DNA of 64,000 nt, taken from positions 35,286 to 99,285 of the forward strand of contig JAHJQN010000005.1 of the NCBI GenBank assembly GCA_018819225.1, read 5' to 3'. The translations under genes and the position numbers were made by a program. Source of the stretch: Candidatus Micrarchaeota archaeon. Lineage in GTDB: Archaea; Micrarchaeota; Micrarchaeia; Norongarragalinales; SBBD01. Of this stretch, positions 1 through 64,000 are shown piece by piece. Numbering within the stretch: position 1 is the stretch's first letter; the number at the start of each line of letters is the position of its first letter. The notes under the pieces were generated by a model. It ran no database searches, was not told where the DNA came from, and saw only the letters and a program-made list of their open reading frames with translations.

Positions 1-744
1 ACGTGCGGAATGGGCGGAGGAACCGGAACGGGAAGCGCGCCCATCATCGCGGAAATCGCTAAAAATCAAGGCGCGATCGTCATAGCCATTGTGACGTATC
101 CGTTCGCGTTGGAACGCGCGCGATTAGAGAAAGCGGATGCGGGTATTGAAGCATTGAAGGCGCAAGCCGATACCATTATCGTGATTGATAACAACCGGCT
201 CGTGCAAATTGTTCCGAACCTGCCGATCGACCAGGCGTTCAACGTGGCGGACGAGATCATCGCCCGCGCCGTACGCGGCATCACGGAAACCATCACCACG
301 CCGTCACTCATCAACCTCGACTTCGCGGACGTGCGCGCCATCATGAGCAACGGAGGCGTCAGCATGATCGCCGTCGGCGAATCCAAGGGAACCGGGCGCG
401 CGGAAGAAGTCGTCAGCAACACCCTCAACCACTCGCTATTGGACGTGGACTACTCGGGGGCGACGGGCGTGCTCTTGCACATTACGGGAGGCCCGGACAT
501 GACGCTCGGAGAATGCAATCAAATCGGGGAATCGTTAACGGAGCGAGTGGATCCGAACGCGACCGTCATCTGGGGTTCGCGGTTGGACCCGAACTTTGAA
601 GGAAAAATTGAAGCGATTGCCATCTTTACGGGCATTCAGAGCCCGTACGTGCTCGGAAAAGCGGGCAAGCCCGCATCGTTTTCTGCCACGGCTTCCAGAG
701 GAAAATCGGGAAGCATGGGCATGGACGACGTCGAATTCATCTAG
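1..744 (+). CDS. ftsZ: Cell division GTPase FtsZ, 5'-truncated at window edge
   Basis: Tubulin/FtsZ signature GGGTGTG at the start of the ORF; the reading frame is open upstream of nt 10; C-terminal FtsZ-like domain. Confidence 0.9.
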   Translation, partial: TCGMGGGTGTGSAPIIAEIAKNQGAIVIAIVTYPFALERARLEKADAGIEALKAQADTIIVIDNNRLVQIVPNLPIDQAFNVADEIIARAVRGITETITTPSLINLDFADVRAIMSNGGVSMIAVGESKGTGRAEEVVSNTLNHSLLDVDYSGATGVLLHITGGPDMTLGECNQIGESLTERVDPNATVIWGSRLDPNFEGKIEAIAIFTGIQSPYVLGKAGKPASFSATASRGKSGSMGMDDVEFI

Positions 745-781
745 AATCCGGCGCCTTTGTTTTTAGAACGAGTAGCGCGAG

Positions 782-1447
782 CTATTTCGATGCGGAAAGA
801 ACGCGAGACGCGAATTCCTCGAGAGTAAAGAGCACGTGCTCTCCTTTTTTTTCCTTCTTTCGGTCCAGATAAAACGCATGCACGCCCACTTTCCTCGGAA
901 TTTGATAATCAAATTCCCAGTGATCCCCGACGTGAACGAGTTCGTGAGGTTGAATGTTAAGTTGATCCAACACGCACTGAAATCCCTGATGCTTCAATGC
1001 CTTGAAATCCGTTGGAAGCGAGTACACGTGCTGGAAATGCGCCTGCAGACCATCCACGCGAATCTTGAATTGAATGAAATCGCGCGTCGCATTCGAGATC
1101 ACGATCAACGGAAATTGTTTTCCGAGCTTTTCGAGAGCCGGAAGCGTGTCCGGATACAGGCGAATCACGTGGCTCACGTCCCGAAGGGCCTCTAAAGGAT
1201 CGGCTTTAAGTTTAAAACGTCGGAACCAGTGCCGAATGTCGTACCATTCCACGCGCTCATCTCCAACCGCCGCGAATTCCCGGTTCACGAATTGCAACGC
1301 CTCATTGAATGACAAACCGTATTGCTCGGCATACAAACGCGGGATCTCTTTCCGCCAGACCAGCGTTTCGAAATTGAGGTCTGCGAGCGTACCGTCTAAA
1401 TCAAACGAAACGTATCGGATCATAAATTCTTCCTCAATTCTCGTCAA
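782..1447 (-). CDS. HAD-superfamily hydrolase
   Basis: N-terminal FDLDGTL (DxDGT) motif I of the HAD fold; 221 aa. Confidence 0.7.
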   Translation of the reverse strand: MTRIEEEFMIRYVSFDLDGTLADLNFETLVWRKEIPRLYAEQYGLSFNEALQFVNREFAAVGDERVEWYDIRHWFRRFKLKADPLEALRDVSHVIRLYPDTLPALEKLGKQFPLIVISNATRDFIQFKIRVDGLQAHFQHVYSLPTDFKALKHQGFQCVLDQLNIQPHELVHVGDHWEFDYQIPRKVGVHAFYLDRKKEKKGEHVLFTLEEFASRVLSASK

Positions 1448-1469
1448 TCATTCATTTCCAGTTCAAGTC

Positions 1470-1937
1470 CTAGAACGAGAACTCGTCTTCGGAATAGACT
1501 TTCTCACAGTAATCGCATTGAAGCTTCAACGGCGAGTGCTCCCGTATGTGCAGGCGCGGCCGGCCTTCCTTGTTCGAGATACACGTCGGATTCGGGCACG
1601 GCACCACGTCCTCCACCACCTCCGGTAATTTCGCCTTGAATTTCTGAGCCACCACGTACCCCCGGATCACGTTCAACGTGGCACTGGGGGCCACTAAGGC
1701 AATGCGCTCTAATTCGCGTTCGGATAGCTCGCGGCCTTCGATCTTGATGATGTCCTTCAAACCCGTGCTGGAGCTGGGCACGTTCATCAGCAAACTGACC
1801 GTGGCTTGATTCGATTCATCCAACCCGAGAATGCGGGCAACGCGCAAGCTGTTTCCTTGCGGAATATGATCGATAACGATGCCGCTCTCGATTTTTCGGA
1901 CGCGCAAGAATTCGTCTTTTTGAGTATCAGGGGTCAT
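1470..1937 (-). CDS. pyrI: Aspartate carbamoyltransferase regulatory subunit
   Basis: C-terminal Cys4 zinc domain (CPNPTC...CDYC); 155 aa; stop overlaps the pyrB start (operon). Confidence 0.85.
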   Translation of the reverse strand: MTPDTQKDEFLRVRKIESGIVIDHIPQGNSLRVARILGLDESNQATVSLLMNVPSSSTGLKDIIKIEGRELSERELERIALVAPSATLNVIRGYVVAQKFKAKLPEVVEDVVPCPNPTCISNKEGRPRLHIREHSPLKLQCDYCEKVYSEDEFSF

Positions 1938-2899
1938 GAACGATCGCCTAGAATCATGGATAAAACAGCCATGCGCACCGGAACCCCGTTCGATTCCTGC
2001 TCCAAGTATTTCGCTCGGGGATCGCGATCCACTTCAACGGCAATTTCGTCGACGCGAGGCAGGGGATGCATGAGAATCGCATCCTCTTTAGCGTGCTTCA
2101 TGACCTCCAAATCGATGCGGTAAGAGGCTTTACGGTATTCTTCGGGATCCGAAATGCGCTCTTTCTGTATGCGGGTCGCATAGATGACGTCCGCGTCCGC
2201 TAAGTTCATGGAATCCAGCTCTTGCACCTTCACGAACTCCCGCAAGTCTTTCAACATGAATGAGGGCATGCGGAGCGTGGACGGCGAGTAAAACTGGAGC
2301 GTGATGCCGTCGAATTTGGATAAGGCATAGGCAAGGGAGTGAACGGTTCGTCCGTATTTCAAATCACCGGCCAGCAATACGGTGAGGCCATCCAGTTTTT
2401 TCTTGTTTTGTTGAATCGTGAATAAATCGAGCAGAGCCTGCGTAGGATGCTGATTGTTGCCATCGCCCGCGTTGATGACCGGCACGTCCGTGTTGGCAGC
2501 CGCCCATGCGGCAGCCCCTTCGTTCGGGTGCCGTATAACAAATACATCGACTTGCGTTTCAAGCGCCTTGACGGTGTCGTACAGGCTTTCCCCTTTCGCG
2601 GATGAAGAGGTTTTGGGATCGCCGAACGCCGTTTCTTCCCCGCCTAATAATCGCATCGCGGACTTGAAAGAGACGCGCGTGCGCGTCGAAGGCTCGAAAA
2701 ACAAAGAGGCCATGACCGTGCCATTTAACGTCGTCGAGCGTTGTTTCTTGCGGAACGCCACATTCATTTTTTCTGCCGTGGCGAGAACGGATTCCATGGC
2801 TTCGCGCTCCCAGTTCATCGTCGAAATGACGTCCTGACCTTTCCACGCATTCATGAATAGCCCCCTCAAGATTCGTTCAAGAGCACTAGAACATAACAA
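1934..2899 (-). CDS. pyrB: Aspartate carbamoyltransferase catalytic subunit
   Basis: STRTR carbamoyl-phosphate binding motif, HPTQ and HPLP motifs; the real start may be the internal Met (MNAWKG...) at about 2854. Confidence 0.9.
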   Translation of the reverse strand: MLCSSALERILRGLFMNAWKGQDVISTMNWEREAMESVLATAEKMNVAFRKKQRSTTLNGTVMASLFFEPSTRTRVSFKSAMRLLGGEETAFGDPKTSSSAKGESLYDTVKALETQVDVFVIRHPNEGAAAWAAANTDVPVINAGDGNNQHPTQALLDLFTIQQNKKKLDGLTVLLAGDLKYGRTVHSLAYALSKFDGITLQFYSPSTLRMPSFMLKDLREFVKVQELDSMNLADADVIYATRIQKERISDPEEYRKASYRIDLEVMKHAKEDAILMHPLPRVDEIAVEVDRDPRAKYLEQESNGVPVRMAVLSMILGDRS

Positions 2900-2934
2900 G
2901 GCAAGACAATGCTTTTAATCCTTCGGTGGACCCG

Positions 2935-4239
2935 TCAAAGCAAATCTTTCGCCACGATGCTCAGCACCTCGACTTCCCTGCGAAATTGGTGGGCGTGACG
3001 TAATGCAATGGCTTGCGCCACACTCGGCGCGAGTTCCTCGCCTTCCCGGAATCCGCGCTTGCGGGCGTACGCCAGAATCTCGTCCGATATGGTTTTTCCT
3101 GAAGACAGCATTTCGCGGAAGGGCTGCGCAAACATCGCTGAACCGTGATCTTTTTGGAAAGAGTATGCGAGCTTATGGAATGCCGTACAATACGCGCGCA
3201 CGCGTGCATCCTCTAATCCGTTCAGAGCCACCGCGGGAAGCAGCGTATTGGTGATATAGGAATGAGGAGGCACCAAGAGCACGTGGCCATCGAACTTGAA
3301 CGGTTTCCGGATGCCGTCGTCGCTGGGACGCACCACAATCTCTTTCGCGTAAATGCGCTTGAGCACGGCGTTCAAGGCCGAAGAGGCGCCTAGCAAGACG
3401 CGCGGATGATTCGCGTCCATGCCGCGTTGTTCAATGGTTCCGAGTTTGTTGATGCGAACGGGACCCCAGAAAAAATTAAAGGGATTCGCGTTGCGGACGG
3501 ATAAGGGCACTTTGCCCATCACCTCCCTAACGTTCGAAATGAATCGTTTTTTTCGGGTAGCCGTTAAATGATTCAAATCCGTCAACGTGGACGCGTAACG
3601 AGGCAAGCGGCCGAATTCCGTCAATTCGTGGTAGACTCCCGCCAAATGCGAATGCTTCAAATCGCGGTATAAGAGCATGCGCGCATCCTTTCCAACATGT
3701 CGTCCTTCATAAAAGGGCGAGGATTGCAGGAAACAACTGACTGCAGGATCCGCGGCAATCAAGAAATTGTATTGCGAGATGACGGTGCGACGCGTCTCAG
3801 GTCCCTTGTAAATGCGCAGTAGCTTATCCTTATACAACATGGCGCCTTTCGGGAGATCGATGTGAAAATGAAAACCGCATACGCGTGACGCATACTGGCG
3901 AAACGCGGGTCCTAATACCGCGTCTTGCACGCGGTACCACGGCTTGTTGACCATGAACGGCTCGGAACGACCGGGGTACGTGCCCAAAGGAAGCAGGTAG
4001 CCATCGCCTTTCAACATTTTCTCCACGCGGTTTACGTGGTAAAATAAATTGCGAATGGAACCCAGGGAACGCGCGTGGGGCATGGAATTGAATTCGAGCA
4101 TGGAGTCCCCGACTTCCATAACAAACGGTTTTCGGGACTTGAAGCGTTTATGAATCCGACGCGCCCCGTTCATGAGGTTTCCGTCATCATCAATCAGGAA
4201 TACTTCGAGTTCGAAACCTACGGTGTGTCGTTTCATCAA
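2935..4239 (-). CDS. Carboxylate-amine ligase, glutamate-cysteine ligase family 2 (YbdK/GCS2-like)
   Basis: N-terminal GFELEVFLID motif typical of GCS2 ligases; 434 aa. Confidence 0.65.
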   Translation of the reverse strand: MMKRHTVGFELEVFLIDDDGNLMNGARRIHKRFKSRKPFVMEVGDSMLEFNSMPHARSLGSIRNLFYHVNRVEKMLKGDGYLLPLGTYPGRSEPFMVNKPWYRVQDAVLGPAFRQYASRVCGFHFHIDLPKGAMLYKDKLLRIYKGPETRRTVISQYNFLIAADPAVSCFLQSSPFYEGRHVGKDARMLLYRDLKHSHLAGVYHELTEFGRLPRYASTLTDLNHLTATRKKRFISNVREVMGKVPLSVRNANPFNFFWGPVRINKLGTIEQRGMDANHPRVLLGASSALNAVLKRIYAKEIVVRPSDDGIRKPFKFDGHVLLVPPHSYITNTLLPAVALNGLEDARVRAYCTAFHKLAYSFQKDHGSAMFAQPFREMLSSGKTISDEILAYARKRGFREGEELAPSVAQAIALRHAHQFRREVEVLSIVAKDLL

Positions 4240-4305
4240 TGCCCCTCTTTTACAAAAATTGCGCGAAGGAGTATAATAAGGGAATCGGCCATCAGAAAAA
4301 AAGAC

Positions 4306-5766
4306 TCATCCTTTGACGACGCCGAGAGGCACCAATCGAGCCACGGGTTTGCTGATTCCCGCCATGTGCACGGCTTTAACGACTTCGTCCACGTCCTTGT
4401 ACGCGCCGCCCGCCTCCTCCGCCAGTGAACGCCAGGAAGTGGCGCGAACCGCCTGCCCTTTTTCCTCCATTTCTTTTTGCAATTGTTCTCCGCGGAAGCT
4501 TCGCAATGCTTGCTTACGGGACATGACCCGCCCGGCTCCATGACACGAACTCCCAAAACTTTCTTTCGCACCAGGAAGGCCGACTAAAACGTAGGAAGCG
4601 GTATTCATGCTTCCGGGAATGATCACGGGTTGGCCGACGTTCCGGTAAGCAGTGGGAATTTCTTTGCGTCCTTTCCAGAACGCACGGGTCGCCCCCTTGC
4701 GGTGGATGCACACTTCCTGCATTTTTCCGTTGACTTCGTGTTCCTCGAATTTGGCGATGTTGTGGCAAACGTCGTACACGAGCTCCATGCCCAAGGACTC
4801 CCACGACTGCTTGAAGACGGATGCAAAGGTTTCGCGGGCCCAATGCGCCATGTAATGGCGATTACAGAATGCATAGTTGATGGCCGCGCGCATTTGTTTC
4901 AAATAATTTTGGGCTTCCGGAGAGGAAACGGGCGCGCAGCATAACTCGGGATCCGGCAAAGAAATGCCGTACTTTTTAGCGGCTTGCAACATGACGCGCA
5001 AGTTGTCGTCGCAAACTTGGTGCCCGAAACCCCGCGAACCCGAGTGAATCATCATGGTAATCTGTCCTTCATGCGTCAAGCCGAACGCCTTCGCGGTTTC
5101 CGCATCATAGATGCGGTCGATTTTCTGCACTTCCGCGAAGTGGTTTCCGCTGCCGAGCGTACCGAACTGGGGTTTGCCGCGCTTGCGCGCCTTATCGGAA
5201 AGCAAGGAAAAATCCGCGCCTTCAAACACGCCGTTTTCCTCGCAATGCTCGGCATCCGCGGGCACCCCAAAACCCTGTTCGATGGGATACTGAACACCGG
5301 CCGTCACCGCCTCCTCAAGTTCTTGTTCCGTTAAGCGGACGCGTCCTTTCGTGCCGACTCCGCACGGAATGTTTTGAAAAAGCCCGTTCACGATTTCCTT
5401 GAGCCTGGGCTTCACATCCTCTTCAGAAAGACTCGTGCGCAGCAAACGCACGCCGCAATTAATGTCGTAACCCACGCCGCCCGGCGAAATCACGCCGTCC
5501 TCCATCGAAAACGCAGCCACGCCTCCAATGGGAAATCCGTATCCTTCATGGCCGTCGGGCATGACTTGAGCGGCCTCTAAAATTCCGGGCAGCTTCGCCA
5601 CATTGGATGCTTGCCAGAGCGTGCGATCCGAATGCAATTTGTTCAGCATTTGAGGCGTGGAATAAACGCGCACGGGAACGCGCATGCCGTCCACTGCAGG
5701 CGCTTCGTATACTCCGTTTCGAATGAGTTTCAAATCCATGAGGTATATCCACCGGTCGCCCATCAT
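4306..5766 (-). CDS. rtcB: RNA-splicing ligase RtcB
   Basis: GSGNHF, HNIAKFEEH, CHGAGR motifs; 486 aa; no intein insertion visible. Confidence 0.9.
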   Translation of the reverse strand: MMGDRWIYLMDLKLIRNGVYEAPAVDGMRVPVRVYSTPQMLNKLHSDRTLWQASNVAKLPGILEAAQVMPDGHEGYGFPIGGVAAFSMEDGVISPGGVGYDINCGVRLLRTSLSEEDVKPRLKEIVNGLFQNIPCGVGTKGRVRLTEQELEEAVTAGVQYPIEQGFGVPADAEHCEENGVFEGADFSLLSDKARKRGKPQFGTLGSGNHFAEVQKIDRIYDAETAKAFGLTHEGQITMMIHSGSRGFGHQVCDDNLRVMLQAAKKYGISLPDPELCCAPVSSPEAQNYLKQMRAAINYAFCNRHYMAHWARETFASVFKQSWESLGMELVYDVCHNIAKFEEHEVNGKMQEVCIHRKGATRAFWKGRKEIPTAYRNVGQPVIIPGSMNTASYVLVGLPGAKESFGSSCHGAGRVMSRKQALRSFRGEQLQKEMEEKGQAVRATSWRSLAEEAGGAYKDVDEVVKAVHMAGISKPVARLVPLGVVKG

Positions 5767-5821
5767 CGTTCAATAAAAAAGGAGAACAGATTTATAGAAG
5801 AGAGCGTATTTTAATGTTGTC

Positions 5822-6373
5822 TTGGTTATGCGCCTTCCAAAGGAAAAACCCATGTTCAGAAAACGCTTCAGTATGGTTATGGCGTTGGCGCTATTGAGTA
5901 CTGGATGCCTCATTAGCTTGGAAGGGACTCAACTTGAAAGCGATAAAACGAGTTATACCACTTCGGAAAACGTGTTGTTGAGTGCGAAAGGAGACGGATC
6001 GAAGTACGCGTGGCAAGGCAGTAATATCACGGAAATCCGGTATTATAATGCGCCGTACAACAAATGGATGGTTCTGGATTTGGGCGAGATTCCGAATCCT
6101 TATCAAGTCTGTTTGCCTTCCGGGACGTTGGTCGAACGCTTTGAGATGTACACGCCCGAAAACGAGAATTCGTGCAAGCGTCTATTGAATGCCGAATTTA
6201 GTTGGAACGGACTGCAGTTAATGAAACAAGAGCTTGATTGCAATGGCCAACCGTACACGCATTACCAGAAATTCGCGAAAAAAGGGAAATTCAAAGCCGT
6301 TCTTAAAACGTACAACGACGCCGGTTGTTCTTCGCTGAATCAAACGCTGGAAGTGGAGTTTGAGGTTCAATAG
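5822..6373 (+). CDS. Secreted or lipoprotein-like hypothetical protein
   Basis: Signal peptide with LSTGC lipobox-like motif; 183 aa; real start may be the Met at about 5852. Confidence 0.5.
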   Translation: MVMRLPKEKPMFRKRFSMVMALALLSTGCLISLEGTQLESDKTSYTTSENVLLSAKGDGSKYAWQGSNITEIRYYNAPYNKWMVLDLGEIPNPYQVCLPSGTLVERFEMYTPENENSCKRLLNAEFSWNGLQLMKQELDCNGQPYTHYQKFAKKGKFKAVLKTYNDAGCSSLNQTLEVEFEVQ

Positions 6374-6385
6374 GCGTTCAGCGCG

Positions 6386-6820
6386 CTACGCTTTCTTGAG
6401 TTTAACGCGTTCGAGGATGATGGTGGGCGAGATTTTGGTGACGCCATCCATCACCGAAATTTTCTCGTTGATGAAGCGCGTCACCTCTTCTTGGTTATGC
6501 ATCCACACTTCCATTAGCACCATGTGCTCGCCCGTTGAAGTTGCCAGATACGAGATTTCATTCAAACGGGCAAGCGCCTCCACGACTTTCAAAAACTTGA
6601 GCGGTTCGATATTCAAACCAATAAACGCCACGGAATCGAAACCGATCTTGCGAGGATCTACAATGGCTTGATACTGAAGGATCACGCCTTGTTTTTCAAG
6701 GTTTCGCACGCGATTCCGAACGGTGGCTTCGCTGACATCCAATTCCTCAGCGATCTTGAGGTATCGGACGCGACCATTTGAACGCAACGCCTTGACAATG
6801 CCTTGATCGAGTTCATCCAC
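6386..6820 (-). CDS. lrp: Lrp/AsnC family transcriptional regulator (copy 1)
   Basis: N-terminal HTH (LDxxIVKAL...VSEATVRNRV) and C-terminal RAM domain; about 85% identical to the second copy at 46720-47152. Confidence 0.85.
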   Translation of the reverse strand: MDELDQGIVKALRSNGRVRYLKIAEELDVSEATVRNRVRNLEKQGVILQYQAIVDPRKIGFDSVAFIGLNIEPLKFLKVVEALARLNEISYLATSTGEHMVLMEVWMHNQEEVTRFINEKISVMDGVTKISPTIILERVKLKKA

Positions 6821-6992
6821 GAAGAATACCCAAAGCCCCTACAAATTGCGAATTCCGCAGGGTTGATACTGAATAACGAAAAAATATAAGCATTATTCTG
6901 AATTTCTTCAGAATTATTCTAATTTTCGTCCCGTTTTCCATGAAGATTTACCGGAAATCTTAAAAAAACTATAAAATAAAAAAATTAAAAAT

Positions 6993-7024
6993 ATGAAAAT
7001 GGCACTAAAAAGTGCCAATTTCAT
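6993..7024 (-). terminator. Hairpin plus oligo-T downstream of the secreted-protein gene at 7032-7643
   Basis: 13-bp inverted repeat atgaaaatggcac/gtgccaatttcat followed, in minus orientation, by a T-rich tract. Confidence 0.4.
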
Positions 7025-7031
7025 ACTAAAA

Positions 7032-7643
7032 CTAAGTCAAATCGTACCAAATGTCGTACGCGTTGTAGTTAGGGGTCTTGGCTACAACGATCTCGTAGTT
7101 GATCCGACCGAAGCTGCTAGTAATGAAGTTGCTGAGGTTCGTGCAGAACCCATAGTTCTCCGTTCCCGCACCAGTGGAATCGAAGATGATGGCCGTGCTG
7201 CGCGAGTCCGTTGTGTTTAACACGCGCATGTTCAACGCACTCCCGCACTGTCCGTCGGATGCGGAAGAATCGAAGTGATTCGCGGTCACGTAATATCCCG
7301 TGAGAGAGAAGTTGCCGTCCGTGGTGCTGTTCGTTGAGGCGTTCACGAACGGTTCCGATGGAGTGACGCCGGTCTCAAAGAAGTACAGTACTCCTGAAGA
7401 AACGGGTTTCGTGTACAACACGTTGCCTACGGCGGTATTGTTCCGGACTTGCAGAGTCAAATTTCCGTAGAAACCAACGTACTGCTCCATGCGTCCTGTA
7501 ACGGTCAAGTTGCTGGACGTTCCGTTATCAGTTGGTGCGGCTACGTTCGTGTTATCCGATTGCTGAATGGCAAATACCATGGTCGCAGCAATAGATATTA
7601 AAAACAGAAATACTACGACGAATCTCTTATTTATATTCCTCAT
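7032..7643 (-). CDS. Small secreted N-glycosylation-sequon-rich protein, paralog A of a three-member family
   Basis: Sec-type signal peptide; more than 10 N-x-S/T sequons; 60-75% identical to the ORFs at 45947-46570 and 47403-48005. Confidence 0.7.
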   Translation of the reverse strand: MRNINKRFVVVFLFLISIAATMVFAIQQSDNTNVAAPTDNGTSSNLTVTGRMEQYVGFYGNLTLQVRNNTAVGNVLYTKPVSSGVLYFFETGVTPSEPFVNASTNSTTDGNFSLTGYYVTANHFDSSASDGQCGSALNMRVLNTTDSRSTAIIFDSTGAGTENYGFCTNLSNFITSSFGRINYEIVVAKTPNYNAYDIWYDLT

Positions 7644-7699
7644 TTCCCAACAACACCCCTCGATTTATTGATTTAGATTTAGCATATTCAAAAAAAATA

Positions 7700-7712
7700 T
7701 ACGAAAATCGTA
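7700..7712. promoter_or_regulatory. Inverted-repeat motif TACGA-N3-TCGTA upstream of paralog A (candidate Lrp operator)
   Basis: tacgaaaatcgta, plus a following T-run and about 60 nt of conserved sequence shared with the site at 47333. Confidence 0.45.
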
Positions 7713-7921
7713 ATAATATAGACATATATAAATCTTTCCATTGAGTAAATTAGCTATTATAATAAGAATAAACTAAATCAAATGTGGTTATTACGTTAAA
7801 ATAGGATAAGAATTGGATGTAAAGGGGATTAATGACGCGATGGAATAAATTGAAAGCAAGGACTCAAACGATAAGCTAAAAAGTAATCAAAGGCAATAAG
7901 GAAAGGAGGTGTAAATCGTTC

Positions 7922-8572
7922 ATGAAACTATTTATCGATACCGCTGATCTCAAGGAAATACAGGAGGCTGCACAATGGGGCGTCATTGATGGCGTCACCA
8001 CCAATCCGTCCCTGGTAGCGAAAACCGGGAACAAGGATTTCAAACAAGTCGTGCAAGAAATCACGAAGCTCATTGACGGGCCTATTTCAGCTGAAACCAT
8101 CAGTTCCGATGCCAAAGGCATGGTTGAAGAAGGACAAAAATACGCGAAGTGGCATAAGAATATCGTCATCAAGGTGCCGATGACGGAGGACGGCATTCAA
8201 GCGTGCAAGAAGCTCGCTGACGAAGGCATTCGAGTCAACGTGACCCTTGTTTTCTCAGCGAACCAAGCTTTGTTGGCAGCCAAGGCCGGAGCGTATTTCG
8301 TTAGCCCGTTTGTAGGCCGAATCGATGACGCAGGAGCTGACGGCATGCAGCTCGTTCGGGACATCGTGCAGATCTACAAGAATTACGGGTTCAAGACGCA
8401 GGTTCTCGCAGCCAGCATTCGCCACCCCGTGCACGTGCTCGATACGGCTAAGGCAGGAGCCGATGTGGCGACGTGCCCGTATAAGGTATTGAAGCAGCTG
8501 TTTCGACATCCCCTGACGGATAAGGGAGTACGCCAGTTCCTGGATGACTGGAAGAAGCTGCAGAGCGGATAG
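7922..8572 (+). CDS. tal: Transaldolase / fructose-6-phosphate aldolase family
   Basis: FIDTAD N-terminus, GVTTNPSL, catalytic Lys in the VIKVP context; 216 aa, short Fsa/TalC type. Confidence 0.9.
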
Positions 8573-9249
8573 TACAAGCAAGCGCGTTTTAGGAAAATGG
8601 CTTAAATATCGTTTCCAGAACGTGAGATCTGAAACACCCATATTTTTATGGATTTCGAAGCCCATTAAGGCAAATGACGGGTAAAACGTTAAATACTTTG
8701 AAATCAAGAATAGGTTGGGAAGAGAAAACGCAAGAAGGGTTTCGCCTCTTTTAATAAGAGGTGATGAAGATGACGATGGAAGAACTAGTGTTACTTCTAG
8801 TCCTCTTGCTCGCCGCCGTGGTCCTGATTCCGAGATTCTTCGAAAAACAAGGGTCCAGCTCGGCTTTCAAAAAAGGTGAATTACCGCGCTTCTAGTGTTC
8901 GCGCTATAAAAGGGATTGCATGGAAGGAACATTGTTTTTGGGACTGCTCGTCGCCGGATGGATTATTAGCAGCTCGGACTTTGGAGACGCTGCAGTCATA
9001 TAACCGCCCATCGGATGAAAAGGAGCGTTAGTTGCAGCATGACCGGGACCAATAAAACATCACCGCGCATCCGCGGAGAATAGTTGAATATTAGTTACCA
9101 TATATTAGTAGTAACAATCAAGGTAGGAGTATGATCTTTGAACTGATGGCCGTTGGATTCTTGGGCGTTATTCTATACTCCCCGGTCTGACCGATGACCA
9201 CGCCGGAAAAGAGAGTCCGCTCATGAAAAGCGAACTCCCGCGATACTAA

Positions 9250-9280
9250 CGACCTTTTTCAAACAAGGTCGATAAAAAAA
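9250..9280 (-). repeat. tRNA 3'-trailer hairpin motif, copy 1
   Basis: cgacctttttcaaacaaggtcgataaaaaaa; related to the sites at 11085-11112 and 52556-52586. Confidence 0.4.
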
Positions 9281-9300
9281 TCTAGGAGCATTAAAAAAAG

Positions 9301-9420
9301 TGGGGCCGCCGAGATTTGAACTCGGATCGCTGCCACTCCGGCCTTCACGCGCCTTGCAGCTTTTGGCAGAGCGAGGGAAGGTCCCCAAGGCAGTAGGATG
9401 CCAGGTTACCCCACGGCCCC
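9301..9420 (-). tRNA. tRNA-Pro(GGG) with a canonical anticodon-loop intron of about 46 nt
   Basis: Minus strand reads GGGGCCG...CTGCC-TTGGGG-[intron]-GGCAG...CGAGTTCAAATCTCG-GCGGCCCC-A; acceptor, anticodon and T stems all pair. Confidence 0.8.
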
Positions 9421-9432
9421 CCCAAAAAAAAC

Positions 9433-9648
9433 TTAGAAGCGCGGATAATGAATGATTTCGTCCACAAGGTCTTCCTGCGAAAGCAGCATTCGGCGGCAGC
9501 AATAACGATCAAAACCAAACCGGTCCATTGTCTTGCCCGCATCCGCTTCCTTACCCAGTTCCTTGGCACGCTCCAAATCCTCGCGGTACTCGTAATACTT
9601 GTCTGCCACGACCTTACCGCACGTAAAACAACGAACCGGACACATCAT
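9433..9648 (-). CDS. rpoN: DNA-directed RNA polymerase subunit N (Rpb10)
   Basis: MMCPVRCFTCGKVV N-terminus characteristic of RpoN. Confidence 0.9.
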   Translation of the reverse strand: MMCPVRCFTCGKVVADKYYEYREDLERAKELGKEADAGKTMDRFGFDRYCCRRMLLSQEDLVDEIIHYPRF

Positions 9649-9839
9649 CGTTTCTTTCGCCTCTTTTTAAGAAAATCCTTCAACCCCTTTTCTTCAACAT
9701 TCAATGGAACACCTCTCCAAAGACATTCATCGCACTCATAAACGCCCATGTGTTCGACGACGCCTGGTACAGCCACGTCGCTGAACGAAGGCGTGCGGAG
9801 TTTCGTACTCCAACATTCCGGGCAGACATTGATTCTCAT
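9645..9839 (-). CDS. Small zinc-ribbon protein
   Basis: CPEC...CDEC Cys4 motif; 64 aa; lies between rps9 and rpoN. Confidence 0.45.
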   Translation of the reverse strand: MRINVCPECWSTKLRTPSFSDVAVPGVVEHMGVYECDECLWRGVPLNVEEKGLKDFLKKRRKKR

Positions 9840-9842
9840 GGT

Positions 9843-10298
9843 TTAACGGTACGACTTTGTAAATCTCGCGCGCGCTTTCGGTCCCTTGAACTTTTTGGGT
9901 TCCACGCGTCGCGGGTCCTCGACGAGCAGTGACCGATCGTAAGTCATGAACTGCTCTCGCAACGAATCATTCTTCGAGTATTGAACGATTGCGCGGGCTA
10001 CCGCGGTTCGGGCGGCTTGCGCCTGACCTGAAAATCCTCCGCCGCGCACGTTCACATGCACGTCGAAATCAGGATGGTCAATAAACTGCAACGGCTCGCT
10101 GACGACCTCACGCATGAACGGCGAATCGTGGGCGGTCAGCAACAATCCATTGATGTAAATTTTTCCGCTTCCGGGTTGAATGGATGCACGCGCAATGGCT
10201 TCCTTTCGCTTGCCGCGCGTCACCAGGGACTTCTTCTTTTTTCGTTTCTTTTTCTCTTCATCGGTCATAATCGTTCCATCCTCTAAATGCGTGTGCAC
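9843..10298 (-). CDS. rps9: 30S ribosomal protein S9 (uS9)
   Basis: GGGFSGQAQAAR motif and basic C-terminal ...KSYR. Confidence 0.9.
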   Translation of the reverse strand: MHTHLEDGTIMTDEEKKKRKKKKSLVTRGKRKEAIARASIQPGSGKIYINGLLLTAHDSPFMREVVSEPLQFIDHPDFDVHVNVRGGGFSGQAQAARTAVARAIVQYSKNDSLREQFMTYDRSLLVEDPRRVEPKKFKGPKARARFTKSYR

Positions 10299-10687
10299 AA
10301 TTCCTCCAAAGAAATAAATCGACAGGTTAGGGAATCCGATACGGCCTTAAATCGTTTCGCCTTTCCCGCATACTCCGAAGGCGCGCCACGGTAAGCCATG
10401 ACGCGCTTGAGGGCCTGCGTTCCACGTTCGGAATGCTTGGGGAGCATGCCCCTCACGATTCGCTTGAACAAATAGTCTTCACGCTTCGGCCACTTCGTGC
10501 TCTGATCCGGGTTGGCCTTGTTTTGAATGCGACGGCGCTTCATGTAGCGTTCAACGATCGCCTTGGGATCACCGGATAAAACGGCTTTCTCAATATGAAT
10601 GATGATCACGTCTTCGCCTTCCAGCGCGGCCTTGGCCGCAGTGGCCGCCAAGCGTCCGACAATGGCTTGAGAAGCATCAATAATCAT
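10283..10687 (-). CDS. rpl13: 50S ribosomal protein L13 (uL13)
   Basis: IIDASQAIVGRLA N-terminus typical of archaeal L13. Confidence 0.9.
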   Translation of the reverse strand: MIIDASQAIVGRLAATAAKAALEGEDVIIIHIEKAVLSGDPKAIVERYMKRRRIQNKANPDQSTKWPKREDYLFKRIVRGMLPKHSERGTQALKRVMAYRGAPSEYAGKAKRFKAVSDSLTCRFISLEELCTRI

Positions 10688-11047
10688 TTATATCACGATG
10701 ATAACGCGGGATCCCTTCGGATCTTTTTTTACGAGTTCGGGAATGGACATAACCGTACAGGACGCTTTCCGCAGTTTTTCTGCTGCGGGTTTCGCGATTT
10801 GATACGCGGCGACCGTGAATTTTTTCCGCAGGGTTCCATTGCCCAATACTTTTCCGGGAACCAATAATATTTTGTCATCATGCGCAAGAAGGTTCAGTTT
10901 GACGAGGTTGACTTCCACGCGGCGACGGCGCGGTCGGTTGAGTAATTCCACGGCGCGGTACCAGATGCCCGCCTTTTGCGCACTAGACGCTTTCGTCAAC
11001 AAGCGTATCAACCGCCTGAGTTCCGGAATTTCCGTACCGCGTTTTAC
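10688..11047 (-). CDS. rpl18e: 50S ribosomal protein L18e (eL18)
   Basis: Start taken at the internal Met (MVKRGTEIPELRRLI...) because the upstream in-frame stretch overlaps a tRNA-flank repeat; about 119 aa. Confidence 0.8.
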   Translation of the reverse strand, partial: VKRGTEIPELRRLIRLLTKASSAQKAGIWYRAVELLNRPRRRRVEVNLVKLNLLAHDDKILLVPGKVLGNGTLRKKFTVAAYQIAKPAAEKLRKASCTVMSIPELVKKDPKGSRVIIVI

Positions 11048-11084
11048 CATTTTATTCACTTTTACAAATATTATTTTTGAATGC

Positions 11085-11112
11085 GACTTTTTGATCGACC
11101 TTTTTTGAAAAA
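11085..11112 (+). repeat. tRNA 3'-trailer hairpin motif, copy 2
   Basis: gactttttgatcgaccttttttgaaaaa; a 24-nt identity with 52558-52581. Confidence 0.4.
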
Positions 11113-11161
11113 CATCATTTTCTTTTGGTGAAGCTTTTCTTTTCGAAAGAAAAGGTTCGTA

Positions 11162-11281
11162 TGCAGGGGCGGGGATTTTCATCGTTTTTCTCGAACGGAA
11201 AAAAACGGTTTTGAACCCCGGCATCCTCTACGGAACAGAGACCTCAACCCTGCGCATTTGACCAGACTCTGCCACCCCTGC
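11162..11281 (-). tRNA. tRNA-Leu(GAG) with a non-canonical intron of about 34 nt in the T-loop
   Basis: Minus strand: GCAGGGG-TG-GCA-GAGTCTGGTCAAA-TGC-G-CAGGG-TTGAGGT-CTCTG-long V arm-CGGGG-TTCAAA[intron]T-CCCCG-CCCCTGC-A; all stems pair once the insertion in the T-loop is removed. Confidence 0.65.
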
Positions 11282-11284
11282 ATC

Positions 11285-11557
11285 TCAGGTTATCATGATG
11301 CGTTGGATCGCGTCTTCGTCGGACATGCCCTCGAACTGAACCGCTTTCTTGCGGGTTTGAGCGCCTCGGATGAGACGCACGCGCGCTCCCGATCGCTTCT
11401 CCAGCTCGTGAAGAAGTTCCCGGTTGGCGCGTTCGTTGGTGGGCGGGCTTCGAAGCCAGACCTTCAAACCATTTTCGAAGGCGGCGACGGAAAACCGCTT
11501 GGCATTGGGCACGACGCGAATGTTCATGATCATTTCCTTTCGATAAATTTTCACCAA
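11285..11557 (-). CDS. DUF167/YggU (UPF0235) family protein
   Basis: 90 aa; NIRVVPNAKR ... ANRELLHELEK pattern typical of DUF167. Confidence 0.65.
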   Translation of the reverse strand: MVKIYRKEMIMNIRVVPNAKRFSVAAFENGLKVWLRSPPTNERANRELLHELEKRSGARVRLIRGAQTRKKAVQFEGMSDEDAIQRIMIT

Positions 11558-11575
11558 TTAATATTCTCAATTATT

Positions 11576-12232
11576 TTATTTGAGTTCTTTGACGGCTTCC
11601 AATGCGTCGAGTTTGGCTTGCAATAACGTGAGGGCGCGTTTGAGGTGATCCGCGGCACGCACATTGTTGTAACTTTCCACGAAGAAAATGTACTCGTCCT
11701 CCCGGAATTCTTCCGGAATGCCTTTCGAGTCGCTCTTATCCACTTCCGCCAATTCTTTGACGCTGCGTTTGAGGGGGACGAGGCTGTAGGACGCCAGCAC
11801 GCTCTGAAATTTGGCATGCTGTTTTCCCTTGCCTTTAATGGCGAATCCCTCAAAGCGCAAGCGCTGGTCGGCCGCCAATTTGATGATCGGAATGTTTTCG
11901 TTGAACACGCGAATTTTTTCGTCGTTGCTGCGCATATCCCGCGAGTACACCATGCACGGGCCTTCCGCGTTCATGGAAAACGTGACTTCAGCGTCGTCGG
12001 CAACGGATTCCTCCCAAGTCAGGGGAACGAGTCCGATGCGATTCGCCAAGTATTCGTTGAACATGGCGGAATTGTTTTCATAGAAATCCACGCGATCAAT
12101 CGCATAGCTCTCGAGCTCGGATAGCATCGTGCGACGCAATGCGTTCATCAAGCCGACGCGGGTCTTCTTGACGTGAAGCTGCAGCTTAAAACCATCCTCT
12201 TTCAATACGTCCAACTGCATTTTCATATCCAC
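11576..12232 (-). CDS. rpoD: DNA-directed RNA polymerase subunit D (Rpb3)
   Basis: GLMNALRRTMLSE motif; 218 aa, shorter than typical with no Fe-S insert. Confidence 0.85.
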   Translation of the reverse strand: MDMKMQLDVLKEDGFKLQLHVKKTRVGLMNALRRTMLSELESYAIDRVDFYENNSAMFNEYLANRIGLVPLTWEESVADDAEVTFSMNAEGPCMVYSRDMRSNDEKIRVFNENIPIIKLAADQRLRFEGFAIKGKGKQHAKFQSVLASYSLVPLKRSVKELAEVDKSDSKGIPEEFREDEYIFFVESYNNVRAADHLKRALTLLQAKLDALEAVKELK

Positions 12233-12241
12233 CCATGCGTT

Positions 12242-12793
12242 TTAAACTCGGCGACCCCTCTTTCCGCCGCGTCGTTTCGTGCTGTCGGTTGGAACCGGAG
12301 TCACGTCTTCAATTTTTCCGATGCGTAGCCCGCTTCGCGCCAACGCTCGAATCGCGGCTTGGGCACCGCTTCCCGGCGTCTTGGTTCGGTGTCCGCCGGG
12401 GGCGCGAACGCGAATATTTATGCCCACGAGTCCCCGTTCCTTGGCTTTCTCGGCGCACTTGAATGAGGCTTGCATCGCCGCGTACGGAGAACCTTCTTCG
12501 CGGTCGTTCTTGACGACCATTCCTCCGCTCGCCACGGCAATGGTTTCGGCCCCGCTTAAGTCCGTGACCGTGATAATCGTGTCGTTCTTGCTGCTGAAAA
12601 TGTGGGCAACGCCCCACCGGCCTTCTTTCTGAATGTACTTGCGATCGAATCGGTCGCGAGAACTACCTGAACGACCGGAAAAGCTTCGGCTCGATGCACT
12701 GGCGGGTCGCGTCGGCAGCGACGCACGCGAAGGGGCCGCGGTTTCCGGTTTAATGGGTTCTTTGATTGAATCGTCTTCGGCCATGAGGTTCAC
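12242..12793 (-). CDS. rps11: 30S ribosomal protein S11 (uS11)
   Basis: Conserved uS11 core ([21 protein letters not shown]...) with an N-terminal extension. Confidence 0.9.
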
Positions 12794-13350
12794 GCTGCAG
12801 TCTTTTCAAGTTGCTTCACGTCCGAAATGTCGGGAGTGAGAGGTTCGTCTTCTGGTTTCGGGACCGGTTCCACGTTGATTTTGTGTCCGTGCCAATTGAT
12901 TTCATCTTCCTCCACGTATTTCACGAGGTAGGAAGGAGAAGAAATGCGCTTTCCTTTAACGGTCAAATGCCCGTGCGAAATGAATTGACGGCTTTGTTTG
13001 ATGGTTTTCGCGAAATGTTTCTTGTGCGCAATGGTTTGCAATCTCCGATCGAGCACGTCTCGAACCGTCAATGAAAGCACGTCATCGAGCGTGGGGGTTT
13101 CTTTGCGAATCAGGAAGCCCTTCATGCGTTTGATCAACTGTTCTTTTCGGCGCTCCACATCCTTACCGCGCGCGGAAAGCAATCGGCGGGCTTCACGGCG
13201 GATCTTTCGAAGTAACGTCTGCATTTTCCACAATTCTTTTGCGTTCTTTAAACCGTATTCCTCGCGCAGTTTGCTCTCGCTCTCGATTCGCTGCTTGTCC
13301 CACAGCCTACGCGGCTTCTCATATTGTTTTCGCAAGCGCTTGGCTCCCAT
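12790..13350 (-). CDS. rps4: 30S ribosomal protein S4 (uS4)
   Basis: uS4 N-terminal basic region and S4 RNA-binding domain. Confidence 0.9.
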
Positions 13351-13355
13351 TCAAC

Positions 13356-13940
13356 TCACTTCTTTTCCTTCTTCTCTTCGCCACCCGCTGCGGCAGCCGC
13401 CTTTTGTTCCTTAATGGATTTGCGCAGGACGCCGACGGTCATTCCGCTTCGGCCGGTGGTCCGCGTGTGCTGGCCGCGCACTTTTTGGCCGAGGGAGTGT
13501 CTCCAGCCTCTCCACGAACGCATGTCCTTTTCTTTCTGCACATCGGTTCGGACGGCAAACACTAAATCGTTCATGAGCACGTGTTGGGCCCTGCCGGTTT
13601 CGGCCGATTTGCTTCGGTTCAACGAGAACTCGGGAATCCCGTGCTGGGAAGGCATTCTCAACATTTCATCAATTTTATCGATCTGTTCGTCCGTCAAGTC
13701 CCCGCAACGCATTTGGAGCGGTAACTTCAATTCGTTTCGGATGACGCGTTCCATGGCATAAGCGAGATTGGATCCCACGCCGCGTACGCGCAATAGTCCT
13801 CGGTACAACAGCATGTGGCCGTCAACGTCCTTTCCGGCGATACGAATGACGCCTCGAAAATTCTCGTCCTCTGCCTTTTCGGGCTTCGCTTGCACGGAAG
13901 GCGCGCGCGGGCCTTTTTTCTTAAATTCTTTCTTCGCCAT
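13356..13940 (-). CDS. rps13: 30S ribosomal protein S13 (uS13)
   Basis: RIAGKDVDG ... GVGSNLA uS13 signature. Confidence 0.9.
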   Translation of the reverse strand: MAKKEFKKKGPRAPSVQAKPEKAEDENFRGVIRIAGKDVDGHMLLYRGLLRVRGVGSNLAYAMERVIRNELKLPLQMRCGDLTDEQIDKIDEMLRMPSQHGIPEFSLNRSKSAETGRAQHVLMNDLVFAVRTDVQKEKDMRSWRGWRHSLGQKVRGQHTRTTGRSGMTVGVLRKSIKEQKAAAAAGGEEKKEKK

Positions 13941-13958
13941 ACTTCATCAAAACATCAA

Positions 13959-14178
13959 GCGCCGGGACTGGGATTTACGCCCCTCTCTCTATTGGCGCGA
14001 TCAACGCAATGGCTTTCTTCAGGGAATATACCATTCCCGGAAACAGCGTTTGAGGCAACCTCTTGAGTCAGAGGATTCGAACCCAGGAGTCCTTGCGGAC
14101 ACCAGCTCTCCCACGTTTTCTGCCTGCTCGGGAGAAATACGTTTCCAGGCTGGCGCTTTAACCACTCAGCCATCCCGG
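13959..14178 (-). tRNA. tRNA-Ser(GGA) with two introns: canonical anticodon-loop (about 35 nt) and T-arm (about 100 nt)
   Basis: 5' part GCCGGGA-TG-GCT-GAGTGGTTAA-AGC-G-CCAGC-CTGGAA[intron 1, 14107-14141]A-GCTGG-long V arm-CTGGG-TTCGAATCC; the complementary CCCAG and the acceptor strand TCCCGGC-G lie about 100 nt downstream at 13959-13971 [intron 2, about 13970-14071]. Confidence 0.6.
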
Positions 14179-14232
14179 CACGTGAACTAACATTCTTCCA
14201 ACCTACCTTTATAAGGTTATCGACTCCCGGGC

Positions 14233-14676
14233 ATGAAAAAGCGATTTAAAGCCTGCGTCCGTTATTTTGACGTGGACCTCAAGGAAAAGGATATCCGGCT
14301 GAAAAAGCTGTGGAAAAAGTTGAACGACGCCCTATTAGTCGTGGAAGGAAAGCATGACGTAGCGGCTTTGAGGGAAGTGGGCGTGTACGCACCCGTGATC
14401 ACCGCGAATGGAAAACCCGAGCGCATCGTCCAAAAAGTGATTGCGCAGGCGCGAGGTAAGCCCGTCGTATTATTGTTTGATTACGATCGGGAAGGCACGC
14501 GCAAGACGCTGTTTTACAACGAATTATTTTTCGCGGAGGACTGCAACGCGGACCTGCAGCCGCACAAGCAGTTGAAACAACTGCTGCCGTTAAACACGAT
14601 CGAGGATTTGCCGACGGCGTACTACGACGTGATGGAAGAGATTGCTCTCGAGAAACGCGTCCGAAAAAACGTTTAG
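14233..14676 (+). CDS. Toprim-domain protein
   Basis: LVVEGKHDVAAL and LFDYDREG Toprim motifs; 147 aa. Confidence 0.65.
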   Translation: MKKRFKACVRYFDVDLKEKDIRLKKLWKKLNDALLVVEGKHDVAALREVGVYAPVITANGKPERIVQKVIAQARGKPVVLLFDYDREGTRKTLFYNELFFAEDCNADLQPHKQLKQLLPLNTIEDLPTAYYDVMEEIALEKRVRKNV

Positions 14677-15152
14677 AGAATGCGAATGACGCGACGCGCT
14701 TGCTCTCTGGAAAGCCCGAAAAACGTGACGGCAACGGATTCCCATTCCCGCGCACTGCGCTCGTCTTCCTTCGCCTGCGGTTCCGATACGAGAACGAACG
14801 CCGCATTCAAGCGCAAGCACAGCGAAAGAAATCGACGGTATTTATAGAGGCGGCGCGCGCGCGGACCGATAGGCAAATGCAACAATGAAGTCAACGGTAA
14901 TTCTATGGAAACCCGTGCTTCCTTGGCGAGTTGAACGAAACCGTTTTCCCGGTGAAATGAAGGCACGCGCGTTGGATTGACGGAGGCCGGATGGCGGCGT
15001 AGGGCTTCTTTCAGCCATTCGATGTGCTCGCTTTCCACGCGCGCGTGAGGGGGTAAGCGATGCACGTCCGCCCGCGATGTTAGAAATATTACACTATTTT
15101 TTTGGTGCACGCCAACCCCTTTTTTTCGCAGCGTCTTCGATGAGTCGCTCAA
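14673..15152 (-). CDS. Hypothetical protein (uncertain)
   Basis: 159-aa ORF, Arg-rich, no recognisable motif; overlaps the next ORF by 58 nt. Confidence 0.3.
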   Translation of the reverse strand: MSDSSKTLRKKGVGVHQKNSVIFLTSRADVHRLPPHARVESEHIEWLKEALRRHPASVNPTRVPSFHRENGFVQLAKEARVSIELPLTSLLHLPIGPRARRLYKYRRFLSLCLRLNAAFVLVSEPQAKEDERSAREWESVAVTFFGLSREQARRVIRIL

Positions 15153-15723
15153 AGGCGCCGTGCCTCATGGATTCAAGCGTATGATGAATTTCGGGATAAA
15201 ACCGCCAATGGTTATGATGCGCCAGCGTTCCCAAAACAGCATTGAAGAAATCGTGAGAGTGCTTTGGACCCATATTCGAAATGATGCTCAATGCTCGCTT
15301 TTTTTGAATAAGAGACCTTTGAGGTTCAAGCAGGGTTCGAAGAGCGGTTCCCGCGAATCGTGCGTCGGGTCCAAAACGTTTTAATGCCCTTTCCGCTTCG
15401 TGCTGCACCTGTTCATTGCCATATAATAAAATCCATCCAGCGCTGAGTGCGAGTCGTTGGTCTCCTAATGCTCGAATGGTGCGCGCTATTCGAACCACTT
15501 CCTCATGCTGGTGGTTGCGAATCATGGGAGCCATTAACCGATTAATCCTTTCATTGACTTGAAGAATACCGTGTTGTTCGATTTCTCCACTCAGAAATTC
15601 TCGTGCATCCGCCAGTATTCTTCCAGTAATCCGGCGGGAATGCAATCGAGAATAGGATGCTTGAAGTCTCTCGGGAAGCTTCCGAATCCCGCTTAACGGT
15701 AAGTCAACAATACGGTCGTCCAT
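15094..15723 (-). CDS. HEAT/PBS-lyase-type repeat protein
   Basis: Repeating helical units with conserved Leu/Ala spacing; 209 aa. Confidence 0.5.
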   Translation of the reverse strand: MDDRIVDLPLSGIRKLPERLQASYSRLHSRRITGRILADAREFLSGEIEQHGILQVNERINRLMAPMIRNHQHEEVVRIARTIRALGDQRLALSAGWILLYGNEQVQHEAERALKRFGPDARFAGTALRTLLEPQRSLIQKKRALSIISNMGPKHSHDFFNAVLGTLAHHNHWRFYPEIHHTLESMRHGAFERLIEDAAKKRGWRAPKK

Positions 15724-15729
15724 AACGCG

Positions 15730-16137
15730 TTATGCGTTGGGGATCTTTAAAATGACTTCGAAATACGCGTGCACGCCGTCCGACCCCACTAAATAGGAAT
15801 TGATGGGCACCATGTTTCGAAAACGTTTCCGCGCCTTTTGTTCCGCGTAATACGACATGGTTCGTCCCGGGTTCTGGAACTTGACGTTGCGGCCCGGCTT
15901 GCGTCCGAGGTCCGCCTTTCTTCGAGCGCGCTTGCCGCGGTGAATTTTCACGCGGGCAATGGCATAGCCCTTCTTCGCCTTGTAGCCTAAACTGCGCGCG
16001 CGGTAGGGGTTGGAAGGCTTTTCCGCCCGCTCAACGGTTTTCTCTTTCCGCCATTTCGCGAGTCGTTTTCGGAACGAGGGAAGGCGTTCGCCGTAGCTCT
16101 TAGAAAAAGAGTCCTGAACATGTCGATAAGCTCCCAT
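15730..16137 (-). CDS. rpl15e: 50S ribosomal protein L15e (eL15)
   Basis: YYAEQKARKR and NSYLV motifs of eL15. Confidence 0.85.
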   Translation of the reverse strand: MGAYRHVQDSFSKSYGERLPSFRKRLAKWRKEKTVERAEKPSNPYRARSLGYKAKKGYAIARVKIHRGKRARRKADLGRKPGRNVKFQNPGRTMSYYAEQKARKRFRNMVPINSYLVGSDGVHAYFEVILKIPNA

Positions 16138-16246
16138 TCTTCATCACCGTATTCTGGTCCCTGCGGATGGCAGGGAAATCCAACATCCATCTACTAGTAC
16201 GCAGGAAGCCATTTTTAACGCTTTTGGGATTGGATGAAGCCCTGCA

Positions 16247-17044
16247 TTAACGCCGGAGCACGCGGCGGAAGATGCGCCACACGCGGCCGAAGAATCCTTC
16301 ACGGGCATGCATGGGTTCCGTGCTCCCCGTAATAATGCCCACGCCTTCCTTGAGAACGCGCGCCGCAGGCGAAGAACCCTTGTAGAGTACGATGGGCGTT
16401 CGGGCGGCAATGCTTTCCGGAATCAAGTGATCTTCCGGAATCGAGAAAATAACAGGGACTTCCGCCATCGTCTCAATTTCCTTATTGGATAACTCGAACG
16501 GGGAACCCGTCGAGCGATTGACGACGATGCCGCGCACGCGCGTCTTCTTGTCCTGGCACAACGAAACCACTTTCGCTGCCGATGTGGAGGAAGGCACATC
16601 CGGCGTCGTGATCACGATGACTTCATCGCACGTCTCCAGAATATATTCGACGTCGGACGTGATACCCGGAGGGGAGTCGACGATGATGTAGTCGTAAGCC
16701 GTCATGCTCCACAACACGTTTTTCAAATTTTTCAAGCTCACGTCCGGATGGTACTTGAGACTCGCCGGAAGCACGCGGATGCCCGTTTGCGGTTGGACGA
16801 CGACGGCTTCCGAAACCTTGTTCTTGCCCTGAAGGACTTCTTGAATTCCAACGGCGCCGTAAGATAACCCGAGGTGGAGTCCAGTCGACGGATTGCTCAA
16901 ATCGCAATCGACGATAATGGAATTGCGGCCCATGCGCTTGAGAATCGCCGTCGTATTGACGGCTACAACGCTTTTTCCAACGCCTCCTTTACCGGATACG
17001 ACCCCGATAATCTTATTCTTACGATTAGTGTTTGCAGCTGGCAT
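16247..17044 (-). CDS. minD: MinD/ParA-type P-loop ATPase
   Basis: Deviant Walker A GKGGVGKS; 265 aa. Confidence 0.85.
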   Translation of the reverse strand: MPAANTNRKNKIIGVVSGKGGVGKSVVAVNTTAILKRMGRNSIIVDCDLSNPSTGLHLGLSYGAVGIQEVLQGKNKVSEAVVVQPQTGIRVLPASLKYHPDVSLKNLKNVLWSMTAYDYIIVDSPPGITSDVEYILETCDEVIVITTPDVPSSTSAAKVVSLCQDKKTRVRGIVVNRSTGSPFELSNKEIETMAEVPVIFSIPEDHLIPESIAARTPIVLYKGSSPAARVLKEGVGIITGSTEPMHAREGFFGRVWRIFRRVLRR

Positions 17045-17105
17045 ACCTCATTCTCCAAACACTAGACAACAAGCCCTTTTAAATGAGTTTGGGCAAGTGG
17101 TTAAA

Positions 17106-18920
17106 CTACTCCATCATTTGCTTGAGTTGCCCCAAATAATCGGAGCGGTCTTGCCGGAACTGTTTGCGGGCATGCGCATCATCGCGTTTTTTGCGGAAGG
17201 AAACGAACATGGCGGCCGCCGCCACAATCGAAACACCGATGATGGCCGCGACCTCCGGTGGAAAACGCGCGATCAACGTGCTCACGGAATCGTCTTCGCG
17301 TTTGCGCACTTGAACGGGCGTGCTTTTCGCATTCAAACCGTCTTCGGTAAACAAACGGAACGTGAACAAGTGCGACCCCGCGCTTCCAACGGGCGGGGTG
17401 ACCCGGAAACCAAACCGCGTAATGCCTCTCGGGAGCAATGGTTTTTGGATTTCCAAGGGCTGTAATTCAAAATCAACGGGCACTTCCAGCGCGGCTTGCA
17501 CGTGCAGCGGTTGAATCCCGGAATAAAACACGTCAACCGCCACTTCCCCTTCTTCCCCCTCGAATAATTCGGGGGCGAACAATCCTTTGACTTCCACGAA
17601 TTCCAAGAGGCGCAACTTTTCCTGCGTGACCGCTACCTGGTCGGTCTGCCAATCCACGTACGTGGAATACGTGGGGAGGACAAGGGGAAGGACGTACGTG
17701 GCGTACGCGATTTCGTTGGGATTCAAATTCAAAAACTCCCATCGAACCTTTAACGGCCGTTCTTGAATGATTTCTCCGGGTTTATCGAGAAAACGAATGT
17801 CTTGCGAGGTCACATCCATGAGAGTGGGAATGGATTCGTAGACGTTGACGACGGGTATGGCTTTCGTGCCCAGATTGCGCACGTTGAGCGCGACCGTGGT
17901 TTCGCGCGCGAGCCGATCAATGCGGATGTGTCGCAATACGACGGGGTAGGGGTATTCGCGCGGAAAGCTCTTGACGCGCAATACCATGTATTCAATCGTA
18001 GGGCGCGTGCTATGAACCTCTAATTTCAGTAAATAATCGCCGGCCAACGCGTAATTCGGAACGGATAAACCGAAATTGATGATGCGTTCTTCTCCGGGGC
18101 GTAACGTCGTTTCCTTGGGCTGGAACGATACCCAGGATTCGGAAGTCCCGGTCACGAGCAAGCGAATGGTTTTCTCGGTTCCGCCGTCGTTGCGAATCGT
18201 AAAGGATTCGAATGCGCTCGTGCCCGCCAAGAGCTCTCTGAGAACCGTGTGGCGCAAGAACTTGATGTCCCCTTCAACGGGAATGATTTCATCCGGCAGG
18301 GGTTTCGGGGGCGTGAAATTATCGGTGGGCGGAATGAAAAATCCTCCGGACGAGCCACCCCCTCCCGGGGATTGCGGAGGAGGAGTCACCGGCGGATTCA
18401 CGACGGAAAAGCATTCAGAAAACACTTCGCTTTGGTTCGCGTAATCGTCGTAATACGCGGTGGCGTTCGCGCAGTATATGCCGATGGGAAGCGTGCCCGT
18501 GCTCCAGCTCTTGATGAGAATCACTTGCGAAAAACGCGAGATGAGCGTCGGCGAGTAATTGAACGAGTCCACGAGGTCATCCGTCGTGTTGAAGATGAGG
18601 ACTTCCGCGGTCGCGTTCGCTTGAACGGTTCCGTTGTTGTAAAGCGTGAGAACGAAGTCGCCGCTGGCCCCTGAATAAATGGGATCGGGAGCTACGGTCA
18701 GGTTTTGGATCGTGACGTTCGTGTAATTAGGCAAGTCGGACCGGAACCACGTCAGCGTGTCCGCGTAATCGGCGTGAGCGAGACTACTCAATAAGAAAAG
18801 AATAAAAAATAAAAAAAAGGTTTCATGGCTCACGTGACCTCGAAGAACATCGTGTACCATGTTTGTCCGATGCTTCCGCCTCCCGTGCCGATGTAGTCCA
18901 GTTTGTACTTGTAGAACCAT
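17106..18920 (-). CDS. Cell-surface protein with C-terminal TM anchor
   Basis: Signal peptide (likely start near 18860, FFLFFILFLLSSLAHA); many N-x-S/T sequons; PPVTPPPQSPGGGG linker; C-terminal TM plus basic tail. Confidence 0.6.
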   Translation of the reverse strand: MVLQVQTGLHRHGRRKHRTNMVHDVLRGHVSHETFFLFFILFLLSSLAHADYADTLTWFRSDLPNYTNVTIQNLTVAPDPIYSGASGDFVLTLYNNGTVQANATAEVLIFNTTDDLVDSFNYSPTLISRFSQVILIKSWSTGTLPIGIYCANATAYYDDYANQSEVFSECFSVVNPPVTPPPQSPGGGGSSGGFFIPPTDNFTPPKPLPDEIIPVEGDIKFLRHTVLRELLAGTSAFESFTIRNDGGTEKTIRLLVTGTSESWVSFQPKETTLRPGEERIINFGLSVPNYALAGDYLLKLEVHSTRPTIEYMVLRVKSFPREYPYPVVLRHIRIDRLARETTVALNVRNLGTKAIPVVNVYESIPTLMDVTSQDIRFLDKPGEIIQERPLKVRWEFLNLNPNEIAYATYVLPLVLPTYSTYVDWQTDQVAVTQEKLRLLEFVEVKGLFAPELFEGEEGEVAVDVFYSGIQPLHVQAALEVPVDFELQPLEIQKPLLPRGITRFGFRVTPPVGSAGSHLFTFRLFTEDGLNAKSTPVQVRKREDDSVSTLIARFPPEVAAIIGVSIVAAAAMFVSFRKKRDDAHARKQFRQDRSDYLGQLKQMME

Positions 18921-19789
18921 TCATCGTTCTTCGCCCCGGACGGCGGCGTGATGTTGATTCCGACGATGTATCGGCCGGGTTTCACGTCCTTAGCCCTTAC
19001 TTTAACCGTAATCTTTTGGGTCCAACCCGATTGGAAGACGGGAAATGCCGGTTCCAGCAAGACGTCTACCGGATCCACTGAAACGTCAAAGTACTTTTTG
19101 GTTTCCTCGGGGTCGACGTCGACGGTACGCGTGCCATCCGCGAACTCGCTTAACTTGAGCTCGCCGTGCGGCGGGTATTCAACCGAGAAGGCCATGCCCT
19201 GATAGGTCTGCACGAGCCACGTGGAATGGATGAAGAAATGCGTTTCGTATTCGTCGTTTCGTCTGGATAGCACGATGACTTCGCTCGGGAACGTTCCGTA
19301 ACCGACTGCGGCCCAGCGGTCCGTCGGAGGATACTGGTACAATTTGCACCCGCTTTCATCGAACATGGGATACCATTCGGGCTGTTTCCAATAATTTTCC
19401 CCGAAATAGTTGGTGTCCGAAATTTTTCCGAGGTGGAACAACAGCTTTTGGACGTAGAAATCTTCAGGGAACGGAGGGACCTCGGCATACACTTGGGGAG
19501 GCAAGTCGCATCGCCGCTTGGCGATCTCGAACGGATCTTCCTGGTATTGCTGCAGGCGAACCATCAAGTCCGGGTACTTGGTCCAGAACGGATCCTCGGT
19601 CGGCGTCGGGGTTGTGGCCACTGTTATGGCCGTTGGAATGATTGTAGGCACCGGAGCCGGAGGAGCAAACGCGTCCTGCAACGGTCCCAAGAAATACAGT
19701 GCGAGCACCGCGATCACGGCCAATCCAATCCACACTTCCTTGCCCATTTTCTTTCCGTGATGCGACGTGCTATGAGGCTTCTTCTTCAT
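18830..19789 (-). CDS. N-terminally membrane-anchored extracellular protein
   Basis: His/Lys-rich N-terminus, one TM segment, PT-rich linker, then a 240-aa globular domain. Confidence 0.6.
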   Translation of the reverse strand: MKKKPHSTSHHGKKMGKEVWIGLAVIAVLALYFLGPLQDAFAPPAPVPTIIPTAITVATTPTPTEDPFWTKYPDLMVRLQQYQEDPFEIAKRRCDLPPQVYAEVPPFPEDFYVQKLLFHLGKISDTNYFGENYWKQPEWYPMFDESGCKLYQYPPTDRWAAVGYGTFPSEVIVLSRRNDEYETHFFIHSTWLVQTYQGMAFSVEYPPHGELKLSEFADGTRTVDVDPEETKKYFDVSVDPVDVLLEPAFPVFQSGWTQKITVKVRAKDVKPGRYIVGINITPPSGAKNDEWFYKYKLDYIGTGGGSIGQTWYTMFFEVT

Positions 19790-19809
19790 GATCTTTCCCC
19801 CTCTTATGC

Positions 19810-20418
19810 TTAGTTCGCGTTCGTGCTGTTGTGCGTGATCAAACGCTGTTCCACGAGACCGGATACGGACGTGAAGTTCGCGTACAACGTCACGTTAATC
19901 GAACAACATGCGGGTGAAGCCGTGGTATTGAGTTCCTGGAAAATCATTGCTTCCATGGAATTGTTCAACGGAATCTCTGGACCAATAGTTACCGCGTTGT
20001 TACCCACTCCACTTGCAGAACTGTTCACGCCCACCGTAATACCCGATGGAAGCGATGAATTGAATATGAGCGTCATGCTGAGATTCACGTTTCCGGCATT
20101 CGTGTACTGGAAAATAGGTACCGCTGCTCCGGCTTGACACGAACCGCCGAATGCGGTGGTCAAACACGGTTCGACTCGCGTGCACGTTCCGGTGACGCAG
20201 GTAAAGTTAATGTCTGCAGTTGCGGGGCCGGGATCGGATGCACTCGAAGCATTCGCTTCACCGGCTCCCAACGGTAATGTAATCGTGAAACCCGTGTCCA
20301 CCGGGACATTGAAGATGACGGCGGTATTCGCCCATTCCGCTAACGGCATGGCAGCCAACGCAATAAATGCGGCAACAAAAACAATCAAGCGAAAGTGTTT
20401 CCAAACCATTGCGTCCAC
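19810..20418 (-). CDS. Secreted Cys-containing glycoprotein
   Basis: Signal peptide; 8 Cys; multiple sequons. Confidence 0.55.
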   Translation of the reverse strand: MDAMVWKHFRLIVFVAAFIALAAMPLAEWANTAVIFNVPVDTGFTITLPLGAGEANASSASDPGPATADINFTCVTGTCTRVEPCLTTAFGGSCQAGAAVPIFQYTNAGNVNLSMTLIFNSSLPSGITVGVNSSASGVGNNAVTIGPEIPLNNSMEAMIFQELNTTASPACCSINVTLYANFTSVSGLVEQRLITHNSTNAN

Positions 20419-20496
20419 CTTTTAATTATACGAAGCGGGGATATGAATCCGTGACGTTTAAGGCCTATATAAAGCTTTCTGCGAGGGAAAAAATAA

Positions 20497-23400
20497 CTAT
20501 TGTGATGCGGTGGCGTTGTGAGTAATTTCCACCCACTCGGCCATGCCTCCGCTGACGCCGCTGAAATCAGCCCAGCACCATAACTGTTCCCCTTCGCCCG
20601 TTGGAACCGTCGTATTCACGAGGAACGGATCCGCCGCACTCGTATTGGTATTAATGGTGTGAGAGCTTCCGTAACCTGCGCCGGAATTGTGACATTTGAG
20701 GGTCACCCCCGTTGGAGGCGTTGCATTCAAGTAAATACTCCAATTGAGATTTGCATCCCCCGTATTATTGAAAATAAAGAACGGATTATCATTGTTTTGA
20801 CAATTCGCGGTATATCCGACGCATGGATGCACCTCCGTTTGATCGCCCGTCAAACTCGTGAAGTTCATGTCCAAGGTAAATGCAGGCGTGTAGTTGATGT
20901 GCAAGGCTGGTTTATTATTTAGTGAGTGGTTTGCAGAAGAGATCACAAAACGTTCTGTTCCTGAATCGGGCACAGATACCGCACCGAAGATGGAAATCCA
21001 TTCCGGGTGATTCAATATTTGGGCATGGGCGATCGCTGGATCCAACGTGAAGTTCTTGTAACCGGTACTCTCGAATAATGCGGCAGTGGAATTCCAGGTA
21101 TTCGAAGCATCATTAGAATGCATGGCTTTACAAGATATTAACTGCACGCGACTGACAACATGACCACCCAAAAGTCCATTGTTTTCTCCTGGATTGGTAG
21201 CAGTGGAAACATATAATTCTGCTAGAATTTCATTGAAAATAATTCCGGATCCATTCGTTAATCCGGTTTCAAAATCCATATGCCATTTTCCGGATGCCCC
21301 TATCCCAAGGGTTTGGTTGGCTTCAATCAATTCATCTCCTTCCGGCGTACAAGCCGCATTTCCTGCATTTCCATACTCTGCAATATCAAAACTGGGGTAA
21401 ACCGCTATAGTTCGAGAATAGTTCGCAGTAGAACCAACGGCTCCCCTTCCGGGAATCGTTAACGTAAACGATGTGACGGCTGGCACGGTCCAAGGCATAC
21501 GGATGTGCACCTCGCGGTTCGTGCTCAACGTGATGTTTCGAATCGATGAATTGTCGGTATAACCCGGCGAACTGGCATTGAAGTAATGAGGCGTGTAATC
21601 CGTTTGCGTGTTCGTTCCGTCCGGCGCGTTGACGATCGTAAAAGCAGTGAGGGTCTGCCAAGGAGTCATTCCGTTCGAGTCCGTGGTGATTCCCGTGAGC
21701 ATTTCCGTGCCAGACGTGTAATTGGTGATCGAAACCGTGGCGCCGTTCATGGGATCGTCGGTCACGTTGGTGACATTCACCAACAAAAACCATTGCCGCG
21801 TGTAATTGTTTTCATTTCCCCCGAACGTGACCAGGAGGTCATCAAACGAACTGTTGCGGAACACGTGGCCTTGCGAACCGCTGGAGAGGAATAAATCCTT
21901 GTTCTGCGTGTCACGGATGGTGTTGTTGATCCACAGGCTGTTGTTGGAGGCCACGATATGGATGCTGTTGTTGGAATGGTTTTGAATCGTGTTGTTCGTG
22001 AAATTGTTGAAATCGGAGTTGATGATCCTCACGCCCCGCGGTCCTCCCGTAAAGTTGTTGTTCTCGACGACGTGGTCGGTACGCGTTCCCGCAGAAACGG
22101 ACCAAATACCTAATGCTTCCCCGTAACCGTCGCCATTATCTTTCATTTCCTCCACTGTATTGTTCCGAACGACGCACCACGCATTGTCGCCGGTCCCCTC
22201 GTAACCCAGCGCCATGCCGTACGGAGACTGGTTGACGTAATTGTTTTCTATCGTGCAGTTATCGGAGTGGCCGTAGAAGAGGACGGAAAAATCAGCTCCT
22301 GACGGCGTGTGAACCGTGTTGTTTCGGAAAATGGTGTTGTTGGACGAGTCCTTGATTTGGATGGCTCCATAACCCTGCGTGCTGAAATTGTTGTTTCGGA
22401 TGGTCGTATCGTATGCGAACGAAGCCAATACGCCATGCCGATATCCGTAAAAGGAACAGTTCGCGACGTCGGTTTCGTTAAAGTTTGTAATCGATACATG
22501 CGTTCCAACGCGTCCTACTCGGCTGATCGTATGGCCGTCGCAGTCGAGCGTCAACGTATTTGCCGCGATGGTGAAACAGGATCCGGGGGGGGCCGTCAGG
22601 TCGTTGTTCAACAAGACGCTTTGTTTAATGGTTCCGCAACTCCCGTTTACAATCGCCGTAAAATTGTTTTTGTCAGTATCCGTTAAACCCCACTCGTCGG
22701 ATCCGATGCAATTCCAGATGTATTTATTCGGAGGCAACCCAAAAACATTAAACGCGGTATTCGTCGCATTCTGTAAACCCGTAGCGCTCGTATTCGAGAA
22801 GTTGGCGGCCCAAACTCCGGAAAAGTTGCCCCATAACGTTAGATTTTGAGGAGTTCCGGTGTCCACATCGATACTGCAGTTGAACGTAACCATCGCTTGG
22901 GCACTGCTGGAAACCGTGGTATTATCGGTCGCAGGACTAATCAATACCACGTCAGGGGGCTCGGAGTAATTGACATATAGATAAACCTGCGATAACGCAT
23001 CTTGGGAAGAGATGGGATCCCGATCCTTACGATCTTCATCCTTGATGCCAAATCCGAAGAAATTAGTTCCAAGTCCATTTTCCATGTCCGTATGAGCTGC
23101 GTCTATAAGGGTATAATTCGTCCACTGTAACCCTGGAACCGAAGCCACTCCGGTATGATAAATAGTCGAAGAATTCACGTAATCCCACGGCGAATCCGAA
23201 CTACCGCAGGAAAAACTGGATAACGGTTTGTTGATCGCGCGAATGGTATGGTTACTCGCATGAACAGTATTCCAGTACAACGAAGCCGTGATGTTGAAAA
23301 TTTGTGCAGTACCTGGAATGCTGGTGGTGTCCCAGTCAATTGCAGGCCGGTAATCAATATCGTTATAATAGGTTGCAGTCGCATTCGTGCACGAAGTACT

Positions 23401-25056
23401 CGTAAGATTTCCTACGATAAGAGAAAAAGCGCTGTCGACAGCACAACCGTAATAATTGTCGACAGTCGTACAACCAATACCCGAATAATTTATGGTGCGC
23501 CAGAACGTGGTATCGTTATTGTTTTCAGCAGCGGCATATCGCACAAACGGATCCAAGAATAACTGTTTGCCTTGCAAATTGGAGATGCGCAGCTCCGTTT
23601 GATTCGTCATCGAGAGCGAAAAGCCTTCCTCAATCAAGTCGTTGAAATCCAAAACGATATCGCCCGGTAACATGATGGAATGATCCTCGACGTAAACCGT
23701 GCTCCAATCCATTTCATCCGATGAGAGCCGTAATCCGATGGACTGAATCTTGTCGTGAATGGGTTGCGGCGAATCCCGGAAATCCAAAGCGAACTTCGGA
23801 TGTTTTTCGTTGCGCACCTGACCGCGGAAGTTAACCCCTAATCCCTGCTTGATTTCGTGAACGCTTTGATCGCGATTCTCGAATACGATGAAGGGATCCA
23901 GTTTCACCGTGTAATTGGGGGCTTGCAGTTGGAAGTGCGGGTTTTCCCACGTAAACGAAATGTATTCGTTGAAGCCCATCCACTTTCCGAAGAAGAACAC
24001 GTTGACGGGTTTCTGATACAAAATCGCGGTCTTGTATCCGTTGCCGCTTTCGATCACGTCCGCTTTCGCGCCAACGGCTTTCCCCGTCACCGGCAAGTCG
24101 GATTCGAATAATTTGACTCCGCGCGGTTCAATTAATGCGGGAACAAGTGTGGGCATAGGAGTGGCATTTGCGGTGGGCGACGCGCTAACAGATGGCGTGG
24201 GGGTCATCGTGGCGTTCGGGGTTGGAGTCATGGTCGCGTTTGGAGTCGGCGTGGGAGCCGGTGTGGAAAACGAATACCCGTCTTCCCGCGAGCAGTTTTC
24301 AGAATTACAGCTTTCAACTGAGAAGAAATACTGCGTGGATGCCAGGAGACTGGAAAGGGTTAGCGAATGCGTTTGCACGAGCGAGGAATCCGATTCAATG
24401 AGACTGAGATCGATGTCTTGACCGTAATAGACCGTGGAATTCGCGGGCTGGTCGGTATCCCAGGAGATGAGCGCGCTGCTGGTTTGGGGTTCTGCAGTCA
24501 CATTATCGATGATGGGAAAATCAGGGTAAGGCGTTGCCGTAGGCGTTGGAGTCGGAGTCGCTTCCAATTCGCAGGCGGTAGCGCAACACGTGCCGGAGTC
24601 GGAAGCATTGAGCCATTGATCGCCAGGACAAATTTCTCCCTCTAAACAAATCGTTCCGTTTTGTTCCGCGCAAGTCGGTTCAGGGGTCGGAGTCGGTTCT
24701 TCCGTGGGAGTAGGTGTCGGGGATTCGCAGGCAACCGCACAACACAAACCGGTATCCGAAGCGTTGAGCCATTGATCGCCAGGACAAATTTCTTCCTCAG
24801 AACAAACGAACCCTCCTTGTTCCGCGCACGTGGGATCGGGAGTGGGCGTGGGCGCTTCAGTTGCAGTAGGAGTAGGGGTTTCCGTTGGAGTCGGCGTAGG
24901 AGTAGCAGTAGGAGTAGGCGTTTCCGTTGGAGAAGGAGTAGGGGTGGGCGTAGGATCGTCGGCCCCGGCAACCGCAGCCAGTAAAAAGACAATAACCACT
25001 AACAATCCAATGTTCGCGAGCAGGAAACTCCCACGGAAACGGGAGGGAAACGGCAT
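20497..25056 (-). CDS. Giant surface protein (1519 aa): signal peptide, PT-repeat linkers, two 6-Cys modules, right-handed beta-helix region
   Basis: TPTPTP linkers; duplicated CAEQxGxxCxExEICPGDQWLNASDxGxCCAxACE module; many N-rich pseudo-repeats (NNN[FT]xxxxxG) as in PbH1/pectate-lyase-like folds; more than 100 N-x-S/T sequons. Confidence 0.8.
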   Translation of the reverse strand: MPFPSRFRGSFLLANIGLLVVIVFLLAAVAGADDPTPTPTPSPTETPTPTATPTPTPTETPTPTATEAPTPTPDPTCAEQGGFVCSEEEICPGDQWLNASDTGLCCAVACESPTPTPTEEPTPTPEPTCAEQNGTICLEGEICPGDQWLNASDSGTCCATACELEATPTPTPTATPYPDFPIIDNVTAEPQTSSALISWDTDQPANSTVYYGQDIDLSLIESDSSLVQTHSLTLSSLLASTQYFFSVESCNSENCSREDGYSFSTPAPTPTPNATMTPTPNATMTPTPSVSASPTANATPMPTLVPALIEPRGVKLFESDLPVTGKAVGAKADVIESGNGYKTAILYQKPVNVFFFGKWMGFNEYISFTWENPHFQLQAPNYTVKLDPFIVFENRDQSVHEIKQGLGVNFRGQVRNEKHPKFALDFRDSPQPIHDKIQSIGLRLSSDEMDWSTVYVEDHSIMLPGDIVLDFNDLIEEGFSLSMTNQTELRISNLQGKQLFLDPFVRYAAAENNNDTTFWRTINYSGIGCTTVDNYYGCAVDSAFSLIVGNLTSTSCTNATATYYNDIDYRPAIDWDTTSIPGTAQIFNITASLYWNTVHASNHTIRAINKPLSSFSCGSSDSPWDYVNSSTIYHTGVASVPGLQWTNYTLIDAAHTDMENGLGTNFFGFGIKDEDRKDRDPISSQDALSQVYLYVNYSEPPDVVLISPATDNTTVSSSAQAMVTFNCSIDVDTGTPQNLTLWGNFSGVWAANFSNTSATGLQNATNTAFNVFGLPPNKYIWNCIGSDEWGLTDTDKNNFTAIVNGSCGTIKQSVLLNNDLTAPPGSCFTIAANTLTLDCDGHTISRVGRVGTHVSITNFNETDVANCSFYGYRHGVLASFAYDTTIRNNNFSTQGYGAIQIKDSSNNTIFRNNTVHTPSGADFSVLFYGHSDNCTIENNYVNQSPYGMALGYEGTGDNAWCVVRNNTVEEMKDNGDGYGEALGIWSVSAGTRTDHVVENNNFTGGPRGVRIINSDFNNFTNNTIQNHSNNSIHIVASNNSLWINNTIRDTQNKDLFLSSGSQGHVFRNSSFDDLLVTFGGNENNYTRQWFLLVNVTNVTDDPMNGATVSITNYTSGTEMLTGITTDSNGMTPWQTLTAFTIVNAPDGTNTQTDYTPHYFNASSPGYTDNSSIRNITLSTNREVHIRMPWTVPAVTSFTLTIPGRGAVGSTANYSRTIAVYPSFDIAEYGNAGNAACTPEGDELIEANQTLGIGASGKWHMDFETGLTNGSGIIFNEILAELYVSTATNPGENNGLLGGHVVSRVQLISCKAMHSNDASNTWNSTAALFESTGYKNFTLDPAIAHAQILNHPEWISIFGAVSVPDSGTERFVISSANHSLNNKPALHINYTPAFTLDMNFTSLTGDQTEVHPCVGYTANCQNNDNPFFIFNNTGDANLNWSIYLNATPPTGVTLKCHNSGAGYGSSHTINTNTSAADPFLVNTTVPTGEGEQLWCWADFSGVSGGMAEWVEITHNATASQ

Positions 25057-25242
25057 GCGCGTATTACAGCGAAGTCATATTAAACCTTTTACAGAACCGG
25101 CGGGAAAAGAAACGCAAGTCTTTTAAAGCAGAAAGCGCATTGAAAGTGTTCCTTTGGGGAGTAAGCCGGTGCGGCTTGAGAACCAATTCAACTTGTTCTT
25201 GATTTCCTCATCGATTGCGCATTCATTATCAGGTCATAGTTT

Positions 25243-25548
25243 ATGGACGTCAACAAATCCCTTCGATTGGTCGTGGATACGGGCAAAGTCGTGCTGGGCA
25301 CGGACCGCGCCATGAAAACGGCGTTGCTGGGAAACGCGAAATTGATCGTGATTGCAAGTAATATGGCGAGGGATTCGCGACGCGATCTCGAGCAATACTG
25401 TAGGCTCGCCGGCATTCCGACCATGGAATTCAATGGGACGAGCATCGAACTCGGAACCGTTTGCGGGAAACCGTTCCCGATTTCTGCATTGACGGTTCTC
25501 GAGGAAGGGGAATCCGGTATCTTGAAGGAGAGAGGCGACGCGTCATGA
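25243..25548 (+). CDS. rpl30e: 50S ribosomal protein L30e (eL30)
   Basis: GKVVLGTDRAMK ... IVIASN eL30 signature. Confidence 0.85.
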   Translation: MDVNKSLRLVVDTGKVVLGTDRAMKTALLGNAKLIVIASNMARDSRRDLEQYCRLAGIPTMEFNGTSIELGTVCGKPFPISALTVLEEGESGILKERGDAS

Positions 25549-25973
25549 CGAAGCTCAGCATGGAAGACATTCAGAAAATGAACGCGATGGAGCAGATAAC
25601 GGGAGCGAAAGCGCAAGACGTCGTGGACTTGCCGGACCGCATCATATTCATTGTTCCCAAGCAGGATTTGGGCAAGGCCATAGGAAAAGGCGGAAGTAAC
25701 GTGTCTCGTTTGAAGCAAGGCCTCGGCAAACCCGTGGAAATCGTGGAAGCCGCCGACGAAGAAAAAGCGTTTTTTGCCGCGTTGTTTAAACCCGCGGTGG
25801 TTGATGATTATAGCGTGAATGAAAACGATGGCAAGCGTTCGTTGGACGTGCGCGTTCAGAACAAGGAGAGGGGCATTGCCATAGGACGAAATGGGGAAAA
25901 AATCAAGCGAGCGAAATTGCTTGGAAAACGTTACTACGGATATGAAGACGTGCGCATCGTGACGCGAGGGTGA
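25546..25973 (+). CDS. nusA: Archaeal NusA-like transcription factor (KH domains)
   Basis: Two KH GxxG motifs ([22 protein letters not shown]); canonical position between rpl30e and rps12. Confidence 0.85.
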
Positions 25974-25977
25974 AAGC

Positions 25978-26406
25978 ATGGCAAGAGGAGAATTTGCTGG
26001 AAGGATTCTGAAATCGCGCCGCAAGCAAGCGCGGTGGTTGCGAAAGAAGTGGAAGCGCAAGGCATTGGGCTTGAAATTCAAGTTCGATCCGTTGGAAGGC
26101 GCGCCCCTCGCTAAAGGAATTGTTTTGAAAAAGGAAGGCAAGGAGCAGAAGCAACCGCACTCGGGAATCGTGAAAACCGTTAAAGTTCAATTGATCAAGA
26201 ACGGAAAGAAAGTGGGCGCGCATTGTCCGCGCGACAAAGCCATTAATTTCATCGACGAGCACGACGAAGTGACGATTGCGGGGCTCGGCGGATCGCAGAG
26301 AGGTCAGATGGGTTCGATTCCGGGCATTCGGTATAAAGTCGTCGCCGTAAACGGGATTTCGCTCGACGAACTGCGCAAGGGCAAGAAAGAGAAGCCGAAG
26401 AGGTAG
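25978..26406 (+). CDS. rps12: 30S ribosomal protein S12 (uS12)
   Basis: Highly conserved uS12 core (PKKPNSA-type region, here [13 protein letters not shown]) and basic tails. Confidence 0.9.
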
Positions 26407-26412
26407 AGAGGC

Positions 26413-27021
26413 ATGAACCCAGACGTCAAACTGTTCGGAAAATACGATTTCAACGTGCAAGTGCAGGACGTGAGTCTCGCGAAGTACATTAGCCTGAAGC
26501 CGGTGCGCTACCCGCATACGTTCGCCCGTCACGGAAACAAGCAATTCGCGAAAGGAAAAGTCAATCTCGTGGAACGCTTGGTGAACAAGCTGATGCGCGG
26601 CGGAACCGGAGAAAAAATGGGGGGGAAAATCATTCGCACGCACGGTAAATTGCAGGGCAAGAAGACGCGCATGATCAAAACCGTGGAGAAAGCGTTCGCG
26701 GAAGTGCAAAAGCGCACGAAACAGAATCCCGTGCAAGTGCTCGTTCAAGCCGTCGAAAACTCGGCACCGCGGGAAGATATTACGCGCGTGCGGTTCGGAG
26801 GAATTAGTTACCAGCTCGCCGTCGACATTTCAGCCCAACGCCGGTTGGATTTATCGCTTCGAAATATTGCGTTAGCGGCGATCATCAGCTCGTTCAAGAA
26901 CCCGTTGACGCTCACCGAAGCGCTTACGAACGAAATCGTGTTGGCAGCCACCAATGATCCCAACTCGTTCTCGATCAAGCGCAAGAACGAAGTCGAACGG
27001 GTCTCGCGAAGCGCGCGTTAA
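26413..27021 (+). CDS. rps7: 30S ribosomal protein S7 (uS7)
   Basis: uS7 fold signature (LVERLVNKLMRGG...); 202 aa. Confidence 0.9.
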   Translation: MNPDVKLFGKYDFNVQVQDVSLAKYISLKPVRYPHTFARHGNKQFAKGKVNLVERLVNKLMRGGTGEKMGGKIIRTHGKLQGKKTRMIKTVEKAFAEVQKRTKQNPVQVLVQAVENSAPREDITRVRFGGISYQLAVDISAQRRLDLSLRNIALAAIISSFKNPLTLTEALTNEIVLAATNDPNSFSIKRKNEVERVSRSAR

Positions 27022-27632
27022 TTGGCCTGCGCCCGCACCACGTAGCGCCCGCGGCGCTCAATTTCATCGAGGCGACCGAGCACCAGCCTGCACTTCTTTC
27101 GCGTCTTGCAATAACCCGTTCGAAGGGCCGCGAACTGAAGAGGGGTTGAAGACTTTTTGAAGAGCAGTAAATCCGTGGCTTGATCCTCCAAACTCGCGGA
27201 AAAACGGCCTAACCCGAAATCAATGAACGCCATTTCCGATGAATACAATACGATCACGTTCGAGGTCGTGAAATCACCGTGCACGATTCCGTGGTCATGC
27301 AATAAAGCCAACGATTGCCCTAGCTGTTCCAGCCGTTTTCGAGGAAGGGCGTGCGTTTTCAAATACGGGGCCAGCAAGGTTCCCCGGAGTTCTTCGAGAA
27401 CGAGTTCGTGTTTCCCGCGACGCGCGCCTAATATCAAGGGACAGCGCACCCCCGCTTGCTTCGCGGCGGACAGGAGACGGGCTTCGTTTCGCGTGCGCGA
27501 CGTCCGAATGGCTTGGTCGAGAGCCGGGACGCGGTAGTGTTTCCTCACACGGCGTTTGCAGAGCGCCTGCCGAGAGTGGAAACGAATCCGATACAATTCC
27601 GCTTCCGCGCCTTTAGCGACCCATTTCATCAA
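27018..27632 (-). CDS. bud32: Bud32/PRPK-type atypical Ser/Thr kinase (KEOPS subunit)
   Basis: KGAEAELY glycine-loop equivalent and HGDFTTSN catalytic motif. Confidence 0.8.
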   Translation of the reverse strand: MMKWVAKGAEAELYRIRFHSRQALCKRRVRKHYRVPALDQAIRTSRTRNEARLLSAAKQAGVRCPLILGARRGKHELVLEELRGTLLAPYLKTHALPRKRLEQLGQSLALLHDHGIVHGDFTTSNVIVLYSSEMAFIDFGLGRFSASLEDQATDLLLFKKSSTPLQFAALRTGYCKTRKKCRLVLGRLDEIERRGRYVVRAQAN

Positions 27633-27640
27633 ATCACGAA

Positions 27641-28078
27641 TTAAATGTCGAGAAGGATGCGAATGCGCCAGCGTCCGTTGGCTTGATGTTCGACGAGGGT
27701 TTGGTGGTGCGTCACCGCTTTCACGTGCATTTCTCCTTTTTCCGGCGAATACGGTTCGCCGCGGGCCTCGCCAACGAGACGAAAACCGTGTTCCGTTTTC
27801 TGGAATTGTCGGACGTGAAAGCTCTTGAAAAACAGTTCGGAGGAATCGCTCTCGGATAAGACATCCGACAGAACGAAATTAGTGAGTTCTTCCAGCGATT
27901 CGGCTTCCGCCCGCACCTCGAAACGATGGGATTCCTGCAAATCGTCGACGTGAGCGATCGTGGAAAACAAGGCGAGCGCGGCATGAGAAAGCGTTTCCTC
28001 GTACGTGGAACCGAACGCCTCGAACAGGACATCCGCCGTATGATCCAAAAAACGGTATTTATCTCCGAGGACCAGCAT
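27641..28078 (-). CDS. Archease
   Basis: YRFLDHTADV motif; start taken at the internal Met (MLVLGDKY), giving 146 aa; the upstream 140 codons of the ORF look non-coding. Confidence 0.8.
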   Translation of the reverse strand: MLVLGDKYRFLDHTADVLFEAFGSTYEETLSHAALALFSTIAHVDDLQESHRFEVRAEAESLEELTNFVLSDVLSESDSSELFFKSFHVRQFQKTEHGFRLVGEARGEPYSPEKGEMHVKAVTHHQTLVEHQANGRWRIRILLDI

Positions 28079-28132
28079 TTCCGAACACCATACCCATACG
28101 CTATAATAACTGCAAGGAACTAAAGCATTAAA

Positions 28133-28513
28133 ATGGTGTCTTCGAAAGGCGCTGCATACGAAAGGCAGCTCAAAAAAATGTTGGAAGGGAAAGGCTTTTT
28201 CGTGATTCGATCCGCAGGAAGCGGCGTGGACTCGACGTCGCCTGACTTGCTCGCGCTTTCTTCCGCGAAACGAATGGCGATCGAGTGCAAGGCCCGGAAT
28301 TCCGGGTACGTTTGGATTGAAGCCACTCGCATGCGGCGCATGAACGCCTTCGAGGAAAAAACCGCGATTCCGTACTATGTTGCGTGGAAGGTGGCGCGGG
28401 AGGAATGGCGGTTCTTTCCGCTGATCGCCCTCCGAGAAACGGCGAAAGCCTTCGTGATAGAGGAAAAGGACTTGCACAGCGGACTTTCTCTCGAGCAATT
28501 ACTGAACCGCTAA
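28133..28513 (+). CDS. hjc: Holliday junction resolvase Hjc
   Basis: GAAYERQLKKMLEGKGFFVIRSAGSG ... IECKAR, a restriction-endonuclease-fold motif typical of Hjc. Confidence 0.8.
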   Translation: MVSSKGAAYERQLKKMLEGKGFFVIRSAGSGVDSTSPDLLALSSAKRMAIECKARNSGYVWIEATRMRRMNAFEEKTAIPYYVAWKVAREEWRFFPLIALRETAKAFVIEEKDLHSGLSLEQLLNR

Positions 28514-29304
28514 TGGATGTAGCTTAACACGTCTTTCTTAGGGGTTTCCGGAATCGCGAAGCCTGCCTGTTCTTCTTTGCGGGCCTGCAATTCGATTTTC
28601 TTGAGAAAGTGCTCCGCTTTCTCGGCCTTTCCGCGAAGCGTCTTCGTATCGATGCGGTCGCCGAGCATCTTGGAGATCAAATCCAGGAGAACCGAAGCGC
28701 CGGTGGCGTCAATGGCTTGACCCGGAGTTTCCACCAACAAACACGTGCCCCTCATGTGATACAAGCGGGAAATCGCTGGAACGAGTCCGGCCATTCCCAC
28801 AATCGGGATCACGGCCTGATTCGGTTTCGCGCCGAGTTTATAAAAATATTCGAGATACGATTTGGAGGTCGCCGAACAGAATACGTCCGGCTTTTCTTTG
28901 GTTCGGTTGAGCGCATACCCCGCCATCGCCACGACTTCCGAGCCTCCCAGACGTTGGAAGAATTCGAGAATCTTTCCCGTGACTTCATACTGGCCTTCAA
29001 CGGTCAAGGGTTGGACGTCTCCCTTCAATATCACGACGTCCCGTTTCTTAAACTTCTTGTAATAAAAACGCATGGAAAACGGGCGCAGCGCCCCATTCTT
29101 CATTGCAATCACTTGATTCGGGAAATTCGGAGAGTACAGCGTAGCGAAATGTTCGGCCTGACTGGTTTTAATTAAATGATCGGCCGCCAGTTTGCTCACA
29201 AAACCGACGCCCGGTAGACCCATAATCAATATGGGATTTTTCGGTTTCACGGATTTCTTGACGCGGATCATGCTCTCGAGAAAACGCGGATTCATGGAGT
29301 TCAA
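28510..29304 (-). CDS. PAC2-family (proteasome assembly chaperone-like) protein
   Basis: ILIMGLPGVGFVSKLAADHLI N-terminal motif; operon position downstream of nop10. Confidence 0.65.
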   Translation of the reverse strand: MNSMNPRFLESMIRVKKSVKPKNPILIMGLPGVGFVSKLAADHLIKTSQAEHFATLYSPNFPNQVIAMKNGALRPFSMRFYYKKFKKRDVVILKGDVQPLTVEGQYEVTGKILEFFQRLGGSEVVAMAGYALNRTKEKPDVFCSATSKSYLEYFYKLGAKPNQAVIPIVGMAGLVPAISRLYHMRGTCLLVETPGQAIDATGASVLLDLISKMLGDRIDTKTLRGKAEKAEHFLKKIELQARKEEQAGFAIPETPKKDVLSYIH

Positions 29305-29359
29305 CCCAATGTAAAGTTAAGACGCGTATAATAAAAACGTATGGTTATGCTTCGCGGCG

Positions 29360-29515
29360 TCACGCGCGGTATAACGCGTTTCGGCGATAGGAACGGAACG
29401 GGTCTTCCTTCGAGTATTTGGCGGGGTGCGCGGAACGTGTCTTCTTCCCGCACGAAGGACACGCTTTTTTTAACGTGTACGTCGCGCACGCGGAACAGCA
29501 ATGCAAGACGTTCAT
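29360..29515 (-). CDS. nop10: H/ACA ribonucleoprotein subunit Nop10 (absent from the supplied ORF track)
   Basis: 51-aa ORF MNVLHCCSACATYTLKKACPSCGKKTRSAHPAKYSKEDPFRSYRRNALYRA; zinc ribbon plus the conserved Nop10 C-terminal motif. Confidence 0.75.
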   Translation of the reverse strand: MNVLHCCSACATYTLKKACPSCGKKTRSAHPAKYSKEDPFRSYRRNALYRA

Positions 29516-29516
29516 G

Positions 29517-30269
29517 CTAAACCTTCACTTTTTGCATCGAATACTGAATGCGCGATTCTTTTTCCAGCAAGTGCTCGATGCGCAACAACGATTTTTCCGC
29601 GCGCTTGTAATCCGTGTCGGGAATGTCAATAAAGTATTTGGGGGCGCCCAAGTACTTCAAGGAAATGCGGGGAGTGGATTTGGAAATACGCAGAAGAATT
29701 TTTTTCACGTGTTCCACGCCTTCGCTGTCGAACGATTGCAACGTCAGATTCGCGCGCACGTGAATTTCTTTCTCTTTGATCTCGACCTCCGCGATCTCCG
29801 CGAGCGCTTGCTTCCAAGGCGCCGGAATGGCGGTATCGCACGTCCCCGCTTTCAATGCCTCGAATGCGAGAAAGAGATCCCCGTATTCCTTGATGAGCAG
29901 GTCCCCGGCTTCGGTATACGCTTCTTTCAACGTTTTCTTGAGCTTGAGGGCGCCGCGCTCCAACAGTTTTTCCGCGCGCTTGCCCAGTTGATACGCCTCC
30001 ATTTTGCGCTTGCGGTCGTTGTCGCTGACGCGCTTGAGACTCAAATCAATTTGTCGTTTCTCGTGGTCGACGCGAGAAATCATGACCACGACTTTTTGGC
30101 CTTCCTTGACGTGATCGCGAATGTTTTTGACCCAACCCGAGCTCACTTCCGAAATGTGTAGAAAGCCTTCCATAGCACTGTATTCGTCCAGGGAAAGAAA
30201 CGCGCCGTACGGCATGATCTTGATTACGGAAGCGATGACGAACTCGCCGACTTCGGGATATCCCGCCAT
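29517..30269 (-). CDS. eif2a: Translation initiation factor 2 alpha subunit
   Basis: N-terminal S1 domain (GEFVIASVIKIMPYGAFLSL) and a/eIF2-alpha helical and C-terminal domains. Confidence 0.9.
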   Translation of the reverse strand: MAGYPEVGEFVIASVIKIMPYGAFLSLDEYSAMEGFLHISEVSSGWVKNIRDHVKEGQKVVVMISRVDHEKRQIDLSLKRVSDNDRKRKMEAYQLGKRAEKLLERGALKLKKTLKEAYTEAGDLLIKEYGDLFLAFEALKAGTCDTAIPAPWKQALAEIAEVEIKEKEIHVRANLTLQSFDSEGVEHVKKILLRISKSTPRISLKYLGAPKYFIDIPDTDYKRAEKSLLRIEHLLEKESRIQYSMQKVKV

Positions 30270-30276
30270 GAATGTT

Positions 30277-30447
30277 TCAACTCAGTACTTCCACGATGCG
30301 GCAATTGATTTTCGCGCGCCCGCCACGAGGCTGAACGAGTACGGCATGGCATTTCTTGCATTCCACCGACTGCTTCGAATCTCCAAATACCGTACGGGAT
30401 TCTCCGCATTCGCAAACGACTTTTAAGAAACGACTCAAGATAAACAC
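30277..30447 (-). CDS. rps27e: 30S ribosomal protein S27e (eS27), probable GTG start
   Basis: Own translation: (M)FILSRFLKVVCECGESRTVFGDSKQSVECKKCHAVLVQPRGGRAKINCRIVEVLS; C4 zinc finger and PxGG(K/R)A motif; no ATG in frame; canonical slot between rpl44e and eif2a. Confidence 0.6.
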   Translation of the reverse strand: MFILSRFLKVVCECGESRTVFGDSKQSVECKKCHAVLVQPRGGRAKINCRIVEVLS

Positions 30448-30448
30448 C

Positions 30449-30745
30449 TCATTCGCGCGCCACTTCCGCTTTTTTCTTCATGCGACCGGAAACGACGGTC
30501 TCGTGCTTTTTCTTGCACCCACTGCATTGAAGCATGATCTTGTTTCGAATGCCTTGCTTGCGCACCTTAGCCTTGCCTTTGACTTTTCCGTGGTAACCCG
30601 CGAGTTTGCGCTCGTGTTTTCGCGTACCCCATGCGAGCGAGCGGCCCGCCTTGTATTTACTGGTGCTCACTTTCACTTTGTGCAGATTATGTTTCCGACA
30701 ATGGGGACAATACGTTCGAATTTCTTTTGGAACTTTCATAGACAA
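30449..30745 (-). CDS. rpl44e: 50S ribosomal protein L44e (eL42)
   Basis: YCPHCRKH ... CSGCKKKH zinc-binding pairs. Confidence 0.9.
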   Translation of the reverse strand: MSMKVPKEIRTYCPHCRKHNLHKVKVSTSKYKAGRSLAWGTRKHERKLAGYHGKVKGKAKVRKQGIRNKIMLQCSGCKKKHETVVSGRMKKKAEVARE

Positions 30746-30830
30746 CAGCCTCTAAGCGCGGAAAGCGCTATATAGAAAAAGAGACGAGAAAAGTGGGGCG
30801 GTCAAGGCTTTTAAGCCTACCGAATCCGAA

Positions 30831-31523
30831 TCAATAGACCTCGATTTCATTACCGGGTTTTTTTACGTTCGGTACCTGGTTTTCGGATTCCCCGCTGGCA
30901 ATCTCCTCCACGAGGTCGCGGATTTCTTTTTTCGAGGCCTGAGTGGCCATCTCGGCAATTTCCTTTTTGACGAAAATAGCGGCCATTTCCTTTTGAACGG
31001 ATACGATTTGCCCTTCCTTGAATGGGCCGTACATGGCTCCATCCGTTCCCACGAATTGCGCCAGCGGTTTGAGCATGCGCACGGCTTCCAATAACGGTTT
31101 TTCTGGCGGCTTCGCGTCCGGAAGGGTTTCGGGAGTGATCGTGCGTTCGATCACGGTTTTCGGTTGTTCTTCTTCGTTGATCAAAACGGCTTGTTCAAAA
31201 CCGCTCAACGATTTCAGGAGCTCCAAATAAAGACCTTTTTCTTCTTTCGCGAGTCCGTCCGAATCCACGGACTGGTTCTTGCGGTCTTTCAACGCCTTCA
31301 ATAAAATCTTCTGCTCGCGTTTCTCGCTAATCTCGGTCAAAATGGTTTTCGCGTTCTCGAACGCCTTCAACCGCTCGAGCGAATAGTCCCCTTGCAGCGC
31401 GCGCTTTTGCTCCAATAACCACAAATGGTGCGCTTCGTAGAAATCGTCCGATAACTTCGATAACGCGCTGAAATTGCGTTCCTGCAACTGCACCTTGCGC
31501 AATGCGTCAAAACTGAGTTCCAT
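30831..31523 (-). CDS. Hypothetical helical protein, possibly GINS-like
   Basis: N-terminal all-helical region with a ...LSDDFYEA... motif reminiscent of GINS A-domains; weak. Confidence 0.45.
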   Translation of the reverse strand: MELSFDALRKVQLQERNFSALSKLSDDFYEAHHLWLLEQKRALQGDYSLERLKAFENAKTILTEISEKREQKILLKALKDRKNQSVDSDGLAKEEKGLYLELLKSLSGFEQAVLINEEEQPKTVIERTITPETLPDAKPPEKPLLEAVRMLKPLAQFVGTDGAMYGPFKEGQIVSVQKEMAAIFVKKEIAEMATQASKKEIRDLVEEIASGESENQVPNVKKPGNEIEVY

Positions 31524-31528
31524 ACGAT

Positions 31529-32485
31529 TTAATCCTCTTTCACATCCTTGGAATTCATTCCCGCGCCTTGATCCATGACTTTCTTCTGCTCGGCGGCGTA
31601 GGCCTTCACTAGCTCCTGAATCACGTCATCGTATTTCGGAGGCGTGCCGCTGGGCGTCATTTTGGAGGACAGCAGGCTGGCCAGACGCGACAACTCCAAC
31701 GGAAAAATAATTTTGTTGCTTTTTCCTTCCGAAATCTTTTTCAGCGCATCCATGTAAAGTAACGACATCGTTTTATCGCTCATCTTGGCCGCCGCCTTAT
31801 CCAAAATGTCGAGGCTGACCTGACGGGCAGTGGCTTCGGTCTCCAACTTCACTTTATAATCCACGGCTGCGCGTGCCTTGTGTCTCGCTTCCAGAATCTC
31901 GGGAGGCAGTTCAATGGTCACCACTTCCGCCTTCAATACGAGGAACCCCCAGCTTTCCTCGACTTCCTTCAGTTTCGCGAAAAGGAACGTGTTGATATCC
32001 TCCGTTTTTTCAATCAATTCCTCTAAACTCATTTTTCCGACGATGTTTCGCACTTCTCCAACCAGCATGTTCGTGAGCGCGCGGTCCAGATTCTTGACTT
32101 CGATGACGACTTTCTTCGGATCCACCACCCGAACGTACGATATCACGTCCACTTTCACGTTCACGTTATCCTTGGTTTCCGTTCGCTGGGGGGCCGTATC
32201 CAAAACACGAACCCGCAAGTCCACGGGAGTAAAACTTTCGAATAGGGGAAACAACACGACCCATCCCGGTCCAGCCACATTGGAAAATTTACCGAATCGG
32301 AACACGACGCCGCGCTCGAATTCCTTGAATTCAATGATGCGCGGGGATAGCGTAAAAAGAATGAGCAATGCGAGCGCCAAAATAATGACGGTCAGCGTAT
32401 CAATCGAGCGGGCCACGAATACGCCATAGGCTATGAAACTCACGACGGCGACGGCCGCAACAAAGACGATCATGACTTTATCCAT
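31529..32485 (-). CDS. SPFH/band-7 (stomatin/prohibitin-like) membrane protein
   Basis: Two N-terminal TM segments followed by an SPFH domain and a coiled-coil tail. Confidence 0.85.
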   Translation of the reverse strand: MDKVMIVFVAAVAVVSFIAYGVFVARSIDTLTVIILALALLILFTLSPRIIEFKEFERGVVFRFGKFSNVAGPGWVVLFPLFESFTPVDLRVRVLDTAPQRTETKDNVNVKVDVISYVRVVDPKKVVIEVKNLDRALTNMLVGEVRNIVGKMSLEELIEKTEDINTFLFAKLKEVEESWGFLVLKAEVVTIELPPEILEARHKARAAVDYKVKLETEATARQVSLDILDKAAAKMSDKTMSLLYMDALKKISEGKSNKIIFPLELSRLASLLSSKMTPSGTPPKYDDVIQELVKAYAAEQKKVMDQGAGMNSKDVKED

Positions 32486-32512
32486 ACGACACCCGATTCC
32501 AGTAATCCGGAT

Positions 32513-33181
32513 CTAACGCGAAAACGTTTCTTTCCATACGATCTTGGAAATTTCGGCAATATAAAGCAATGCGTTTTGCACGATCGTATATTTTCCGCTT
32601 AAGTAACCGTCCCGGCGAGCGGTTTCCATCGACACGTCCACCTCCGCTTCCCCGTCTTTCATGGTAAGGGTTTGCTCCAAATCCAGGAATTCAAGCAACA
32701 GGGCTTGCAACTTTTCTTCCGGTTTCTGAAGTTGCGCCTCCACGTTATAATGGTATACTAATTTCTTGCCGGCCAGCTCGTGATTCAAATCCACTCGGAC
32801 GCGTCCCCCGGAAACGCTTTGAATGCGCCCTCGGTAATCATCCAAATTCACGACCATTCCCGCCACCGGATCCACTCCCCCCTCCTTGAATTTTTGAAGG
32901 GGTACGACGCGTACCAAGTCCGGCTTGCGCTCCCCAAACGCGTCCTGAACGGCAATATGCGCCGAGCCGGCTTTGCCGACGGATGCATTTAACAGAACGT
33001 CCTTGAATCCTTTCACCAAACGGGTATCCTTCAACATGACCAGCGTGGGCCGGTAACGCAGTTTCTCGTTGTAAATGCCTTCTTTCTTCGCTTCGGCTTC
33101 GTCCGTCGTTTCCGCCAACCGTCCGCCTTCCTCGCGAACGGAAAACGAGACTTTCAAAAAATCGGTTTCAGAAAACGCCAT
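32513..33181 (-). CDS. FKBP-type peptidyl-prolyl cis-trans isomerase (SlyD-like with insert-in-flap)
   Basis: FKBP signature segments; 222 aa. Confidence 0.8.
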   Translation of the reverse strand: MAFSETDFLKVSFSVREEGGRLAETTDEAEAKKEGIYNEKLRYRPTLVMLKDTRLVKGFKDVLLNASVGKAGSAHIAVQDAFGERKPDLVRVVPLQKFKEGGVDPVAGMVVNLDDYRGRIQSVSGGRVRVDLNHELAGKKLVYHYNVEAQLQKPEEKLQALLLEFLDLEQTLTMKDGEAEVDVSMETARRDGYLSGKYTIVQNALLYIAEISKIVWKETFSR

Positions 33182-33286
33182 TGAAATCGCCTCTTGCCCC
33201 CTTCACCCGTAACCAAAACGTTTTAAATAATATCTCGGAATAAGGGGTACGCTTTTTGTGCAACTGAATGAATTTAAAGCCTTTTA

Positions 33287-34702
33287 TTGAGGGAACGATT
33301 CGCCATGAAAAAGGAAAGTCTACTGAAATGGTTCACGATCGCCATGATCGTGGTGTTCGCTTTTGAAATTGTCCTGATCGGCATTCCCAGCGGCGGTTTC
33401 GATGCCACGCCAACGCCCTCGAATATTCCGACGGCTACCCTCGCGCCCGAATTCGTCGGTTCGGCGACCACCGAAGCCGTCATAACGGGATTCGGTACCG
33501 AGTTCTTGGCTCGCTGCAACACCACGGAACCCGTCGCCGTATTACTGAGGGACGTGGAAGGGATTACCAATGCCGTGCAAGATCCGAGTACGCAACTGAT
33601 AAGCATCACCATGGCCGCGGACGCCAACGTCAGCGAGAGCACGCAATCGATTCGGGAACTCCTTCAACCCTATTGCACACCGTTACTGTTGAGACAAGCA
33701 CTACTCGAATTTGAAGAGGACGTGGAATTCACGTCCGGTAACGACCCGAATGAAACCAAAACGATTTCCAAACGAAGTATTGAATGTTTTTCGAATCCGT
33801 TCGCCGGATGCTATGCCTTCGTTTTCCCGCACCGAACCACGGGACAAACCATTGACGTCAACATTTTCGGCCGTTTCCAAGGATCCACGCCCGTTCAAGT
33901 GTTTGCCGAAGAGCTACTGGGATCGACGATTCGCATTGAAACCGTTTTCGCCAACGGAACCATTTCCGCCATTGAAAACCGAGGACAAGTGAACGCCGAC
34001 CTGCCGTGGGAAAACCGGTGGATCAACATCACCATCTTCCAAGACGAGATGTTGGAACAAGGCGACTTTTCGGAAACCGTGAATTACGCGCCGAATTCCC
34101 TTGTACGCATTTCCGGTAACGTCAGCAACGACACGCTGGAGGCATTAAACAATTTGTCCATGATCGAAACCGCAAGCGTGCGACTCGATGATCCCGATCA
34201 CCCCGAAGTGGTGTTAATCGTCAACGATAATTATACGCGAAAGACTCGCTTGCTGGAGTTATTGAATGCGTTGGAGATCGACGAGGATCGCGTTTCGTTC
34301 GAGGTCACCAAGTTCTCCAGCATCGTCCGATATCAAGCCTACGAAGGATTAGCGGATTTCTTGTCGGATTGGATCGGAGACGAGTTCACGTTCCAACGAT
34401 TCGCATTAATGCGTTTAGATGACCCCGATGCCGTGGAAGTGAGCTTGCAAGCGATTTGGGAAGAGAAAAACGATCCGCAATTCGTGCTCGTGCCCGCAGA
34501 CACCGCGTCGGATGCGGCGTTAGAGGTTCGTATTGTCACGCAAATCGAATTCGACATCGTTTCCAATGCAGACGTGTATTTCGTGCGCGCGCGGAATCCC
34601 TTGGATGAAGAGGAAATACGCGTTGAAGACAAGGAGACCCCTGTCAACGATCCAGCCAATGGAACCGACGAAACGCCGGAACCTACGCCCCAAGAATCTT
34701 GA
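33287..34702 (+). CDS. Secreted hypothetical protein
   Basis: Signal peptide or anchor ([20 protein letters not shown]); sequons; acidic C-terminus; 471 aa. Confidence 0.6.
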
Positions 34703-35096
34703 TGATGACGCGCTTTTTCCTTCGGCCGTCGAACTCCCCATAAAGCACGCGTTCCCAAGGCCCTAAATCCAACTGGCCCTTCGTGATCGGAAGGACGACT
34801 TGATGTCCCATCACCGTGCGTTTTAAATGCGCATCCGCGTTCGGATCCGACGTACGATTATGCATCCAATCCTCCGTTGAAGGCGCTAAACGCTCCAACC
34901 ATTTCTCGAAGTCGCGGTAAATGCCGTCCTCTTCGTCATTCACGAAAACGGATGCCGTAATGTGCATGGCGGATACGAGGCACAAGCCTTCGCGAACCCC
35001 GCTTTCATTAACGGCTTGCTGAACCTCGTCGGTTATCGGGACGAACTCCCGTTGTTTTTTCGTTTGAAACCACAAATATTTCGTGAACGATTTCAT
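34683..35096 (-). CDS. YjbQ/UPF0047 family protein
   Basis: Family-typical [20 protein letters not shown] and [10 protein letters not shown] motifs. Confidence 0.8.
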
Positions 35097-37117
35097 TTCT
35101 TGAATCGCTTCTTTTTATCGAGCCAACCCCCCTTCTTTTTTCGAACCGGCGACGTTAACGGCTCAACAAGAGGAGGCTGACCGGCATCAAACTGCTTTTT
35201 CCGCTTCCGGCGTTCCTCTTCCACCAAGGCCGCATACTTGTCACGAATGCGCTCGTAATTGCGTTCGCTCAACTTGCCATCCAATAACAAGGATTCGGCG
35301 CGTTCCAGGCGGCGCGCGAAATCATTCAATGGATCTGCGGCCTTTTTCTTCAAGCGACCTCGAATCACGAGCGTCATTAAGCCTAACAATGCGAGGAGTG
35401 CGATGATGCTGAACACGACGAGATCGCGTCCCGAACCCGGTGTCGGCGCCGTGGTCACCGACACTTCAAGCCCTTCATCCAAAGGCAGTTCAACGGATAT
35501 CGATGGCTCCGAGGATACCGGGGAAGTAAAGGCTTCCTTTGACTTGCTGTAAAGCGTTTCAATGCCCTCCGATAACTTGAACAGTTTCAACGCGCTGACT
35601 AACAGCACGAGATTGTCCGAGCGATTCGCTTCGTAAACGTAGTACCGTCCGTGATCGTAGTATAAAGAGCCCCACGCCGACGCATGAGATTGAGACGTCA
35701 AACACGAATAGGTGTCTCCGCATACCCCCTCCCAAAGCTCGGCATACGTGAGATCGCCCGCCTCCTGAAGTGCTTCCGTGTATCGAAGCACGAATTGTAA
35801 GTTGAACGCAGCCGTCAAATAGTCTCCATTCTGAAACGCGCGTCGCGAAGCCGTCAAATGATCCATTCCTTCATCATCCAGCTTGCCTTCAATGCGCAAC
35901 TCCTCCGCTTCATCCAAATAATCCACGGCGATCGGCCGAATGGACAACTCGTTCACTTCCGCATCAGCGGACACGGAGACCGCGACATCATTCAAATTTT
36001 TTGAGGCCGTCAACCAACTTTTGGCGAGCGCATATTCTTCCAGCAAATAGTCCGGGGATAAAACCACGAGGCGTTCCTCCAGCGTATCCAAGCGTTCGAG
36101 CGCCCAATAATAGCGCAGTTTCGCGGAAACCACCCATTCCCAATTGGATCCAGTCGGTTCAACAAAATCAAGGGCCTCCGCTTCGTCTTGCAACGACCGC
36201 ACTTTCGAACGGAAATTCTGTCGAGTCATATTCAACGTGCCCAGCTCATCCAACGTCACCATCGCCAAGAATGCCGAGTTCGCCGAAGAATAGAAATACC
36301 CTTTTTCCAACAGCATTTCGGATAGATTCAACGCCTTCCGCAAGTTCGTACGCACCAATGACGTGGCATCTTCGTCGGGAAGAGCGCGTAAGGCAGTCGT
36401 GGCTTCCGACAAGATGTTTTCGCTCACGGATTTGAAAGGAAGCGTTGAAAGCGCCGGCGTCACCTCCGGTACGACCAATGGAGGCAACACTTTTTCAACA
36501 ACAACGACGGGTTCTCCAGCCACGGTATTGAACGCATAATTAAACACTTCCTCAATATCTTGGACTTCGACGACCTGCATCCCCCACTGTTCTTCCCCGT
36601 ACACGTTCAAATCCACGCCGTTTTGCACGCGTTGGCCTTCCGGTACGAGAAACAAACGGTATTTATTGCTTTTTCCGACGGCAACCGCTTTTTCAAAAAT
36701 GCCGCCCACGGGGCCAATGCGGCCATCCCGTTCAATGGTCCCGGAGACCACCAAGTCTTTGCGGATGGTTTGATGGGAAAATTCGGAATACGCGAGAAGC
36801 GTTAAAGCCGCGCCGGCCGACGGCCCGTCCACGACTTCCGCATCCGAATTGATCTTGAACAACACGTCGTACTGCATGCGGTCGACGTCCGCCATCTCCG
36901 CCGCGATTTTAACGGCGAGCTTTTCGGATTCTTGCGTGTCCATGCCCGTCAGCGGAGTCACGGAAACAAACGTATCCCCATCTCCGTCAATAATTTGCAC
37001 TTCGATGCGCGTCAACACCCCGTTTCCTTGCGCGTCGATGGCTGGAACGTAAGTTGACAGCGCCTGCAGCGTTTGAACAAAAAGGAATAGTAACACTAGC
37101 CCCCTAATTTTTTTCAC
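35093..37117 (-). CDS. Extracytoplasmic Lon-like (S16) peptidase-domain protein, no AAA+ module, C-terminal TM anchor
   Basis: Signal peptide; DGPSAG catalytic Ser motif of the Lon proteolytic domain with a downstream conserved Lys; long helical region; TM; Lys/Arg-rich tail. Confidence 0.75.
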
Positions 37118-37133
37118 GAGCCATGACCCCTCC

Positions 37134-37427
37134 TTACTTGCCTAACGATTGCTTGAGCGCTTGAAATTCGGCATCCCGCATCGCGAACTCGAGGCTCTCG
37201 GCGTTCCCAAACAAGTCGTAGAACTTCATGCGCACGGACACCTTCCCCATGGCCGCCGTACCGAGTTTTTCCAACTCCACGACGTGCGTTCGCTGGATTT
37301 CCTTTTTTTCCGGGCCTTGCACCCGAAGCATGGAATCCGTTAACTCCAATGATCCGGACGTGCTGCCAAAATACGCGGCAAACGTTTCAGACATATTGCT
37401 CACAAACCCATTTAGATACACGGGCAT
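37134..37427 (-). CDS. Hypothetical protein
   Basis: 97-aa ORF, no motif. Confidence 0.4.
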   Translation of the reverse strand: MPVYLNGFVSNMSETFAAYFGSTSGSLELTDSMLRVQGPEKKEIQRTHVVELEKLGTAAMGKVSVRMKFYDLFGNAESLEFAMRDAEFQALKQSLGK

Positions 37428-37495
37428 TTTAAAACGATATCGTTTAACTCCGACTTTTCCAAAGCATTTATATGCCTCTCGCGTTTTAGATCGGT

Positions 37496-38548
37496 ATGCG
37501 CGTGGCGTGGGTTTCCGATACCTTTGAACAGAATAACGGGGTGGCCGTCTACTTACATGAAACGCTGCCCTTGCTCGCCAAAAAAGTCTCCGTTCAATTG
37601 CTGACGGGAAGGGTGTTGCGCAAATACCCTTACCCCGTCAAATCCCTGACGTTCTTTCAAGACCCCCTCTTACCCGATTACGACATCGTATTACCGCCCA
37701 CGCGTCCCCTTCCCGTGGACCTCATTCACGCCCACTCCCAATACAGTTTGGGGCTGTATGCAGCCAATTACCCCGGTAAACGCGTCGTGACCGCGCACTT
37801 CGTTCCCTACCATTTTCTTGAATTCTTTTTCGGAGCCCAACAGCCGCAAATGCTGAAGGATTCGGTTTGGCAATACGAGATCTGGCTCTTGAACCATTTC
37901 GACCGCGTGGTCTGCCAAACCAGGGCCGGCGCCAACATGTTCCGGAAACAAGGCCTCCGGAGAAAAGTGGAAGTGATTCCCAATGGCATCAACCTCGACA
38001 AATACAAGCATGTTTCCGGCGAACGCTTCAAGAAAAAATATAAGGTGAAGAAGCCGTTCGCGTTATTCATCGGCCGCCTGGACGCCAGCAAGCAACCGCA
38101 CTGGATTCTGGAAACGGCAAGAAAACTCAAAAACATTCCATTCTTGATTTCAGGATCCGGTACCCTGGAATCGCAACTCAAACGCGACGCGCCCGGGAAC
38201 GTGAAATTCATGGGGCGTTTGCCCCGCGAGGATTTGCTGGACGCGTATGCCGCGAGTACGGCCTTGCTCATGCCTTCCGCCATTGAAACCGAAGGCTTGG
38301 TGGCCCAAGAGGCCATGGCGTGCGGAACGCCCGCATTCATTTCCCCACTCGACGTGTTGAAGGAAGTCGTCGGAAAAGGCGGATTCGTGTGCAAAAATTC
38401 GAATGATATGGCGGTGAAGCTCGAGCAATACATGGATGACCGTTCGCTGCAAAACGAAATGAAGGTGCGCGCGCTCCAAGAAATCAAGAAACGGGAATTA
38501 AGTCGATCCATTGACCAACTCGTTAAGCTCTACCTTTCGATGAAGTAG
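37496..38548 (+). CDS. Glycosyltransferase family 4 (GT-B)
   Basis: EGLVAQEAMACGTP and FISPL... motifs of the GT4 C-terminal domain. Confidence 0.85.
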   Translation: MRVAWVSDTFEQNNGVAVYLHETLPLLAKKVSVQLLTGRVLRKYPYPVKSLTFFQDPLLPDYDIVLPPTRPLPVDLIHAHSQYSLGLYAANYPGKRVVTAHFVPYHFLEFFFGAQQPQMLKDSVWQYEIWLLNHFDRVVCQTRAGANMFRKQGLRRKVEVIPNGINLDKYKHVSGERFKKKYKVKKPFALFIGRLDASKQPHWILETARKLKNIPFLISGSGTLESQLKRDAPGNVKFMGRLPREDLLDAYAASTALLMPSAIETEGLVAQEAMACGTPAFISPLDVLKEVVGKGGFVCKNSNDMAVKLEQYMDDRSLQNEMKVRALQEIKKRELSRSIDQLVKLYLSMK

Positions 38549-38553
38549 ATCGC

Positions 38554-38874
38554 ATGTACGCGAAAGTCCACGAACGCCGGTTCCTTCAAAATGACCGCGA
38601 GGTCGTTCGCCGCATCACCGCGATCTGCGATGCCTCATTATTGGGTAAGATATTCGAGGAAAAAGGCATGGTGATTGACTTGAAGAAATACCGCTCGTTT
38701 TATGAAGGCGATAAAGTCGCGGCAAAAAAAGCCGAGCAATTGTTGAAAGAGGCGACGAACGCGAACCTCGTGGGGAAAAAAAGCGTGGGGTTGGCGCTAA
38801 AGGTCATGAAGGGAAACGCATCCAGCGTGAAAACCATTCAAGGAATACCGCACCTGCAAATCTATTTCGTCTGA
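38554..38874 (+). CDS. Hypothetical protein
   Basis: 106 aa; translationally coupled to the GT4 gene. Confidence 0.5.
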   Translation: MYAKVHERRFLQNDREVVRRITAICDASLLGKIFEEKGMVIDLKKYRSFYEGDKVAAKKAEQLLKEATNANLVGKKSVGLALKVMKGNASSVKTIQGIPHLQIYFV

Positions 38875-39019
38875 CGCCGGCGCCCAATCGACCAATATTT
38901 TTTTGAATTTCGAATCCGCAATCCCAGACGCTCCACGGCTCGCGATAGGTCGCTATGCAAAGCAGACCCATCCATACCCGTTGCTTTTCGGGAAATATAA
39001 ACAAGTACGGAAACGGGCT

Positions 39020-39388
39020 TCACTCGATTATTTCAAACGGAATCGCGTTGCCGTTCTTATCGTAAGCGCGCGTGCTCTTCGCGGTATACGGCAAGCACGA
39101 AATGAAATGATGCTGAAAATGCAAGGAAAAAAAGCGCAGGTCCGCATGGGAGGGCCGCGCGCTATACCCTGGATGCGAGTGAAACGAAGCCGTTAACGAA
39201 GGATCGGCGGCTAAATGGTATAATTGGAAACCGGAATGATGCCTTCCGTATTCCGCCAGCGGGGCCAGAATCAATTCTTCGAGCACGTGCTGGCGTTCGC
39301 GAAACAGGCCGATGAACTCGTTCGGGTGCACGTTGCGTGCGCCTTCCAACGCGCTCTCCAAAGCCACCCGCGTTATGCGTAACATCAT
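39020..39388 (-). CDS. JAMM/MPN+ metalloprotease
   Basis: HSHPGYSARPSHAD = H-x-H-x7-S-x2-D JAMM motif with an upstream Glu. Confidence 0.8.
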   Translation of the reverse strand: MMLRITRVALESALEGARNVHPNEFIGLFRERQHVLEELILAPLAEYGRHHSGFQLYHLAADPSLTASFHSHPGYSARPSHADLRFFSLHFQHHFISCLPYTAKSTRAYDKNGNAIPFEIIE

Positions 39389-39420
39389 CCACCCACATTA
39401 TATAGTCGAAACCATTATGC

Positions 39421-40392
39421 ATGCTCATGCCCGCACTTTCTTTTAAGCAATTGGTTGAACGTCTGCGCAAACAGAGGGGGAGAACCGCGGTCGTCGGACA
39501 CGCGCTCGCCGACGTGGATGCGGTGGCTTCCGCGGTCGTGCTCGCAAAATTGATTCATGCGGAAGCATGGGCACTGGACCGCATGCGTTCGACGGCCCAA
39601 CACGTACTCCAACGCGCGCGAGTGCGACTGCCGACTCTGGAAAATGTGAATGCGTTCGAAAACGTGGTTCTGGTGGACGTCAGCAACGCGGCCTTGCTGG
39701 GAGCGCACGCACCCGCCATTGTGAAACACCCGAACGTTCTCGCTATTGATCATCACGCCCACAACCAAATGCTCCCCGTTCCGAAATACGTGGATGCCCG
39801 CAAGACCAGCTGCAGCGAAATCGTGTTTGAAATCGCGGCGTCCATGAAAAAACCCCTTTCTCCGGCGCTCGCCGCGTTATTGGCGTGCGGAATACTGGAA
39901 GATTCCGCGTTATTGAAGAGCGCCAACCAACAAACCATTCAAACGCTCGCGAAACTATTGCCTCAAACCAAGAAAGAATTGCAGGAACTCATTTCTTGGC
40001 TCGTGGAAGAACCTGCGGTCGACCAGCGTCTCGCCTCTTTAAACGCCCTCAAGAAAACCCGCCTGGAAAAACGCGGCGAAATCCTGATTGCGTGCTCGGA
40101 AACCAACGCCTACGAAAGCCGTACCTCCGCCTTATTAATTCAAATGGGCGCCGATGTCGCCATTACGAGTAATGTGAAAAGAGGAAGAATCAGCATCATC
40201 AAAAGCCGGCATGCCGCCATTAAGAAATTAAATGTCGGAATTCTCGCGAAACAAATTGCGCTTGCGTTCAATGGAAGCGGAGGCGGCCATCCGTTCATCG
40301 GAGGAATACGAGTCTCCGGCGCGCGTTCAAGCGCGGCCGTGGCGCGTACGATCGACGCGGTACGTTCTCAGGTAACGGGGTCTCGCCCATAG
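39421..40392 (+). CDS. DHH-family phosphoesterase (NrnA/RecJ-like core)
   Basis: GHALADVDAVASAV (motif I/II) and LAIDHHAHN (DHH motif). Confidence 0.75.
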   Translation: MLMPALSFKQLVERLRKQRGRTAVVGHALADVDAVASAVVLAKLIHAEAWALDRMRSTAQHVLQRARVRLPTLENVNAFENVVLVDVSNAALLGAHAPAIVKHPNVLAIDHHAHNQMLPVPKYVDARKTSCSEIVFEIAASMKKPLSPALAALLACGILEDSALLKSANQQTIQTLAKLLPQTKKELQELISWLVEEPAVDQRLASLNALKKTRLEKRGEILIACSETNAYESRTSALLIQMGADVAITSNVKRGRISIIKSRHAAIKKLNVGILAKQIALAFNGSGGGHPFIGGIRVSGARSSAAVARTIDAVRSQVTGSRP

Positions 40393-40627
40393 AACCCGCG
40401 CTGCGCGATAATGCGCGCTTCAGTTCGGCAGTTCGCGCGTCACGAGCAAACGTTTCGTACTCGAGCGTATACACCACTAGAATCGCAAAAAACACGATGA
40501 GCGCGGGCACCAACATGACCCCGCGGGCCACGACATCCTCTTGAAACACCATGCTCCCGATAATGAGAAAGAGAACAATAGACAAGAACAGGTGCGGCCT
40601 AAGCAGTAATATCTGGCTTCCAATCAT
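40295..40627 (-). CDS. Small membrane protein (uncertain)
   Basis: Two predicted TM helices; C-terminal tail overlaps the 3' end of the convergent DHH gene. Confidence 0.3.
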   Translation of the reverse strand: MIGSQILLLRPHLFLSIVLFLIIGSMVFQEDVVARGVMLVPALIVFFAILVVYTLEYETFARDARTAELKRALSRSAGSMGETPLPENVPRRSYAPRPRLNARRRLVFLR

Positions 40628-40818
40628 TAAAGCAAACCCAAACGAGAGAAACGAATAAACCGCGATATATGGCTATGGCCAATACATTGCGCGGTAGAAA
40701 GCACGCGTTCATACCCGCATATACTTTCAAGAACGCTCACCCCCAACACTCCAACACGTATAAAAAGGATTAATGAGATGAACTGTCTGGGAAACGACGA
40801 ACGGAATGGGTTTAGCCG

Positions 40819-41814
40819 ATGTTGCAACGAAAGGTCCAATTGACAGGTTCCTCGACGCTAGCCGTCAGTTTGCCGAAAGCCTGGACCAAGCGATACGATG
40901 TCAGGCCCCAAACCCCCCTATTCATTTGGGAGGGCCCGGACGGAAATCTCACGGTATCCAGAAACCACGACGTGCAACCAACCGAGGAAGCCCGGTTCGA
41001 TGTCTCCCAGTTCGGAAACCGACCCGAGAACCTACGACGCGCATTCATAGCAAAATACTTGGCGGGTTCCACGAGCTTCCGCTTCACGTCCGCAAAACCC
41101 ATCTCCAAAGTTTTCCGAAAAACGATTCTCGAGGAAAGTCACTTGCTCATCGGACTCGAAGTCGTCGACGAATCCGAACACGAGATTCACGTGCAAGACT
41201 TCTTTTCCCCCCGATCCCTTTCGCTCGAAAAAGCCATGAAACGAACGCACGATATCCTCTGCCACATGCAGGAATCCATTTCCTTGTTCTTGGAAACCGG
41301 AGACGAAAATCTCCTCATTCAAACGCGGAATAAAGACGATGAAGTGGATCGCCTCATGTTCCTCGTATTGCGTTTATTGAATGCGTCGCTCAACAGCTCG
41401 CTCATGCTCGCCGAACTCAAGCTCAGCACCAACGAATGCATTTACTATTCGTTCGTGATCCGCGTCCTCGAAAGCATGGCCGACAGTCTGGACAGTATTG
41501 CCGAACACTTGCAACGAGCGCCCAACGGAAAAAAATTCATTCCAACGCGTCAAACCATTCGCGCATTAAACGACGAAGTGCTAGTACTTCAACGCAGCGC
41601 CATGAAGTCATTCTTTGAACGCGACGTGAAAAAAGCGAACGAAACGCTGGACGCGTACGAAAAACTGCTCCCGAAATTTGCGTCCATGAGCGATCGGTTG
41701 CACGAAAAAGAACTGTCGTTCGAGTACCGGCAAACCAAAAACTCGATGATGTGGGTCGCCCGCAAAGCCATGGACATTGCGGATACCGCGGTCGACGTCA
41801 GCTATCTTCACTGA
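40819..41814 (+). CDS. PhoU-domain regulator with N-terminal AbrB/SpoVT-like swapped-hairpin domain
   Basis: N-terminal VQLTGSSTLAVSLPKAW; two PhoU-like helical repeats. Confidence 0.75.
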   Translation: MLQRKVQLTGSSTLAVSLPKAWTKRYDVRPQTPLFIWEGPDGNLTVSRNHDVQPTEEARFDVSQFGNRPENLRRAFIAKYLAGSTSFRFTSAKPISKVFRKTILEESHLLIGLEVVDESEHEIHVQDFFSPRSLSLEKAMKRTHDILCHMQESISLFLETGDENLLIQTRNKDDEVDRLMFLVLRLLNASLNSSLMLAELKLSTNECIYYSFVIRVLESMADSLDSIAEHLQRAPNGKKFIPTRQTIRALNDEVLVLQRSAMKSFFERDVKKANETLDAYEKLLPKFASMSDRLHEKELSFEYRQTKNSMMWVARKAMDIADTAVDVSYLH

Positions 41815-42132
41815 CCCGCTTCTTTTTGCTGCTGCCAGTACGGTTTCCGACGCTCCGCGTCATGCTCGAGAGCCTCGAACGCGTAGTGCTGCAATACGGT
41901 CGACATCTTCAACGCGTCCGCCGGCTTGAAGTACACGGATTCCGATCCCTCGATTCCATCGCGCCGCATGCGCATTGAAACGCTGGAGGAAAGCGGCTTG
42001 CCGTCCTTTTCCCGACCTTCCCAAAAACTCACGTCCACGCTGCGCTTCGCGTAAGGAAACGCGAACTGCAGGCTCTTCCTCGGCCTCATTTTCAACCACC
42101 CGCTTATTCAAAGAGCCTCCCATCAAAAAAAA

Positions 42133-43098
42133 TCAAAGGTCTCCGATGCCGTCCGTGCTCACCGTAAATACGCATTCGCCGTCTGGAAGACTCGGAGAGT
42201 CCACGAGCTTGGAAATGCGGCGATCCTCTTTGCTTCGGCGAAAGTACATGCGGTACGTGCTCTGATGCGCCACAATGTTTCCTCCCACGGGCGTCGTGGG
42301 ATCCCCGAACAAAATGTCGGGCCGGTCCATGACTTGGTTCGTCACGTAAATCGCTAGATTGAATTGCTCCGCCAAACGCTGCAAGTCATGCAAGTGATTG
42401 TTCAATCGCCCCTGCCGCACTTGAAGCGTTCCTCTCCCAATGTAATCGTTTCGAAACGCGCTCATCAGCGAGTCCACGACAATAATTTTGATGTTCTTCT
42501 CCTTGATGAGCTCGCTCGCCTTTTGAACGAGCAAAATTTGGTGGTCCGAGTTTTTAGCGCGCGCCACAAACACTCGCTTCAGCGTCTCATCCGCATCCAA
42601 GCCCTTGGCCTGCGCCATCTGAGCCAAGCGCTCGGGACGGAACGTGTTCTCGCTGTCAATTAAAAGTGCGGCGCCATCCAATCCGCCCTTGTCCTTCGGG
42701 AGTTGCACGTTCACGCACAACTGGAAGCCCAGCTGCGATTTTCCGCTCCCGAATCGACCAAAAGCTTCCGTGATCGCCTGCGTCTCAATACCCCCGCCCA
42801 ACAATTGATTCAATTCCTCGCTTCCCGTAGAAATTTTTTCAATCAACTTCCGGCGATCAAGCAACACCGCTCCGTCTTCGTAAGAAGGCTCGACGGCTTG
42901 CTTGGCTGCTGCAATGACCTTGACCGCCGTATTCAATCCGATTCCAGTTGCTTCAACGAGCTCGGCCGGCATGCTCGCTGCCACGGATTCAATGTCGTAA
43001 CCGGCTTCCTTGATCTTCGAGAGAATGTTTTCGCTGATTCCCTGAAGATCCTCGATGGTTTCCACTCGCTTTTCCTTTTGCGTCTCTTCATCTGCCAT
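42133..43098 (-). CDS. radA: DNA repair and recombination protein RadA
   Basis: HhH N-terminal domain; Walker A GRFGSGKSQ; Walker B IIVVDS; start taken at MADEET. Confidence 0.9.
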   Translation of the reverse strand: MADEETQKEKRVETIEDLQGISENILSKIKEAGYDIESVAASMPAELVEATGIGLNTAVKVIAAAKQAVEPSYEDGAVLLDRRKLIEKISTGSEELNQLLGGGIETQAITEAFGRFGSGKSQLGFQLCVNVQLPKDKGGLDGAALLIDSENTFRPERLAQMAQAKGLDADETLKRVFVARAKNSDHQILLVQKASELIKEKNIKIIVVDSLMSAFRNDYIGRGTLQVRQGRLNNHLHDLQRLAEQFNLAIYVTNQVMDRPDILFGDPTTPVGGNIVAHQSTYRMYFRRSKEDRRISKLVDSPSLPDGECVFTVSTDGIGDL

Positions 43099-43295
43099 GT
43101 TTCTCACCTTTATGCCAAGAGCCTTTATGAAAAAGGCATTTTCGGCCTCAATAACAGTAAACAACTCAAGATGACGCGCGTATTTAAAGAGAAGTGCCTA
43201 CCCCATTTCCACTGTGGCACAACCGTTCAACCTAAACCTTTTATTGAGGACTGCAAGATCAAGTTGATCAACTGAATCGGAAAGGTGGACGCCCT

Positions 43296-43856
43296 ATGGA
43301 AAATCCTATCGTGAACGGTTTACTGCTCGTATCCCTGCTATTGTTAGGGTGTTTAGGCGGATCCGCCAATACAGCGGCTACTCATACTCCCCAAACGGAT
43401 GAAACGCATCAAGTCATGGAGGGGGACGTGATGGATCAAGAAGAAGGAAATGCCATGCAAGACAACGGGCATGCGGACGACGGCGCGGTGATGGAAAAAG
43501 CGACGTATACGCCTTTTACGCAAGCGGCATTCGATCAAGCGAAAACCGAAGGCAAAGTGATTTTCTTGGAGTTTTACGCGAACTGGTGTCCCACGTGTCA
43601 AGTACAAAAACCGAAACTCGAGCAAGGATTCACGGATCTTAATAATCCGAAAGTGGTTGGTTTCCAAGTAAACTACAAAGACTCGGAAACCGATGGAGAC
43701 GAACAGGCATTAGCACAACAATACGGCATTACGTACCAGCATACGCACGTTATTATTGATAGCAACGAGAACCTATTATTGAAGGAGTTGACGGACTGGA
43801 GCGCACAGGAGACGGTTGAAAAACTGAACGCAGCAACCGCTCAAGCCGGAGCCTAA
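43296..43856 (+). CDS. Secreted or lipoprotein-type thioredoxin-fold protein
   Basis: Signal peptide with LGCLGGS lipobox-like motif; WCPTC active site. Confidence 0.8.
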   Translation: MENPIVNGLLLVSLLLLGCLGGSANTAATHTPQTDETHQVMEGDVMDQEEGNAMQDNGHADDGAVMEKATYTPFTQAAFDQAKTEGKVIFLEFYANWCPTCQVQKPKLEQGFTDLNNPKVVGFQVNYKDSETDGDEQALAQQYGITYQHTHVIIDSNENLLLKELTDWSAQETVEKLNAATAQAGA

Positions 43857-43879
43857 AAAACAAAGCAAGGGATAAAATA

Positions 43880-44617
43880 ATGGTAGAGATCACACTGGCG
43901 CTGGCGTTTCTGGCCGGACTTATTTCGTTTCTGAGTCCGTGCGTCATGCCGTTAATTCCGGCATACTTGACGTTCTTGGCTGGAACCACGGCTAAAGATG
44001 TGCAAGATAAAGTCGAGGGAGTACGCAAGCGCATTTTTCTAAGCAGCGTTTTCTTCGTCCTCGGATTCGGCGTCGTGTTCTCGCTTATTGGCGTGTTGCT
44101 GCAAAGCGTGTTAAGCAGCATCGCATTCGATGTCCAACGCTATCTCGGATACGTCGGAGGCGCCGTCATCATACTATTTGGATTGATTCTCATCGGAGTG
44201 CTCAAAATCCCGTTTCTGCAAGCCGAACACAAACTATCCGTTAAGAAAACGCGTTTCCAGTACCTTACCTCATTCATTTTTGGAGCGGCTTTCGCCGTCG
44301 GATGGACGCCTTGCGTCGGAGCCGTGCTCGGAGGGGTTCTGACCCTCGCGGCGACTCAACCGGGAGTGGCATTCCCGCTTATGCTCGCGTACTCGCTGGG
44401 GCTCGGACTACCGTTCCTGCTCGCCGGCGCATTCTTCTCGCGCACCACGGGAATCATTCAATGGCTGGGGCCGTACTTGAAAATCATTAACGTGTTCTTT
44501 GGAATTGTGCTGGTGATTCTCGGCATCCTCGTGTTCACGGATTCCTTGAGCCAAATCGCTAACCTCTTGATTCCCGCGCAACTATTGGGTGCGGAACAAG
44601 CAATACTCGGAGAGTGA
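43880..44617 (+). CDS. ccdA: Cytochrome c-type biogenesis / thiol-disulfide transporter CcdA (DsbD core)
   Basis: Six TM segments; conserved Cys in SPCVMPL and TPCVG motifs. Confidence 0.85.
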   Translation: MVEITLALAFLAGLISFLSPCVMPLIPAYLTFLAGTTAKDVQDKVEGVRKRIFLSSVFFVLGFGVVFSLIGVLLQSVLSSIAFDVQRYLGYVGGAVIILFGLILIGVLKIPFLQAEHKLSVKKTRFQYLTSFIFGAAFAVGWTPCVGAVLGGVLTLAATQPGVAFPLMLAYSLGLGLPFLLAGAFFSRTTGIIQWLGPYLKIINVFFGIVLVILGILVFTDSLSQIANLLIPAQLLGAEQAILGE

Positions 44618-45780
44618 AAGAAAACATGAAATGGCAGAATAATCCGTTACTTATTGGGGCCTCGATCGTGTTAATTGCGAGTGCGATCTGGTTTATTCAG
44701 ACCGCCAAAAGCCCGATTGAAAGCGCGAGCCATTTGCTTCCCAATGTTCAAACCGCAGGCTCGATCCAGCCGTTTGCCAACAATGAAAACGATGACTACG
44801 ATCCACAACGCGAGATTCCCGTTAAGCCATTTCCGTTAGCGCCCGAATTCCAGCAAATTCACGGATACATCAACGCGCCCGAAGGACTGTCGCTCAAGAA
44901 AGATTTGCAGGGGAAAGTCGTTCTAGTGGATTTTTGGACGTACAGCTGCATTAACTGCATCCGCACCCTTCCGCATTTGAAGGAATGGCACCGCAAGTAC
45001 GCGGATAAAGGCTTGGTCATTGTCGGGGTCCATTCGCCGGAATTTGCGTTTGAAAAAGAATTCAAAAACGTTCTTGCAGCCGTGGAGAATAACGGGATTG
45101 AATACCCCGTTATTCTCGATAACGATTTTGTGACGTGGAGATTTTACGAGAATCGGTTCTGGCCGCACAAATATCTCGTGGACGCGGACGGATACATCCG
45201 GTATGATCACATCGGGGAAGGCGGATACGATGAAACCGAGCAACAAATCATTGAATTATTAATGGAACGCGATCGCAACCTGCAATGGTCTCAACAAACG
45301 AGCAGCGTGACCCCTGCACCTCCGGATTTCTCGCTCATCGAAACCCCTGAAATATATTTGGGTTATGGATTCGCGCGCCAGCCCCTCGGAAACCCGGAGA
45401 ATTTCCAACCAGGAGAAATCGTCTCGTACCAGCTCCCTGAATCATTCGAATCCAACCTCGCTTACCTTGAAGGAGATTGGGAAAATGAAAACGATTTCGT
45501 GCGCCTTATCTCCAATACCGGAAAAGTCGCATTGAAATACAAGGCATCCAAACTGAACATCGTCGCCGGTTCTCCCTCGGAATCAACGCTCTTCATTGAA
45601 CTTGACGACCGGCCATTAGGAGAAAATGCAGGGGATGATGTATCGAAAACCGATGGACGCGCTATGGTGAAAGAACAAAAGCTGTACAATCTCGTTTCCT
45701 CGGCCGACTACCAATCCCGAACCATCGTGTTTGAAGTGAACGGGAAGGGGTTTGAGCTTTACACGTTCACGTTCGGATAA
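44614..45780 (+). CDS. Membrane-anchored TlpA/ResA-like thiol-disulfide oxidoreductase with extra C-terminal domain
   Basis: N-terminal TM; redoxin domain with WTYSCINC (CxxC) active site. Confidence 0.75.
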   Translation: MKENMKWQNNPLLIGASIVLIASAIWFIQTAKSPIESASHLLPNVQTAGSIQPFANNENDDYDPQREIPVKPFPLAPEFQQIHGYINAPEGLSLKKDLQGKVVLVDFWTYSCINCIRTLPHLKEWHRKYADKGLVIVGVHSPEFAFEKEFKNVLAAVENNGIEYPVILDNDFVTWRFYENRFWPHKYLVDADGYIRYDHIGEGGYDETEQQIIELLMERDRNLQWSQQTSSVTPAPPDFSLIETPEIYLGYGFARQPLGNPENFQPGEIVSYQLPESFESNLAYLEGDWENENDFVRLISNTGKVALKYKASKLNIVAGSPSESTLFIELDDRPLGENAGDDVSKTDGRAMVKEQKLYNLVSSADYQSRTIVFEVNGKGFELYTFTFG

Positions 45781-45946
45781 TTGAAAAAAGACGAAATACC
45801 GTAGCCCCTAGAGGATATTTCGTACTAAAGAATCCGAAATTTTGGCTAGTTAATGCAAATTTCAGTCACCGAAATGCTTATATATCACCTATAATCTACG
45901 ATAAACGTATCAGGATTTTGTTTATTCGAACAGAATCAGCAAAGAG

Positions 45947-46570
45947 GTGATTGAGTTGCGTCCCACCCGCATACTCGCATTAGGTTTAATAGTCGCTGGC
46001 GTCATGTCGGTAATTGTCTACGCGGCAGTCGAACAATCGGATAACACGAATGTTGCGGTGCCAACAAATAACGGAACTTCCACCAACCTATCGGTTGCCG
46101 GACGAATGCAGCAATACGTTGGCTTCTACGGAAACATGAGCTACCAGGTCCGTAATGATACGACGGTAGGCAACATTCTGTACCAGAAAACCGTTACTCA
46201 AGGAGTGCTCTATTTCTTCAAAAATGGCGCTACTCCAACGGAACCGTTCGTGAACGCCTCGACGAACAGCACCACGGATACCAATTTCTCGCTCACGGGG
46301 TATTATGTGACCGGAAACCATTTCGATACGAACGCGTCTGATGGACAATGCGCGTCCAATCTGGATCTGAAGGTATTGAATACCACAGATGGCCGAAGCA
46401 CGGCCATTCTATTTGATTCATCAACAGCTGGCACGGAGAATTACCTCTTCTGCACCAACATCAGTTCGTTCACGTCAACAAACGGATTCGGTACCATCAA
46501 CTACGAGATCGTGGTGGCCAAGACGCCAACGTATATGGCGTATGACATCTGGCACGACTTAACCACCTGA
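45947..46570 (+). CDS. Small secreted sequon-rich protein, paralog B (GTG start)
   Basis: Signal peptide; shared VEQSDNTNVA(A/V)PT(D/N)NGTS mature N-terminus and conserved core with paralogs A and C. Confidence 0.7.
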   Translation: MIELRPTRILALGLIVAGVMSVIVYAAVEQSDNTNVAVPTNNGTSTNLSVAGRMQQYVGFYGNMSYQVRNDTTVGNILYQKTVTQGVLYFFKNGATPTEPFVNASTNSTTDTNFSLTGYYVTGNHFDTNASDGQCASNLDLKVLNTTDGRSTAILFDSSTAGTENYLFCTNISSFTSTNGFGTINYEIVVAKTPTYMAYDIWHDLTT

Positions 46571-46582
46571 TGCGAAAAATAT

Positions 46583-46610
46583 GAAAATCAATACGATTTT
46601 CGTATTTTTT
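46583..46610 (+). terminator. Hairpin plus oligo-T downstream of paralog B; overlaps the TACGATTTTCGTA motif (46592-46604)
   Basis: gaaaatc-aatac-gattttc followed by gtatttttt. Confidence 0.4.
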
Positions 46611-46719
46611 ACTAACCTTTTTCGTTTTTATTTTTTTAGGATTCGCAAAGAAGAGCTTGTGAAGCCCGTTGTTTGGAAGGCTCGCCGGAAAAAACCCACG
46701 TGAGGAGGAAAGGAATAGT

Positions 46720-47152
46720 GGATGAGCTTGACCTCAAAATTGTTCGGCGCCTGCAGGCCGATGGAAGGATTCGCTTCCTCAAGCTAGCGAAAGAGCTGGA
46801 CGTCAGTGAAGGGACCATTCGCAAGCGCGTTCAAATCCTCGAGGACAAGAAAGTCGTTATTCAATACTCCGCAATCGTGGATCCCCGCAAGATCGGTTTT
46901 GATTCCGTGGCGTTTATTGGTTTGAATATTGAACCGCTCAAGTTTCTGAAGGTCGTGGAAGCGCTCTCGCGATTGGAGGAACTCTCGTACTTGGCAACGG
47001 CAACAGGAGAGCACATGGTGCTTATGGAGGTGTGGATGCGTAACCAAGAAGAGATCACGCGCTTCATCAATGAAAAAATTTCGGTCATGGACGGCGTAAA
47101 TAAAATTTCGCCCACCATCATCCTCGAACGCGTCAAGCTTAAGCATAAATAA
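46720..47152 (+). CDS. lrp: Lrp/AsnC family transcriptional regulator (copy 2, GTG start)
   Basis: About 85% identical to copy 1; start inferred by alignment with copy 1 (VDELDLKIV versus MDELDQGIV). Confidence 0.85.
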
Positions 47153-47164
47153 TGCGCATCGGCC

Positions 47165-47205
47165 GGCCCCTTGCTCCAAAACCCCTCTTCTTCTTTTGAG
47201 GGGCC
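47165..47205 (+). terminator. GC-rich nested hairpin downstream of lrp copy 2
   Basis: ggcccc...cccctc-ttcttctttt-gagggg...ggggcc. Confidence 0.3.
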
Positions 47206-47332
47206 GCTTGAACTGATAGGCGAAGCCCCCTTCAAAATCAAGAGCTTCTTCGAATACACTACAATGCATTTCACTAAGTCTAATAGCAATTATGGTATTC
47301 ATAACCAAAAGCTTTAAATATATCAATATTAT

Positions 47333-47345
47333 TACGATTTTCGTA
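47333..47345. promoter_or_regulatory. TACGATTTTCGTA inverted-repeat motif upstream of paralog C
   Basis: Same motif plus about 60 nt of flanking similarity as upstream of paralog A. Confidence 0.45.
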
Positions 47346-47402
47346 TATTTTTCTTGAATATACTAAATTAAATTCAATAAATATAGGGGTGCTTGTAAAT
47401 AA

Positions 47403-48005
47403 ATGAAAAACAATCGAGTATTTTTCGTCGCCATATTACTAATAACCGGATCATTTATGGTTTATGCGGTTCAACAGTCCGATAATACGAATGTAGCCGC
47501 ACCAACTGATAACGGAACGTCCAGCAACTTGACCGTTACAGGACGCATGGAGCAGTACGTTGGATTCTACGGCAATTTGACGATGCAAGTCCGGAACAAT
47601 ACCGCCGTAGGCAACGTGTTGTACACGAAACCCGTTTCTCAAGGCGTACTGTACTTCTTTGAGACCGGCGTCACTCCATCGGAACCGTTCGTGAACGCCT
47701 CGACGAACAGCACCACGGACGGCAACTTCTCTCTCACGGGATATTACGTGACCGCGAATCACTTCGATTCTTCCGCATCCGACGGACAGTGCGGGAGTGC
47801 GTTGAACATGCGCGTGTTAAACACAACGGACTCGCGCAGTACGGCTATTATCTATGATTCAACGGGCGCGGGAACGGAGAAGTACGGATTCTGCACGAAC
47901 CTCAGCAACTTCGCCACTACCAGCTTCGGTCGGATCAACTACCAAGTCGTTGTGGCAAAAACAGCAGGCTACAATGCATATGACATATGGTTCGATTTGA
48001 CATAG
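47403..48005 (+). CDS. Small secreted sequon-rich protein, paralog C
   Basis: About 90% identical to paralog A over the mature region. Confidence 0.7.
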   Translation: MKNNRVFFVAILLITGSFMVYAVQQSDNTNVAAPTDNGTSSNLTVTGRMEQYVGFYGNLTMQVRNNTAVGNVLYTKPVSQGVLYFFETGVTPSEPFVNASTNSTTDGNFSLTGYYVTANHFDSSASDGQCGSALNMRVLNTTDSRSTAIIYDSTGAGTEKYGFCTNLSNFATTSFGRINYQVVVAKTAGYNAYDIWFDLT

Positions 48006-48013
48006 AACTAGGA

Positions 48014-48070
48014 AGAAAATAGCGCATATTTCTTTTGTTTTTTATATTTTTTATTTTATTTTTCTTATTT
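48014..48070 (+). terminator. Hairpin plus long T-tract downstream of paralog C
   Basis: agaaaatagcgcatatttct then a T-rich run. Confidence 0.35.
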
Positions 48071-48204
48071 AAATACTAACTATTCGTATCAATAAATACA
48101 TTACTGGTAAAATATATCTTATAATATATTAATAATATTACGAAATTCGCATAAATAAGTACGAATATAGTAAATAGTATGTAATGAATTCTGCATAAAT
48201 CGCG

Positions 48205-49134
48205 TTAGTGAACCAATTCCTTCTTCAGAAGCGACTCCAGCTCGGCAATCAACTCGCGATTCCCCACATATACCGGGGTCCGCGCGTCCACGTCATCCGC
48301 GGAAACATCCAATAACGAAATGCGGCCGTTGCTGCTTCGACCTCCGGCCTGCTCAACAATCATGCCCATGGGATGGCCTTCAAAGAACAAGCGGAACTTG
48401 CCTTGAGGCGCTTTCTTGGTGCCCGGGTACGCAAAAAATCCCCCGTAGTGCAGGACTTGGGAGAAATCGGCCACGAATGCTCCGCTATACCGGTTCTTAA
48501 GTTTTTTCACGCTCACCAAGTCCTCCACAAATTTTTTGAACGAGTCATACCATTGCAAGGGATCGCCTCCGACTCCGTATACCGATCCGGGTTCGGGAAG
48601 CTGCATATCCTCATTCAAGAGAAAGAATGCGTTTTTGCCTTCCCCTTTACGGTGTTTGACAAACTCGTGGACGCCTCGTCCCGCCGTATAAACAAGCGTG
48701 GTTAACGGACCGTATAGCTTGTACAAGGAAGCCACCTGTTCGCGGCCCTTGCAGGGAAGCGGCTGGCGGTAAATGCCTACAATCGTACCGAACGCGTTAT
48801 TGGATACAATGTTGCTGCTACCGTCCAGCGGGTCCATGGAAACGTGAAACGGAGCATCCGCATTGCATTGAAGGGGTTTCGAGAGCTCTTCACTGTGAAT
48901 CGTGTTCACCAACCCCGTTTCCCCCAAACGTTTGACGATGAAATCGTTCGCCCATACATCCAATTCAGCCGTAATTTCACCGTACTTGTTCTTGTTTTCT
49001 TTTCCGAGTTTCAATCGATGGGGGAACTCCTGACGCACATCCGGAGACAGCGCAGCGATTGTTTTCAGTAACTCGGCCAGCTCGGAATCCTCGAGCGAAT
49101 CCGCGTGCGAACGAAATGAAAGCGATGAAGACAT
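48205..49134 (-). CDS. fbp: Fructose-1,6-bisphosphatase class 1 (bacterial/eukaryotic type)
   Basis: DPLDGSSN metal-binding motif and FBPase-I C-terminal GG...Y region; 309 aa. Confidence 0.8.
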   Translation of the reverse strand: MSSSLSFRSHADSLEDSELAELLKTIAALSPDVRQEFPHRLKLGKENKNKYGEITAELDVWANDFIVKRLGETGLVNTIHSEELSKPLQCNADAPFHVSMDPLDGSSNIVSNNAFGTIVGIYRQPLPCKGREQVASLYKLYGPLTTLVYTAGRGVHEFVKHRKGEGKNAFFLLNEDMQLPEPGSVYGVGGDPLQWYDSFKKFVEDLVSVKKLKNRYSGAFVADFSQVLHYGGFFAYPGTKKAPQGKFRLFFEGHPMGMIVEQAGGRSSNGRISLLDVSADDVDARTPVYVGNRELIAELESLLKKELVH

Positions 49135-49138
49135 GGGA

Positions 49139-50050
49139 TCACTCGCCCTTTCCGGCCTTCCAAACCCGTACGAATTCCGCGTATTTGTCCGCGATCATTT
49201 GAACGGCTTGCTCGCTGGAATGTTTCTGTTCCTTGAATCCGTTTAATGCGTCCCAGAAAATCGTTCTTCCAACGGCAAATCCGATCACGCCCGCTATACC
49301 GGAACTCGCTTTCAACCACTGCCTGACTTTCTCGTCATTCGCCCCCCGTCCCAGAGTCACGATCCCAGCATTCGTGAGGTTCGATCGCGCTTGACGCACG
49401 ACCGCTTGCACATCCGACTCGTTAACCAGGCCCTCCAGTTTCCAAACGTCCGGTTGCACGCCGGCTTGCTGCAATTCGCTCATGCACTGGATCATTAGCT
49501 TGGGCCGGATGTGCTCATCGAACGTCTCCGTATTACCACCAGCTTCCCGCAACTGCTTTTCCGATGCAGGAACCAGTAATTCGAAAAGAAACAAGCGCCC
49601 CTGATCATGCAAATAACGAGTCAACTGTTTCAAACGGGCTTGCTGCCTTTTTTTCAGCTCGGAATCGTCTTCGGGATTGTAGCGCACCAAAACTTTCGCA
49701 AACGAGGGATTAAAGTGTTCGATGTGTTTCGCGTAATCCGTTCCGTACTCAAAATCGAATTCGTTTTGACCGCTTTTCTCGATCGGCATGGCAAACGTAT
49801 AGCCCTTGCGTTTCGCGTCTTCCAAAATAGGGGATCCGAACTGTTCGTCAATGAGAATGCCGGCGGATGCTTTGGGAACGCCTTGCTGTATGGCGCGCTC
49901 GAAACCCGCATAAATGATTCGCTTGTAGGCCGAAATTTCGATCGTTTGCTCGGGAGTCGGCACGCCTTCAATTCCGAATAGTTTTTTCTGAAAACTGCCT
50001 CGGTGATCGAAGGCGAGAATCAGGAGCTCTTTGGAATAACCCACTAGCAT
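49139..50050 (-). CDS. Class I aldolase of the LacD (tagatose-1,6-bisphosphate aldolase)/DUF2090-like family
   Basis: LILAFDHRGS N-terminal motif matching the LacD (AFDQRG) signature; TIM-barrel size. Confidence 0.6.
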   Translation of the reverse strand: MLVGYSKELLILAFDHRGSFQKKLFGIEGVPTPEQTIEISAYKRIIYAGFERAIQQGVPKASAGILIDEQFGSPILEDAKRKGYTFAMPIEKSGQNEFDFEYGTDYAKHIEHFNPSFAKVLVRYNPEDDSELKKRQQARLKQLTRYLHDQGRLFLFELLVPASEKQLREAGGNTETFDEHIRPKLMIQCMSELQQAGVQPDVWKLEGLVNESDVQAVVRQARSNLTNAGIVTLGRGANDEKVRQWLKASSGIAGVIGFAVGRTIFWDALNGFKEQKHSSEQAVQMIADKYAEFVRVWKAGKGE

Positions 50051-50157
50051 ACATCCATCCCCCCTTAAAACGAATACTGAACGATGCGCGGAAAACGGGC
50101 GCGATTATTAAAATAAAGGGTCTCCTATAAATGGGTTTTGTTGCAGGCGTTAACGAT

Positions 50158-50958
50158 ATGAAAAAATCGGTGCGGAAAGTATTGAGTATTGCCGGCTCGG
50201 ATTCCGGAGGCGGGGCAGGCATTCAAGCGGACTTGAAAACGTTTTCGGCTCTCGGGGTCTATGGAACGACGGTGGTTACCGCGGTCACCGCTCAAAATAC
50301 GCGGGAAGTCGCCGCCATTCACAATATTCCCGTTTCCATCATTGAAGCGCAACTGCATGCCGTACTCTCGGATATAGGAGCGGACGCCATCAAAATCGGC
50401 ATGCTATCGAACGCGGAAACCATTGAAACCGTCGGGCGAGTGCTCAAACAATACGAAGTGAAAAGTGTTGTGCTCGATCCCGTAATGGTTTCCGCGACGG
50501 GAGCGCCGCTTCTTGAAGAAACAGCGGTGGACGCGTTGAAAAAGCATTTGATTCCCGCCGCAAGCGTGTTGACCCCAAACAAAGCGGAAGCGGAAATCCT
50601 CGTACAAAAACGCATGACGACGAGGGATGAAGCAATTCAAGCGGCTAAAGAAATCCGGGGATTAGGATGCGAAAGCGTGTTGTTGAAAACGGCGTTTGAG
50701 GAAAACGCGCGCGTATTTGACCTGTATTTTGATGGACAAACGTTTAGGGAAATAAGCCATCCCCGTTTGGGTATTGTAGGTCACGGAGCGGGTTGCACGC
50801 TTTCATCAGCTATCGCGGCATTTCTCGCGGCCGGAGAATCAAAGGAGTCCGCAGTAGAAAAATCAGTGGCGTTCGTTCAAAAAGCTCTTAAAAGCGCGTA
50901 TCGCGTGGGATCAACCCATTACGTACTCGGCCATTTTCAAGCCGAGCCGAAAGACTAA
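50158..50958 (+). CDS. thiD: Hydroxymethylpyrimidine/phosphomethylpyrimidine kinase
   Basis: LSIAGSDSGGGAGIQADLKT N-terminal motif and C-terminal GxGC(T/S) lid; start taken at MKKSVRKVLSIAG. Confidence 0.85.
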   Translation: MKKSVRKVLSIAGSDSGGGAGIQADLKTFSALGVYGTTVVTAVTAQNTREVAAIHNIPVSIIEAQLHAVLSDIGADAIKIGMLSNAETIETVGRVLKQYEVKSVVLDPVMVSATGAPLLEETAVDALKKHLIPAASVLTPNKAEAEILVQKRMTTRDEAIQAAKEIRGLGCESVLLKTAFEENARVFDLYFDGQTFREISHPRLGIVGHGAGCTLSSAIAAFLAAGESKESAVEKSVAFVQKALKSAYRVGSTHYVLGHFQAEPKD

Positions 50959-52370
50959 TCCAGCGAAACAATGAGCTTCTTGAGAATCTTGAAATCAAAA
51001 GGCTTGTTGAACGGAATGAATATAAGAGATACTCCGATGGGAACCAAGAGCGCCGCTAAAAACGCGTGCAACAAGTTACCTCCCTGAAACGCCGCATCCG
51101 GGAAGAAAAACGAGCCGGCGATCATGCCAGTAACGGATGCCAGAAATGCGGCGTTCCCCGAGTATTTCGATAGAAATAACCCCGCTACGGTTGGGAAAAA
51201 CGCCGCCGCGCAAACCAAGTCCGCTACGAGGAACAAATAGAGCACGCTATGGCCTTGCGTGGCAACCATAATGGCCATAAAGGAGATGATGACGGTCAGC
51301 CATTTCGCAAATAATAGTAAGCGTGGCTGCTGGCTTTGGGGACGCCAGCGCATCAAATCCACGGTGAACAAACTGACTAAACCGTTGAGCAACGTGTCCA
51401 TGCTGCTCATGACTAATGCCACGGCCAGCATCATGACTAACCACACCATCCATATGGGCAATTGCAGGAAATACGCGAATAATGCGACCGACGCATTTTC
51501 AGCCGTGCCGGCACTCAACGATAGAATGCCGAATGTTCCCGTGATGAGTACGATGGGAATAACGATGAGTCCCGCTATCGTAAAGGCACGAAAGACATTC
51601 GATTTCGTTCGGGGCAAGAAGACGCGTTGCCAATACCCTTGATGAAACCAGTTCGCGGCGACGATGGCGATCAAGAACGCGAACGCGGCCTCGATTCCCG
51701 GAAGAAAATTCCCGTTAAACATTTGCGGGGATACGGAAGCGGATTCGGACAGGGATTCGAATCCATTGAAGAGAAACAGGCTCGCCAGGAACAATAGGAG
51801 TAGTAACGGAATGATGAGCAGGCTTTGAAGAGTATCCGTGAATACGGACGCGCGAATCCCGCCCAACGAGGTATACGCGAGCGTTCCCACTCCGACAATA
51901 ACCGCGGTATACAGCAAGGGAATATTGAAAACCAATTGGGCGGCCAACGCAATGCCCGTTAATTCAGCGGTCAGGAAAACGGACATGTAGAAGACGCTGA
52001 TGATCACGACGAGGAGGTACATGGCCGTACCGAATCGGTGGTAAACGTATTCCGTGATGGAATGACCGTTGGGCATGAGGTCGCGCAAGCGTTGTCCAAC
52101 GAAAGCAAAAAGAAACAAGGCCGCCGCACTTCCAAGAGCGTAGCCGATTAACGCAATGACGTTGTTGCGAATCGTGGCTTCCGCGGGACTGAACAGAATC
52201 CACGCCCCCATGCTGGACGCGACCAGCGTCGCCACCGTGGTCCATAACGCGGAACTTCCGCGGGCGGAAATGAAATCCTCTAAAGTAAATCGTTTGCCTC
52301 GCGCATACCAAATGCCCGCTAGCGAAAATATTAAGGCGGTTGCCAGAATCACGTACAATCCTTCCGACAC
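50955..52370 (-). CDS. Sodium:solute symporter family (SSS) transporter
   Basis: About 13 TM segments; SSS-type N-terminal region; 471 aa. Confidence 0.8.
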   Translation of the reverse strand: MSEGLYVILATALIFSLAGIWYARGKRFTLEDFISARGSSALWTTVATLVASSMGAWILFSPAEATIRNNVIALIGYALGSAAALFLFAFVGQRLRDLMPNGHSITEYVYHRFGTAMYLLVVIISVFYMSVFLTAELTGIALAAQLVFNIPLLYTAVIVGVGTLAYTSLGGIRASVFTDTLQSLLIIPLLLLLFLASLFLFNGFESLSESASVSPQMFNGNFLPGIEAAFAFLIAIVAANWFHQGYWQRVFLPRTKSNVFRAFTIAGLIVIPIVLITGTFGILSLSAGTAENASVALFAYFLQLPIWMVWLVMMLAVALVMSSMDTLLNGLVSLFTVDLMRWRPQSQQPRLLLFAKWLTVIISFMAIMVATQGHSVLYLFLVADLVCAAAFFPTVAGLFLSKYSGNAAFLASVTGMIAGSFFFPDAAFQGGNLLHAFLAALLVPIGVSLIFIPFNKPFDFKILKKLIVSLD

Positions 52371-52474
52371 GTTGGAGAAACCCCGCGAGTAACTAACGAA
52401 TCAACGTTTAATAATCGTTGGATTGACATCGCAACAATTTAAAATCGCTGGAAGCATAACTGGTTTTCCCGCGC

Positions 52475-52547
52475 GGGGCTGTGGGGTAACCTGGTATCCT
52501 GCTAGCTTCGGGAGCTAGTGATCTGAGTTCAAATCTCAGCAGCCCCA
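52475..52547 (+). tRNA. tRNA-Pro(CGG), intron-less
   Basis: GGGGCTG acceptor; anticodon stem CTAGC/GCTAG with loop TTCGGGA; T-arm CTGAG-TTCAAAT-CTCAG; CCA not encoded. Confidence 0.85.
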
Positions 52548-52555
52548 CTCTCACG

Positions 52556-52586
52556 ATTTTTGATCGACCTTTTTGAAAAGGTCGGT
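52556..52586 (+). repeat. tRNA 3'-trailer hairpin motif, copy 3
   Basis: gatttttgatcgacctttttgaaaaggtcgg (cgacctttt/aaaaggtcg stem); followed at 52592-52611 by a 19-nt repeat of the tRNA 3' end. Confidence 0.45.
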
Positions 52587-52656
52587 TGCCAAAACTCAGC
52601 AGCCCCACTACTTCTTTGGTCGACCCTCACAATATAAAAAAGCAGTATGAATTACG

Positions 52657-53667
52657 ATGGATATGGTTCGGAAATCTATTTGGATTTTTCTCTTGTTTTC
52701 AATCGCAGTTTTTGGATCCGTCAATGCCATCAACGAAACGTGTTCAAATTTGCATGGCACCCCCAACCCCGCAGAAAGCGCTCAATCCGTCGCCATCTCT
52801 TTCTTTTTTACAGGAAACGCTACGGGAACCATAACCTGCAACGGTGCTATAGACTCGAATCCACCGGTGAGCTGCTACGGTAATTCCTCTTCATGTACCG
52901 CGAACTGTGTTTGGGGGTCCGGAGGCACGTATCCAGTGGAAGCGGATTATGGATCGGCTGCGTGCAATCCATTTAATCAAACCATTAACGCGGAGGCAAC
53001 GCCGACACCGACTCCCACTCCTTCCCCCACGCCTTGGCCCACTTGTTCGAACATGAATGGAACCGTTTGTGCATTAGAAGAAATTTGTCCTGCAGATCAA
53101 TGGCTTAACGCATCGGATTCCGAGCGTTGTTGCGCGGTGGATTGTGAAGCGAATGCGACGCCAACCCCTTCCCCTACCGTGACGCCGACGCCTACGCCTC
53201 CAGGGAACGCAACCGAGTCCCCGACACCCTCGCTTACGCCCACTCCCACACTAACGCCGATTCCAACGAACACGCCGACACCGAGTCCGACGAATACGCC
53301 GGTGCCCACCGAACCCCATGTCGTTCCTTCGACGGCCACACCGTCAAGCCCAGTGCCTCCAGCTTTAGAGGAAGAAATTGAGGAATTGAGGGATCAAGTG
53401 GATGCGTTACCGGAAGGCAACGATAAGCAAGAGCTGTTCATCCTGCTTAATGAAGCGGAAGAAAACATGCAAGCCCAACAAACCAGCAAGGCGCGCGCCC
53501 TGATTCTTCAAGCGCGACTAAAAATTGCGGAAGCCGGTACGTACAAAACGGATCGCTCGACACCCATTTCATATGCGGAAATTGCGTTTGTCGGCGTGCT
53601 CGTGGCAGGAGTCGTGTGGGCGGTATCCGGGCTCATTATCCGCCGAGGAAAAATCAAACAAGCCTAG
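52657..53667 (+). CDS. Surface protein: signal peptide, Cys-rich N-domain, one copy of the 6-Cys DQWLNASD module, PT-rich stalk, C-terminal TM anchor
   Basis: Module at 53044-53148, nucleotide-level similar to the two copies inside the 1519-aa protein; TPTPSPT linkers; C-terminal AFVGVLVAGVVWAVSGLII plus RRGKIKQA. Confidence 0.7.
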   Translation: MDMVRKSIWIFLLFSIAVFGSVNAINETCSNLHGTPNPAESAQSVAISFFFTGNATGTITCNGAIDSNPPVSCYGNSSSCTANCVWGSGGTYPVEADYGSAACNPFNQTINAEATPTPTPTPSPTPWPTCSNMNGTVCALEEICPADQWLNASDSERCCAVDCEANATPTPSPTVTPTPTPPGNATESPTPSLTPTPTLTPIPTNTPTPSPTNTPVPTEPHVVPSTATPSSPVPPALEEEIEELRDQVDALPEGNDKQELFILLNEAEENMQAQQTSKARALILQARLKIAEAGTYKTDRSTPISYAEIAFVGVLVAGVVWAVSGLIIRRGKIKQA

Positions 53668-53712
53668 GAGAGCAAGGCGCTGACCCGCAAAAGCTATTTA
53701 TAGAATCGATTC

Positions 53713-54087
53713 GTGAGACAGGATATGGTCAAACATTTTGAACTCCGCGTGCTCGTCATACTATTTCTAATGATCGGGATCGCGAATCTGGTGGTCTGGC
53801 GTTCGCAGGTCTTAGCGCACGAGCTCACGCACAAAGCCATTTTTTCTGCATACGGCGTCGAGTCCGAAATCGTCATGCACGACTTCGGTTTAAGTGCGGA
53901 AACCATTCCGAACAACAATTTCACGAGCGCGGAAGACGCGAAAGTAGCGAACTTGTTGAATACGCAGACGGAGCTCATCAGCTATCATTTCTTCCCCGCG
54001 TACATTTCGAACATCATTCTTCAACTCATCTTAATTTTTGCGATTTACCGAGTAGGCCACCGCATGCAGCCTGAACCGGGGCTATAG
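53713..54087 (+). CDS. Small membrane protein with an HExxH motif (possible minimal zinc metalloprotease-like)
   Basis: TM-HELTH-...-TM architecture; 124 aa. Confidence 0.4.
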   Translation: MRQDMVKHFELRVLVILFLMIGIANLVVWRSQVLAHELTHKAIFSAYGVESEIVMHDFGLSAETIPNNNFTSAEDAKVANLLNTQTELISYHFFPAYISNIILQLILIFAIYRVGHRMQPEPGL

Positions 54088-54184
54088 CACTTGACGCGCC
54101 GTTCTTGCGACGACTCAAAGCGTTAAAAACAGTTGTTTTCATAAGATGTGAACGTGCGGCCGTGGTCTAGCTGCTTTTCTTCCT

Positions 54185-54793
54185 TTGAAGGAGAGCAAGA
54201 CAATGGTTAGGATTTGGGCCTTCCAAGCCTACGGCCCGGGTTCGAATGCGCAAGCGATGACGAGCCGAAATTCCCGGCGGCCGCACTTCCTATTCGCGAT
54301 GTTTATGGAGGAGATGCAAAGGAATCAAAACAAGTTTGTAGCTCGTTTATTGGCAATGGGTATTCACTCAGAGGGTTTTCGGCATGCCATTCCAAATAGC
54401 GTCGGGTTAGAGCACAAGCGTTTTCGACCCGCTACGGTTAAGCGAATCGTGCGCAATCTTGCCGCGCATCATTTCGGGAAAGACGCGCCGCGTTTCCAAT
54501 GGACTCGGGTAACAAGAGAACCCATAGTCCCCCGTTTTCATCCACTGAACTGGTCCCGTCGAATTAGGAGTTCGCTTTATTCGCGAAAAGTCAAAGACAT
54601 TCGCTTTGGAAGAAATCAACGGGTCATGTCCGTAGCGTTATCTCATAAGTATTTGGATCCCCTCACTATTCGCCTGATGGTGCGCGACGTGTTGGAGAAC
54701 CACTTGCATGGGGGCGGGATTTCTTACGAATTCGCCATTCAACCCAAACCAAAACGGTTGTTGGTCCGGTTTTATGAAAAGGCGCGAGGTTGA
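54185..54793 (+). CDS. Highly basic Arg/His/Trp-rich hypothetical protein
   Basis: 202 aa; no confident motif. Confidence 0.4.
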   Translation: MKESKTMVRIWAFQAYGPGSNAQAMTSRNSRRPHFLFAMFMEEMQRNQNKFVARLLAMGIHSEGFRHAIPNSVGLEHKRFRPATVKRIVRNLAAHHFGKDAPRFQWTRVTREPIVPRFHPLNWSRRIRSSLYSRKVKDIRFGRNQRVMSVALSHKYLDPLTIRLMVRDVLENHLHGGGISYEFAIQPKPKRLLVRFYEKARG

Positions 54794-54798
54794 TGGCG

Positions 54799-55197
54799 TC
54801 AACGCGTAACGTAAAACCGCACGCGAACCCATTCGACGCCGTTCCAGATCGTGCGCGTGGTAGAAAATTGTTCCGACTCTTTCGATGAATCACACGCACT
54901 TCGAACACGGTGCTCGTTCGCGTCAATTTCCATGCAATAGGTGCCCGTGGATTCCGCAAACGAATTTAATGGGTTCCGTAAAGACGCGTATCCATCTGAA
55001 ACTCCGAGCGATAAAAGCGCCAGATCCGATTCGTGATTTCGAAACGAGAGTTCCGCCACGTCCTGCACGAGTTCGTAGGAATAGATATCAACGTATCGAG
55101 GAGAATAACCGGTTCCCGAAAACAGAATGAGAAGCGACGTGGCCGCCAGTAACGTAGCCAATGCCTCGATGGTAAAAAACAGGCCTTTAGTCTTCAT
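54799..55197 (-). CDS. Archaeal type IV pilin-like protein (class III signal peptide)
   Basis: MKTKG then LFFTIEALATLLAATSLLILF: short basic leader, Gly, then a hydrophobic helix. Confidence 0.6.
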   Translation of the reverse strand: MKTKGLFFTIEALATLLAATSLLILFSGTGYSPRYVDIYSYELVQDVAELSFRNHESDLALLSLGVSDGYASLRNPLNSFAESTGTYCMEIDANEHRVRSACDSSKESEQFSTTRTIWNGVEWVRVRFYVTR

Positions 55198-55903
55198 ATC
55201 CGAAACGCGAGGAGCTCGGCGGGAGCCGGTAGCGCTGGCGCAGTGAAATAAATTCTCGGTTCAACCGTTCGTAAGCGACCGACGCGTCTTTTTCGCTAAA
55301 CAGGAAGGAAATCATTCTCCACGTGGAGAAGAAGGAAACGATGTTGATGCCTTCCAGTTTTTGTAAGAAATAAAGGTATACGCCCGGCGTGTGGATGACG
55401 CCTTCATCGTAAGCGACGGAGAACAGCGTCAGGTTTTCCACGAATTCCATGACCTGTTTTTCGGGAGCCAGCTTTAACAAGTCCGGAAGGAACTTCTTGC
55501 TGACAATCACGAGAATTTCCTCCGAACGCTGGATCACGTACATTTTTTCGCCCATCTCCCAACGCACTTTCGTCGACGCAAATTCCGCCAATTTTTTGTA
55601 CAATTGCGAGGTGCGAACGAAGTAAATGTTCGCCATCTGCTCGCGCACCAAAAGCGTGCAATGGGATAGCAATTCCTCCAATTTCTTGGACTCCCTGGAA
55701 TCCAGCGAGTGCGCCACGAATCGGCGCGACGCCATGACGATGGCATCCTCGCTCACCGGATTGTTTCCGAGTTTTTGTTGCACGTACGGCTTGAGGTAAC
55801 GCGCCAAAGCGGAATAGTTGATGAGGCCTTCCCTCATCGCGGGATGCATCGAGTGCAAGCCTTCTAATATCTCGTATACGGCATCGGATACGCTCGTCTT
55901 CAT
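55187..55903 (-). CDS. Hypothetical protein co-transcribed upstream of the pilin gene
   Basis: 238 aa, soluble; overlaps the pilin start by 11 nt. Confidence 0.5.
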   Translation of the reverse strand: MKTSVSDAVYEILEGLHSMHPAMREGLINYSALARYLKPYVQQKLGNNPVSEDAIVMASRRFVAHSLDSRESKKLEELLSHCTLLVREQMANIYFVRTSQLYKKLAEFASTKVRWEMGEKMYVIQRSEEILVIVSKKFLPDLLKLAPEKQVMEFVENLTLFSVAYDEGVIHTPGVYLYFLQKLEGINIVSFFSTWRMISFLFSEKDASVAYERLNREFISLRQRYRLPPSSSRFGYED

Positions 55904-56192
55904 ACTGGCAAACCCCCCTTAAATCCAACACGGATTAGTAAATGAGACAAAAGTGTAGGATTTTCAGGTAGATTAAGGTTTTTATAACTATTGTTGGGAT
56001 TGTTTTGAATAGCTAAGGGATAATACGCGTTTAATCCGAGGAGGGAGAAGGGCTTAAAAAAAAGTCTTCCTCACCTTCAATGGATGGCCGTCATGTCATG
56101 ATACGCGATCCACGGGTATCGGCAACTTAATATTCGTTATCCGTTTAAAATGGAAAACGGGAATCCGTTTTCCCTTGGGAGTGATAAGCGCG

Positions 56193-56948
56193 ATGTTAAT
56201 AACCGGTGCGAGCGGGGTTCTGGGGCAGGAGGTGGCCAAGCGGTTTCCGGACGCATTGAAACCCCCTCATTCCGAGCTCGACGTGACGAACCGTGCGGAA
56301 GTGGAGGCGTGCATTGAAAAAAATCGCCCGGATGTCGTCATCCATTTGGCGGCTGCAGTAAGCCCCGTCAAGTGTCATACAAACAAGGAATGGGCGTGGA
56401 AGACGAACGTGCTAGGAACGCAGCATCTAGTGGATGCACTACTCAAACATCACCCTAACACATTCCTGGCCCTCATGAGCACGCCCTGCATTTTTGACGG
56501 GGAGGATGAAAACCCCAAGGACGAGTTCGCGTTCCCGTTTCCGGATAATTTCTATGGATTATCAAAAGCGATGCAAGAGCTCATCGTATCCCGAAGCGGG
56601 TTGAATCACGTCATTATTCGTTCGAATTTTGTCGCGTTCACGCGGTGGCGGTATCCAAAGGCGTTCACGGATAGAAGAAGCAACTACTTGTTCGCTCCCA
56701 CGGTTGCCGATGGCATCGCGGACGTGTTGAAAGAAGGGATAACGGGCGTCGTGCACGTGTTGGGCGACCGAATCATATCCATGTATGAATTGGCTCGATT
56801 GTGTCCGGATTCGGAGGATGTTAAGCCCATGACGCTCGACGAATATTATTCAAAGAACGCGGGAGGTTGCCGTTTAACGAAGAACATGATCTTGGCGTCC
56901 ACGCGCTGGAAGCGTTACGCCATAACAAGCGCGATGACCCAAACCTAG
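56193..56948 (+). CDS. NAD(P)-dependent sugar reductase/epimerase, RmlD-like (dTDP-4-dehydrorhamnose reductase family)
   Basis: ITGASGVLG Rossmann motif; YGLSK (YxxxK) catalytic motif. Confidence 0.7.
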   Translation: MLITGASGVLGQEVAKRFPDALKPPHSELDVTNRAEVEACIEKNRPDVVIHLAAAVSPVKCHTNKEWAWKTNVLGTQHLVDALLKHHPNTFLALMSTPCIFDGEDENPKDEFAFPFPDNFYGLSKAMQELIVSRSGLNHVIIRSNFVAFTRWRYPKAFTDRRSNYLFAPTVADGIADVLKEGITGVVHVLGDRIISMYELARLCPDSEDVKPMTLDEYYSKNAGGCRLTKNMILASTRWKRYAITSAMTQT

Positions 56949-56964
56949 CAACGGAGGATCTCAC

Positions 56965-57477
56965 ATGAAATTAAACTTAGGTTGTGGAAACGTTCACAAA
57001 GAAGGGTTCATCAACATCGACTCGGAAAAAACGTCCGCAGCAGACCAAATCGTTGATTTGAACCGCTACCCGTGGCCATTCCCTTCGAACTCGATCGACG
57101 TCGTCTATTGCAGCCACTTCCTCGAGCATGTGGACGAGCCCGTCAAAGCCATCGAGGAAATCTATCGGATCCTGAAGAAAAACGGGGGATTGGAGGTCAT
57201 CGCACCGTATTACGCATCCCCCGGCGCTTTCTACGATTTAACGCACCGTTCCTTCTTTGGCTATAAGACCTTTGACCCGTTCTCGGACAACCGGGAATAC
57301 AACTACATCTCCAAGGCCCGTTTTCGAATCGGAAAACGCAAACTGGTTTTTTCCAAAACCCACCACGTACTCGGAGTACAAGCATTTGCCAACGCGTTTC
57401 CCCGAATTTATGAGGATTTCATGGCGATGGTCTTTCCGGCAAGGGAAATCCACTTTTTCATGGAGGCCGTGAAATGA
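56965..57477 (+). CDS. Class I SAM-dependent methyltransferase
   Basis: LNLGCG motif I; acidic motif II (IDVVYCSH). Confidence 0.75.
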   Translation: MKLNLGCGNVHKEGFINIDSEKTSAADQIVDLNRYPWPFPSNSIDVVYCSHFLEHVDEPVKAIEEIYRILKKNGGLEVIAPYYASPGAFYDLTHRSFFGYKTFDPFSDNREYNYISKARFRIGKRKLVFSKTHHVLGVQAFANAFPRIYEDFMAMVFPAREIHFFMEAVK

Positions 57478-58412
57478 CCGGAATCAGCTTCATTGTACTA
57501 AATTACAATGGGGAAAACGTCCTTTCCGGAACGCTTCGGTCGATAGAGGCCGAAAGGCGTCCTGGAGATGAATGCATTGTCGTAGACAACCACTCGACCG
57601 ATCAGTCCAGAAGCGTTTGCCAACGATTTCCGGGGGTCCGTTTCCTTTCGCTTGCCGAAAACCGGGTGTTGGGCGCCTACAATGCAGGAGTGCAAGCGGC
57701 GGTTCATCCGTGGGTATGTTTGCTAAACAACGACATCCACATCGAAAAGGGGTTTCGTGACGCGGCAATAAGACACGTAGGGGACAAGCGCTTATTCGCG
57801 GCAACCGCCAAGATCCTGTATCCCGACAAAAAAACGATGGAAACCGGGTATTGTCGGCCGTCCTTCAACAATTTCCATTTCAAATACGACATCGTGGGCC
57901 GCGGGGAGCTGGCGAGCCAATACGAACAAGAAATGGAGAACTTTTCCGCACCGATGGCGGGAATCTTCCATCGCGAAAAGTATCTGGAACTGGGGGGAAT
58001 CGATTGCCTCTATTTTCCAGCGTATTGGGAGGAAATTGATTTGGCGTACAATGCATGGAAGCGCGGGTGGTGCGTACTCTTCGACCCCAAAATGGTTGCC
58101 GTGCACCACCATGAGGACCGGATCGTGAAAACGCACGGCGCGGGAAAAACAGTGGCCGCGGGAGCGAGGAATAAGATCCTGTTTGTCGCGAAAAACATTG
58201 CGGACAGGGGTTTGTTGTTCCGCTTTTTCATCGGTTGGCCGGCGGTTTTTCTTGCTGGGACGCTGCGCCGCGGGCCATGGTTCGCCTATGGCTTTTTTCA
58301 AGCGATTCCTCGGCTGACGAACGCTTGGAAGCGGAAAAAAGAAATGGAAAAAAAACGCGTGCTATCCGACCGGGAGATTTTCCATCGGACGCACGGAATG
58401 ATCCGCCCTTAG
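57474..58412 (+). CDS. Glycosyltransferase family 2
   Basis: SFIVLNYNG ... VDNHSTD ... DxD-type GT-A motifs. Confidence 0.8.
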   Translation: MTGISFIVLNYNGENVLSGTLRSIEAERRPGDECIVVDNHSTDQSRSVCQRFPGVRFLSLAENRVLGAYNAGVQAAVHPWVCLLNNDIHIEKGFRDAAIRHVGDKRLFAATAKILYPDKKTMETGYCRPSFNNFHFKYDIVGRGELASQYEQEMENFSAPMAGIFHREKYLELGGIDCLYFPAYWEEIDLAYNAWKRGWCVLFDPKMVAVHHHEDRIVKTHGAGKTVAAGARNKILFVAKNIADRGLLFRFFIGWPAVFLAGTLRRGPWFAYGFFQAIPRLTNAWKRKKEMEKKRVLSDREIFHRTHGMIRP

Positions 58413-58450
58413 TTTGTGACGCCGAATCGAACACGGTCACACGGAATGCG

Positions 58451-59866
58451 TTACAACGACCGGGGGTTTTCCGGTTTACCCAAACCCCGATAATAAAAAC
58501 CTGCAGCGATCGCTTCGCGTTGATCGTAAAAATTGCGGGCGTCGAGGAGGATCGGGGTTCGCATCACCCTCTTCAAATCGGCCAACGAGATGCTCCGGAA
58601 TATATCGTGATCCGTTGCGAGGATGACGGCATCGGATTGACGGATCTCCGTATCGAGACATCCATCGACTCGAATGTCCGTGGTCTGACCGGTCGCTTGC
58701 CGGATGACGGGATCGCAGAGCACGACTTGGACCCCGAGATTTCTCACCTTTTGGGCAATGGTGTTGGATAAGCTGACGCGCGCATCGGGAATGTTCTTCT
58801 TGTAAGCAATGCCCATGATGCATACCTTCGACTCGTTGATGGGGACGTTCCGTTCTTCGAAAGCCTTCTGCAGCAGTGAAACGAAATAATCGGCCACGCC
58901 GTCGTTAACCTCTCGAGTCACGCGCATCATCTTCGTGTCGACCCCCATTTTTTCAGCCTGTTTGATGAGATACCACGTGTCGACTGGAATGCATTCGCCC
59001 CCCACCAAACCAGGGAAATGGGGAAGGAAAGCGAATGGCTTGGTTTCAGCGGCTTGGATGACGTCGTAGGTATCCAGTCCGAGCTTCGAGAAAATGACGG
59101 CAAACTCGTTCACAAGCGCGATGTTCACGTCGCGAAATATGTTTTCCATCAACTTGGAGGCTTCCGCCGTTTCGATATCTGCTACGGGAGTGACCCCCGC
59201 CAGAATGAATTCGGAATAAAAGAGACGGGCCAGCTTGAGACTTTTTTCGTCGACTCCGCCCACCACGCGCGGAATCTGATCCAAGGTCATCATCAGTGCG
59301 CTGGTTTTTTTATCGTATATCACGTGCGCATGCGTTTCCGTGGGGAGTCCGGGATTGTAACGCTCGGGGCAGTATGCGAGACCCCAATCGGATCCGATGC
59401 GCAATCCGGATTTTTCCTCGATGAGCTTTCCGAATGAACGCGTCGTACCAATGGTAATGGAGCTTTCAAGTACCACCAAGCTGCCCTTGGTCAGATGGGG
59501 CGCCAATTCGCGTGCGGCCCGCTGAAGGAATGATAAATTGATTTCCCGGTCATCGCCTACGGGTGTTGGCACGCAGACCACAATGATTTTGGAATGGGGT
59601 ATCGCTTCGGAAAAGTCCGTAGTGGCTTTGATCGTTCCCGACGAAACCAGTGGGCGCAACATCTGCGGATATTCCGATTCGAGGACGTTACCATTCAGTT
59701 TTTTTACTCGCTCCCGGTTCACATCAATTCCAATGGTTGGAAAGCCGGCGTGAGCGATGTGTATGGCCGTCGGCAAGCCGATCGTGCCGATTCCCACAAC
59801 AGATACTCCAACGGAATGCTCGCGCATCCTTTTTTCAGCAACGGCCATTGATTCCGTATAAACCAT
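58451..59866 (-). CDS. Nucleotide-sugar 6-dehydrogenase (UDP-glucose / UDP-ManNAc dehydrogenase family)
   Basis: N-terminal GIGTIGLPTA Rossmann motif; catalytic Cys in the GGECIP context; 471 aa. Confidence 0.85.
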   Translation of the reverse strand: MVYTESMAVAEKRMREHSVGVSVVGIGTIGLPTAIHIAHAGFPTIGIDVNRERVKKLNGNVLESEYPQMLRPLVSSGTIKATTDFSEAIPHSKIIVVCVPTPVGDDREINLSFLQRAARELAPHLTKGSLVVLESSITIGTTRSFGKLIEEKSGLRIGSDWGLAYCPERYNPGLPTETHAHVIYDKKTSALMMTLDQIPRVVGGVDEKSLKLARLFYSEFILAGVTPVADIETAEASKLMENIFRDVNIALVNEFAVIFSKLGLDTYDVIQAAETKPFAFLPHFPGLVGGECIPVDTWYLIKQAEKMGVDTKMMRVTREVNDGVADYFVSLLQKAFEERNVPINESKVCIMGIAYKKNIPDARVSLSNTIAQKVRNLGVQVVLCDPVIRQATGQTTDIRVDGCLDTEIRQSDAVILATDHDIFRSISLADLKRVMRTPILLDARNFYDQREAIAAGFYYRGLGKPENPRSL

Positions 59867-59901
59867 GCGTATTCACCTTAAAAACAAAAACGGGTTTCAT
59901 C

Positions 59902-60816
59902 TCATTGAGCGGAAGGGACCAAATGGCGTTTTTTATACTCGGCCACTCGCCGGATTCCTTCGGCGAGACGAACGTGCGGCTCGTACCCCAATCGTTTCGC
60001 TTTGGAGATGTCTGGTATCCGGCGGAATATCTCCCGCTGTTCGCTTCGGTCGCTTTGATCGAACGGAATCAGTTCAATACGTTCCTTCTTATCAAGTGCC
60101 GAGAACGCCGTCCGAGCCAAGTCCTTCACGGAAACGGGTTCGGACGGATTCCCGATGTTGAAGATCTCATTTTGCTGCTTGAACGTGGTCATCGTCCCGT
60201 TGGCGACGTCGTCGACATAGCAGTACGCTCGCACTTGATCTCCGTTTCCGTAGATGGGTACGGGTTGGTCCCTCAGAATGAGGTCCACAAATTTCGGGAT
60301 AACAAAATGGTTGCTTTGAAGGGGCCCGTAAACATTAAAATACCGATAGATCACGAACGGGAGTCCGTGTTCCTTATGATATGACTTAATGTATTCTTCG
60401 GATACGACTTTGGCTATTCCGTAACAGGATTTGGGTTTGAGGGAATGAGTTTCCGCAATCGGGACCGTATCCGGCTCGCCATAGGTTTCCGAAGTGGAAG
60501 AAAAAATGAACTTTTTAACGTCGGATTGCCGGCATGCTTCGAGCACCGACCGCGTTCCGTCAATGATCTGGTTCAATGTGTCGACGGGTTTTTTTTCCGT
60601 TTGAATAACACTCAGAGTGGAAGCGAAGTGAAAAACGGTTTCGCAATCGCGGACCGCCGAGCGCATGATGGCATGGTCGGTAACGTCCCCTTGCACGAAT
60701 TCCGTGACGGCCACCGAAGGACGTTTCAGGTCGATGACCCGCACCTGATCGATCTCCATCAATCTCGAAACCACGGCGCTTCCAATAAGTCCTGAGCCGC
60801 CGGATACTAAGAACAT
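59902..60816 (-). CDS. NAD-dependent sugar epimerase/dehydratase (SDR extended family)
   Basis: VSGGSGLIGS Rossmann motif; SS(T)SETYG; YGIAK (YxxxK); start taken at MFLVSGG. Confidence 0.85.
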   Translation of the reverse strand: MFLVSGGSGLIGSAVVSRLMEIDQVRVIDLKRPSVAVTEFVQGDVTDHAIMRSAVRDCETVFHFASTLSVIQTEKKPVDTLNQIIDGTRSVLEACRQSDVKKFIFSSTSETYGEPDTVPIAETHSLKPKSCYGIAKVVSEEYIKSYHKEHGLPFVIYRYFNVYGPLQSNHFVIPKFVDLILRDQPVPIYGNGDQVRAYCYVDDVANGTMTTFKQQNEIFNIGNPSEPVSVKDLARTAFSALDKKERIELIPFDQSDRSEQREIFRRIPDISKAKRLGYEPHVRLAEGIRRVAEYKKRHLVPSAQ

Positions 60817-61224
60817 ATTAATACTCCCATAGATTCGCGTTGATCCTCGTACGAGTGGCTTAATCAGCACACCATAGTTTAAAACGCCTTTGCTGAACGA
60901 TATCCGACCCCGTCACATGAACGGACTTTCTACTCCAGCGAATCGCTTGCAAATCTGGATTCTCGCGCAAGAAACAGAAAGAAAAAACAAGAAAAAACTG
61001 TTTTTTGAAGAGGAAGAGCTTGTCTATAGACGTTTTCAGCGCTTTCGAAATGTCGTGCGCTAATTGCAGCGACGGATTGTAGGCGCCTTTTTCCACGAAC
61101 ACCATGGTTTCGCGCCGCGCCGACTCTCTTGGCCAAATCCTCTTGCGTCCATGAAAACAAGGAATCGCTCAGCCCAAATAAAAAAGAGTCGCCACGGAGC
61201 TATATAGCACGCGCCATCCGACGG

Positions 61225-61240
61225 AAACGTTTATATAGGC
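61225..61240 (+). promoter_or_regulatory. Putative rRNA operon promoter (BRE plus TATA)
   Basis: gaaacgTTTATATAgg, about 315 nt upstream of the mature 16S 5' end. Confidence 0.4.
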
Positions 61241-62203
61241 TTTTAAGCTAAATACTTAACCTGCGCGAATTTGCGATTTGCGTAGCTGGTTGCTGTAGTC
61301 CCGGCGAATCGAAGCTCGTGCTATGACCGATTCCTTGAGCGGTCCCTTGATCTATGATAGGGCGTATTACGCTCCATTCCACTACAGCGGCCGATGGGAA
61401 TGTGAGCAATCGTTTTGAATCACGATTCACGTTCGACGGACGCGGACCTCAACGCCAAAATAAATCGTTTAGTTCTTTGCGACTCGTAATTCGCAATCAG
61501 TTAAATTCAGTACGGATTGCACACGCGCTCTTCCGAGAGGGAGAGTGGCGTGTAACACCAGTTGATCCTGCTGGAGGATATTGCTATCAGAATTCGACTA
61601 AGCCATGCAAGTCAGTGTTACCACCTGGTAACACGGCGAACGGCTCAGTAACGCGTACTTAACTTACCCTAGGCAGGCGAATAACTTCGGGAAACTGAAG
61701 GGAATACGCCGTAGGAAACAATTTCTGGAACGAAGTGTTTCTTAAAGTGCTCCGAATTGTAGGAGTTACGGCCTAGGATGGGAGTGCGTCTGATTAGGCT
61801 GTTGGTGGGGTAAAGGCCCACCAAACCGATAATCAGTAGGAGCTATGGGAGTAGAAGCTCCGAGATGGGCACTGAGACAAGGGCCCAAGCCCTACGGGGT
61901 GCAGCAGGCGCGAAATTTCCGCAATGCGCGCAAGCGTGACGGGGGAATTCTGAGTGCTTCTCTTACGAGAAGCTTTTGCTTAGCTTGAATCGCTAGGCGA
62001 ATAAGGAGTGGGTAAATCCTGTGCCAGCCGCCGCGGTAATACAGGTAGTCCAAGTGATATCCACGAATACTGAGTCTAAAGCGCTCGTAGCGGGTTCGGC
62101 AAGTTCTCTGTGAAATCTTCAAGCTCAACTTGAAGGCGTGCAGGGAATACTACCAGACTTGGGAGTGGGGGAGGCCAAGGGTACTTTAGGGGGAGGAGTA
62201 AAA

Positions 62204-62260
62204 CGACCTTTTCTTTCAAAAAGAAAAGCTCGACCAAAAGAAATCGACATGTCGTACTCA
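62204..62260 (+). repeat. 57-nt palindromic insertion inside 16S (between GGAGTAAAA and TCCTGTAATCC); a copy of the element next to tRNA-Leu
   Basis: cgaccttttctttcaaaaagaaaagctcgaccaaaagaaatcga... versus 11113-11160 (rc) acgaaccttttctttcgaaaagaaaagcttcaccaaaagaaaatga... Confidence 0.5.
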
Positions 62261-62477
62261 AAATCCTGTAATCCTTAAAGGACCTTCAGTAGCGAAGGCG
62301 CTTGGCCAAAACACGTCCGACCGTGAGGAGCGAAGGCCAGGGGAGCAAATCGGATTAGATACCCGAGTAGTCCTGGCAGTAAATGATGCAGACTAGGCAT
62401 TGCAATGGTTTCGAACTGTTGCAGGGCCGTAGGGAAGCTGATAAGTCTGCCACTTGGGGAGTACGGTCGCAAGACTT

Positions 62478-62518
<41 letters not shown>

Positions 62519-63061
62519 TGCTGCGGTTCAATTGGACTCAACGCCGGGAAACTCACCAGGAGAGACAGCAGAATGAAGCTCAGGCTAAAGACCTTAGCTG
62601 ACAAGCTGAGAGGTGTTGCATGGCCAGCGTCAGTTCGTGCCGTGAGGTGTCAAGTTAAGTCTTGCAACGAACGAGATCTTCATCCACAGTTGCCAGTTTC
62701 GCGGTAACGCGGAGCGCACTCTGTGGAAACTGCCTGCGTTAAGTAGGAGGAAGGAGAAGGCGACGCTAGGTCTGTATGGCCCGAATCTCCTGGGCCACAC
62801 GTGGCATACAATGGCGGAGACAATGGGTTCCGACGCCGAAAGGCGAAGGTAATCTCCGAAACTCCGTCTAAGTCCGGATTGGGGGCTGAAACTCGTCCCC
62901 ATGAAGCTGGAATCCCTAGTAATCGCGTGTCATCATCGCGCGGTGAATATGTCCCCGCTCCTTGCACACACCGCCCGTCAAGTCAACCAAGCGAGGCTTT
63001 AGTGAGGCTTGGTCTTCGGATCAAGTCGAGCTAGAACTTTGTAAGGTGGATTAAGTCGTAA

Positions 63062-63830
63062 GAACGTTGCGACCTCGGATCTGTGAGGATTTGAGAAAAA
63101 ATCTGCTATATGCTGGAAACCCCGAGCATCTCAGGCTACCATCGGAAACGACGCTTCGGAATGAATATCATTCTCGAAGAAATTCAGTTGGTGAAAATGT
63201 TTTGAGTGCGGGCAATCAGCAGGGAAGTCGGCGCGAAAGCGCTTGACCCCTCAGAGACTACACGCAGACTTCTATAGTGCAAGAGAACATGAAGGCATAT
63301 CTCCTTGGCGCGCTACACGATGGCTCCAATCACGGTAACACGTACCGAATCGTCCAAAAAGAAGAAGAATACGTCCGCTGGATTGCGGATGAACTTCATC
63401 AAATGGGCATTTCGGCATGGGTTTATCGGGAAGGAGCTGAACGACATTTATTCGTCGTCGAGTTCTCGAAAAGTCGGTTATCGGAAATCAAGATCAATAG
63501 TCTTGAAGAGAAAACTGAATACATTCGAGGATACTTCGATGCCGAAGGTAGCGTACCATTGAAATCGGGAGCCAGAATGTACATTTATTTCTGCCAAAAA
63601 GACCGAAAGGATCTGGAAGAAGTAAAAACATTCTTGGAAGAACTTGGAATCGTTTGTGGAAAAACCCACAATCCAACGTTCAAAGAACCTGATTATTGGA
63701 GATTCTTCATTGGATGTAAATCCTACAAAGCATTTGCATCTAAAATTGGTTCTCGCCATCCTCGAAAGAGGAAAGTACTCGAGAAGATGATATAGTCCAT
63801 GCCGCGCAGCGATGCGTGGAAGAACATGAA
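63062..63830 (+). mobile_element. 16S rRNA intron near the 3' end (after AAGTCGTAA), carrying a homing endonuclease ORF
   Basis: The 16S consensus AAGTCGTAACAAGGTAGCCGTAGGGGAACC is restored when 63062-63830 is removed. Confidence 0.8.
63277..63795 (+). CDS. LAGLIDADG-family homing endonuclease (double-motif, monomeric type)
   Basis: YLLGALHDGS (motif 1) and IRGYFDAEGS (motif 2) roughly 95 aa apart; 172 aa. Confidence 0.85.
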   Translation: MQENMKAYLLGALHDGSNHGNTYRIVQKEEEYVRWIADELHQMGISAWVYREGAERHLFVVEFSKSRLSEIKINSLEEKTEYIRGYFDAEGSVPLKSGARMYIYFCQKDRKDLEEVKTFLEELGIVCGKTHNPTFKEPDYWRFFIGCKSYKAFASKIGSRHPRKRKVLEKMI

Positions 63831-63969
63831 CAAGGTAGCCGTAGGGGAACCTGCGGCTAGATCACCTCAAAAATCAATAAGAACTAAAAGGTGATTTCAA
63901 AGCAAGGAAGTCAATTAAGTCAATTTCCTTTTTTGGAAACAATGAGGTCCGCGTCTTTATTTTTCTTAA

Positions 63970-64000
63970 GGGCTCGTGGCGCAGTGGTAGCGCGCCTGCT
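63970..64000 (+). tRNA. 5' part of a spacer tRNA (probably tRNA-Ala), truncated by the window end
   Basis: GGGCTCG-TG-GCGC-AGTGGTA-GCGC-G-CCTGC...; in the position of the archaeal 16S-23S spacer tRNA-Ala; anticodon not reached. Confidence 0.5.

Follow-up and report, generated by a model that had tools for sequence, protein, structure and literature searches.

A Micrarchaeota tRNA-Ser(GGA) gene upstream of rps13, very probably interrupted by two bulge-helix-bulge introns, one of them a 102-nt intron in the T-arm

The tRNA-Ser(GGA) locus located just upstream of rps13 in the window (the whole 64,000-nt stretch of DNA analysed here) is, in our assessment from sequence and comparative evidence, very probably a functional Micrarchaeota tRNA gene with two protein-spliced bulge-helix-bulge (BHB) introns, one of 35 nt at position 37/38 and one of 102 nt at position 59/60. 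The window carries an archaeal 16S rRNA, and its ribosomal protein S13 matches an NCBI Candidatus Micrarchaeota archaeon protein at 100% identity; its close homologues are all from Micrarchaeota. An earlier sequence-only reading of the locus had identified pieces of the gene that were all present on the minus strand, with every coordinate one base too low: the gene end given as 14178 and the 3′ piece given as 13971..13959 actually lie at 14179 and 13972..13960, respectively, and the canonical 35-nt intron was found at 14142..14108 rather than 14107-14141. The same reading had placed the 3′ piece 19 nt upstream of the rps13 start, and this distance was correct, as counted from the discriminator G to the rps13 ATG. 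The parts of the locus are as follows.

13960..14179, minus strand: tRNA-Ser(GGA) precursor gene, 220 nt, no encoded CCA.
14143..14179, minus strand: exon 1 (nt 1-37), comprising the acceptor 5′ strand GCCGGGA, the D-arm, the anticodon stem 5′ strand and the anticodon.
14146..14144, minus strand: anticodon GGA, within exon 1.
14108..14142, minus strand: intron 1, 35 nt, at canonical position 37/38.
14076..14107, minus strand: exon 2 (nt 38-59), comprising the anticodon stem 3′ strand, the long variable arm, the T-stem 5′ strand CTGGG and the T-loop TTCGAA.
13974..14075, minus strand: intron 2, 102 nt, at position 59/60 in the T-loop.
13960..13973, minus strand: exon 3 (nt 60-73), comprising U60, the T-stem 3′ strand CCCAG, the acceptor 3′ strand TCCCGGC and the discriminator G.
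13356..13940, minus strand: rps13, with its ATG at 13940, 19 nt past the tRNA discriminator G; first gene of an rps13-rps4-rps11-rpoD cluster.
14208..14214, minus strand: TATA-like TTATAAA box, a putative promoter located 29 nt before the 5′ end of the tRNA.

Read on the minus strand from G1 of GCCGGGA (14179) to the discriminator G (13960), exon 1 is GCCGGGA-UG-GCUGAGUGGUUAAAGC-G-CCAGC-CUGGAA, which stands before the 35-nt intron, exon 2 is A-GCUGG followed by the long variable arm and CUGGG-UUCGAA, and exon 3 is U-CCCAG-UCCCGGC-G. The predicted spliced junctions join CCUGGAA to AGCUGG (37/38) and GGUUCGAA to UCCCAG (59/60). The 13-mer CCCAGTCCCGGCG at 13972..13960 has no second copy in the 64-kb window, not even at a tolerance of two mismatches. 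A split, trans-spliced or permuted tRNA is ruled out, since the three exons follow one another in order on a single strand within a span of 220 nt. A T-arm-like sequence at 26308 on the plus strand was also considered and rejected, because it belongs to a protein-coding region that seems to encode the C-terminus of ribosomal protein S12.

In-silico removal of the 35 nt and the 102 nt gave an 83-nt sequence that ARAGORN called as tRNA-Ser(gga) with a full cloverleaf, that is, a class II tRNA in which the acceptor stem has 7 bp, the D-stem 3 bp and the T-stem 5 bp, the variable arm is long and the T-loop reads UUCGAAU. The 220-nt precursor was more stably folded than shuffled sequences (z = -2.9). 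On the raw DNA, ARAGORN reported no tRNA at the locus with its intron option either on or off, and its sole output there once the score threshold was loosened was a spurious tRNA-Thr. The Rfam tRNA model run on the locus alone matched only the 5′ part, with 20.4 bits against a gathering score of 29, and the raw sequence contains no uninterrupted T-arm 3′ strand directly after the T-loop. Automatic annotation would list the genome as being without tRNA-Ser(GGA). The absence of tRNAs from DPANN predictions has been explicitly ascribed to undetected disrupted genes (PMC5829648), and the tRNA-Ser(GGA) locus is a case of such an undetected disrupted DPANN tRNA gene.

The splice sites were located by a BHB scan in which every pair of cut sites in the precursor was assessed for two 3-nt bulges with a 4-bp helix between them and flanking helices on either side. 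The top-scoring BHB in the precursor combined a cut after A59 with a cut 102 nt further on, corresponding to position 59/60. In this motif the outer helix is the T-stem (CUGGG/CCCAG, 5 bp), the inner helix is CCUCU/AGGGG (5 bp), both bulges are AAU, and the central H helix UUCG/CGUA has three of its four pairs, with one U-U mismatch (U55-U). The BHB of intron 1 is weaker and of the relaxed type, with an H helix CUGG/UGGG that also forms three of four pairs (G34-G mismatch), bulges AAA and AGA, an outer helix provided by the anticodon stem (8 bp as extended in the scan) and an h′ helix of 3 bp. Among exon-compatible BHB motifs of the precursor, the best two fall exactly at 37/38 and 59/60, each with one mismatch in the central helix; modelling of BHB motifs at both junctions had been proposed in the sequence-only reading. 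Since AATCC is common to both ends of intron 2, its junction is not readable from sequence alone, and the mature tRNA is identical for any cut from 57/58 to 62/63. The same reading had set this junction at about 62/63; the BHB geometry, with the T-stem as outer helix, places it at 59/60 instead. In this modelled geometry, 59/60 is the T-arm counterpart of 37/38. A cut in another register, such as 62/63 or 58/59, is permitted by the shared AATCC and would leave the mature tRNA unchanged, but we consider it very unlikely: 59/60 is the only register that puts both cuts in 3-nt bulges with a 4-bp helix between them and the T-stem as outer helix, it is also the best register in 29 of 31 relatives (see below), and it was found independently by RNAalifold. 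Run unguided on nine T-arm regions, RNAalifold recovered the T-stem, the 4-bp H helix and the 3-nt bulge; on the same nine regions it also identified a covarying hairpin inside intron 2.

To place the gene in its phylum, 80 Micrarchaeota rps13 loci were fetched and screened with a strict parser that accepted a locus only if it had a complement to the acceptor strand, GGA in an anticodon loop and a complement to the T-stem strand. Of the 80 loci, 44 yielded a tRNA-Ser(GGA) gene shortly before rps13; the T-arm was uninterrupted in 13 of these, and in the other 31 it held an insert of 15-116 nt. The best BHB was at 59/60 in 29 of the 31 insert-bearing relatives, and in these all four pairs of the central helix form (UUCA/UGAA or UUCG/CGRR). 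Among these relatives is Ca. Micrarchaeum sp. A_DKE (L045; complete genome), with introns of 14 nt at 37/38 and 16 nt at 59/60, near the short end of the range. Pair counts over the T-stem and H-helix columns of 25 distinct sequences showed that 95.6% of cells pair, with changes on both sides at 49:65, at 52:62 and between nt 57 and its intron partner (G:C to A:U, 7 sequences). The covariation score of the observed alignment was matched by 0 of 500 shuffles, and pairing fell to 53-55% when the partner was slid by one column. These comparisons show orthology of the 59/60 intron of tRNA-Ser(GGA), which has been kept beside rps13 across much of the phylum at lengths of 15 to ~120 nt. The length series is useful for work on the growth of archaeal tRNA introns and as Micrarchaeota training data for intron-aware tRNA finders.

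Closer relatives were taken from S13 homologues with 58-65% identity (L083, L084, L085 and L086); a further entry, L082, is a copy of the L083 gene with its 5′ end masked by Ns. All four carry the same two-intron gene, with precursors of 214-220 nt, an intron 2 of 96-101 nt and the gene end 16-30 nt before the rps13 ATG. Their central helix at 59/60 is perfect (CGAA, CGGA, UGAA), suggesting that the U-U mismatch in the window is a single lineage-specific change. Between these near relatives and the window, the mature exons share 90-99% identity and the introns 58-71%; the introns of L091 are less alike to those of the window (51-53% identity). L091 is one of six loci with the gene (L088, L091, L096, L097, L099 and L102, the sequence of L096 being that of L097) among 16 obtained in a metagenome pattern scan, the other 10 being chance matches, mostly in unrelated sequence. 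The comparison with orthologous tRNA-Ser loci that had been put forward as a check therefore returned the same architecture in relatives and compensatory changes across the intron. The proposal of a second intron of roughly 100 nt in the T-arm is likewise borne out, at 102 nt, by the in-silico splicing, the BHB and an architecture conserved in dozens of Micrarchaeota.

These data also bear on whether the locus is instead a tRNA gene that a 102-bp insertion has inactivated, or whether its 3′ piece is the attachment-site leftover of an integrated element. The rejection of the locus by standard tRNA finders and the length of both introns, which is large for archaeal tRNA introns, would fit a dead gene. 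However, the site of the interruption is conserved to the nucleotide throughout the phylum, the helices bridging it show compensatory changes, and the exons have stayed 90-99% identical while the introns diverged. The T-loop, moreover, is not followed by an uninterrupted T-arm 3′ strand, and no integrase or mobile-element genes adjoin the locus. Because of the phylum-wide conservation with compensatory changes, together with the contrast between exon and intron divergence, a pseudogene or attachment-site remnant can be excluded for practical purposes, and we regard it as extremely improbable. A self-splicing group I or group II intron was also rejected, with no match at the locus even at E values up to 10 and intron sizes of only 35 and 102 nt. 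The preferred reading is that of a functional gene with two BHB introns.

Variation in intron position and content was also observed elsewhere in the phylum. In three further loci (L020, L026 and L036), the rps13-linked tRNA-Ser genes have a T-loop insert cut at a different position, with the loop reading UUCAGG... before the insert; the insert site as read from the sequence fits about 56/57 or 57/58, and by eye the inserts of L020 and L026 appear to be >130 nt. In L018 and L032, intron 1 (86-90 nt) corresponds to the 49-nt intron of L007 plus an insert of ~40 nt. This insert ends in GCUUCGCUGAAUA (L032) or GCUGUGCUGAAUA (L018), repeating or nearly repeating the 3′ end of the 59/60 intron of the same gene (GCUUCGCUGAAA), which suggests an intron-derived duplication or a nested intron.

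Both introns of the window gene contain internal hairpins. Intron 1 is a hairpin (UCUCCC/GGGAGA) whose loop holds a conserved AGGCA-GAAAA, with AGGCA at 14125..14121. The following elements were located in intron 2.

14059..14074, minus strand: hairpin 1, CCUCU-gacuca-AGAGG (CCTCTgactcaAGAGG).
14053..14060, minus strand: motif GGUUGCCU, just 3′ of hairpin 1, complementary to the AGGCA of intron 1.
14022..14038, minus strand: hairpin 2, GGGAAU-gguau-AUUCCC.

Hairpin 1 is the CCTCTgactcaAGAGG hairpin already noticed in the sequence-only reading, here at 14074..14059, and its stem is kept with a different sequence in L002 and L005 (CCUGCGCG/CGCGCGGG and CCUCGC/GCGGGG). Hairpin 2 covaries with GGGGCG/CGCCC in relatives, with three pairs changed on both sides (RNAalifold). 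Within the clade that has long T-arm introns, the hairpin stems of both introns change by covariation while two motifs do not, (Y)UUAGGC(A)GAAAA of intron 1 and GGUUGCCU of intron 2 being invariant in 12 clade members. AGGCA pairs with UGCCU and, with the flanks included, the duplex comprises 5-9 bp in all 12 members, with a pair change from U:A to C:G in L085 and from U:A to U:G in L088. RNAalifold paired the intron 1 motif with exon nt 30-35 (GCCUGG), a sequence that GCCUAR of intron 2 resembles.

The conservation of both motifs amid covarying stems, their complementarity in every clade member, the alternative pairing with exon nt 30-35 and the tRNA-rps13 spacer of only 16-35 nt in all relatives examined are points in favour of a further possibility, namely that the gene is as described and that the T-arm intron and intron 1 also have a role beyond removal. 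AGGCA may pair with GGUUGCCU, or the loop of intron 1 may alternate between two partners, intron 2 and GCCUGG. Such pairing could guide precursor folding or splicing order, or it could tie maturation of the tRNA to the rps13 operon; another option is that a protein binds at each motif. We consider an added role of this kind unlikely, with a small but real chance of being correct. The inter-motif pair counts gave no covariation above shuffles, as the core 5 bp never varies, and the RNAduplex energy between intron 1 and the whole of intron 2 did not improve on that for shuffled intron 2 sequences (z about -1). Intron 2 folded alone was not unusually stable (z = -1.2), and an intron of 15-30 nt at the same site suffices in other Micrarchaeota. 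Slightly less likely again is the more specific proposal that the two introns of pre-tRNA-Ser(GGA) interact in one Micrarchaeota clade, the AGGCA(GAAAA)-GGUUGCCU pairing steering folding or splicing order and perhaps rps13 transcript release, with GGUUGCCU mimicking the GCCUGG of the anticodon region. If true, two archaeal tRNA introns would together have a regulatory role. We view the two motifs as a conserved complementarity rather than as a demonstrated interaction. An intron-encoded C/D box guide RNA was rejected: in nine aligned introns the only box-like element was a partly conserved UUGAU, CUGA was not conserved and there was no conserved C (RUGAUGA)/D pair, and the search for Rfam small-RNA families in the intron gave none, its two matches, STnc420 and mir-678, being far below threshold and unrelated.

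The surroundings of the gene were also compared. An A/T box similar to TTATAAA occurs at about the same distance upstream of the tRNA in most relatives, and we infer that this box works as the promoter of the tRNA gene. The upstream neighbour on the opposite strand encodes a small Toprim-domain protein. Two genes upstream of the tRNA, an ORF of 159 aa (14673..15152, minus strand) gave a weak, sub-threshold match to RNase P subunit p30 (E = 8.5e-4), and in relatives L082-L084 a cut-off gene with an RNase_P_p30 match lies three genes upstream of the tRNA, so that a tRNA-processing gene may be linked to tRNA-Ser(GGA). On the downstream side, the tRNA 3′ end is separated from the rps13 start by a spacer (13941..13959, minus strand, in the window) that measures 16-35 nt in all relatives examined and usually opens with a T-rich run. 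Two arrangements would fit: co-transcription of rps13 with the tRNA in spite of this run, which resembles a terminator, or an rps13 promoter within the tRNA gene or intron 2; a location in intron 2 or at the A/T-rich 3′ bulge of the BHB was considered as a possibility.

In the proposed pathway, transcription would start from the TATA-like box ~30 nt upstream of the gene, possibly jointly with the rps13 operon that begins 19 nt downstream, and each intron end would pair with the adjoining exon to form a BHB. At 59/60, the T-stem would serve as outer helix and T-loop nt 54-57 would pair with the last intron nucleotides, with the cuts falling in the two AAU bulges. The splicing endonuclease EndA would then cut both bulges of each BHB, and the relaxed motifs, with three of four central pairs each, would suit the broad-specificity EndA known in Micrarchaeota. 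Ligation would be carried out by RtcB, aided by Archease, joining the three exons, and CCA would be added after exon joining. Candidates for the ligation step are encoded in the window itself.

4306..5766, minus strand: RtcB tRNA-splicing ligase (Pfam PF01139, 578 bits).
27641..28498, minus strand: Archease-domain protein (Pfam PF01951, E = 2.4e-30), Archease being the RtcB cofactor.

A scan of 50 window ORFs gave no match to EndA (PF01974, PF02778), and the gene for the endonuclease would therefore have to lie in another part of the genome. We infer every step of this pathway, the first three (transcription, BHB formation and the EndA cut) with support from the sequence; cleavage itself, the type of endonuclease and co-transcription with rps13 are presumed. 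Directly downstream of RtcB on the same strand is an ORF of 434 aa (2935..4239, minus strand) that matched no Pfam family and no PDB sequence.

Other RNA genes in the window are interrupted as well. A tRNA-Pro(GGG) gene at 9300..9420 (minus strand) has a 47-nt intron next to the anticodon and was found only with the intron option of ARAGORN, being missed by the default ARAGORN run and by Rfam; together with tRNA-Ser(GGA), this means that two of the three complete tRNA genes of the window are interrupted. The 16S rRNA is interrupted near its 3′ end (63063..63831, plus strand), where "...AAGTCGTAA" is followed by an insert of ~770 nt and then by "CAAGGTAGCCGTAGGGGAACCTGCGGCTAGATCACCTCA". A homing-endonuclease ORF of the LAGLIDADG type (63277..63795) lies in this insert, which gave a full-length match to the Rfam group I intron model (48.3 bits, gathering score 50, E = 3e-9). 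Group I introns have already been described in archaeal rRNA genes (PMC6125680), and the 16S insert is therefore probably another example. The last nucleotides of the window (63972..64000, plus strand), cut by the window edge, read GGGCTCGTGGCGCAGTGGTAGCGCGCCTGCT and, by their sequence, are probably the 5′ part of a spacer tRNA after the 16S rRNA, tRNA-Ala.

Long tRNA introns with conserved internal sequence have a counterpart in Euryarchaeota, where the tRNA-Trp intron, of ~100 nt and located at 37/38, encodes a C/D box guide RNA. Intron 2 resembles it in length and in having conserved internal sequence, whereas it is located at 59/60 and has no conserved C/D pair. The multi-intron tRNAs of the Thermoproteales (Crenarchaeota) are similar to the window gene in having non-canonical BHB introns and in being missed by ordinary finders; they contain up to three BHB introns each, spliced by a broad-specificity EndA (PMC8450103). 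They belong to a different superphylum from Micrarchaeota, and their EndA has an (alpha-beta)2 architecture, unlike epsilon2 or the other types of DPANN. Training of the BHB models in tRNAscan-SE 2.0 drew on Crenarchaeota/Euryarchaeota and Thaumarchaeota and did not include Micrarchaeota (PMC8450103). The nearest known systems are in the same phylum, in Ca. Micrarchaeum acidiphilum ARMAN-1/-2 (Fujishima et al. 2011, PMC3239211), which have canonical and 59/60 BHB introns, both strict and relaxed BHB motifs and, like the window gene, two introns in one tRNA. In ARMAN-2, 56% of tRNA genes are disrupted and two-intron tRNAs have been described (PMC3239211; review PMC4033280), and a pre-tRNA-Cys with a 13-nt intron at 59/60 was cleaved in vitro by the organism's own epsilon2 EndA (PMC3239211), an enzyme type known only from ARMAN-1/-2 and the Mancarchaeum lineage (PMC5829648). 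The examples given in the published text are tRNA-Cys(GCA) and tRNA-Pro(GGG; 53/54 and 59/60), with short introns (PMC3239211), whereas the window gene is a tRNA-Ser(GGA) interrupted at 37/38 and 59/60, with a 59/60 intron of 102 nt that contains conserved hairpins and motifs; the close relative A_DKE, in contrast to the window, has the short form of the same gene. The kind of gene is therefore already known, as one of the multi-intron BHB tRNAs of Micrarchaeota, and is otherwise ordinary for its lineage. What is new is the gene itself and its long T-arm intron with conserved internal hairpins and motifs, the unexplained pair of complementary motifs, and the orthology of the 59/60 intron of tRNA-Ser(GGA) and its linkage to rps13 across much of the phylum, as shown by the sequence comparisons.

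Follow-up and report, generated by a model that had tools for sequence, protein, structure and literature searches.

The analysed stretch of DNA (64,000 nt, hereafter the window), from a Micrarchaeota (DPANN) archaeon, encodes two surface proteins that share a segment of 35 residues with six cysteines, and the question arises whether this segment is a domain in its own right, to which family it belongs and what it does at the cell surface.

Copies of the module and the proteins that carry them

The original prediction placed three copies of the module in two different surface proteins. All three are present, the pair in the giant gene being encoded on the minus strand. The relevant features are as follows.

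20497..25056 (-): carrier 1, 1519-aa surface protein, NCBI MBU1197689.1, 'right-handed parallel beta-helix repeat-containing protein'
24961-25056 (-): carrier 1, N-terminal hydrophobic anchor/signal, aa 1-32
24829..24960 (-): carrier 1, PT-rich linker from membrane anchor to module 1, aa 33-76 (from sequence)
24724..24828 (-): carrier 1, module copy 1, CAEQGGFVCSEEEICPGDQWLNASDTGLCCAVACE, aa 77-111 (by translation)
24673..24723 (-): carrier 1, PT-rich linker from module 1 to module 2, aa 112-128 (from sequence)
24568..24672 (-): carrier 1, module copy 2, CAEQNGTICLEGEICPGDQWLNASDSGTCCATACE, aa 129-163 (by translation)
24262-24504 (-): carrier 1, fn3-like region, aa 185-265
21850-22530 (-): carrier 1, right-handed beta-helix/NosD region, aa 843-1069
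52657..53667 (+): carrier 2, 336-aa type-I membrane protein, NCBI MBU1197726.1, 'hypothetical protein KJ765_04400'
(+): carrier 2, signal peptide, aa 1-24
(+): carrier 2, separate six-Cys region, distinct from the module, aa 25-111
53044..53148 (+): carrier 2, module copy 3, CSNMNGTVCALEEICPADQWLNASDSERCCAVDCE, aa 130-164
53149-53364 (+): carrier 2, PT linker after the module, 72 aa
53566-53640 (+): carrier 2, C-terminal TM anchor, aa 304-328

The interval 24568-24828 reads as stop-containing nonsense on the plus strand, while its reverse strand belongs to the ORF of carrier 1. A six-frame regex scan of the whole window revealed no copy beyond these three. Carrier 1, annotated on the basis of Pfam, NCBIfam and its NCBI protein name, is arranged as N-terminal anchor/signal, PT linker, module, PT linker, module, PT linker, fn3-like region and beta-helix/NosD region, and its translation bears out the PT linkers predicted to border the tandem copies. 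It contains 66 N-x-S/T sequons as compared to 26.7 ± 4.3 in shuffled sequences. Carrier 2, for which a Pfam search gave no match, consists of a signal peptide, the separate six-Cys region, a PT linker, the module, a second PT linker, a helical segment and the TM anchor. Both carriers are sequon-rich proteins with a signal or anchor segment, and a paralogue from the same genome (P0010) likewise has the module bracketed by PT linkers.

Divergence of the three copies

The cysteine spacing of the window copies is C-x7-C-x5-C-x13-CC-x3-C (7,5,13,0,3), so the first interval is C-x7-C and not C-x6-C as originally proposed. Besides the six cysteines, the copies have G8, I/V10, E15, L22, A24-S25 and D26 in common. 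Copies 1 and 2 form a tandem duplication with a 156-bp period (TRF 24602-24882, 79% matches). The nucleotide identity between the copies, originally described as high, was measured as 67-78%: it is 78% for the tandem pair, and 69 and 67% for these two against the third copy, values close to the amino acid identity. The NG86-type dS values between copies are 0.62, 1.27 and 2.75. Because the synonymous sites have strongly diverged, the proposed recent shuffling of the module is not supported, and gene conversion of whole modules was likewise rejected.

Size, sequence core and distribution of the family

A profile built from the three copies, as had been suggested, was run against 1.84 billion representative proteins and uncovered a large family. 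It recovered the two window carriers at E=1.8e-43 and 6.3e-20, and in total 86 representatives at E<=1e-3, of which 84 contain near-full-length copies (159 copies altogether); P0008 and P0009, both highly repetitive proteins, were discarded as false positives. The profile match for module copy 1 spans residues 75-112 of P0001. By cysteine framework, by G8 and D26, and by the signal or anchor segment of their carriers, the window copies are members of this unnamed six-cysteine family.

The family core reads TC-x4-G-x-[IV]-C-x3-[EQ]-x-C-x-G-x(1,2)-[WLF]-[LI]-x-A-S-D-[ST]-x2-CC-x3-C. Across 175 unique copies the six cysteine positions are invariant, and 132 of these copies show a spacing of 7,5,12,0,3. 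The most conserved non-cysteine residues are G8 (97%), D26 (94%), L/I/V22 (88%), T/S27 (87%) and E/Q15 (83%), followed by T2 (81%), I/V10 (73%), A24 (73%) and S25 (70%); aromatic or hydrophobic residues are frequent at positions 9 and 21. The ICPxDQWLNASD segment, described as strictly conserved, is indeed so within the three window copies, but not across the family, where W21 occurs in 46% of the 175 copies and the sequon asparagine in only 22%. The sequon is therefore ruled out as a family hallmark, and DQWLNASD with its sequon, as judged from the aligned sequences, is a local or lineage variant rather than the defining feature.

An independent check was made on species-representative genomes using a hand-made degenerate DNA pattern that fixes only C-x-G-x-W...S-D..CC-x3-C. 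It returned 39 loci, 38 of which proved by profile to contain the module, the exception being a chance match in a member of Terriglobia (L030). The upstream C-x7-C-x5 half, which is absent from the pattern, was found in 33 of the 38, the other five being cut by a contig end or by the alignment. These 38 species genomes are mostly of DPANN archaea, with some of Euryarchaeota and Patescibacteria, and the hosts include many anaerobes (Methanomicrobiales, ANME-1, Archaeoglobus and groundwater DPANN). Both probes, which delivered the 84 representative proteins and the 38 species genomes, were deliberately narrow. The same DNA pattern had no matches in viral contigs, and the three-copy alignment searched against genome contigs gave 71 pattern matches, none of which was confirmed. 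Word-indexed protein search, which is ill-suited to so short a module, found nothing with the PT-flanked tandem region, not even the source protein, and nothing with a 145-row module alignment; a synthetic ten-module query retrieved 15 proteins only, annotated either as 'hypothetical' or by reference to motifs other than the module.

When the module was searched against Pfam, NCBIfam and the sequences of the PDB, no family emerged, in line with the original view that it is not a recognised named domain, and literature searches found no description of it. The family is widespread and without a name in the databases searched, and represents a familiar type of domain family, itself uncharacterised. 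We regard it as very probable that the module represents a genuine autonomous extracellular domain family.

Predicted fold

Structure prediction, which had also been proposed as a check, gave a confident autonomous fold: the AlphaFold2 model of module copy 1 has a pLDDT of 94.3, none of the five models falling below 90, and another member with a smaller alignment displays the same strand pattern at a pLDDT of 94-95. DSSP assigns short beta strands to the model and detects no helix as long as four residues; the module is predicted to be a small three-stranded beta unit of ~36 residues. Its extracellular location and the CC motif suggest that it is most likely held by three disulfides, though extracellular disulfide chemistry is less certain where the hosts are anaerobes. 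A fold search of the PDB with the model gave no match, and that of BFVD gave nothing significant. In the small-lipoprotein subfamily, a conserved C-terminal tail has a pLDDT of 64-66; this low value gives no evidence of the tail packing on the module.

Architectures of the carrier proteins

The family carriers are extracytoplasmic, being secreted or anchored multidomain proteins; an N-terminal hydrophobic segment is present in 73 of the 84, many with lipobox-like SGC motifs. Partner domains, sampled in batches of carriers, include GH26 'beta-mannanase', apiosidase-like GH, HepII_C, pectate-lyase-like and recurrent Beta_helix/NosD domains, as well as CARDB, Laminin_G_3, FG-GAP, Big_9/cadherin, Peptidase_S8/C25 and Metallophos with dockerin. 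More than one copy occurs in 37 of the 84 carriers, usually with spacers of 1-8 residues. The module lies in distal C-terminal arrays in some carriers (P0003, P0005, P0007), directly after the lipobox in many lipoproteins (P0024, P0025, P0027, P0040, P0067) and between repeated enzyme units in others (P0006, P0007, L040), and it also makes up free-standing single-module lipoproteins of ~110 aa that are conserved across phyla. Other short Cys-rich motifs, Dicty_CTDC repeats or Cu-binding_MopE (PF11617, 'putative metal-binding motif'), accompany it in carriers such as P0012 and P0015, with Cu-binding_MopE in P0063, P0065, P0069 and L015.

Relation to known small cysteine-rich domains

An EGF-like or anaphylatoxin-like identity, which would have spoken against the original prediction, was looked for and not found. 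Like the module, both of these domains are extracellular, ~35-40 residues long with six cysteines, and shuffled in surface proteins. EGF, however, has C-x-C near its end and lacks the CC pair of the C-x7-C-x5-C-x12/13-CC-x3-C framework, and EGF models match one of 146 copies (EGF_Hmr-1, E=0.0015), with no match for any window copy. ANATO domains are built of helices and carry a CC pair at each end, whereas the module is predicted to be beta-rich on another cysteine framework, and Pfam ANATO gave no match at E<=10. The module thus belongs to neither family.

The WAP domain (PF00095) shares with the module a small extracellular Cys-rich character and a basic-CC-x3-C motif, but has eight cysteines in four disulfides. 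No other Pfam family reaches more than three matches among the 146 copies; WAP has 8/146 (best E=0.024), and all these matches, which arise from the shared K/R-CC-x3-C, are below the cut-off. The hhalign probability against WAP is 2.9% over 8 columns, covering CC-x3-C only, and the PDB fold search did not return WAP either. Cysteine count and sub-threshold profile scores therefore place the module outside WAP. Hevein/CBM18 is similarly small, Cys-rich and carbohydrate-binding, with G-G and aromatics, but it has eight cysteines; hhalign against a hevein sequence gave a non-significant 10% over 21 columns, Pfam hevein/chitin-binding type 1 gave no match, and membership was rejected. Cu-binding_MopE and Dicty_CTDC, though short extracellular Cys-rich motifs as well, lie in separate stretches and never cover the module. 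Classical ICK knottins have their CC at positions 3-4 and not 4-5, and toxin-family Pfam matches were sporadic and weak (3/146, E>=0.1).

The closest parallel in manner is fungal CBM1, a cysteine-stabilised beta mini-domain of ~36 residues with a G-G...C...G..C flavour and exposed aromatics, which Pro/Thr/Ser-rich glycosylated linkers join to polysaccharide-active enzymes at either protein end, sometimes in multiple copies. CBM1 nevertheless has four cysteines (two disulfides) as compared to six, another spacing and a Q-C terminus, and is eukaryotic, whereas the module family is archaeal and Patescibacterial. None of the 146 copies matches Pfam CBM_1, and hhalign against the CBM1 of T. reesei Cel7A gave a probability of 1.5%. 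Cysteine count, signature and profile thus exclude membership, and hhalign and Pfam revealed no relation to any known CBM. As an analogy only, CBM1 might best illustrate how the module works.

Possible function of the module

The module is an autonomous, probably disulfide-bonded extracellular unit, and we infer that it probably serves either as an accessory binding unit or as a bead in a stalk. Binding is the role that we tentatively prefer, with a probability of about 0.45. The module is a mobile building block of secreted or membrane-anchored proteins, mainly in DPANN and more rarely in Euryarchaeota and Patescibacteria. The Micrarchaeota genome studied here carries a lineage variant, C-P-x-D-Q-W-L-N-A-S-D, on PT-linker stalks in at least six surface proteins, with the membrane anchor on one side of it and the functional heads on the other. 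As a CBM-like or adhesin-like accessory unit, the module may present a conserved face, made up of [W/L/F]-[L/I]-x-A-S-D-[S/T], E15 and also G19, to a ligand that is either a glycan or located on a cell surface; copies in tandem could provide avidity, and beta-helix, glycoside-hydrolase, CARDB or LamG heads would be held on their substrate or on the host envelope. The observations counted in favour of binding are the promiscuous architectures, the multi-copy arrays, some of them distal and C-terminal, and the eleven conserved non-cysteine positions, which seem to exceed the needs of a bare disulfide scaffold. Also counted in its favour is the cultivated Micrarchaeon Mia14, whose surface proteins with CARDB, PKD and LamG have been read as modules serving adhesion or contact with the host (PMC5498576). 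On the other side, in a domain of this size structural duties such as turn capping could account for every conserved polar residue, and the incomplete conservation of W21 also weighs against binding.

The membrane-proximal position on PT stalks in the Micrarchaeota carriers suits a spacer equally well. The module may be a compact, protease-resistant, disulfide-locked bead with no ligand of its own, which, combined with glycosylated PT linkers, determines how long and how stiff a stalk is and projects the heads from the membrane or through an S-layer. This is suggested by the PT linkers that bracket the module in both window proteins and in P0010, by its place between the anchor and the remainder of these window proteins, by the many lipoproteins in which it directly follows the lipobox, by the closely spaced tandem copies, which could build rods, and by its occurrence between repeated enzyme units. 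However, the surface-type residues E15, S25, D26 and T/S27 are strongly conserved across very distant lineages and architectures, the distal C-terminal arrays have nothing beyond them to space, and the single-module lipoproteins are conserved across phyla; a purely passive role is a real possibility but, on this evidence, somewhat unlikely.

It is improbable that the six cysteines bind Zn, Cu or Fe instead of pairing as disulfides. Such a cluster would suit anoxic habitats and the many anaerobic hosts, Cu-binding_MopE does occur alongside the module, and P0030 bears the NCBI name 'putative metal-binding motif-containing protein'; but this name derives from a separate MopE motif, adjacent cysteines unaccompanied by His or any other ligand pattern are typical of a disulfide framework, one metallothionein match alone was obtained among 146 copies (E=0.14), and AlphaFold2 folds a confident beta mini-domain with no metal. 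Still less credible is a protease inhibitor of WAP or another small type, shielding surface proteins or targeting host proteases, for which the weak WAP matches might be cited: they are not significant after 146 tests, WAP requires two more cysteines, the alignment is confined to the motif described above, and the carriers in which the module is fused to peptidases (S8, C25), or to any of many enzymes other than proteases, speak against a dedicated inhibitory role. A chance or low-complexity repeat, as the PT-rich surroundings and the TRF periodicity might suggest, is already refuted by the E-values of the window carriers, the invariant cysteine framework of copies that also occur in non-PT contexts, and the genome loci confirmed by profile, most of them with the half that the pattern left unspecified.

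Significance

In DPANN archaea and Patescibacteria, which lead a life attached to other cells, the large surface proteins, for the most part without annotation, are the first place to look for host recognition. In its fullest form, the binding reading would make the module a prokaryote-specific miniature glycan- or envelope-binding family, in effect a CBM or adhesin family not described before, whose three-disulfide fold would be without precedent and with which episymbiotic DPANN and Patescibacteria fix their beta-helix enzymes, glycosidases, proteases and adhesins to the surface of host cells, the cross-phylum small lipoprotein and a conserved secreted helical protein of ~350 aa encoded next to it forming a dedicated surface receptor system; we consider this whole picture unlikely. 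The family offers a means of annotating hundreds of 'hypothetical' proteins, a disulfide-rich scaffold of ~4 kDa that lends itself to easy synthesis and ligand-binding tests, and a predicted fold that has no PDB neighbour. Should the module prove to be a spacer only, it would simply join the many catalogued domains of unknown function; should it prove to bind a ligand, it would indicate what these episymbionts grip.

Module copies and their carriers

The six-cysteine module predicted at 24568-24828 is nonsense when read on the plus strand, whereas the minus strand, through the ORF 20497..25056, encodes both of the 35-residue peptides. Cysteines at 77, 85, 91, 105, 106, 110 and at 129, 137, 143, 157, 158, 162 of this 1519-residue giant protein make up two modules. 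Translation also confirmed the third copy, in a 336-aa protein, and a six-frame motif scan of the window revealed no others. The first spacing, originally read as C-x6-C, is actually C-x7-C.

20497..25056, minus strand: giant protein, MBU1197689.1, 'right-handed parallel beta-helix repeat-containing protein'
aa 185-265 of the giant protein: fn3-like segment (Pfam/NCBIfam)
aa 843-1069 of the giant protein: Beta_helix/NosD region (Pfam/NCBIfam)
52657..53667, plus strand: 336-aa protein, MBU1197726.1, 'hypothetical protein KJ765_04400'
53044-53148, plus strand: copy 3, aa 130-164 of ORF 52657..53667

In the giant protein, a 44-residue PT linker lies between the N-terminal hydrophobic anchor and copy 1, and a 17-residue PT linker separates the two modules. 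The 336-aa protein is composed of a signal peptide, an unrelated six-cysteine region, a PT linker, the module, a 72-aa PT linker, a helical segment and a C-terminal TM anchor, and has no match in Pfam or NCBIfam. The same searches gave no match for its other six-cysteine region (52729-52989, plus strand; aa 25-111, with cysteines at 29, 61, 73, 80, 84 and 103), which lies upstream of the module.

The giant protein contains 66 N-x-S/T sequons as compared to 26.7 ± 4.3 in shuffles; among five other window ORFs sampled, sequon density is 0-0.45 per 100 aa in four and 2.1 in one. On sequence grounds, this excess predicts heavy N-glycosylation of a surface protein.

Family size, conservation and hosts

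A HMMER profile built from the three window copies was run against 1.84 billion representative proteins and gave 86 matches at E≤1e-3, of which 15 reached E≤1e-10. Two (P0008 and P0009) were repeat-protein artefacts and were removed; the remaining 84 hold 159 module copies. As an independent test, 185,579 species genomes were scanned with a degenerate DNA pattern that specified no more than C-x-G-x-W-[LIV]-x-x-S-D-[ST]-x2-CC-x3-C. The pattern matched 39 loci, and the family profile confirmed the module in 38. The upstream C-x7-C-x5 half, absent from the pattern, was seen in 33 of these 38, the other five being cut by a contig end or by the alignment.

When profile and genome matches were pooled (175 unique copies), the cysteines were invariant at all six positions, with spacing 7,5,12,0,3 in 132 copies and the window type, 7,5,13,0,3, in 22. 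Conservation extends to T2, G8 (97%), I/V10, E/Q15, G19, L/I/V22, A24, S25, D26 (94%) and T/S27 of the family alignment, while position 21 is W in 46% and otherwise L, I, Y or F. The sequon core had been described as strictly conserved; the sequon-forming N occurs in only 22% of copies, and is substituted even in Micrarchaeota paralogues (LPAGD and LPAED in P0012 and P0014). The internal sequon fits the sequon-rich habit of this lineage and is not a family trait.

Most hosts belong to DPANN (Iainarchaeota, Woese-, Pace-, Aenigmat-, Nano- and Altiarchaeota), and further include Methanomicrobiales, Archaeoglobus, ANME-1, Thermoplasmatales, Halobacteria, several Patescibacteria and one Myxococcales MAG. 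The module was not found in IMG/VR viral contigs.

Comparison with known families and predicted fold

A Pfam search of the three window copies at E≤10 gave a single stray match in one copy (Yop-YscD_ppl_2nd, E=0.083). Among 146 copies nothing was significant after multiple testing; WAP appeared in eight (best E=0.024), three families in three copies each, one in two and six in one each. No Pfam model covered the module in 38 full-length carriers, and NCBIfam did not match it. PDB sequence profiles gave no matches at E≤10; Foldseek, insensitive for a 44-residue query, gave none against PDB at E≤10 and none significant against BFVD. In pairwise comparisons, hhalign probabilities were 1.5% for CBM1, 2.9% for the elafin WAP domain and 10% for hevein, and these candidates were rejected. 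Carriers are named 'hypothetical' or after their other domains in the source databases, and no description of the module was found in the literature. The module therefore does not map onto EGF, anaphylatoxin or another known family, and within the libraries searched (Pfam, NCBIfam, PDB and BFVD) the view that it lacks a named domain family stands.

Structure prediction, proposed originally along with the profile search, gave a confident model. AlphaFold2 with copy 1 of the giant protein and a 145-row family alignment reached a mean pLDDT of 94.3, all five models scoring ≥90. Short strands in the model fall on F/V ahead of C2, on I ahead of C3, on W-L and on the CC pair, and P-G-D forms a one-turn element. 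The same strand pattern was predicted for P0081, a small lipoprotein, from a 68-row alignment (pLDDT 94-95 over the module). An eight-cysteine variant, P0046 448-485 (YTCEGRGGDICCGEDALCPGNYISASDSRCCCDQTC), carries extra cysteines directly after C2 and directly before C4, which, as a sequence feature, is consistent with the C2 and C4 strands being adjacent in space. The module is an autonomous extracytoplasmic six-cysteine family with a confident predicted fold.

Carrier architecture

Of the 84 carriers, 73 begin with a hydrophobic signal or anchor segment, in which a lipobox-like SGC is frequent, and the partner domains are extracellular. The recurrent type is Beta_helix/NosD/DUF1565/pectate-lyase-like (giant protein, P0014, P0042, P0076, L008, L015, L031); others are CARDB, Laminin_G_3, FG-GAP, Big_9/cadherin/PKD, GH26, apiosidase-like GH, HepII_C, Peptidase_S8 and C25, and Metallophos with dockerin. 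For a cultivated Micrarchaeon, surface proteins with CARDB, PKD and LamG have been assigned an interpreted role in adhesion or host interaction (PMC5498576). Multiple copies occur in 37 of the 84 carriers, with spacers typically of 1-8 residues, and the module lies near the lipobox, between domains or at the extreme C-terminus.

A subfamily of ~110-aa lipoproteins (L003, L006, L007, L011, L020, L022, L032, L034, L036, L038, P0064 and P0081) consists of a lipobox SGC, a linker, one module (KTCAELNGYxCxVGxECPGEWLDASDTFSCCSKxC) and a conserved C-terminal tail (LTIEPFExxPENEELGDV; AF2 pLDDT only 64-66). Its members are highly similar in Archaeoglobus, ANME-1, Methanomicrobiales, Halobacteria, Thermoplasmatales, Aenigmatarchaeota and one Nealsonbacteria MAG. 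At 9 of 10 loci the lipoprotein gene abuts or overlaps that of a conserved, secreted, all-helical ~350-aa protein (FPVLDRQVEIRQAHLKW...RDLQV), for which Pfam gave no family. The two genes form a conserved cassette, absent from the window, as in this example:

L038:3062-3538 and L038:2007-3068, both minus strand: two-gene cassette

Genome context

The window is archaeal, with 16S rRNA at 61555-63107 and tRNA-Pro(CGG) at 52475-52548 (plus strand), the latter ~110 bp ahead of the gene for the 336-aa carrier. It sits on a 709,457-bp metagenome contig, and its deposited proteins, such as S7 (MBU1197693.1), are assigned to Candidatus Micrarchaeota archaeon. Four more carriers (P0010, P0014, P0020 and P0021) on the same MAG/contig bring the genome to at least six carriers and at least seven copies. 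P0014 (MBU1198097.1) and P0020 (MBU1198098.1), outside the window on this contig, have consecutive accessions, similar N-termini (MRFP...YFVDIQN and MRFP...FYVNIQD) and DUF1565 or pectate-lyase-like domains; they are probably adjacent paralogous genes, each with a module.

Downstream of the giant gene lie three more ORFs in the same orientation, each with an N-terminal hydrophobic segment, and together with it they look like a surface-protein gene cluster. One of them, of 202 aa, is paralogous to the C-terminal domain of the giant protein (32% identity, E=2e-15); another, of 604 aa, has Ig-like or NPCBM_assoc-like matches and a C-terminal TM.

19810-20418, minus strand: downstream ORF
18830-19789, minus strand: downstream ORF
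17106-18920, minus strand: downstream ORF

Minus-strand ORFs 25188-26141 and 25903-26748 have odd composition and no family matches, and the latter overlaps the opposite-strand S7 gene (26413-27021, plus strand); both are probably not real genes.

History of the window copies

Nucleotide identity between copies, originally described as high, is only 78, 69 and 67%. Copies 1 and 2 are a tandem duplication of module plus linker with a 156-bp period (TRF 79% matches; dS≈0.62), and copy 3 differs from them by dS≈1.3-2.8, near saturation. The 336-aa protein and P0010 have both module and flanks in common (...PTPxPTC...CEANA[TS]PTP...PGNAT...), so the unit exchanged is module plus linker. Synonymous divergence of 0.6-2.8 argues against the recent shuffling originally proposed; the exchange is not recent.

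All three copies share an identical 26-nt core, GAAATTTGTCCTG..GATCAATGGCT (E-I-C-P-x-D-Q-W codons; GAAATTTGTCCTG..GATCAATGG), six degenerate codons included:

24769-24795, minus strand: identical core
24613-24639, minus strand: identical core
53077-53103, plus strand: identical core

Its chance under the codon usage of the giant gene is ~1e-4, for a region picked post hoc and against an overall dS of 0.6-2.8. Constraint at the nucleotide level, or gene conversion over a short tract, may explain this minor point.

Possible function

By analogy with small CBMs or adhesin modules, the module is tentatively read as an accessory binding unit (probability about 0.45), which, on putatively glycosylated PT linkers, would join polysaccharide-active or adhesive heads. 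This reading is suggested by the PT-linker attachment to such heads, by tandem multiplication, by occurrence at distal termini, and by a polar/aromatic motif ([W]-L-x-A-S-D-[ST], E15) conserved well beyond the disulfide scaffold. The membrane-proximal PT-stalk position in the Micrarchaeota genome fits a passive stalk bead equally well, an alternative that we consider possible and rather less probable overall. That the invariant cysteines form a metal-binding cluster is improbable; a WAP-like inhibitor, to which the eight sub-significant Pfam matches would point, is more doubtful still, and an artefact, after the independent recovery from genomic DNA, can practically be dismissed.

The module is a previously uncharacterised family of a familiar kind, small, cysteine-rich and extracellular, and is widespread in DPANN surface proteins.

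Follow-up and report, generated by a model that had tools for sequence, protein, structure and literature searches.

The 3' exon of the tRNA-Pro(CGG) gene in this Micrarchaeota genome is present twice, around an intron-like hairpin, and the structure lies at a hot spot for tRNA introns. Our preferred reading, to which we give a probability of roughly 0.45, is that a small insertion or duplication at T-loop position 59/60 doubled this exon and left the repeat as its footprint. We favor it because the spacer between the copies belongs to a hairpin family resident in the host, because the repeat boundary falls at 59/60, and because duplication and intron alternate at a tRNA-Leu gene of the lineage. 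The repeat and its extent, the hairpin family, the recurrence of such duplications in Micrarchaeota and the contrast among tRNA-Leu genes are direct observations. Throughout, the window is the whole 64,000-nt stretch of DNA that was analyzed; together with flanks of 8.5 kb and 6.8 kb it provides 79 kb of a metagenomic contig whose 709 kb set a lower bound on the size of the genome. The window contains an archaeal 16S rRNA gene, and its ribosomal protein S9, annotated as Candidatus Micrarchaeota, has nearest relatives that are ~74% identical, some of them labelled Norongarragalinales. L-numbers denote comparison loci from relatives and from other archaea.

The tRNA-Pro(CGG) gene (52475..52547, plus strand, its end falling at 52547/8) was called by ARAGORN and matched Rfam RF00005 at 60.6 bits. 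Its sequence is that of an intact, intron-free tRNA, with the acceptor strands GGGGCTG/CAGCCCC and the T-arm CTGAG-TTCAAAT-CTCAG. The upstream repeat copy, R1 (CAAATCTCAGCAGCCCCACT, 52530..52549, plus strand), comprises tRNA positions 56-73 and two trailer bases (CT), and so holds part of the T-loop, the 3' strand of the T-stem, the 3' acceptor strand and the discriminator. The downstream copy, R2 (CAAAACTCAGCAGCCCCACT, 52590..52609), lies on the same strand with a start-to-start distance of 60 nt and is identical at 19 of 20 positions, the lone mismatch being T-loop position 60, which is T in R1 and A in R2. The copies share an exact 15-mer core, CTCAGCAGCCCCACT, at 52535-52549 and 52595-52609. 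Allowing up to two mismatches, 0.02 matches to this 15-mer are expected by chance in the 64-kb window, and none of 100 shuffles contained three; the third match in the window (9299-9313, minus strand) falls at the 3' end of another proline tRNA gene, tRNA-Pro(GGG). The first-pass annotation had described a 19-nt direct repeat of the tRNA 3' end around a 45-nt spacer with a perfect 9-bp hairpin. The repeat and the hairpin are real, but the repeat is better given as 20 nt with one mismatch or as 15 nt exact, its coordinates were 1-2 nt off, and 45 nt is the distance between the 15-mers whereas 40 nt separate the 20-mers.

That 40-nt spacer (CTCACGATTTTTGATCGACCTTTTTGAAAAGGTCGGTTGC, 52550..52589, plus strand, delimited from the sequence) contains two T5 tracts, at 52557-52561 and 52570-52574, and a hairpin motif that we call M. 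At the core of M is the perfect palindrome CGACCTTTT-TG-AAAAGGTCG (52565..52584, plus strand), whose 9-nt arms (52565-52573 and 52576-52584) are 100% complementary across a 2-nt gap; as RNA it is predicted to form 11 pairs, including G-U, at -13.3 kcal/mol. It is one of just 13 perfect hairpins of at least 8 bp in the 64 kb, and it is internal to the spacer, with 15 nt on its R1 side and 5 nt on its R2 side. Archaeal terminators are oligo-T tracts, whereas bacterial ones consist of a G+C-rich hairpin followed by a T-run. The two T5 tracts begin 9 and 22 nt past the tRNA gene, and a scan with a bacterial-type terminator consensus returned 0 sites. Just past R2 stands TTTGGTCGACC (52615..52625, plus strand), a faint echo of the M left arm TTTGATCGACC (10/11 in a local alignment, a score equaled by 30 of 2,000 shuffles), which may be the remnant of an older M copy. 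It is followed by a TATA-box-like element, AATATAAAAAA (52631..52641, plus strand), recognized from its sequence and located 16 nt 5' of the next gene's ATG, so that R2, lying upstream of it, is probably outside that gene's mRNA. The gene itself (52657..53667, plus strand), the first downstream, lies outside the repeat structure; its translation is a 336-aa Thr/Pro-rich secreted or anchored protein that has no match in Pfam, PHROGs or NCBIfam and carries no mobile-element signal. Another assembly, Logan SRR6514730, shows no base difference over 14.5 kb and therefore does not count as independent evidence for the structure. The locus does not qualify as a CRISPR-like array, having only two repeat copies where three or more are needed and no cas domains.

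Where does such a spacer come from? A closely matching sequence follows the paralogous tRNA-Pro(GGG) gene (9301..9420, minus strand; Rfam 43.5 bits, intron-aware ARAGORN and a motif scan), which default ARAGORN overlooks and which has a 47-nt canonical intron with a strict bulge-helix-bulge motif. The 3' end of this gene, CTCGGCGGCCCCA, is followed by CT, and its trailer contains a copy of M, TTTTTTATCGACCTTGTTTGAAAAAGGTCG (9250..9279, minus strand). In the two tRNA-Pro trailers M takes the form TTTTT[G/T]ATCGACCTT(G)TTTG(A)AAAAGGTCG; the R1-R2 spacer and the tRNA-Pro(GGG) trailer agree in 28 of 30 aligned columns, the alignment needing two 1-nt gaps, and none of 2,000 shuffles did as well. 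A third gene, tRNA-Leu(GAG) (11162..11281, minus strand), was identified from its sequence and by alignment with its orthologs in L184, L185, L189 and L192; both tRNA detectors miss it because a 34-nt insert (11176-11209) splits its T-loop at position 59/60. Its trailer (11068..11160, minus strand) includes a half copy of M (11088-11110), and the first ~42 nt of that trailer resemble a 61-nt insert (62203..62263, plus strand; Rfam alignment and similarity) that sits in a conserved hairpin loop of the 16S rRNA gene, with 38 of 42 aligned columns matching. This 16S insert, 61 nt where the Rfam model expects 1, carries the hairpin CTTTTCTTTCAAAAAGAAAAG and the CGACC motifs of the M family, and is probably a mini-intron. 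The arms CGACCTTTT and AAAAGGTCG are common to M, the tRNA-Leu trailer and the 16S insert.

Each of the three stand-alone tRNA genes in the 79 kb is followed by M on its own strand, the copy behind tRNA-Leu being partial, and across this organism and its relatives members of the M family are found either in tRNA trailers or as non-canonical introns (T-loop 59/60, D-loop, 16S rRNA). The similarity within the family is partly that of low-complexity T and A runs, and two of the matches are robust against shuffling, that of the tRNA-Leu trailer with the 16S insert and that of one tRNA-Pro trailer with the other. On our preferred reading the R1-R2 spacer is a member of a genome-specific family of T-run/A-run hairpins and not the remains of a virus or plasmid, and the earlier suggestion that it might be what is left of an excised element is backed by nothing other than the repeat. 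We also considered whether M is an ancient trailer kept since the two proline paralogs split, and rejected this: in L184, whose tRNA-Pro(GGG) is the nearest ortholog available, the trailer lacks M and has a hairpin of different sequence, and M is better conserved between the paralogs (28/30) than the tRNA bodies themselves (~85% in a hand comparison). The L184 trailer thus points to a recent spread of M within the window genome rather than to inheritance with the paralogs. M could also be a terminator whose copies at paralogous genes have been homogenized by gene conversion, which counts against an insertion.

The tRNA-Pro(CGG) duplication is one of several. Among 204 non-redundant tRNAs surveyed for exact 14-mer recurrences within 500 nt, the same-strand recurrences were all of terminal tRNA segments, except for one inside the intron of an ARAGORN call (L061); the sole opposite-strand recurrence traces to a 3,050-nt L143 call that is spurious. 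Five 3' ends are repeated downstream (the window tRNA-Pro, L192 tRNA-Gly, L091 tRNA-Asp, L132 tRNA-Met and L142 tRNA-Ser) and one 5' end is repeated upstream (L091 tRNA-Thr). With further genes that were identified by hand included, 3' duplications affect 4 of ~45 Micrarchaeota tRNAs versus 2 of 166 from other archaea. The duplicated segments in the other cases measure 15 or more, 17, 22, 22 and ~40 nt, and the spacers of the six surveyed duplications range from ~40 to 135 nt, none reaching kilobase scale in loci that are mostly only 8-20 kb long. The L132 and L142 spacers are homologous although they sit at different tRNAs, each flanked by a duplication of that tRNA's own 3' end, and the non-paralogous tRNA-Asp and tRNA-Thr genes of L091 have trailers that open with a common 34-nt hairpin motif; the L192 tRNA-Gly and L091 tRNA-Asp spacers are unrelated in sequence to M. 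R2 as the stump of a decayed tandem tRNA paralog was rejected on the same survey, since only same-strand terminal segments recur, and the fact that no internal fragment of a genuine tRNA does so argues against random decay of tandem paralogs. For background we used 120 loci from a scan of archaeal contigs with a tRNA-Pro T-arm/acceptor pattern, which are mostly unrelated to the window because the pattern is conserved across Archaea; among these 120 tRNA-Pro genes of other archaeal lineages, none has a 13-mer of its 3' end repeated within 200 nt and none has the R1-R2 spacer hairpin.

The position of the duplication links it to introns. The R1/R2 boundary and the sole mismatch flank T-loop position 59/60, a recognized intron position. 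In Ca. Micrarchaeum (ARMAN-2), 56% of tRNA genes are disrupted, introns occur at 59/60 with tRNA-Pro(GGG) among the carriers, and the epsilon-2 splicing endonuclease tolerates relaxed motifs (PMC3239211). Our locus resembles those introns in its lineage, in the tRNA position and in having a small hairpin-bearing insert. It differs in that the gene is uninterrupted, R1 completing the tRNA with a full 3' exon ahead of the spacer, so that no splicing is needed at tRNA-Pro(CGG), and in that a strict splice motif was not found. The strict bulge-helix-bulge scan recovers the canonical introns, our positive control, and misses all of the non-canonical inserts as well as R1-spacer-R2.

Relatives provide the corresponding interrupted genes. 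The tRNA-Pro(GGG) genes of L185-L188 have two interruptions, one at the canonical site and another of ~92 nt that follows TTCAAA in the T-loop; this T-loop insert aligns where R1 and the spacer sit, and the 3' exon behind it aligns with R2. The L185 T-loop insert is in turn homologous to the D-loop insert of the neighboring tRNA-Gly gene, a case of homologous inserts at different positions of different tRNAs that is like the 'intron transposition' reviewed for Thermoproteales (PMC4090602). The most direct comparison comes from tRNA-Leu(GAG), where one orthologous gene alternates between intron and duplication, in likeness to non-canonical introns: a T-loop insert together with a single 3' end is found in the orthologs of the window, L184, L185 and L189, whereas in L192 the T-arm is uninterrupted and a block of ~40 nt, made up of the T-arm, the 3' end and 16 nt of trailer, is present in two copies ~128 nt apart.

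We therefore favor, at the strength given above, a single insertion or duplication at T-loop position 59/60 that would have produced R1-spacer-R2 in one step. R1, which keeps the gene intact, would be the working 3' end and would be used rather than R2, which would be a displaced or relic 3' exon, and the two T5 tracts of the spacer hairpin would probably end transcription. The duplicated 3' end and the T-loop intron may then be alternative states of one gene in the lineage: if the downstream copy were lost, the trailer would keep a hairpin, and if the upstream copy were lost, a T-loop intron would result, with the direction of change being either intron gain or intron loss. Several points count against an insertion of this kind: the duplications elsewhere sit at genes other than tRNA-Pro(CGG), two of them (L192 tRNA-Gly and L091 tRNA-Asp) with spacers unlike M, the strict scan found no splice motif at R1-spacer-R2, and no archaeal bulge-helix-bulge intron is known, to our knowledge, to duplicate an exon when it inserts. 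The literature that we searched held no description of exon duplication as part of intron gain or loss.

A more far-reaching proposal, which we advance tentatively as possible though doubtful, is that the locus is an intermediate through which non-canonical tRNA introns arise or disappear by way of a small mobile hairpin element. Such an element would enter structured-RNA genes at the DNA level and duplicate the adjoining exon, which is the 3' one at the T-loop and the 5' one at the D-loop. If the outer copy were later lost, a trailer or leader hairpin would remain; if the inner copy were lost, the result would be an intron at 59/60 or in the D-loop.

The first-pass annotation had instead proposed a scar of site-specific integration, and this is the strongest rival to a small insertion, although we consider it rather unlikely. 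Archaeal tRNA genes are the targets of elements with SSV- and pNOB8-type tyrosine integrases, and genomic islands are catalogued in Islander. On this account a tyrosine-integrase virus, plasmid or other element recombined at the T-loop-to-3'-end segment of tRNA-Pro(CGG), the element would have brought in R1 as attL along with a terminator hairpin, R2 would be attR, and deletions would have left 40 nt between them. The geometry fits what has been described for attL and attR of tRNA-targeting elements (PMC4383910, PMC6563490): the 3' segment of the tRNA is repeated downstream on the same strand with a block of identity from the loop to the 3' end, as expected if integration regenerates the tRNA gene and displaces a fragment that marks the other border (PMC4383910). 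A repeat of 15-20 bp is within the archaeal range, where att sites can measure 8-26 bp, the Thaumarchaeota median being 17 bp; most targets are 3'-distal and fewer are 5'-distal, and sites may be reused in tandem (PMC6563490). Sites of attB type in the T-loop are also on record (PMC1762012).

Set against this fit, the locus departs from integrative elements in having a 40-nt gap, no integrase, no element genes and no foreign composition, and in carrying between its copies a hairpin that is common to tRNA trailers, introns and the 16S insert of the host. None of the six duplications has a kilobase-scale spacer; DPANN genomes may delete DNA fast, yet independent decay to less than 150 nt at six genes is unlikely. 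Domain searches with Pfam, PHROGs and NCBIfam on nearly all sizeable window ORFs, complemented by gene tables for the ~15 kb of flank, found no tyrosine recombinase, integrase, Cas1, casposase, PolB, transposase or phage-like protein in the 79 kb, and the window genes are housekeeping genes and lineage-specific ORFans. The 79 kb contain no third copy of the exact 15-mer, the flanks adding neither repeat copies nor a recombinase. Scans of viral contigs with the repeat and the hairpin gave 0-4 matches, all tRNA-free and in unrelated sequence, which we judged to be chance; blastn of the repeat, spacer and hairpin against phages and plasmids gave no match, and in none of the three collections was there a meaningful attP-like sequence. 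The 3.4 kb downstream of R2 had been called accessory-like, but their G+C content of 0.50-0.54 is close to the window mean of 0.51, they have no mobile-element matches, and they consist of lineage-specific ORFans with no boundary marking them as an island. What had been anticipated of an integration event is therefore borne out in part: the duplication is not due to chance and its geometry is insertion-like, so that the footprint of an insertion is present, but the recombinase expected nearby, the third repeat copy bounding an island and the element DNA itself did not turn up in the 79 kb, and no mobile element or island is identifiable there.

Comparison with an empty site could be attempted only within a small sample of relatives, none of which yielded an ortholog of the tRNA-Pro(CGG) locus. 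Scanning metagenomes with a lineage-specific tRNA pattern of 40 nt gave no matches, and among homologs of the adjacent Na+/solute symporter no relative had a tRNA-Pro gene beside it; the nearest homologs of this symporter are 57-65% identical, and the conserved neighborhood is limited to the symporter-ThiD pair. A separate candidate, an island behind tRNA-Pro(GGG) suggested by a dip in G+C to 0.43-0.44 at 6-8 kb, was rejected because the 3' end of that gene is not repeated there; the low-G+C stretch encodes RtcB, an AsnC-type regulator, transaldolase and ORFans.

Integration and intron gain have been joined before. In Caldiarchaeum subterraneum, disruption of tRNA genes was modelled as the result of mobile-element integration, from which both tRNA fragments and an extra intron are derived (Sugahara et al. 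2012, PMC3293823). That case is like ours in that a tRNA fragment stands in direct repeat with an intact gene, and there the arrangement is tied to a non-canonical intron gained within a population; it is unlike ours in that the insert is 1.8 kb long and encodes a recombinase and the fragment is a 5' one, whereas here 40 gene-free nucleotides accompany a 3' fragment. The sole population-level model of intron gain thus invokes a recombinase-bearing element (PMC3293823). Since that model combines the two, we would regard an eroded scar and a small insertion as not mutually exclusive.

Replication error, in the form of a 60-bp tandem duplication of the tRNA 3' end and trailer by slippage at CAAA with later divergence of the second trailer, is improbable. 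The spacing is exactly 60 nt and CAAA starts both copies, the faint echo of the M left arm follows R2, and the duplicated block of the L192 tRNA-Leu gene takes in 16 nt of trailer, all of which such an error would accommodate. What makes it less likely is that R2 matches R1 at 19/20 positions, whereas the 40 nt after it are essentially unalignable apart from 11 nt, and neutral decay would not preserve the tRNA-derived part alone. Slippage also leaves unexplained why only terminal tRNA segments are duplicated and why the L132 and L142 spacers are homologous at different tRNAs.

We find it more improbable still that a staggered-cut integrase of the casposase/Cas1 type inserted a short DNA next to the T-loop with a 15-bp target-site duplication. 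The precedent is close, for the casposon enzyme of Aciduliprofundum boonei duplicates 15 bp at a tRNA-Pro 3' end, treats the adjacent T-loop segment as an upstream 'leader' and is able to insert short duplexes (PMC5137440), and the exact repeat at our locus is likewise 15 bp and starts right after the T-loop. However, the A. boonei duplication overlaps the tRNA by 5 bp (PMC5137440) compared with 13 bp here, our insert measures 45 nt between the 15-mers, no terminal inverted repeats abut the copies, the palindrome being internal, and neither Cas1 nor PolB is encoded in the 79 kb. The overlap in the precedent and the lack here of terminal inverted repeats and of Cas1 make this type of duplication less likely, and the duplication lengths found elsewhere vary where a fixed 15 bp would be expected.

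Least probable, by a small step, is a functional role, either by read-through to R2 and splicing of R1 and the spacer (60 nt) as a T-loop intron, yielding an alternative A60 tRNA, or with the hairpin and R2 serving as a processing or termination signal; constrained folding with R2 as the 3' exon pairs the T-stem and acceptor perfectly around the loop TTCAAAA, the endonuclease of the lineage accepts relaxed motifs (PMC3239211), and T-runs occur inside genuine inserts (for example T7 in the tRNA-Leu insert), so the T5 tracts need not stop transcription, yet R1 already completes the tRNA and makes splicing unnecessary, the scan found no strict bulge-helix-bulge motif, the GCCA before R2 cannot pair with the T-loop UUCA as the 3' end UGAA of the tRNA-Leu insert does (hand analysis), and the duplications at other genes vary in length and sequence.

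The locus bears on how non-canonical introns are gained and lost in archaeal tRNA genes. Three of the four interruptions of tRNA and rRNA genes in the window are invisible to standard detectors, so that tRNA inventories of DPANN archaea are probably incomplete. Base 60, T in R1 and A in R2, is a natural marker of which copy is used in the mature tRNA. Should exon duplication and non-canonical introns turn out not to be linked, the locus would be a commonplace integration scar that has eroded heavily. What makes it valuable is the possible link between the two in DPANN archaea, which, if true, would offer a concrete and testable series of intermediates. And if the locus is indeed an intermediate in the birth or death of such introns, it would supply a DNA-level mechanism for the 'transposition' of archaeal tRNA introns, and Micrarchaeota would be a lineage that shows all of its stages side by side.

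Duplications of tRNA ends around short spacers occur at several other Micrarchaeota loci. The 1.3-Mb Micrarchaeia contig L192 carries two: the last 17 nt of tRNA-Gly(TCC) (6981-7160) recur 93 nt downstream, past a G/C hairpin, and a block of ~40 nt comprising the T-arm, 3' end and trailer of tRNA-Leu(GAG) (4926-5093) is duplicated about 128 nt downstream. In L091, a contig from a Micrarchaeota MAG, a common 34-nt hairpin motif (TATGGGGCYTTRTGCCCCATGTTGGGATTCTAGT) opens the trailers of both tRNA-Asp and tRNA-Thr (regions 1-170 and 4049-4260, minus strand); tRNA-Asp has a second copy of its 3' end at the very edge of the contig, 79 nt downstream, and the first 18 nt of tRNA-Thr are found again 136 nt upstream.

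Beyond Micrarchaeota, two archaeal metagenome contigs of high GC content (68-69%), L132 and L142, repeat the last 22 nt of tRNA-Met (18041-18260) and tRNA-Ser (19780-20024), respectively, 117-134 nt downstream, and their spacers hold a significant common core (GGATTTGA[A/G]CCC...) resembling an antisense T-arm. A T-run/A-run hairpin (AACCTTTTAGAAAAAGGTTGATCAAAA) is common to the trailers of two tRNA-Ser(GGA) paralogs in L078, a Methanobacteriaceae locus, which shows that tRNA genes outside Micrarchaeota can also be followed by such hairpins.

Elsewhere in the window, two paralogous secreted proteins of ~200 aa each (45947-46570 and 47403-48005, both plus strand), sharing 134 identical residues and matching no family, are separated by an AsnC-type regulator.

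Inserts within RNA genes form a second group of observations. The window tRNA-Leu(GAG) (11162-11281, minus strand), detected by neither ARAGORN nor Rfam, is interrupted by 34 nt (11176-11209) at T-loop position 59/60, and its orthologs in L184, L185, L189 and L192 have D-loop and/or T-loop inserts of variable length. The adjoining L18e ORF reaches too far at its 5' end; its true start lies near 11050. The sequence directly after this tRNA-Leu matches, in 38 of 42 aligned columns, a 61-nt insert in the 16S rRNA gene (62203-62263, plus strand), which occupies a conserved hairpin loop where the model expects 1 nt. On hand inspection the 16S insert itself shows a near bulge-helix-bulge motif, and it is probably a mini-intron.

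Overlapping the 16S 3' end is a Group I intron-like match (63050-63819, plus strand; 48.3 bits, below the Rfam gathering score of 50), inside which lies a LAGLIDADG endonuclease ORF (63277-63795). The LAGLIDADG ORF at 7022-7528 of L196, a locus that takes in DNA beyond the window, is apparently this same gene; a second such ORF (L196 3911-4510) sits in the rRNA operon just outside the window. The rRNA spacer holds tRNA-Ala(TGC).

The window tRNA-Pro(GGG) (9301-9420, minus strand), placed after the L18e-L13-S9-RpoN genes and not called by default ARAGORN or Rfam scans of the whole window, contains a 47-nt canonical intron with a perfect bulge-helix-bulge motif. Its counterpart in L185 (7311-7553) has two inserts, the canonical one and one of ~92 nt at T-loop position 59/60, and tRNA-Gly(TCC) of the same contig (about 7718-7890) has a D-loop insert; both arrangements are also found in L186-L188. 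The T-loop and D-loop inserts of L185 are mutually homologous, which suggests that a single insert family occupies different positions in different tRNAs.

Follow-up and report, generated by a model that had tools for sequence, protein, structure and literature searches.

A probable mobile IB4-type group I intron with a LAGLIDADG homing endonuclease gene after position 1498 of a Micrarchaeota 16S rRNA gene

Introduction

Nawrocki, Jones & Eddy (2018; PMC6125680) reported 39 archaeal group I introns, three of which lie at SSU/1498, the sole site in their set at which group I introns had not been seen before: IB4.8 in Nanohaloarchaeota, and IB4.19 and IB4.26 in Micrarchaeota. The two Micrarchaeota introns measure 735 nt (IB4.19, MNVH01000001.1:12830-13564) and 743 nt (IB4.26, MNVJ01000003.1:27735-28477). 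The supplement of that study records for both of them P7 strands GAGACUA (with the second base bulged) and UAGUCC, a structure whose first 5 nt are exonic, and a homing endonuclease gene (HEG) of the LAGLIDADG_3 family. The Rfam model RF00028 gave no archaeal introns at E < 0.01 once overlapping hits had been resolved, and it was the subtype models that found them (PMC6125680).

Insertion sequences at position 1498 have also been described in 16S rRNA genes of CPR bacteria (Tsurumaki et al. 2024; PMC11270868). In that study, LAGLIDADG_3 proteins are given only for 16S insertions, at sites 16IS5 and 16IS10; 16IS10 is counted among the group I sites and is the last numbered 16S site, and probably corresponds to position 1498. 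A different class of archaeal rRNA intron, the BHB introns in 16S rRNA genes of Thermoproteales, was treated by Jay & Inskeep (2015; PMC4496867).

Here we analyze an insertion near the 3′ end of a 16S rRNA gene on a contig of a Candidatus Micrarchaeota archaeon. The whole 64-kb stretch of DNA that was analyzed is referred to as the window. We consider it very probable that this insertion, after U1498 of the 16S rRNA of a member of the Micrarchaeota (DPANN), is a mobile intron belonging to group I and to the published IB4 type.

Results

The 16S rRNA gene is interrupted near its 3′ end

The window contains an archaeal 16S rRNA gene on the plus strand, spanning 61555 to approximately 63870, in which the universally conserved AAGUCGUAACAAGG is interrupted by exactly 769 nt. 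The insertion lies about 42-44 bases before the end of the gene, inside AAGUCGU/AACAAGG, and divides the locus as follows.

61555 to 63059, plus strand: 16S rRNA exon 1, up to E. coli U1498 (Rfam SSU_rRNA_archaea, 1365 bits, full model)
63060 to 63828, plus strand: probable group I intron, 769 nt, at SSU/1498 (Rfam RF00028)
63829 to 63870, plus strand: 16S rRNA exon 2, AACAAGGUAGCCGUAGGGGAACCUGCGGCUAGAUCACCUCA (match of the 3′ end of the SSU model)

When the downstream stretch was searched alone, positions 1395-1478 of the SSU model matched only 3′ of the insertion, at 63788-63870 (positions 3500-3582 of locus L003, which is the same contig as the window and whose coordinates become window coordinates by adding 60288). 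This bears out an earlier reading of the DNA, made from the sequence only, according to which the 3′ terminus of the 16S gene is split by about 769 nt. A search of the uncut gene with Rfam pushed the last ~45 positions of the SSU model into the start of the insertion and produced a false end at 63107. Exon 1 ends in AAGTCGT, as it does in 59 of 59 unique relatives, although this motif was partly demanded by the pattern with which the relatives were found. Beyond exon 2, a tRNA-Ala(TGC) begins at 63970, and the operon has the normal order 16S-tRNAAla-23S. Rfam finds one SSU match in the 64-kb window, and the 16S gene looks single-copy. Exon 1 also contains an element of 60 nt, at 62200-62259, which may be either spliced out or retained.

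The 5′ junction reads ...GGATTAAGTCGT(63059) AA GAACG..., or GGATTAAGTCGT-AA-GAACGTTGCGACC over 63050-63075, and the 3′ junction reads ...ACATG(63828) AA CAAGGTAGCCGTAGGGGAACCTGCGGCTAGATCACCTC, or GGAAGAACATG-AA-CAAGGTAGCCGTAGGGGAACCTGCGGCTAGATCACCTCA over 63818-63869. The repeated AA makes three registers equivalent in sequence: 63062-63830, 63061-63829 and 63060-63828. Five homologous introns start with a base other than A, so that their register is free of ambiguity, and in these the site lies after U1498. Because of these five homologs, and because the rules for group I introns place a U at the end of the exon and a G at the end of the intron, we adopted 63060-63828. The earlier coordinates, 63062-63830, were thus correct in length and are here shifted by 2 nt. 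The identical intron, with the same junctions, was assembled independently from run SRR6514730 (locus L004).

A probable group I ribozyme is built around the open reading frame

At gathering thresholds, Rfam listed the 16S gene and one tRNA in the window, and the intron was absent from the results; it surfaced only in an E-value search of 62950-64000. In that search Intron_gpI (RF00028) matched 63050-63819 over the full length of the model (positions 1-253), with 48.3 bits and an E-value of 5e-11. The score falls 1.7 bits below the curated gathering score of 50, and it is lowered because an ORF of 500 nt sits in P8. The Rfam E-values for the intron, 5e-11 to 2e-9, are not those of a chance match. 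The elements of the structure were located as listed here.

63055 to 63073, plus strand: P1, exon GUCGU (63055-59) with intron GCGAC (63069-73), identified by eye
63066 to 63073, plus strand: internal guide GUUGCGAC, identified by eye, complementary to the ligated junction GUCGU/AAC
63074-82/63087-95, plus strand: P2 hairpin, 9 bp with a GUGA loop; the 3 pairs at its base are formed in 100% of the sequences, by 2 to 5 types of pair each
63102 to 63106, plus strand: P3 5′ strand, UCUGC, pairing with 63264-63268
63111 to 63250, plus strand: P4-P5-P6 domain, with P4 at 63111-16/63216-21 and P5 at 63121-24/63209-12
63130-35/63201-06, plus strand: P5a, 20-23 of 23 paired, many pair types
63136 to 63200, plus strand: extension of the P5 tip, ~65 nt, missing from the 15 other sequences in the displayed alignment
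63222-24/63248-50 and 63227-34/63239-47, plus strand: P6 and P6a (GAAA loop), respectively, both part of the P4-P5-P6 domain
63254 to 63260, plus strand: P7 5′ strand, GAGACUA, with A63255 bulged, invariant in 59 of 59
63264 to 63268, plus strand: P3 3′ strand, GCAGA (from the alignment of relatives)
63270 to 63280, plus strand: P8 5′ strand, pairing with 63775-63785 as 4 bp, a 2x2 mismatch and 5 bp
63775 to 63785, plus strand: P8 3′ strand, within the last codons of the ORF
63793 to 63798, plus strand: P7 3′ strand, UAGUCC, invariant in 59 of 59
63802-08/63813-19, plus strand: P9 hairpin, 7 bp with a GCGA loop (from the Rfam alignment); apical and basal pairs covary
63828, plus strand: terminal guanosine (omega-G) at the 3′ splice site, G in 59 of 59 unique introns and not demanded by the search pattern

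The 5′ splice site lies at the U63059•G63069 pair of P1, whose five pairs are all invariant in 59 of 59 distinct introns. The GUU at the start of the guide (63066-68) forms a P10 of 3 bp with AAC at the start of exon 2 (63829-31), and its pairs are kept in 55, 59 and 59 of the 59. Each of the five pairs of P3 is formed in 57-59 of the 59 sequences, with up to 5 pair types; P4, paired in 54-59 of the 59, shows swaps between GC and CG and between UA and GC. The P5a region, including the extension, folds as a long irregular hairpin. In P7, the pair G63256-C63797 would be the one that binds guanosine. The ORF occupies the loop of P8, its last codons cross the P8 3′ strand and J8/7, and its UAG stop codon (63793-95) is itself part of the P7 3′ strand. 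P8 is uninterrupted in relatives such as L010, and the 2x2 mismatch is peculiar to the window copy.

Pairing is maintained across a family of related introns

We gathered 88 loci with related introns; the scan of genome contigs gave only 2 and that of metagenomes 80. The search pattern demanded AGTCGT, a (G/A)TTGCGAC guide near the start of the intron and AACAAGGTA, so the conservation of these three stretches among the relatives is partly by construction. Complete introns, delimited between AAGTCGT and AACAAGGTA, were obtained in 76 loci and comprise 59 distinct introns, while 10 of 86 loci are without a complete intron, most probably through the contig being cut. In three loci (L001, L007 and L008) a match to RF00028, at 48.0-49.7 bits, abuts the 3′ end of an archaeal SSU gene.

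For the analysis of covariation, the ORF was removed, the 59 distinct ribozyme halves were aligned by MAFFT and the helices of the window copy were projected onto the alignment. The MAFFT alignment is faulty inside P2, P8 and P9 and in part of P5/P6a, and low pairing in these places is an effect of the alignment. The control test therefore covers the 34 well-aligned pairs only, from the base of P2, P3, P4, P5, P5a, P6 and P9. Across these 34 pairs and 59 sequences, 93.4% of the cells are paired, compared with 37-46% when the partners are slid. In 500 column shuffles the proportion was 71.3% (maximum 73.4%), the shuffle being a control that ignores kinship, whereas the slid control allows for it. 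Double-sided changes were seen in 25 of the 34 pairs, as opposed to 10-14 in the slid controls. P1, P10 and P7 do not vary within the family and give no covariation signal, as expected where helices are tied to the catalytic core and a conserved exon.

The hosts of these introns were called heuristically. Twenty-eight loci were designated archaeal on the basis of GCACACACCGCCCGTC upstream, and 21 bacterial on the basis of GTACAC... and the base in the 1390 region. A further 27 loci were called bacterial from the 3′ exon alone, which is unlike the archaeal consensus and like that of the 21 bacterial loci. By these heuristic calls, the same intron and endonuclease occur in 48 loci with bacterial 16S signatures (21 + 27). 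Rfam agrees with the heuristic for three archaeal loci and for the bacterial locus L005, whose HEG is labeled Patescibacteria at NCBI. Decaying copies of the endonuclease gene, with stops, were found at L050 and L086.

These results bear on whether the insertion is removed and the exons rejoined. If it were not, the gene would be a 16S pseudogene, or excision without rejoining would yield a fragmented rRNA with a free 3′ piece of 42 nt. An Rfam score slightly under threshold and the weakened P8 of the window copy would be in keeping with this. However, the 16S gene is otherwise intact (1365 bits over the full model), it belongs to a normal 16S-tRNAAla-23S operon and is the sole SSU match in the window; the exon-aligning guide of P1 and P10, P7 and the terminal G are all intact; and so is the HEG, whereas the decaying copies at L050 and L086 have stops. 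We therefore regard an insertion that is not removed with ligation as very unlikely.

The junctions lack a BHB motif

By its comparison with Thermoproteales, the sequence-only reading implied a protein-spliced archaeal intron, that is, a BHB intron at which the tRNA-splicing endonuclease makes the cuts and the RtcB ligase joins the exons, and it proposed BHB structure prediction as a check. The host is indeed archaeal, such introns often carry LAGLIDADG genes (PMC4496867, PMC6125680), and UCGU (63056-59) can pair with AUGA (63826-29) in a helix of 4 bp. This helix, however, has 0 bp in both flanking helices and would need asymmetric cuts, given that symmetric cuts would remove 770 nt at the cost of a conserved A. 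A strict scan found no BHB motif at the junctions in any of the three registers, and a relaxed scan (bulges of 3-4 nt, helices of 3-5 bp) found nothing better, with at most 1 bp in a flanking helix. The insertion has instead a full group I core that is conserved and covaries, a P1/P10 guide and a terminal G, and the same intron is present in 16S genes with bacterial signatures. Bacteria are not expected to have the archaeal splicing endonuclease, so splicing in those loci must be RNA-catalyzed. Given the lack of flanking helices and the bacterial-signature hosts of the same element, we rejected a BHB intron as extremely unlikely.

The intron encodes a two-domain LAGLIDADG protein

The gene in the intron was placed as follows.

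63289 to 63795, plus strand: homing endonuclease gene, 168 aa from ATG (public gene calls, Pfam LAGLIDADG_3)

The maximal ORF spans 63277-63795 from a GTG at 63277 and encodes 172 aa, as the sequence-only reading had described for an intact LAGLIDADG frame. The start is most likely the ATG at 63289, giving 168 aa; we prefer it because of the public gene calls and because the family alignment begins 2-3 residues before KAYLLG. Pfam LAGLIDADG_3 (PF14528) matches residues 78-158 of the 172-aa frame with an E-value of 3.5e-15 and 56.4 bits (cut-off 22.5), and detects the second domain only. A homology search, another check that had been proposed, returned 514 homologous proteins at E<=1e-3. The best of these is a 168-aa NCBI protein, 100% identical, annotated as LAGLIDADG family homing endonuclease [Candidatus Micrarchaeota archaeon] and encoded on a 709-kb contig. 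The other ORFs of the intron on both strands (93, 85 and 59 aa) had no Pfam match, and scans for promoters and terminators of the bacterial type gave nothing beyond background.

A phmmer search of the endonuclease against PDB sequences found no solved relative. A profile of 32 homologs matched I-DmoI with an E-value of 7e-4, with GYFDAEG aligned on GLYVAEG of I-DmoI. The AlphaFold2 model computed from the alignment of the 32 homologs (pLDDT 93.1, pTM 0.88) has two alpha-beta-beta-alpha-beta-beta units, in which helices 2-11 (KAYLLGALHD) and 72-86 (...YIRGYFDAE) are each followed by four strands. Both of the motifs pointed out from the sequence, LLGALHDGS and GYFDAEGS, occur in the protein, where they fall at the ends of both domain-opening helices of this confident model. 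The acidic residues at the ends of the two LAGLIDADG helices, D11 and E86, are invariant in the 32 homologs. In a Foldseek search I-DmoI took the first 34 places with full-length matches (E 1.5e-9, TM 0.73); I-Tsp061I, intein endonucleases and WhiA came next. As modeled, the endonuclease is a monomeric two-domain LAGLIDADG enzyme of the I-DmoI kind.

Archaeal-host and bacterial-host endonucleases form separate clades

In a rough neighbor-joining (NJ) tree of 56 distinct HEGs, all 34 copies with bacterial hosts group in a single clade and those with archaeal hosts in two, and the window HEG falls in the Micrarchaeota-like archaeal clade. This grouping speaks for rare transfer between domains and against a chimera of assembly. 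It is hardly conceivable that assembly wrongly joined a CPR bacterial intron to archaeal rRNA sequence by way of flanks that are universally conserved. The AAGTCGT/AACAAGG flanks are indeed identical in both domains, and CPR carriers of the intron co-occur with DPANN archaea in groundwater metagenomes. However, the window HEG groups with copies from archaeal hosts (62-78% identity) and apart from the all-bacterial clade (52-58%), the P4 of the intron is the archaeal-host variant UGCUGG/UCAGCA and not UCGGUG/UACCGA, independent assembly of another run gave the same junctions (L004), and the sequence on both sides is archaeal.

We tentatively suggest, while thinking the opposite somewhat easier to believe, that one intron-plus-endonuclease lineage moved between DPANN archaea and CPR bacteria by homing into the shared 1492-1506 sequence. 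One bacterial clade beside two archaeal clades, as seen in our sample, would agree with few transfers and possibly with an origin in archaea. If the cross-domain reading is true, the window copy would be a deep branch on the archaeal side, structurally elaborated by its P5 extension.

Discussion

A group I intron at SSU/1498 suggests how a normal 16S rRNA may be produced from the interrupted gene. In the transcript, the guide GUUGCGAC would pair first with the five bases that end exon 1 (P1, the U•G lying at the cut) and next with the three that open exon 2 (P10). The P3-P9 core, including the P3/P7 pseudoknot, would bind free guanosine and direct its attack after U63059. The 3′-OH of exon 1 would then attack after G63828, so that AAGUCGU would be rejoined to AACAAGG and the normal 3′ end of the 16S rRNA restored. 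The intron probably splices itself. The endonuclease is likewise probably active, and presumably cuts intron-less 16S alleles (GGATTAAGTCGTAACAAGGTAGCCGTAGG) at the universally conserved 1492-1506 sequence; repair of the cut allele would copy the intron in (homing), and in this way the element would be mobile.

The insertion affects the detection of its carriers. The 1492R site (E. coli 1492-1510) is split 7 nt (AAGTCGT) from the 5′ end of the primer, and the remainder lies 769 nt away. The 3′ end of the primer cannot anneal beside its 5′ part, so failure of the PCR is to be expected and not a longer product. The sequence-only reading had foreseen either outcome; failure stands, since the primer site itself is split, and a 1492R product longer by about 770 bp does not. 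A product longer by 769 bp would, from the position of the intron, be obtained only with primers further 3′. Carriers of the intron drop out of near-full-length 16S amplicon surveys, standard 16S primers miss them, and rRNA predictors misplace the 3′ end of the 16S in such genes. Viewed alongside the related loci, this copy shows that, at a single 16S position of universal conservation, the same pair of intron and endonuclease is common among DPANN archaea as well as CPR bacteria.

Comparison with known systems

The BHB introns of Thermoproteales resemble the window element in being archaeal 16S introns that may carry a LAGLIDADG gene and that have the same consequence for primer-based surveys. 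They differ in that they are spliced by a protein endonuclease and not by a ribozyme, in their insertion sites and in having the BHB motif.

I-DmoI, from the 23S rRNA intron of Desulfurococcus mobilis (PDB 1B24, 2VS7), is matched by the modeled endonuclease over its full length and is likewise monomeric with two domains. The window enzyme is ~20% identical to it, is ~25 residues shorter and has another target site, and it belongs to a group I intron of 16S, whereas I-DmoI belongs to a BHB intron of 23S. The first motif of the window enzyme, AYLLGALHDG, is one that we take, by eye, to resemble AYLLGLIIGDG of I-DmoI.

The CPR insertions at position 1498 share the site with the window element and have their hosts in the other domain of life (PMC11270868). 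Our loci with bacterial signatures have the same GUUGCGAC guide, P7 strands and terminal G as the window intron, and their HEG is 52-58% identical. They are unlike it in P4, the sequence of which differs in a compensated way, and their HEGs form a separate NJ clade.

The closest described elements are IB4.19 and IB4.26. Compared by their recorded features, they agree with the window intron in the SSU/1498 site, the P7 strands, the 5 exonic nucleotides of P1, the LAGLIDADG_3 HEG and the Micrarchaeota host, and this identity with published features suggests placement of the window intron in subgroup IB4. Their lengths are similar, but the window intron reaches 769 nt through its ~65-nt P5 extension and has a mismatched P8. 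Introns of the published lengths occur in our family, at 735 nt (L022) and 743 nt (L007, L013 and L018-21), and the window HEG shares 78% identity or less with any other copy that was found. No more recent work on Micrarchaeota came up in a further search of the literature. The sequence-only reading had called the insertion site unusual, yet SSU/1498 is listed for three archaeal introns (PMC6125680) and for CPR bacteria (PMC11270868). The element is real, of an already published kind and at a site that is not new; it opens no new question, and it adds one copy with a peripheral P5 extension to the published set of archaeal group I introns.

A second insertion in the 16S rRNA gene

The 16S rRNA gene that carries the 1498 intron (the group I intron inserted after E. 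coli U1498) also contains a shorter second insertion, which interrupts the "690-loop" helix at its apical loop and has a counterpart at the same spot in one other lineage:

window 62200-62259: 60-nt second insertion, in the same 16S as the 1498 intron; register ambiguous over AAAA
L009/L010 ~186-250: 65-nt counterpart in the 690-loop

L009 and L010 are overlapping contigs with identical sequence at this insertion, and were therefore counted as a single lineage. The first hairpin of their counterpart differs in sequence from that of the window while pairing is kept. Among the relatives compared with the window, the helix is unbroken in L001, L007, L013 and L017 (GGAGU-AAAA-UCCUGU). The 60-nt insertion was found to fold into a GAGUA/UACUC pairing, a 3-nt AAA bulge and a CGAC/GUCG pairing, followed by two hairpins. 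Only half of a full bulge-helix-bulge splicing motif was found at 62200-62259, and symmetric cuts at such a motif would take out 59 nt rather than the 60 nt inserted. This element may be a small non-canonical intron or, alternatively, a retained expansion segment.

A repeated hexamer at the ends of the 1498 intron

The hexamer AAGAAC is present both at the start of the 1498 intron (63060-63065, in the context AAGAACGUU...) and near its end (63820-63825, ...AAGAACAUG), and the GUU at 63066-63068 therefore has two possible AAC partners. This GUU could pair with AAC 63823-63825 as well as with the exon-2 AAC at 63829-63831 that forms P10, possibly as an alternative or P9.0-like contact.

Organization of the rRNA operon

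Past the window end, the same contig was inspected over L003:3682-6507, where the operon continues:

window 63970-64000: tRNA-Ala(TGC), next after 16S, cut at the window end and continuing in L003
L003:4027: start of archaeal 23S, after tRNA-Ala(TGC)
L003:6019: start of a second LAGLIDADG_3 ORF

The Rfam match to 23S covers model positions 16-2975 across only ~2 kb of DNA, as a gapped local alignment. Given the ORF beginning at L003:6019, the 23S of this contig probably contains at least one further intron.

Upstream, inspection by eye revealed an inverted repeat directly before the 16S start (61522-61554) and TTTATATA at 61231-61238, ~320 nt from the 16S 5′ end, a plausible candidate for the archaeal TATA box of the operon. 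A tRNA gene ~9 kb upstream of the operon (52475-52547; Rfam, 60.6 bits) is unrelated to the 1498 intron finding.

Relatives in bacterial hosts

In L005, a Patescibacteria 16S with a 1498 intron, an ORF-less second group I intron match lies upstream (L005:1415-1648; 58.3 bits, over the Rfam threshold); the L005 1498 intron itself (1733-2444) gave no Rfam report at E<=0.001. The bacterial-host copies L050 and L086 both have the 1498 intron, with 14 stop codons each in the frame of the homing endonuclease gene when counted backward from its stop codon. These stops could reflect decay of the endonuclease gene within a retained intron, or else a difference in frame or length.
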